NCBI GenBank assembly: GCA_002869265.1
Contig: PKTH01000019.1
Coordinates: 1 to 22,941 of the forward strand
Length of the DNA stretch: 22,941 nt
From: Candidatus Parcubacteria bacterium
GTDB taxonomy: Bacteria; Patescibacteriota; Patescibacteriia; Patescibacteriales; BM507
Reading direction: 5' to 3'
Shown here: positions 1 through 22,941 of the stretch, one piece after another
How the letters are laid out: the number at the start of each line of letters is the position of its first letter
How positions within the stretch are numbered: the stretch's first letter is position 1
Position numbers and translations under genes: made by a program
The notes under the pieces: model-generated
The model's input: only the letters and a program-made list of their open reading frames with translations
The model's database searches: none
Told to the model about the DNA's origin: nothing

Positions 1-934
1 AATAATTAACTCCACTTGGGAACATAATCCAAATATCGGTAGACTTACCAGCTTTCAGATTGAAGGTGTAAGTTCCCTTTTGGTAGATTTTGTAGTCGGA
101 AGGAGCTTTCTTGCGACTTGTAACATTTTTTTCTTTCACCGAATTCGCAAAAAGAGAGCTTGATGATTCCGTTTTTAGGAATTCGTAAGGGACAGGAACC
201 TCCTTGCCGGAATAGAAGCCAGTATTAGGATCTTTTTGAATTACCATTATCCAGGGGATCCCATCTGGTATGTTGCCGATGACGCCATAGTTTGGCTCAG
301 TGTTCTGAACCCTTACGAGCTCATTGAGCTTGACTTTGGTCTTGACGCCGTTTTTGTCAACAAAGTCCCAGCTTTCAGCCTTGTTGTTCAGTTTCACCAG
401 TCTCATAACTTTGAAGTTGGTGATAACTTTTTGATGGGCGACCTTTGCCCTGACCTGTGCTGACCACTGCGGAGCACCGAAGATGCTACCAATATCTCTC
501 AGGCTAAGATTTATTCCAAGAAAGGAGCTTATCATCAACCAGGCGAGAATGTAGAAAGTAGCGATAACATTTAGGATAACAAATGGTCGCAAGGATGTTT
601 TCTTCATAAAATGAAGAGCAATATACCAAGCTGCGATCGAAGCAGTTCCGAACACCACCAGTTCAAAATTTGGAGATGTCCTCCAGTCACCTGTTGTGAA
701 CAAGTTTAGACTAATAACCATTACCGGATAGGTAATTGCAAAGAGGATTAAACTTCCAACCAATGCTAGGTACTTGTTATCCGGATCAATAAAGCCATTG
801 TAGCAGTCATTGCTTGAATTAGTGTTTTCAGAAGTATTCTGAGCAGCTGGTGCGTTTTTCAGACCAATGCTCAGTCCGCTTATTAGTAGGAGTATAAATC
901 CGCACACTCCCCAAATAATAATAGTAAAAGTCAT
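1..934 (-). CDS. Membrane protein of unknown function (4 predicted TM helices plus a C-terminal soluble domain), 5'-partial in the window. It is the downstream operon partner of the SPFH gene and may be an NfeD-like partner.
   Basis: ATG at 934-932 is preceded by a GGGAGA Shine-Dalgarno. The reverse-strand frame stays open for about 311 codons and runs off the window edge, so it is absent from the ORF track. N-terminus: MTFTIIIWGVCGFILLLISGLSIGL, followed by three more hydrophobic helices. The start lies 15 nt downstream of the SPFH gene stop. Confidence 0.45.
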   Translation of the reverse strand, partial: MTFTIIIWGVCGFILLLISGLSIGLKNAPAAQNTSENTNSSNDCYNGFIDPDNKYLALVGSLILFAITYPVMVISLNLFTTGDWRTSPNFELVVFGTASIAAWYIALHFMKKTSLRPFVILNVIATFYILAWLMISSFLGINLSLRDIGSIFGAPQWSAQVRAKVAHQKVITNFKVMRLVKLNNKAESWDFVDKNGVKTKVKLNELVRVQNTEPNYGVIGNIPDGIPWIMVIQKDPNTGFYSGKEVPVPYEFLKTESSSSLFANSVKEKNVTSRKKAPSDYKIYQKGTYTFNLKAGKSTDIWIMFPSGVNY

Positions 935-949
935 GTCATTTCTCCCTTT

Positions 950-2092
950 CTAGGCTGCAATTTTGGATATTATGCTTGAGATGTTCATTAACTCAGGCAT
1001 TGAAATTATAGTGTTGCTTTCCTGCTCCGCTGCTTTTTCAAGAGCTTCTAGGCGACGAATAAGTTGTCCAAGCTCATCATACTCCTTGATTGTACCGTAC
1101 TCCTTGCGGATTCGGAATTGCTCAGCCTTCGCCAGTTCTTTAATACTCTTGGCTTCAGCTTTTGCTTCAAAGAGTTTTGTGGCAGCTTCTTCATACATTG
1201 TTGCTCTGCTTCCACCAGGTTTTACCCGAAGAATTTGGAAGCTAGAGACATGAATACCAAATCGGTTTTTAATATTGTCTAAATCCACCTGGAGTGCGTC
1301 TTTAAAGGTCTCACTTTCTTGGTCGGTTTTTTTAGCAAGGACCTCCCAGTCAGATTTTGCAACATAGCGCCTGATAGCAGGTAAAACAAGCCCCCAGACC
1401 ATTTCGAGCCATTCTTGAACATCAAAGAGTGCTTTCTGGGGGTTTACCACTTGACATTGTACCGTTAGATCGAGGTCTAGAGGGACCATATTCTTATCTT
1501 CAGCCTCTTGAATCCTTGCGTAGTAAACGTCTGGTTGGAGTAAAATATATTTAATATCCTCCGCATGCGGTTTGTAGTAAATACCACCGGCATCTTTAAC
1601 ACCCTCTTCGTTGTCGGTTTGCTTCAAGCTATTCCATTTGAAGTTGTATTCATGGATAGTATGAAGAAAAGGTAAGCCAACAAACTTTATTCCTGAAAGG
1701 CCCAATTTATTGCTAAGCCAATCTTTTGATCTTTTCCATCCTGATATTACTGGAGATGTTTCGCCCCTTGTAATATCTCCTTCGTTGTTAATGCTGTGTT
1801 TAGAGTATTGGAAAATAATTCTTCGAAAACCACCTCCACCAGCACCCATGATCGCTTTGGCTTGGCCCTCGCAAACAGTAGTAACAAATATATCTAATTT
1901 GGCCAGAGCTTTTAAAAGATATAAGCTAAGAATAAAAAACACAATTAGTCCAAGAACTCCAAATAATATTGACAAAATTCCAGTTTTTGGTTCAGGCACA
2001 CTTTCTGCAACAGCTTGAACAATATGAATGTTCCCAAAAATTGCTGAAAATATCTCCTTGAACATGTCCCACACTTTTGAAATAATTCCCAT
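950..2092 (-). CDS. SPFH/band-7 (stomatin/HflKC/flotillin-like) membrane protein
   Basis: N-terminal TM helix. SPFH-like blocks are present (GLPFLHTIHEY, DLTVQCQVVNPQKALFDVQEW, GIHVSSFQILRVKP), followed by an Ala/Glu/Lys-rich coiled-coil tail (ATKLFEAKAEAKSIKELAKAE). An AAGGAG ribosome-binding site sits 8 nt upstream. Confidence 0.65.
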   Translation of the reverse strand: MGIISKVWDMFKEIFSAIFGNIHIVQAVAESVPEPKTGILSILFGVLGLIVFFILSLYLLKALAKLDIFVTTVCEGQAKAIMGAGGGGFRRIIFQYSKHSINNEGDITRGETSPVISGWKRSKDWLSNKLGLSGIKFVGLPFLHTIHEYNFKWNSLKQTDNEEGVKDAGGIYYKPHAEDIKYILLQPDVYYARIQEAEDKNMVPLDLDLTVQCQVVNPQKALFDVQEWLEMVWGLVLPAIRRYVAKSDWEVLAKKTDQESETFKDALQVDLDNIKNRFGIHVSSFQILRVKPGGSRATMYEEAATKLFEAKAEAKSIKELAKAEQFRIRKEYGTIKEYDELGQLIRRLEALEKAAEQESNTIISMPELMNISSIISKIAA

Positions 2093-2369
2093 GACTTGTC
2101 TCCTTTTTTATTTAAGGTTAGGTTAAAATATTTTATTATTTAGTTGTCAAATAGCAAATATATTGTTAGCAAGCACTATTTATTTAGTATAGTAGCTTGA
2201 TAGAGAATATTAGCATATTTTCCTTATTTTGTCAATAGGTAATTTATCAGATCTATATTGTGGTTAAATATTCAAAAAAATGCTATACTATTTACAAAAT
2301 TACTAAAATATGATATAGTAATCTATTGTTAGATCTTTAAATAAACATCCAAAAGAAAGGAGTTTTCTT

Positions 2370-2693
2370 ATGTCTGCTGCTAGTGATAGATTTGAAAAAG
2401 AAGTTGTTTTTTCAATTTGTTCTGAGAAAAAATGTAGAAAAATTGTAGGCTGCACTATTGAGGGCGTAAAAAGAACTTGCACAAAATGTGAAAGAAATTG
2501 TGGATGGAGTCTAAAAGTTTTATCAAAAGAATGGTATGATTTTTTTGAAAAAAATGACGCTTCTACAGGTGCTCAATGTGGCTTTCATCAAGAATTAGCA
2601 TTTTTTAAAGCAGGAGCCTTAGAGGGTGAAGTTCCTAAAAAAATAAGGAAATTCCACAGAAAATTAATATCACAGGCTATTGCAGAGTCTTAA
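2370..2693 (+). CDS. Small Cys-rich hypothetical protein (8 Cys, possibly zinc-binding)
   Basis: AAAGGAG ribosome-binding site upstream. CxxxC and CxxC-like motifs (CSEKKCRKIVGC, CTKCERNC). AT-rich promoter region 2100-2360. Confidence 0.45.
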   Translation: MSAASDRFEKEVVFSICSEKKCRKIVGCTIEGVKRTCTKCERNCGWSLKVLSKEWYDFFEKNDASTGAQCGFHQELAFFKAGALEGEVPKKIRKFHRKLISQAIAES

Positions 2694-2722
2694 AAAAGGA
2701 GCTATGATGTTTTTATTAAATT

Positions 2723-2755
2723 GAGCGTTCATCTCGTATGAGCGCTTTATTCTGT
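2723..2755 (+). terminator. Candidate intrinsic terminator after the Cys-rich gene
   Basis: Imperfect 9-bp stem AGCGTTCAT/ATGAGCGCT with loop CTCGT, followed by a short T-rich tail (TTTATTCTG) with no clean T-run, so this is a weak call. Confidence 0.35.
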
Positions 2756-2810
2756 AAAAATATTGAAATTTATTATATAATACAGATAGAATTAACAAAT
2801 TAAAATCATT

Positions 2811-3785
2811 ATGGAATATTTTATAGTCTCTATATTGCTAATTTTTTCAGCACTTTTTTCGGGCCTGACTTTGGGCTTTTTTTCTTTGAATAAAAGTGAT
2901 CTAGAAAGAAAAGCAGATCTTGGAGACAAGGAGGCAAAACTAGTTTTGCTAGTTAGAAGAGATGGTAATTTACTTCTCTCTACACTTTTGGTAAGTAACG
3001 TGGCAGTTAATGCAGTGATTTCTATTTTCTTGGGTTCTGTAACTTCTGGGGTGGCAGCCGCATTTATAGCTACTGGACTGATTGTAATTTTTGGAGAGAT
3101 TATACCTCAAGCCTCTTTTTCTAGAAACGCTCTTTCTTTTGGTGCCAAATTTGTCTGGCTGATAGTCATCTTTCGAGCAGTTTTTTATGTGATCACAAAA
3201 CCGATTGCCATGGCTCTTGATAAAGTTTTAGGCGAAGAGCTACCAACAGTTTATTCAAAAAAAGAGTTAATGAAAATGATAGAAGAACATGAAGAGTCTC
3301 CTGTTTCGGACATTGACGAAGATGAAGAAAGAATTGTAAAAGGGGCTCTAGCTTTTTCCGGGATGAAAGTAAGCGATGTTATGACAAAGGCGGAAGATGT
3401 TTTTATGCTTTCTTCAAAAAAAGTTCTTGACAGAGAAACAATTGATTTGATTATGAAAAAAGGATTCTCTAGAATACCTATTTTTAATAATGGTTCAACA
3501 ACCATCTTGGGTGTTTTATACGCCAAGGATCTAATATCTGAAGACACTCATGATAAAATGACAGAAGAGGTCGCTAGGAGCAGAGTAGTTGTCGTAGACA
3601 AAGGGAAAAACCTCGATCATCTATTAAATGATTTTCGAAAGTCGAGAAATCACTTATTCGTTGTAAAAGAGTTGGACGAGTTTGTTGGAATAGTGACGAT
3701 TGAAGATGTCTTAGAAGAAATAATTGACGCTGAAATAGTAGATGAATTTGATAATGAAGAATTAATTTCAAAAGTAATTGAATAG
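2811..3785 (+). CDS. CNNM/DUF21 transmembrane domain plus CBS-pair protein (CorC/HlyC/TlyC family, putative Mg2+/Co2+ efflux or hemolysin-like)
   Basis: N-terminal DUF21-like 4-TM region (LLVSNVAVNAV, FGEIIPQ), then tandem CBS domains (VSDVMTKAEDVFMLS, GIVTIEDVLEEI). Confidence 0.8.
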   Translation: MEYFIVSILLIFSALFSGLTLGFFSLNKSDLERKADLGDKEAKLVLLVRRDGNLLLSTLLVSNVAVNAVISIFLGSVTSGVAAAFIATGLIVIFGEIIPQASFSRNALSFGAKFVWLIVIFRAVFYVITKPIAMALDKVLGEELPTVYSKKELMKMIEEHEESPVSDIDEDEERIVKGALAFSGMKVSDVMTKAEDVFMLSSKKVLDRETIDLIMKKGFSRIPIFNNGSTTILGVLYAKDLISEDTHDKMTEEVARSRVVVVDKGKNLDHLLNDFRKSRNHLFVVKELDEFVGIVTIEDVLEEIIDAEIVDEFDNEELISKVIE

Positions 3786-3974
3786 TATGACAAAAAAAAT
3801 ATTTTCAAGTTTTTTAGTTTTTACATTTGTTTTTTCTGTGTTTGTAACCATGCACAATGTTCATAACAAGAAAAAGATTTATTTTGTAAAACCATTTTGG
3901 GTGGCCGAACAATCAAAAGCTTTCGAACTTGGTCAGTGGCCTCAAGAATAATATAAAAAATATAAAAGAAAAAA

Positions 3975-4003
3975 GGCAGTCCGTTTTGGACTGCCTTTGC
4001 TTT
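3975..4003 (+). terminator. Rho-independent terminator
   Basis: GGCAGTCC-GTTT-TGGACTGCC hairpin followed by a T-rich tail (TTTGCTTTGGTTTTGG) with no clean T-run. Confidence 0.6.
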
Positions 4004-4039
4004 GGTTTTGGCTGTTCGGAAATTTTTATATTTTAGTCA

Positions 4040-4480
4040 TCAGCGATGACCAGGTGCCAGAAACAGTGAAACATCACCATTTTGTTCTCCCGGGCTTGTC
4101 GTTATATCGACGTATTTTCGGCTGCCTGCTTCATAGTCGAACCCTTGCCAGTCAGGATAATAACATGTCTTATGTTTTTCATGGGATACCTCGTCTCTCT
4201 GGATGTTGGAAGAAAGTTTTTAATAACCCTGTGTAGGCCGGGCAGCCTACGGTAGATAAGGGCACCTCCTCTCTGAGATATACTCATTTAGTGTTTCTTT
4301 ATTTTGGATTTTTACAAGAAAGTAGTGCATAACAAAAAGTTTTTGTCAGCAGATATCTCCTTATGGAGAATTAAAAGAAACGGGCGAATTCTACCCCTAG
4401 AAACATGGCGGATCTTGTTCCATTTCTGAAACCCTCCTCTCCTAGTTGGGGTTAAAGTGCAATTAGTACAGAAAAACCTG
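4040..4480. ncRNA. Candidate structured non-coding RNA of unknown class in a GC-enriched convergent intergenic gap
   Basis: The 730-bp gap lies between two convergent genes. Its GC content is visibly higher than flanking DNA. It has many local hairpins, for example GTAGGC-CGGGCA-GCCTAC at 4234-4251 and CCCCTAG...CTAGTTGGGG at 4393-4450. The only ORFs are short and overlap each other in antisense. Confidence 0.2.
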
Positions 4481-4519
4481 TTATTAAAATTATATTAAAT
4501 ATTGGTTATTTATTCAAGG

Positions 4520-5551
4520 CTATTTTTTGGCAGCCAGTTGTCCGCAGGCTGCATTTATGTCACCGCCAACGCTTTTTCTGATAGTAGAGGCTATTTTTAG
4601 TTTAGCTAGGTTTTTATGAAAGTCTTCAGCCCTTTCCCTTGAGGAGGGCCTAAATGACGTGTCAGTAGAGTTGTATCTTATGAGGTTGATATGTATAAGA
4701 TGTTTTTTTTCTATATTTGCAATAAAACGGGCGATTTGAGTGACATCCTCTTCTCGATCATTTAAACCATCAAATAAAATATATTCAAAAAATATTTTCC
4801 TATTTGTGGTTTGTAGATAGTAGTTAATAGCTTGTGCCAATTCTCTTAAATCATATTTTTTGTTAACCGGCATATTCTTTGATCTTTCTTCGTCGTTCGG
4901 GAATACAAGAGAGACTGCTAGATTTAGTTGAGGGAACTCACGAGCGAACTTTTTTATTTTGTCAGCAACTCCTGAGGTGGAAACAGAAATATGTCTCGCA
5001 GAAAAATTGAAAAGACTCTCGTCTAGTAGTTTTTTGATAGCCAGTGAAACTTCGTCCCAGTTCATAAATGGCTCACCCATTCCCATGAAGACAATGTTTG
5101 ATAAAGTATCTTCGGCTTTGTTCTTTTTGAGATATTGTTTCCAGAAAAGCACTTGGTCAATTATTTCTTCGTAGTTAAGGTTTCTTTTAAAGCCAATTTT
5201 TCCAGTAGCACAAAAACTACAACCCATGGGGCAGCCAACTTGAGAAGAAATACAAGCCGTCCAGTGTTTGTCGATAGAGCCTGGCATCAAGACGGTTTCG
5301 ATCGCGTGACCATCTTTTAATTCTAGTAGAACCTTTTGAGAGCCATCTTTTTTATCAGACTGTATTTCATTTGGTTTGAAGGAGAGAATATTGAATTCTT
5401 TATCAATTTTTTCTCGTAAATCCTTTGCTAGAGTTGATATTTCTAAAAACGAAGAAACCGAGTCTTGGTAGACTGCTTTTAAAATTTGTTTCAAACGGAA
5501 TTTTGGTAGTTTGTTATCTTCTAAATATTGGCTAAGTTTTTTTATATCCAT
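4520..5551 (-). CDS. rlmN: 23S rRNA (adenine2503-C2)/tRNA methyltransferase RlmN, radical SAM
   Basis: CPMGCSFCATG radical-SAM CxxxCxxC motif, GMGEP motif, and the C-terminal GGDINAACGQL motif typical of RlmN/Cfr. Confidence 0.85.
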   Translation of the reverse strand: MDIKKLSQYLEDNKLPKFRLKQILKAVYQDSVSSFLEISTLAKDLREKIDKEFNILSFKPNEIQSDKKDGSQKVLLELKDGHAIETVLMPGSIDKHWTACISSQVGCPMGCSFCATGKIGFKRNLNYEEIIDQVLFWKQYLKKNKAEDTLSNIVFMGMGEPFMNWDEVSLAIKKLLDESLFNFSARHISVSTSGVADKIKKFAREFPQLNLAVSLVFPNDEERSKNMPVNKKYDLRELAQAINYYLQTTNRKIFFEYILFDGLNDREEDVTQIARFIANIEKKHLIHINLIRYNSTDTSFRPSSRERAEDFHKNLAKLKIASTIRKSVGGDINAACGQLAAKK

Positions 5552-6622
5552 TTAGTTAAATAAGAAATGACAAATGTCACCATCTTGCATGACGTAATCC
5601 TTTCCTTCAGTTTTAATTAGTCCTTTTTCACGGCAATTTGCCTCTCCATTGTTTTCGATAAAATCATTATATTTAATAATTTCTGCCCTAATAAATCCTT
5701 TTTCAAAATCAGTATGAATCACTCCAGCGGCCTGGGGAGCCTTGAAGCCATTTTTGTAGGTCCAAGCTCTTGTCTCTTCTTTTCCAGTCGTAAAGTATGT
5801 TGAGAGACCAAGAAGTTTATAGGAAGCTTTAATTAGCTTGTCTAGACCGCTTGAATCCAGTCCAAGCTCTTCAATATATTCTTTCTGATCACCAGGATCC
5901 ATCGAAGCAATTTCCTCTTCCATCTTAGCATCGAGGGCAATTATATCGTCTCCCCATTTTGCTTTTAGTTCTGTTAAGTCTTTTGAAATATCCTTAGTAT
6001 TTAGAGCATAAACTATTGGCTTGGCGGTTAGGAGGCTAAGTGACTTTATCGATAGTTTTTCTTCAGTACTCATGTCTATGTCGCGGACAGCTTTTTCATT
6101 TTCTAGGCCTTCTTTTACTCTAGTGAGTAAATCTCTTAGTGCTACTGATTCTTTATTTCCAGATTTCGCGTCTTTAGCTACTTTATCAAGGCTTTTAGTT
6201 ACTGTTGCTAGGTCGGCCAATATTAATTCAAGGTTGATAGTTTCCTTGTCTCCATCTGGGTCAATTTTGCCGTTAACATGAATAATGTTTCCATCTTTAA
6301 ACTCACGGACAACCTCACAAATCGCATCGCACTCCCTGATGTGGGATAAAAATTTATTGCCAAGACCTTCTCCTTTTGAGGCTCCAGAAACAAGCCCCGC
6401 TATATCAACAAACTCAATAGTAGTTGGAATAATCTTTGTGGGGTTTGAAATAGAAGCTATCTTTTCTAGTCGTTCATCAGGTACCTTAACAATACCGACA
6501 TTAGGGTCGATAGTGCAGAAGGGGTAATTTGACGCCTCAGCTGATTTGTTCTGAGTTAAGACATTAAATAAAGTTGATTTACCAACATTGGGCAAACCAA
6601 CTATTCCGATTGATAAGGCCAT
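5552..6622 (-). CDS. ychF: Ribosome-binding ATPase YchF (Obg-family GTPase with a TGS domain)
   Basis: [16 protein letters not shown]-loop and a C-terminal TGS-like region ([23 protein letters not shown]). Its stop abuts the rlmN start, indicating an operon. Confidence 0.9.
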
Positions 6623-6728
6623 TATATTATTTTTTACTATTTAGCTATAAAGAATTTAGCAGACAAAGTCAAATAAATCAAGATGCAAGCAGTATTCCTA
6701 AAAGCAGGATCTATGCTAATATAACATT

Positions 6729-7925
6729 ATGAAAATAGAAGATATAAAATTTTTTAAAACAAAAGAAGGTCTTGCTTTGATAGAGAAATATAAAGAATTA
6801 TCAACAGAGGAACTTGAAATGCTTTCTTTTAATTTGGCTAAAAACAATGTTCCACATTATTCATACTTGATAACACTTCTAAAACTTCGTAAAAAATCAA
6901 TAAATAAATTCTCAAAATCCGAAGAGATGTTTTTTGATTCTCTTGGACTAGAGATGTCTACAGATGAAAGGGTGAGTAAGCATATTGCAGAAAGGTTTAA
7001 AAGATCAAAAAAAGTGCTTGAGATAGGCTGCGGCCTTGGAGGAAATACAATATTTTTAGCTAATAATTCTAGAGTCTTAGCTATAGATAGGTCAGAAACC
7101 AGCGTAGAAATAGCCAGGCATAACACTAAAATATATGGCGTAGAAAATGAAGTTGATTTTAAAATTGGTGACGCTCTAGATTATCTGGATGAGAATATTG
7201 ATGCAGTGTTTATAGACCCAATGAGAGCTCGCGAGGGCAAGACCAAGACAAGATCATTCCTAAATTCAGAACCAAATATTATTGAAGCTCTGCCAAGGAT
7301 AATGAAGCATACGAAGAACATTGGCATTAAGGTTTCCCCAGCATTTGACTACAAGGAGCTAAAATTATTGCCAGAGGCTCCAGAAGTGGAAGTAATTGCC
7401 TTAAAAAATGAAAACAAGGTTGCCATGCTGTGGTTTGGAGACTTAAGAATGAACAAAAGCAAGGCTACTATTATTAGCGAAAAAAATCATGTTGAAATAA
7501 CTGACAAAGGTAATTTTGGTGAAATAATAGTTCAAAAAGAACCTAAAGAGTATATTTACGAACCAAATAAAGCAATAATTAAAGCTCATTTGATTGATGA
7601 GCTAGCAGATGAATATAATTTATCAAAGCTAAACAAGAATATTGCATTTTTGAGCAGCGCCAAGAAGGAGACCTCCGAAGATTATAAGTTTAAAACTTAT
7701 AAATTAGTAGATTATCAGCCTTTTTCTCTTAAGTCTTTGAAAAAAAACCTGAAAGCTAGAAGGATAGAAAGAATCGAAATAGTTAACAGAGGCACGCCAA
7801 TAAATGCTGGAAAATTAGCCAAAGAACTAAAATTAAAAGAAGGGGGAACTACTGTGGTCTTGATAGGAAAACTAAGAGACGATAAAAACTATTATTTTAT
7901 TACTGAAAAAACAAAAAGTGACTAA
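6729..7925 (+). CDS. Class I SAM-dependent methyltransferase (putative RNA methyltransferase with a C-terminal extension)
   Basis: SAM motif I VLEIGCGLGGNT, an acidic-loop D (LAIDRS), and a VFIDPMR motif-IV-like block. The C-terminal ~150 aa look like an extra domain. Confidence 0.6.
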   Translation: MKIEDIKFFKTKEGLALIEKYKELSTEELEMLSFNLAKNNVPHYSYLITLLKLRKKSINKFSKSEEMFFDSLGLEMSTDERVSKHIAERFKRSKKVLEIGCGLGGNTIFLANNSRVLAIDRSETSVEIARHNTKIYGVENEVDFKIGDALDYLDENIDAVFIDPMRAREGKTKTRSFLNSEPNIIEALPRIMKHTKNIGIKVSPAFDYKELKLLPEAPEVEVIALKNENKVAMLWFGDLRMNKSKATIISEKNHVEITDKGNFGEIIVQKEPKEYIYEPNKAIIKAHLIDELADEYNLSKLNKNIAFLSSAKKETSEDYKFKTYKLVDYQPFSLKSLKKNLKARRIERIEIVNRGTPINAGKLAKELKLKEGGTTVVLIGKLRDDKNYYFITEKTKSD

Positions 7926-8036
7926 AATTAGCAAAAAATACATTTTTTAAAAGTAGAAATAAATTTCAAAAATAAAATCTCAGAATGTGGATAAGATATT
8001 TTTTTTATTTAATATTAGTATCAAATTGAGGCAGGA

Positions 8037-8065
8037 TTGACTTTTTTGCTAATATTTGATATAAT
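8037..8065 (+). promoter_or_regulatory. Near-consensus sigma70 promoter (TTGACT-N17-TATAAT)
   Basis: TTGACT at 8037-8042, a 17-nt spacer, and TATAAT at 8060-8065, about 30 nt upstream of a small ORF. Confidence 0.45.
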
Positions 8066-8096
8066 ACTTATATAAATAAAAAATAAAAACAAAAAC

Positions 8097-8255
8097 ATGA
8101 ACCATGAACACCAAGAAGGTTCTTGCCCAACATGTGGGTCAAAACCTAAAAAGGTGCACAAGCATGTGTTCAACGCTGATTTCTTGTTTATCTTGATTAC
8201 AAGCGTTGTACTAAATGCATATGCACTGACTTATACATACGCATTCTTTGGATAG
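8097..8255 (+). CDS. Small hypothetical protein (52 aa) with a CxxC pair and a C-terminal TM helix
   Basis: MNHEHQEGSCPTCGSKPKKVHKHVFNADFLFILITSVVLNAYALTYTYAFFG. It sits between a strong promoter and a bidirectional terminator, has no Shine-Dalgarno sequence, and is below the size cutoff of the ORF track. Confidence 0.3.
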   Translation: MNHEHQEGSCPTCGSKPKKVHKHVFNADFLFILITSVVLNAYALTYTYAFFG

Positions 8256-8281
8256 TATACTAATCTATATAGATTAATTAA

Positions 8282-8309
8282 AAAAGACCCTACTGGGGTC
8301 TTTTTTATT
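8282..8309. terminator. Bidirectional intrinsic terminator
   Basis: AAGACCC-TACTG-GGGTCTT hairpin flanked by an A-run on the 5' side and a T-run on the 3' side. It lies between convergent genes. Confidence 0.6.
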
Positions 8310-8628
8310 TTTGCTTATTTCTCAATCTTATTATCGATATGAAAAATAGAAATATTACGAAAAGAAGAGTTAAGGAAGAAAAGGCGATGTAGTCTGTTAC
8401 GAAATTTTGCCCTTTTATAAAAATAGACAGTAAGGTTAAGTAGATAAATGCAAAAGGGAGGCCAATAATTATAGGGAGGAGTCGGTTGATAGTGCTTAGA
8501 CCTGTTTTTTCTTCACTTTGGATAGCCCCGCACTTTGCACATGATAATCTAAGATAAGAATGCTCACCATGTCTGTAAACTTCTGTTTTATGTCTTTTTA
8601 TTTCAGATCTACATTTTATACAATTCAT
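8305..8628 (-). CDS. Zinc-ribbon (CxxC...CxxC) protein with two C-terminal TM helices, hypothetical
   Basis: MNCIKCRSEI...CAKCGAIQ zinc ribbon, then a hydrophobic C-terminal half. Confidence 0.5.
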   Translation of the reverse strand: MNCIKCRSEIKRHKTEVYRHGEHSYLRLSCAKCGAIQSEEKTGLSTINRLLPIIIGLPFAFIYLTLLSIFIKGQNFVTDYIAFSSLTLLFVIFLFFISIIRLRNKQK

Positions 8629-8629
8629 A

Positions 8630-9064
8630 CTATTTTGATAAACACTCCCGAGCTTTAATGAATTCTAGGGCTTCAGGGGCGCTGCCGGCAATTATTTCAT
8701 CAGCTCTGGCTTGGCCAAGTTTTTCGATAAAGCAGGCTCCCATTTCTGGGCTAATGGTTTTTGGAAGATTTTCAATATTTACACCAAAGCTTTCTAGTTT
8801 TTTTTCTTGTTCTTCGTTTAGCAGAGGATTTTTATCTGAGCTTATTATCTCCTGCGCTTTAGGAATTACTTTTTCTTCAATAGTGTTTTTTGCATTTTCA
8901 ACAATATCCTCGTTTTCAATAAGTGTCTCGGTACTTAGATAGTGGTTGATTGCTATGCCAATTATTTTATTTCTTAGTTCGAAGGGATTGAAATATAAAA
9001 TCACCCCGATAATTAAAATGAGAAGAAATACGATGAGAACGAATAGTTGGAATGCTTTTTTCAT
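8630..9064 (-). CDS. Membrane-anchored hypothetical protein
   Basis: N-terminal TM helix (LFVLIVFLLILIIGVILYF) and an acidic soluble domain. Its stop overlaps the downstream gene start by 1 nt. Confidence 0.5.
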   Translation of the reverse strand: MKKAFQLFVLIVFLLILIIGVILYFNPFELRNKIIGIAINHYLSTETLIENEDIVENAKNTIEEKVIPKAQEIISSDKNPLLNEEQEKKLESFGVNIENLPKTISPEMGACFIEKLGQARADEIIAGSAPEALEFIKARECLSK

Positions 9065-9141
9065 ATATTTTGTGTTATTGTTTTATTATATCATTTTTTA
9101 TGATTTTAGTTTAATATATATTACATGCCAGAATATAACTC

Positions 9142-9178
9142 AAACGGCTAAGTACGAAATGTACTTAGCCGTTTTTTC
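9142..9178. terminator. Intrinsic terminator downstream of copA
   Basis: CGGCTAAGTAC-GAAAT-GTACTTAGCCG 11-bp stem followed by TTTTTT on the plus strand and preceded by an A-rich tract. Confidence 0.55.
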
Positions 9179-9191
9179 ATTCTTTGGAAAT

Positions 9192-11348
9192 TTATTTTCG
9201 ATATATTCTGAGACTGTTTCCGATAATAGTTATGTCTGAAAAACTCATAGCCAAGGCTCCGACCATTGGATTTACAAAGCCCAAGATTGCCAAAGGGATA
9301 GCTAAGACATTGTAGAAAAAAGCCCAAAAGAGATTTTGTTTTATTATGTTGAAAGTTTTTCTAGAAAGCTTAATTGCTTCAGCGATTTTGATGGGGTCAT
9401 TTTTTAAAATAATAATATCTCCTGATTCTTTAGCAATATCAGATCCAGAGCCCATAGCAATGCCTAGGTCTGATTGAACTAGAGCAGGTGCATCGTTTAT
9501 ACCGTCACCTGCAAAAACCACTTTTTTGTCATTGGCTTGTATTTTTTTAATCTCGGCCAGTTTTTCGTTAGGAAGAACTTCGGCTATGAACTTTTTTATT
9601 CCTATGTTTTTTGCTACGACTGAAGCCGGAGTTTTGCCATCTCCAGTTAACATGATTGTCTCAAGCCTCAGTCTGGATATCATAGAAATGGTTTCTTTAC
9701 TAGTCTTCTTAATTTCATCTGCTATAAAGACAGCTCCAATGACTTTGTTGCCGTGAGCTACAAAATTGATTGTAGCGCCATTATTTTTTTCTTGTCTTAA
9801 AACCAATTTGGCCCAAGTGGTATCAATTTTCTTTTCTTCTAGTAATTTAATATTGCCAAGAAAAAGCTGAGTTTCGTGTGTTTTACAATTTGCTCCAATT
9901 CCAAGGCCTGCGTATTCTTTAAAATCTTTCATTTCAACCAGTTTGGATTTTTTAGATTTAGCATATTTTAAGATCGCCTTTGAAAGAGGGTGATCTGAGT
10001 TTTTGGCCAGTGAGCCAGCCACTTTAATAAGTTGTTCTTCCGGAGTCTTGTTGCAAAGAATCTTTTGGACACTCGGCTCACCCTTAGTAAGAGTGCCCGT
10101 TTTGTCAAAAACAACAGTGTCAATATTTTTTGCTTTTTCAAAACTTTCTCCATTTTTTATCAATATGCCGTTTCTTGCTCCAACACTAGTGCCAATCATA
10201 ATAGCTATAGGGGTTGCGATGCCAAGAGCACAAGGGCATGAGATAATAAGAACAGCTACGGCATTGATTAAACTTCTTTCAATATCACCACTTATCATAT
10301 ACCAAGACAAAAAGGTTAGACCAGCAATTGAGATAACAACTGGGACAAAAATGCCAGCAATCTTATCGGCTAGTTTTTGCATTGGAGCTTTATAAATTTG
10401 CGCCTCCTCGACAGTTTTAATGATTTGGGCCAGCATGGTTTCACTTTGTTTTTTTGTAACACATACTTTCAGAACTCCATTTAGGTTGATAGTTGCTCCA
10501 AAAACTTCATTATTAATTTTTTTGGAAATTGGCATGCTTTCACCGGTGAGCATGGACTCATCGATATTTGAAACCCCTTCAACAATTTTACCATCTAGAG
10601 GTATTTTCTCTCCTGGTTTAATTAAGAGAGTTTCTCCAACTGATATATTTTCGACTTCAAGCTCTATTTCTTTTCCATCTCGAATAACTTTAGCCTTTTT
10701 CACTCCTAGCTCCATTAGTTTTTCCATTGCTCTTGAAGCTTTATTTTTAGTTTTCATTTCAAGAAAGCGCCCCAAAAGAATAAGAGTAGCTATAGTGGCT
10801 GCGCTCTCAAAATATATATGGCCACCATTAAACATTGCCCAGAGACTATAGAAATAGGCCGATAGTGTTCCTACGGATATTAGGGTGTCCATATCGGCTC
10901 TTTTATTTAAGAGGGATTTAAAAGCATTTTTGTGGAACTGCCAGCCAAAGACAAAAACCACTAAAAATGACAAGTCGTGTTGAATCCAATTTGTCAGACT
11001 TACTCCCAGGAACGATCCTGGGACTTCCCACATCCAAAACATTCTGATAAATATTGGAAGAGTAAGAATGATTGAGGCAATTACTTTCAAGTATAAAAAC
11101 TTTTCCTCAGAATTTTTTTCTTCTTTCTCTGGAGAGTTGGGGTCTTTTATCTCAAAACCGGTCCCTTTTATAATATTTTTTATTTGTTCTAGATCTATTT
11201 GAGACTCATCGTATTCAAAGATTGCTTTCTTGGTAGCAAAATTTACATCTGCTTTCTGTATGGCATTGTTTTTCTTTAAGGCGATAACAATGCTTTGAGC
11301 ACAGCTCGCGCAGGTCATACCTGCTATATTTAATGTATTATTTTTCAT
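9192..11348 (-). CDS. copA: Copper-translocating P1B-type ATPase CopA
   Basis: N-terminal HMA domain GMTCASC, the CPC motif (SCPCALGIATP), DKTGTLT phosphorylation site, and GDGINDAP hinge. The start is placed at the MKNNTL ATG (11348) rather than the track's 11420, which would overlap the upstream gene. Confidence 0.88.
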   Translation of the reverse strand: MKNNTLNIAGMTCASCAQSIVIALKKNNAIQKADVNFATKKAIFEYDESQIDLEQIKNIIKGTGFEIKDPNSPEKEEKNSEEKFLYLKVIASIILTLPIFIRMFWMWEVPGSFLGVSLTNWIQHDLSFLVVFVFGWQFHKNAFKSLLNKRADMDTLISVGTLSAYFYSLWAMFNGGHIYFESAATIATLILLGRFLEMKTKNKASRAMEKLMELGVKKAKVIRDGKEIELEVENISVGETLLIKPGEKIPLDGKIVEGVSNIDESMLTGESMPISKKINNEVFGATINLNGVLKVCVTKKQSETMLAQIIKTVEEAQIYKAPMQKLADKIAGIFVPVVISIAGLTFLSWYMISGDIERSLINAVAVLIISCPCALGIATPIAIMIGTSVGARNGILIKNGESFEKAKNIDTVVFDKTGTLTKGEPSVQKILCNKTPEEQLIKVAGSLAKNSDHPLSKAILKYAKSKKSKLVEMKDFKEYAGLGIGANCKTHETQLFLGNIKLLEEKKIDTTWAKLVLRQEKNNGATINFVAHGNKVIGAVFIADEIKKTSKETISMISRLRLETIMLTGDGKTPASVVAKNIGIKKFIAEVLPNEKLAEIKKIQANDKKVVFAGDGINDAPALVQSDLGIAMGSGSDIAKESGDIIILKNDPIKIAEAIKLSRKTFNIIKQNLFWAFFYNVLAIPLAILGFVNPMVGALAMSFSDITIIGNSLRIYRK

Positions 11349-11359
11349 TTGATTTGTTA

Positions 11360-12847
11360 TTAATTTCCGCAGCCTCCACCGCAAGACCCACCGCAAGACC
11401 CACCACATGAACCGTCGCAACTTGAGGCTCCACTTTCTTTACCAAGACTGGCCGCTGAGACTGGGAGGGGATCTTTTATGATTGATCCTGATTTTGTACC
11501 AGCCTCTACTACAATAAACTTACCCCAAACCATTCTCATCCAGCAGCTAAATTTTAGCTCTCCAAGTTTTGTTGGAGTGAATTCAATTATAGTTTCTTTT
11601 TGATTTAGTTTTCTCTTGATTGTCCCAGTTTCGTGATAAAGAAATATTTCATTTGTACAGCCAGTAACTCCTTTGTCTAGTATTTTCCACCTAACTGGTA
11701 TGTCTTTCTCAATATAAATTACATTTGGCTGATAACCTGAATAGGTAACATCCATCTCAATTGTTTGGACATCTTTATTGGTTTCAAGCGGTTCGGACAA
11801 GGACCCCTCGGCTTTGATGAGAGATGTTTTGAAGCCAACTCCAAAATTGGTTAAACCTCTATTGACCATCACCACCCCCAGTAAAACCACTATTGCTCCT
11901 GAGACTTTAATAATTTTTTTAACTCGAGCACCACTAAGCATACTGATTACAGTTCCAAAGCCAAACATTAAGGGGATTGTCCCAAGTGCATAGAGAAACA
12001 TTGAAATAGCTCCCTGGGCGACACTTCCTGTTGTTAGGGCATATAGTTGCATTGCTTGCAGGGGACCGCAAGGCATAAAACCAGTGAGTAATCCAACAAG
12101 AAGTGGCCCTTTTGGTTTTGAGCTATTTTTATTTTTGTATAGATACTTTGCAATAAACTCAAAAGAGCCGAAAATCTTTGATAGTTTTTTGAGATGTTTG
12201 TTGTTAGTAAAAATAGACAAACCCATAAAGATCATCAAGATCCCTGCAACCAAAAGCAGTGCCCCTGAAAAGCTTGGGTTAACACCGAAAAATGAACCAA
12301 AACCTCCCAAAACTGCTCCAATTATAGTGTATGAGATTAGTCTGCCTAGATTGTATTGAAAATGTTTTTTTGATTCTTTGTTATTTGTGCTCTTTTTGCC
12401 AGCAACAGTATATGAAACCACGAGTCCACCGCACATACCAACACAATGAAAGCTAGCCAGAAAACCAATAAGGATGATTAGGGGATAGCTTACGCTAGAT
12501 TCATTTAGTTTAGCTAGTATTTCAAAAGTTCCTAAAAATTGAATCAGAAAGTATGCAAAAGCAAAAATTAGTAATAGCGAAATCCCTAAAATAATTTTAT
12601 AAGTAGCCGAAACTTCTTTTTTTTCTTGTCCGTGCCTTGAATAATCCTTTGGTGTATATCCAAGCTCGGTGATTTTTTTGAAAACCAGGTCTTTAGCTTT
12701 TTTATTAGCAATCTTTAGAGTAGCTTCCTCGTTGACGTAGTCTACTGAAATACTTTGAACGCCGTTTATATGATTTACCTCTTCTTCGATTAAGCTTTTG
12801 CATGATTTACAATGTATGCCAAGAATCTTTATTTTAAGTTTTTGCAT
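11360..12847 (-). CDS. Fusion protein: HMA metal-binding domain, then a UreH/DsbD_2-like permease core, then a cupredoxin-like C-terminal domain, then a Cys/Gly-rich tail
   Basis: N-terminal GIHCKSC HMA motif. The membrane core carries FHCVGMCGG and FMPCGPLQAMQ motifs. The C-terminal domain resembles cupredoxin strands (KFSCWMRMVWGKFIVVE). The tail is SSCDGSCGGSCGGSCGGGCGN. Confidence 0.6.
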   Translation of the reverse strand: MQKLKIKILGIHCKSCKSLIEEEVNHINGVQSISVDYVNEEATLKIANKKAKDLVFKKITELGYTPKDYSRHGQEKKEVSATYKIILGISLLLIFAFAYFLIQFLGTFEILAKLNESSVSYPLIILIGFLASFHCVGMCGGLVVSYTVAGKKSTNNKESKKHFQYNLGRLISYTIIGAVLGGFGSFFGVNPSFSGALLLVAGILMIFMGLSIFTNNKHLKKLSKIFGSFEFIAKYLYKNKNSSKPKGPLLVGLLTGFMPCGPLQAMQLYALTTGSVAQGAISMFLYALGTIPLMFGFGTVISMLSGARVKKIIKVSGAIVVLLGVVMVNRGLTNFGVGFKTSLIKAEGSLSEPLETNKDVQTIEMDVTYSGYQPNVIYIEKDIPVRWKILDKGVTGCTNEIFLYHETGTIKRKLNQKETIIEFTPTKLGELKFSCWMRMVWGKFIVVEAGTKSGSIIKDPLPVSAASLGKESGASSCDGSCGGSCGGSCGGGCGN

Positions 12848-12890
12848 GGTGATTAATTTATTGTATTAAGTAAGAATGCTAAATAATTTT

Positions 12891-12909
12891 ATACCTCCCC
12901 CCTAGGTAT
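12891..12909. promoter_or_regulatory. Candidate CsoR operator (ATACC-C7-TAGGTAT pseudo-palindrome)
   Basis: ATACCTCCCCCCCTAGGTAT has inverted ATACC/GGTAT arms around a G/C homopolymer. This resembles known CsoR operators (TACC...GGGGG...GGTA). It sits about 9-27 nt downstream of the -10 of the promoter for the permease-copA transcript. Confidence 0.45.
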
Positions 12910-12917
12910 GTAATATG

Positions 12918-12946
12918 ATTTTATTCTTCTTTTTTATTCTTGTCAA
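12918..12946 (-). promoter_or_regulatory. Sigma70-like promoter for the HMA-permease/copA transcript (TTGACA-N17-TAAAAT on the minus strand)
   Basis: Reverse-complement reading: TTGACA (plus 12941-12946), 17-nt spacer, TAAAAT (plus 12918-12923). Confidence 0.45.
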
Positions 12947-12972
12947 ACTAATGTTTTGAAATATGAGACATC

Positions 12973-13000
12973 AAAAAAACAGCACATGAGCTGTTCTTTT
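12973..13000 (-). terminator. Candidate terminator after copZ (minus strand)
   Basis: AACAGC-TCATGT-GCTGTT hairpin followed by a T-run when read on the minus strand. Confidence 0.4.
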
Positions 13001-13020
13001 GATTTTGGCTATTCTATGGA

Positions 13021-13239
13021 TTATTTTACGCTAAAACTTTTTATACCATAGCCGAGAGATTTTAATTTTTTGAATGAATTGTTCTTTGCTTCGTCTGAGT
13101 TTACTACTAAAACAGCGTTCTCTTTTATGTGATTAACATTAATTTTCTGAACTCCTTCTATGTCTTTAAGTTCTGTTTCTATGATCAGTTTGCAAGACAT
13201 GCAGTGGAGATTGCTTAGTTCAAGTTTGATGGTTTGCAT
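13021..13239 (-). CDS. copZ: Copper chaperone CopZ (HMA domain)
   Basis: 72 aa with the MxCxxC motif (LHCMSCK) and the ferredoxin-like HMA fold pattern. Confidence 0.8.
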   Translation of the reverse strand: MQTIKLELSNLHCMSCKLIIETELKDIEGVQKINVNHIKENAVLVVNSDEAKNNSFKKLKSLGYGIKSFSVK

Positions 13240-13248
13240 AAAAAAGGA

Positions 13249-13521
13249 TTACTTGTTTGAAAATTTATTTACTTTAATTATTTCATCAATCATTTTTTGT
13301 TTAAGTTCTTCATTTTTGGCAGCCATAGCATTCTTAAAACAAGTATTAAGGTGTTTTTTAAGCACTTCTTGATGAGCTGACTTTAAAAGCCCAATAACCG
13401 CAAGGTTTTGTTGCATCACGTCTACACAATATTCCTTATTCTCAATCATGTCTATTATTTTGTTGATAAGACTTCTAGCCTTTTTGAGACTAATAAGTAC
13501 TTTCTTGTCATCCATGCTCAT
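13249..13521 (-). CDS. csoR: CsoR/RcnR-family copper-sensing transcriptional repressor
   Basis: 90 aa, DUF156-like. It has the C-H-C fingerprint (YCVDV ... SAHQEV ... NTC) at CsoR-typical spacing. It lies immediately upstream of copZ. Confidence 0.8.
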   Translation of the reverse strand: MSMDDKKVLISLKKARSLINKIIDMIENKEYCVDVMQQNLAVIGLLKSAHQEVLKKHLNTCFKNAMAAKNEELKQKMIDEIIKVNKFSNK

Positions 13522-13551
13522 AAATAAGCTTTGATAATTTATTGTATATTT

Positions 13552-13580
13552 AGTATATTATTCAATTAGTTGCTTGTCAA
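13552..13580 (-). promoter_or_regulatory. Sigma70-like promoter for csoR-copZ (TTGACA-N17-TATACT on the minus strand)
   Basis: Reverse complement of plus 13575-13580 is TTGACA; 17-nt spacer; reverse complement of 13552-13557 is TATACT. A divergent TTGACA box at 13589-13594 would serve the plus-strand gene. Confidence 0.35.
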
Positions 13581-13766
13581 CGCGCACTTTGACAAAAATG
13601 CTCATGTCAACTAAATTGGTAATATTCAGCTTTCATTTTTAAGATATTGTTGACATTGGTTCTTTTCATATATTTTTTGGCTATCTCCAATTACAGATAA
13701 ATCAAAAAACAAAATAATAGAAAGAAAAACTAATATAAATTCATTGGACGAGAAAGGAGAAATGAT

Positions 13767-15170
13767 ATGTGTGGGATTGTTGGGATTTGCTACAAAGATT
13801 TTCAAGCTGCTCAGGGGGTTTATACTGGCTTAATGAATCTTCAACACAGAGGGAAGGAGACAGCAGGGATAGCCGCTTATGATAACGGGAGGATAAGAGT
13901 TAAAAAAGGCAAAGGAGAAGTGGCACAAATTTTTCATGATCCTTCTTCTCTTTCTGACTTGACGGGGAACGTAGCAATTGGGCAAACCAGATATACAACC
14001 ACTGGAGGTTCTTACGATGCTCGTAATGCTCAACCGATAGCGAATACTTTTCGCGGAGAGGAATTTTATCTCGGACACAACGGGAACATTATAAACATCA
14101 ACGAACATGGATCAAATGGTCTGACTGGGGTATCAGATACTTTTCTTGTCGGAGAAATGATTAGTCGTTCGAAGGCTCAGGATTTTCAATCTGCAATTAT
14201 CGAAGCACTCCAACAACTAAAAGGATCTTTCAATTTTATTTTCCTATACCGCGGGAAGATTTACGTTGCAATGGATCGTTTCGGGTTTCACCCTATGTCA
14301 ATCGGCAAAAAGAGAGATGGCTTTGTTGTAGCCAGTGAGACCTGCGCTATTGATCAGATTGGCGCCGAATATGTCGCGGATATAAGCCCTGGTGAACTAA
14401 TCGTAATAAGTGAAGGGGAGATGGAAAAATACAGATGGACTGAAGAGAACAACAGTTTAAAGCTAGACATCTTTGAGTTTATCTATTTTTCTCGGCCCGA
14501 TTCTTGTATTCATGGAGTTGAGGTTGGTCAAGCCAGGTATTACATGGGCCAGAAGTTGGCAATGCAGTTTCCAATTGAAGCAGACCTGGTAATCCCAGTC
14601 CCGGACTCGGCTAATGAAGCAGCTCTTGGCTACTATGACGCAATAAAAACCGTTTATAAAAATATTGAGTTTCGCCCCTGGGCCTTGTTTCGTTCTCACT
14701 ACATTGGCAGGACTTTTATAGAGCCGATCGCCAACAACCGTGAATTAGTTGGCCAACAAAAGTTCAACCCTCGCCGTTCTCAGCTTCAAGGGAAAAGAGT
14801 AATTGTCGTAGACGATTCAATCGTTCGCTCAAACACTGCCAGAATGATAGCTCGCACTTTGAGAAATTTGGGAGTTAAAGAAATATATTTCTTGGCAGCT
14901 TCTCCCAAATATTTCAACCCTGATGTTTATGGGGTCGATACATATCGCAAAGGCGAGAGTTTGGCAATGCGGGAGTACGGGGGTGATGAAAAAAGACTTG
15001 CTTGTGCTATTAACTGTGATATGATTGGGTATTTAAATCTAGACTTGACTATTGGGTCAGTGTTGCAAGCGCAGGATGAAGTAGGAACGAAAATTTTCTC
15101 CCCGAATACTTTTTATACAGGCCCTTTCACTGGAGAGTATCCAGATGGTACAGGTCCTTATGAAGTTTAG
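13767..15170 (+). CDS. purF: Amidophosphoribosyltransferase (PurF-like; class II glutamine amidotransferase N-terminal domain plus PRTase domain)
   Basis: N-terminal MCGIVGI Ntn nucleophile, and a PRPP-binding VIVVDDSIVRSNTARMI motif. AAAGGAG ribosome-binding site upstream. GC content is visibly higher than in neighbouring genes. Confidence 0.8.
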   Translation: MCGIVGICYKDFQAAQGVYTGLMNLQHRGKETAGIAAYDNGRIRVKKGKGEVAQIFHDPSSLSDLTGNVAIGQTRYTTTGGSYDARNAQPIANTFRGEEFYLGHNGNIININEHGSNGLTGVSDTFLVGEMISRSKAQDFQSAIIEALQQLKGSFNFIFLYRGKIYVAMDRFGFHPMSIGKKRDGFVVASETCAIDQIGAEYVADISPGELIVISEGEMEKYRWTEENNSLKLDIFEFIYFSRPDSCIHGVEVGQARYYMGQKLAMQFPIEADLVIPVPDSANEAALGYYDAIKTVYKNIEFRPWALFRSHYIGRTFIEPIANNRELVGQQKFNPRRSQLQGKRVIVVDDSIVRSNTARMIARTLRNLGVKEIYFLAASPKYFNPDVYGVDTYRKGESLAMREYGGDEKRLACAINCDMIGYLNLDLTIGSVLQAQDEVGTKIFSPNTFYTGPFTGEYPDGTGPYEV

Positions 15171-15183
15171 TATTTAAAAAACA

Positions 15184-15216
15184 ACAGCCACCTCCCAAAT
15201 GAGGTGGCTTTTTTAT
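15184..15216. terminator. Bidirectional intrinsic terminator between convergent genes
   Basis: AGCCACCTC-CCAAAT-GAGGTGGCT 9-bp stem followed by TTTTTT. Confidence 0.65.
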
Positions 15217-15237
15217 TTGAGGACTTTCTAAGTTGGA

Positions 15238-15735
15238 TTATTTTAGAGCATCACTAAGAGTGGCACTCATCGAAGCAGGGAAACTAACAATAATTATTCT
15301 TTTTATGGCGAGGATATTATCTATACCCCAGGGGCATTTATCAATAATTGTTAGAAGTATTCCAACCACTATCAATGAAAGGCCATAGGTGACTAAAATT
15401 CTTTTTATATATTCGAACCAAAGTTTTTTGAGCTGGTCTTTGTAGAATCTTAAATAAAGGAACAAACCAATAAATAAAACCGACACTAAAGAAAGTAGAA
15501 GCACTCTATTAAGAGAAAGACTTTCTCCTAGCTTCCATGTCTCTTCTGTAAACCCAAGAGGGATGCTAAGGAGAGTGGCCCCAATTATGATTTGAGCAAC
15601 ATCACTTAGGTGAAGCTCCACTTTGAAACTTCTTACAGTGTGGTTAATGATGTTTCCTGCTTCATCAAGCACAGGAATAACTTTTAGAAGATAGCCATTC
15701 TTTATGCTTATTTTTGGCTGTATTTTTTCTTGCAT
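15238..15735 (-). CDS. Integral membrane protein, hypothetical (about 4 TM helices)
   Basis: 165 aa with hydrophobic stretches IIIGATLLSIPLGF, VLLLSLVSVLFIGLFLYL and GLSLIVVGILLTII. Confidence 0.5.
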   Translation of the reverse strand: MQEKIQPKISIKNGYLLKVIPVLDEAGNIINHTVRSFKVELHLSDVAQIIIGATLLSIPLGFTEETWKLGESLSLNRVLLLSLVSVLFIGLFLYLRFYKDQLKKLWFEYIKRILVTYGLSLIVVGILLTIIDKCPWGIDNILAIKRIIIVSFPASMSATLSDALK

Positions 15736-15811
15736 ATGATTAATTTGTTTGAATAATTATAAACATCATACCATGTTTTATAGGATCTTTTATGTTAATA
15801 TTTTTAATTAA

Positions 15812-15838
15812 AGAAAAAAATAGTCAACAAGACTATCT
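15812..15838 (-). terminator. Candidate intrinsic terminator after the DUF4242-like gene (minus strand)
   Basis: ATAGTC-TTGTTG-ACTAT hairpin followed by TTTTTTT when read on the minus strand. Confidence 0.4.
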
Positions 15839-15862
15839 TTTTCATTTTCAAAAAAGTGAGAG

Positions 15863-16114
15863 CTAAAAACCCTCTTTGACTTCAATGACTTCATCTGCGT
15901 CTCCACCGTGTGCTTCATGGTGGACGGCTGCTGCAGCTTCTTTGTTTGGGGCTTCGCACAGACAAAAGACTTTTTCTTCTTTTTCGTTGTACCAATATGA
16001 ATGAAACTTCACTCCATGCTTTGCCTGTACGGCTAAATCTTTTTTGTGAGCTTCTTCCAACCCCTCTTTTGTAATTCCTTTTGCATTTTTATGAATATCC
16101 ATGTAAAGAGGCAT
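15863..16114 (-). CDS. DUF4242 (SCO4226-like) small metal-binding protein
   Basis: 83 aa. MPLYMDIH...GVKF..YW..E...VFCLCEAP.KEAAAAVHHEAHGG..DEVIEV matches the DUF4242 family pattern, judged from memory. Confidence 0.6.
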   Translation of the reverse strand: MPLYMDIHKNAKGITKEGLEEAHKKDLAVQAKHGVKFHSYWYNEKEEKVFCLCEAPNKEAAAAVHHEAHGGDADEVIEVKEGF

Positions 16115-16268
16115 ATATTTAATTTAATAATTAGATTTAAACTTTATCATGAACTTATTAGAGCTTTGTTAACTTAGGTGATAAAAAATTTTTAAACTAA
16201 TTTGTATTTAATATAAATTTAACCTTAGGTTTATACAATTTAAAGTATAATATAAATAATTTAAATTT

Positions 16269-16712
16269 ATGAAACAAAATAAATCTTTATCATTAATTTT
16301 AATAATTCTTTCTTTGGGAATTTTTTTAACAGCCTGTACCACCCCACAAAACAATAGTAATGTTGTAAGCAACACCACAGATAACAACTCTATTATTGAA
16401 GATGAGAGTATGGATGAAAGCGATGTCGTAACATTCCAGTTGACTGGGGTAAACTTTAGTTTTTTGATGGATGGAGAAGAGGCTCCAGAGATTAGAGTGA
16501 AAGAAGGGCAGAAGGTTCGAATTGAACTCACTAGCACAGAGGGTTTTCATGACTTTGTTTTAGATGAATTCTTTGTAGCATCAGACAAGGTCGCTTTGAA
16601 TGAGTCAACATCGGTTGAATTTGTAGCAGACCAGAAAGGAACCTTTGAGTATTATTGTTCTGTTGGTAGCCATAGAGCTCAGGGGATGGTTGGAAATTTT
16701 ATAGTTGAATAG
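16269..16712 (+). CDS. Cupredoxin-domain lipoprotein (type-1 copper site C-x4-H-x4-M)
   Basis: Signal peptide with lipobox LTAC. C-terminal YYCSVGSHRAQGMVGNFIVE with an upstream HDF motif is typical of Cupredoxin_1/plastocyanin-like proteins. Confidence 0.75.
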   Translation: MKQNKSLSLILIILSLGIFLTACTTPQNNSNVVSNTTDNNSIIEDESMDESDVVTFQLTGVNFSFLMDGEEAPEIRVKEGQKVRIELTSTEGFHDFVLDEFFVASDKVALNESTSVEFVADQKGTFEYYCSVGSHRAQGMVGNFIVE

Positions 16713-16732
16713 AAAACAAAAAGAAAATAAAA

Positions 16733-16760
16733 AAACAGAGCCTCAGACTCTGTTTTTTTG
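16733..16760 (+). terminator. Intrinsic terminator
   Basis: ACAGAG-CCTCAGA-CTCTGT hairpin followed by TTTTTTT. Confidence 0.55.
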
Positions 16761-16819
16761 TATTATAAATATATTTACAAAGCAAGTTTTATGTTTTTAA
16801 ATATTTGTTCACAGTTTAA

Positions 16820-16901
16820 TTATAACACAAAACACTCCTAATATTAGGAGTGTTTCTTAATGGGTGGTCAAGCGAGAAAGTTGGCAAACTACATTGTTTA
16901 A
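16820..16901. repeat. Repeat copy A: a 24-nt perfect palindrome plus a conserved mini-ORF (MGGQARKLANYIV) that ends 1 nt before the stop of the 470-aa gene
   Basis: AACACTCCTAATATTAGGAGTGTT at 16831-16854. About 80% identical to copy B over about 75 nt. Confidence 0.6.
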
Positions 16902-16902
16902 T

Positions 16903-22941: not shown

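Follow-up and report, generated by a model that had tools for sequence, protein, structure and literature searches.

A seven-helix membrane protein with HMA, DsbD_2 and CupA-type cupredoxin domains encoded next to copA, and its possible roles in Cu(I) handling

The copper locus and its control region

The window, by which we mean the whole stretch of Candidatus Parcubacteria DNA analysed (22,941 nucleotides), encodes on its minus strand a protein of 495 amino acids (11360–12847; ATG start, stop codon at 11360–11362), flanked by the genes for a 72-residue HMA protein and for a P1B ATPase with a CPC motif. The first neighbor, assigned with Pfam, is a free-standing CopZ-like protein (13021–13239, minus strand), and the second is copA (9192–11345, minus strand), a P1B-1 Cu(I) ATPase that has a single HMA domain at its N-terminus, the CPC motif and the DKTGT sequence. 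The open reading frame lister began copA at a TTG at 11420, but translation probably begins at the ATG at 11345, which lies 14 nt from the stop codon of the upstream ORF. Because of this short gap, the ORF appears to be co-transcribed with the exporter gene. A plastocyanin-like lipoprotein is encoded 3.4 kb from the gene.

A promoter-like site for the ORF and copA (TTGACA-17 nt-TAAAAT, 11/12 matches) is found at 12918–12946 on the minus strand. A CsoR-type operator, ATACCT-CCCCCC-TAGGTAT (12891–12909), a perfect inverted repeat with a G/C tract at its center, lies between the -10 hexamer of this site and the ORF's start codon. In nine related loci, a box sharing the ATACC-N9-GGTAT outline is present approximately 45–120 nt upstream of csoR; in relatives, this box precedes csoR-target-copA operons. 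The window contains a second exact match to the box at 21865–21883, within an ORF and without the G/C tract, which we take to be due to chance. The repressor itself would be the 90-residue CsoR-family protein encoded at 13249–13521 on the minus strand (Pfam Trns_repr_metal, E = 2.9e-16), the sequence of which displays the Cu(I) ligand pattern C32...H57-x3-C61. Its promoter contains a putative operator and a nearby gene encodes a CsoR of the Cu(I) type with C-H-C ligands; on these sequence features, the gene is predicted to belong to a CsoR regulon. The copper setting proposed for the ORF in the first-pass annotation is supported, whereas the suggestion of copper uptake fits poorly, because the operator precedes the gene and the exporter copA comes after it.

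Domain architecture, ligand conservation and topology

The ORF had been described as an unusual protein of four parts, and the parts proved to be real: Pfam and sequence analysis recover the HMA domain, a DsbD_2 core, a cupredoxin and a Cys/Gly-rich tail, together with all of the motifs that had been quoted for them (GIHCKSC, HCVGMCGG, MPCGPLQAMQ, FSCWMRMVWGKFIVVE and the tail SSCDGSCGGSCGGSCGGGCGN). The complete order is HMA, an extra helix designated TM0, the six-helix DsbD_2 core, a CupA-type cupredoxin, a linker and a five-Cys tail. The N-terminal HMA domain (residues 1–70; 12638–12847, minus strand) is matched by PF00403 over residues 7–50 with E = 6.8e-8, and combines the β-α-β-β-α-β fold with the G-M/x-x-C-x-x-C type of metal-binding loop, here G-x-H-C13-K-S-C16, in which C13 and C16 are both invariant. 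It also matches the NCBIfam models for MerTP and for MerT/CopZ fusions, as well as MerA models. TM0 (residues 84–106; 12530–12598, minus strand) is supported by hydropathy and by the K+R bias, and is modeled by AF2 as a helix at 81–105. As the N-terminus of the core itself is predicted to point outward, TM0 puts the HMA domain on the cytoplasmic side, and its sole purpose is to carry the domain to that face of the core. In Deinococcus, the HMA domain is unfused and is encoded by a separate gene directly after.

The core (residues 122–331; 11855–12484, minus strand) is defined by Pfam and AF2 and consists of six helices. PF13386 (DsbD_2) covers residues 124–326 with E = 4.1e-50 and 170.9 bits, across profile positions 2–199 of 199, and one conserved Cys is found in each of TM1 and TM4, as expected of this family; the domain search therefore does not point to an unrelated transporter family lacking conserved Cys motifs, a result that would have told against the first-pass annotation. 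A weaker match to DsbD_TM is also recorded. The AF2 model breaks helices at residues 138–140 in TM1 and 256–261 in TM4, coinciding with the two Cys motifs. The TM1 motif, H134-C135-V-G-M138-C139-G140 (12428–12448, minus strand), shows no substitution of its H, C, G, M, C and G among 60 sequences, and HCxxMC is kept in 119 of 120 close homologues and 134 of 148 representatives; the TM4 motif, M258-P259-C260-G-P262-L263-Q264 (12056–12076, minus strand), is invariant. Also invariant is the H162/Y165/N166/R169 cluster, located where TM2 reaches the cytoplasmic side. When distant relatives are included, even those comprising the core only, C135 and C260 are the only Cys residues retained in all.

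The CupA-type cupredoxin domain (residues 352–448; 11504–11794, minus strand) is matched by Cupredoxin_1 (PF13473) over residues 357–446 with E = 4.7e-6 and a score exactly at the gathering cut-off, and its fold is closest to that of CupA. Its predicted Cu(I) ligands, C397 (11657–11659) and C435-W-M437-R-M439 (11531–11545), align with those of CupA, whose roles are taken from published work (PMC5646241, PMC7558416); C397, C435, M437 and M439 are invariant, and the ligand motif is found in 120/120 close homologues and 147/148 representatives. Across the whole protein, the invariant residues are exactly soft-metal ligands (C13, C16, H134, C135, M138, C139, M258, C260, C397, C435, M437, M439), retained in 119 of the 120 close homologues and in 134–147 of the 148 representatives.

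Hydropathy and AF2 agree on a total of seven helices, and the K+R counts are strongly asymmetric, at 17 versus 1 in the protein and on average 19.5 versus 3.0 over 60 homologues. In homologues from Methylocystis and Methylocella, the cupredoxin is followed by LysM, a peptidoglycan-binding domain. These three observations together lead us to predict that the cupredoxin and the tail lie outside the cell, with the HMA domain in the cytoplasm. The closest known systems include CupA and the metal-binding domain at the N-terminus of CopA in Streptococcus pneumoniae (PDB 4F2E, 2MRY, 4F2F). The manner of anchoring is not that of CupA, however: CupA is a cytoplasmic protein of about 120 residues with one N-terminal anchor, whereas the domain described here comes after seven helices, forms the C-terminal part of the protein and is predicted to be outside. 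The partners differ as well, with the CopA of CupA bearing a matching cupredoxin domain and that of the window an ordinary HMA domain at its N-terminus.

The cupredoxin is joined by a linker (residues 449–474; 11426–11503, minus strand), disordered with pLDDT below 50 from residue 458, to the Cys/Gly-rich tail (residues 475–495; 11363–11425, minus strand), in which sequence and family comparison reveal five Cys at a regular four-residue spacing. Within the tail coding region, Tandem Repeats Finder identifies an exact 12-nt tandem repeat (11376–11404; period 12, 2.4 copies, 100% identity). When the codons of the tail DNA were shuffled 2000 times, no shuffle equalled its run of 17 consecutive period-12 matches, and the repeat is therefore a real local duplication; the 2.7 copies from 11372 that had been counted include a degenerate flank. 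The proposal that tail length could vary by slippage finds no support among relatives. Exactly five tail Cys are present in 73 of the 120 closest homologues, mostly spaced C-x5-C-x3-C-x4-C-x-C, and relatives have no repeat of comparable length in their tail DNA, the longest period-12 run being 12 (locus L002) versus 17 here. No close strain was found in the collections searched: a wobble-tolerant pattern built on the linker peptide, which is specific to the lineage, had zero matches in metagenome contigs, and the exact 29-mer of the repeat matched 12 marine contigs, none of them homologous to the protein. About 80% of close relatives have a tail, and at the family level it appears to be a conserved five-Cys motif rather than a variable slippage array.

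A large family beside copper-exporting pumps

The four-part architecture is not unusual, because thousands of relatives share it: one search gave more than 4774 matches, clusters at 50% identity with E ≤ 1e-30 number 849, and at least 591 genome loci are represented. The carriers include Patescibacteria, DPANN archaea, Clostridia, spirochaetes and methanotrophs, and the ORF is an ordinary member of a very large family that adjoins copper-exporting pumps in many bacteria and archaea. Relatives are usually named "sulfite exporter TauE/SafE" in databases. The TauE/SafE profile (PF01925) has no match to the protein at E ≤ 0.01 in Pfam or NCBIfam, and we consider the name a mislabel propagated by annotation. 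In the CsoR meta-regulon from gut Firmicutes, COG2836 proteins composed of HMA, DsbD_2 and DUF2318 are predicted targets of CsoR control, with occasional linkage to copA (PMC4938975). With their HMA domain and DsbD_2 core these belong to the same family as the protein of the window, but they are listed there only as "membrane protein / heavy metal transport", with the CupA-type domain, topology and mechanism unmentioned. We found no functional study of the HMA-DsbD_2-cupredoxin family in the literature searched.

Of 80 related loci, 48 have copA directly downstream of the gene in the same orientation, and copA is at most 6 kb away in 56 of the 72 loci with sufficient flanking sequence. In other phyla, the gene is clustered with copA and a two-component system. 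A DUF2318/FtrD-like partner with two CxxC motifs (PMC10783030) is adjacent in 29 of the 80 loci; the form found in Patescibacteria has the five-Cys tail and usually lacks this partner. Core-only relatives are likewise encoded immediately upstream of CPC-type ATPases. Those that stand beside other ATPases retain HCxGMCG, and as these ATPases are CPC copper pumps too, comparison of the TM1 motif cannot separate the hypotheses considered below.

The very tight and conserved gene order with copA, which extends to the pairing of core-only relatives with CPC ATPases, is what would be expected of a two-sided chaperone or scaffold, in which the HMA domain would feed CopA from inside like a tethered CopZ, the cupredoxin and tail would take Cu(I) outside like CusF or CopL, and the core would mainly anchor the protein and dock it to the pump, with nothing crossing. 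CupA offers a precedent, as its membrane tethering matters to the function of CopA (PMC7558416). A plain anchor, however, would not hold six mid-membrane soft-metal ligands invariant, nor the H162/Y165/N166/R169 cluster of TM2, and CopA already has its own HMA domain, with a free CopZ encoded next door. We consider this arrangement unlikely.

The same neighborhood bears on inward transport. If the outer cupredoxin and tail caught Cu(I) and the core moved it in to the HMA domain and CopZ for use in cuproproteins, the protein would be a copper importer mirroring the MerP-MerT-NmerA relay. Its domain order does mirror that relay, with the HMA domain matching MerTP and MerA models; passive flux would be expected to run inward, free cytosolic copper being extremely low; and the plastocyanin-like lipoprotein gene is not far off. 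This cuproprotein is nevertheless extracytoplasmic and needs no import, a CsoR-type operator would be derepressed at high cytosolic Cu(I), and both the apparent co-transcription with the exporter across 14 nt and the clustering with copA and a two-component system in other phyla argue against import, which we regard as very improbable.

What might cross the membrane core

Handling of copper at both membrane faces is the protein's most likely role. We propose, at a probability of roughly 40%, that it is a copper-induced accessory membrane protein of CopA efflux that passes Cu(I) along a thiolate "bucket brigade". The proposal starts from what is observed in domain identities, ligand conservation, predicted in/out topology, the operator and the conserved copA linkage; we infer that metal, and not electrons, crosses the core, and does so outward. 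Cu(I) would lift CsoR off the operator preceding the gene, so that the protein and CopA are made together. The cytoplasmic HMA domain, via its CxxC, would pick up Cu(I) from the cytosol or CopZ and pass it to a putative intramembrane His/Cys/Met site where the broken TM1 (HCxxMCGG) and TM4 (MPCGP) meet. From there, the ion would be relayed to the outside cupredoxin and then onto the flexible five-Cys tail, which would serve as a buffer outside the cell. Proton-motive force is possibly the driver, by analogy with other LysE superfamily exporters.

Fusion of HMA domains to thiol-lined transporters is an established soft-metal design, and the MerTP and MerT/CopZ fusion models provide the analogy on which we draw. 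As in MerT/MerP and MerTP, a soft-metal thiolate relay would involve a Cys-bearing membrane protein fused to or paired with an HMA domain. The membrane parts are not homologous, though, and in Mer the HMA domain is outside and transport proceeds inward to a cytoplasmic reductase, whereas here the HMA domain is inside and the context is one of export.

Several considerations count against the Cu(I) relay. The characterized members of the DsbD/CcdA clan carry reducing equivalents, not ions, and the universal Cys residues of distant relatives, a single one each in TM1 and TM4, correspond exactly to the catalytic pair of CcdA. Why a second copper export path would almost always adjoin an ATP-driven one is hard to see, and an uncoupled channel would tend toward entry of Cu(I), not exit. 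The main rival of the relay is a reductant conduit of the CcdA/ScsB type. Like CcdA, DsbD and ScsB, the core would bring reducing equivalents from cytoplasmic thioredoxin to the outside, where they would maintain in reduced form the Cys residues of the tethered cupredoxin, of the five-Cys tail and of the FtrD-like partner of other phyla, ready to bind the Cu(I) expelled by CopA, with no copper passing through the core. DsbD-family reductases serving copper-handling proteins have precedents in ScsB-ScsC-CueP of Salmonella and in CcdA/DsbD-TlpA-ScoI. The core belongs to the DsbD clan (E = 4e-50 for DsbD_2, 1.3e-6 for DsbD_TM), it has the six helices, the outward N- and C-termini and the single Cys in each of the broken TM1 and TM4 that characterize CcdA, DsbD and ScsB, and its universal Cys are limited to that pair. 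All extracytoplasmic partners, moreover, are Cys-dependent, including the cupredoxin S1 site, the tail and the DUF2318/FtrD-like domain of 29/80 loci, and re-reduction of the CupA Cys has been proposed to be necessary after reduction of Cu(II) (PMC5646241).

A conduit for electrons would, however, leave the fused or adjacent cytoplasmic HMA domain and the helix that positions it without a role, and the invariant intramembrane His134, Met138, second Cys139 and Met258, by which this core differs from those of CcdA, DsbD and ScsB in an extra Cys as well as His and Met, would be unexplained. Thioredoxin-like and Ig-like redox domains are absent from the protein, where two metallochaperone folds flank the core instead, and no thioredoxin-fold domain was detected in the family members or neighbor genes scanned. 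The sequence has no significant match to the solved CcdA structure (E = 4.4), and thiol oxidation is less of an issue for many of the carriers, which are anaerobes. We hold electron transfer through the core to be somewhat less likely than the Cu(I) relay.

The family could constitute an unrecognized class of ATP-independent Cu(I) translocator. In this Mer-style thiolate relay, a cytoplasmic HMA domain would pass the ion via a His/Cys/Met site within a CcdA-like core to a CupA-type site and a five-Cys cluster outside the cell, and the protein would be CopA's standard partner across Patescibacteria, DPANN archaea, Clostridia, spirochaetes and methanotrophs; we advance this generalization only tentatively. 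The usual account of bacterial copper export consists of CopZ and CopA, to which a few groups add CusF or CopL outside the cell. A very widespread family that is encoded beside a Cu(I) ATPase in nearly every case, and that is predicted to be copper-regulated and to present a Cu(I) site of the CupA type on the membrane's outer face, is named a sulfite exporter. Should either the relay or the reductant conduit be true, current models miss a common copper-resistance component of anaerobes and of the small-genome CPR and DPANN lineages, and the question is directly testable in several cultured carriers, among them Lacrimispora algidixylanolytica, Clostridium hominis, Anaeromicropila herbilytica, Caproiciproducens faecalis and Treponema primitia. 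The PF13386 core also goes by the label "UreH-like nickel permease", UreH proteins being putative Ni transporters (PMC2667541); for this core, the label is a name only.

Architecture and spread of the family

The open reading frame at 11360-12847 on the minus strand encodes 495 residues, in which Pfam places an HMA domain at residues 7-50 (E = 6.8e-8), a DsbD_2 core (PF13386) at residues 124-326 (E = 4.1e-50, with a weaker DsbD_TM match, E = 1.3e-6, also on the core) and Cupredoxin_1 (PF13473) at residues 357-446, where the E-value of 4.7e-6 lies exactly at the curated cut-off. With all the quoted motifs also present, including the tail SSCDGSCGGSCGGSCGGGCGN, the anatomy of HMA domain, permease core, cupredoxin-like domain and Cys-rich tail given by the first-pass annotation is right, and is refined here by a CupA-type assignment, a predicted outside location and a predicted CsoR operator. 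The architecture had been called unusual; it is instead common, with more than 4774 matches in one database search (the best 63% identical), 849 clusters at 50% identity and E <= 1e-30 in an exhaustive search, and at least 591 loci in a genome scan with each species represented once. Among the top 120 matches, precomputed HMA and DsbD_2 assignments occur in nearly all and Cupredoxin_1 in most, and those named by organism are mostly Patescibacteria. Carriers among the scanned loci include Patescibacteria, DPANN archaea, Treponema primitia, Synergistales and methanotrophs, and within Clostridia, for example, Clostridium hominis, Lacrimispora, Anaeromicropila herbilytica and Caproiciproducens faecalis. 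Three related loci from MAGs labelled "uncultured Gammaproteobacteria" (L001, L002 and L010) contain a Patescibacteria-type csoR-target-copA operon at ~50% identity, and these bins are probably mislabelled. The label "sulfite exporter TauE/SafE family protein", attached to most of the matches that are named by organism, is wrong, because no TauE profile matches the window protein. The latter is, as judged from sequence, a typical member of a large, catalogued and mislabelled family of putative function.

Metal ligands, topology and the C-terminal tail

A comparison of 60 homologues reveals that nearly all invariant residues are soft-metal ligands: C13 and C16 in the HMA domain, H134, C135, M138 and C139 in TM1, M258 and C260 in TM4, and C397, C435, M437 and M439 in the cupredoxin; across distant relatives, C135 and C260 are the only universal Cys. 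Hydropathy and a structure model agree on seven helices, namely an extra N-terminal helix, TM0 (residues 84-106), and a six-helix core, TM1-TM6, with breaks in TM1 and TM4 that fall at the Cys motifs. A profile search of solved structures yielded no close relative of the membrane core, CcdA (5VKV) being reached only at E = 4.4. The loops after TM1, TM3 and TM5 hold 17 Lys and Arg residues versus 1 in the alternate loops, and the means across the 60 homologues are 19.5 inside versus 3.0 outside. This bias and, as an independent line, the peptidoglycan-binding LysM domain found C-terminal to the cupredoxin in Methylocystis (locus L045, 6001-7539) and Methylocella (locus L067, 4411-6057) predict an inside location for the HMA domain and an outside one for the cupredoxin and tail.

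Searched against solved structures by sequence, the cupredoxin matched Streptococcus pneumoniae CupA (2MRY/4F2E, E = 3.2e-8) and the cupredoxin-type metal-binding domain of S. pneumoniae CopA (4F2F, E = 7.6e-8), and a family profile strengthened the CupA match to E = 5.7e-18. The CupA ligands, among them C74, M113 and M115 of the low-affinity site (PMC5646241, PMC7558416), align with C397 and C435-x-M437-x-M439, and the domain is, by these alignments, of CupA type rather than a generic cupredoxin. The main difference is that CupA acts in the cytoplasm, whereas the domain described here is predicted to lie outside. In a Falkowbacteria homologue (locus L009, 6001-7350), still located between csoR and copA, the copper ligands of the cupredoxin have been lost, FSCWREIIWGKF replacing C-x-M-x-M and the first ligand position lacking Cys.

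The 12-nt tandem repeat reported in the tail DNA is real and exact, but Tandem Repeats Finder delimits it to 2.4 copies at 11376-11404, not 2.7 copies from 11372; none of 2000 codon shuffles of the tail DNA reached its run length. Exactly five tail Cys are present in 73 of the 120 closest homologues, 43 of these 73 with the spacing C-x5-C-x3-C-x4-C-x-C, while 19 of the 120 stop right after the cupredoxin and 5 have a second cupredoxin after the first. Homologues from other phyla may lack the extension or have only a short motif there (GGCC or CGCG); it may also take the form of a linker with Cys that leads into a second cupredoxin-like domain. The window tail, disordered in the predicted structure, has five Cys at a 4-4-4-4 spacing made regular by a lineage-specific 12-nt duplication, and DNA repeats as long as this one were not found in the relatives' tails, the longest period-12 run there being 12 (L002). 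These Cys counts and shorter repeats point to a conserved but optional Cys cluster, which does not resemble a slippage array of varying length; the earlier suggestion that tail length could vary by slippage finds no support among the relatives. An exact 29-nt match to the repeat occurs in twelve marine metagenome contigs (L081-L092) that are near-identical to one another around the match, in a region that is itself repetitive; these contigs show no homology to the protein.

Regulation and gene neighbourhoods

A CsoR-family repressor with C32, H57 and C61 (13249-13521) and a 72-residue CopZ-like protein (13021-13239) are encoded upstream of the open reading frame, and copA, a P1B-1 ATPase with one HMA domain, a CPC motif and DKTGT, starts 14 nt downstream. 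The TTG listed as the copA start, at 11420, overlaps the tail; the true start is likely the ATG at 11345, opening MKNNTLNIAGMTCASC. Between copZ and the open reading frame are a possible terminator hairpin and a near-consensus promoter (TTGACA-17 nt-TAAAAT), whose -10 hexamer is directly followed by a perfect inverted repeat, ATACCT-CCCCCC-TAGGTAT (12891-12909), and nine related csoR-target-copA operons have a box of the same ATACC-N9-GGTAT outline ~45-120 nt ahead of csoR. The promoter and CsoR-type box, taken with the box in these relatives, suggest that the gene and copA form one CsoR-repressed, copper-induced unit with a predicted operator. In the nine relatives (L001, L002, L003, L005, L010, L011, L015, L017 and L019), each with a single operon, the box precedes csoR, whereas in the window it stands ahead of the target; the csoR-copZ promoter of the window (13552-13580) has no such box, and csoR may not be auto-regulated there. 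Directly 3' of copA is a strong hairpin of 14-15 bp (9142-9174), terminator-like in both directions, and two small unannotated reading frames beyond it (8630-9064 and 8305-8628) have no Pfam match.

Of 80 fetched loci, 48 have a same-strand copA downstream; where the flanking sequence suffices, in 72 loci, copA is at most 6 kb away in 56. An upstream csoR on the same strand was found in 17 of the 80, no more than 130 nt away in 15; almost all of the 17 are Patescibacteria-type operons, whatever the MAG label; outside this group, an OmpR-type response regulator and a histidine kinase occur in about 30 of the 80. In 29 of the 80 there is an adjacent FtrD-like/DUF2318 gene (PF10080), whose product carries two CxxC motifs and one GGCNP motif in a domain that is either exported or anchored. 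Its bearers are mostly Firmicutes, Treponema and Synergistales (L072, 5245-5829; L074, 5294-5929; also L033, 5382-5969; L069, 7591-8073; and 25 further loci); L005 is the sole Patescibacteria locus with this gene, and the five-Cys tail is common in Patescibacteria. In a Deinococcus variant, core and cupredoxin are followed by a separate HMA gene. Core-only relatives share the HCxGMCG motif, in the form FHCIGMCGG or AHCIGMCGP, and retain the Cys of TM4, and a core-only DsbD_2 gene lies immediately upstream of a CPC-type P-type ATPase on Sinorhizobium meliloti pSymA (L093, 4992-7930), where the pair adjoins cbb3-type oxidase genes, and of a CPC-type ATPase on a haloarchaeal (Halalkalicoccus) plasmid (L095, 4923-8202). 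Since core-only genes adjoin such ATPases, the pairing of the core with copper pumps, as read from gene order, reaches beyond the four-part architecture.

Possible roles beside CopA

We favour, with a probability of roughly 40%, a Cu(I) thiolate relay, in which Cu(I) would be picked up first at the cytoplasmic HMA domain, handed to a His/Cys/Met site where the TM1 and TM4 helices are broken, and from there to the outside CupA-type site and the five-Cys tail, the protein being induced together with CopA; the direction and energy source of any transport we infer. This reading is preferred because two metallochaperone folds sit on opposite faces of the core, because TM0 serves only to bring the HMA domain to the inner face, because the HMA domain is persistently fused or adjacent, and because His and Met are invariant in mid-membrane, where a pure disulfide shuttle would not need them; Mer-type relays, with HMA domains and thiol transporters, provide a precedent for the design. 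The clan membership of the core, the universal TM1/TM4 Cys pair and the Cys dependence of every outside partner support the main rival, a CcdA/ScsB-like reductant conduit that would maintain the Cu(I)-binding thiols on the outside in reduced form, which we consider somewhat less likely than the relay. Less likely than relay or conduit, and improbable, is that the protein serves CopA as a passive, two-sided chaperone; a copper importer is more improbable still, and the predicted copper-induced co-expression with the exporter copA speaks against it and against the uptake role suggested earlier. It is the family, a neglected CopA partner open to testing in cultured organisms, that is of interest rather than the window's own copy.

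A plastocyanin/azurin-like protein of 147 residues (Copper-bind E = 1.4e-5) is encoded at 16269-16712 on the plus strand, 3.4 kb away from the cop operon; it ends in C-x4-H-x4-M and bears a lipoprotein-type signal (…LTAC). As an extracytoplasmic cuproprotein it would need a copper supply outside the cell. Between purF and this gene, an SCO4226-like "nickel responsive" protein (15863-16114, minus strand; E = 3.7e-22) and a DUF2391 membrane protein (15238-15735, minus strand) may be part of a small metal-related neighbourhood.
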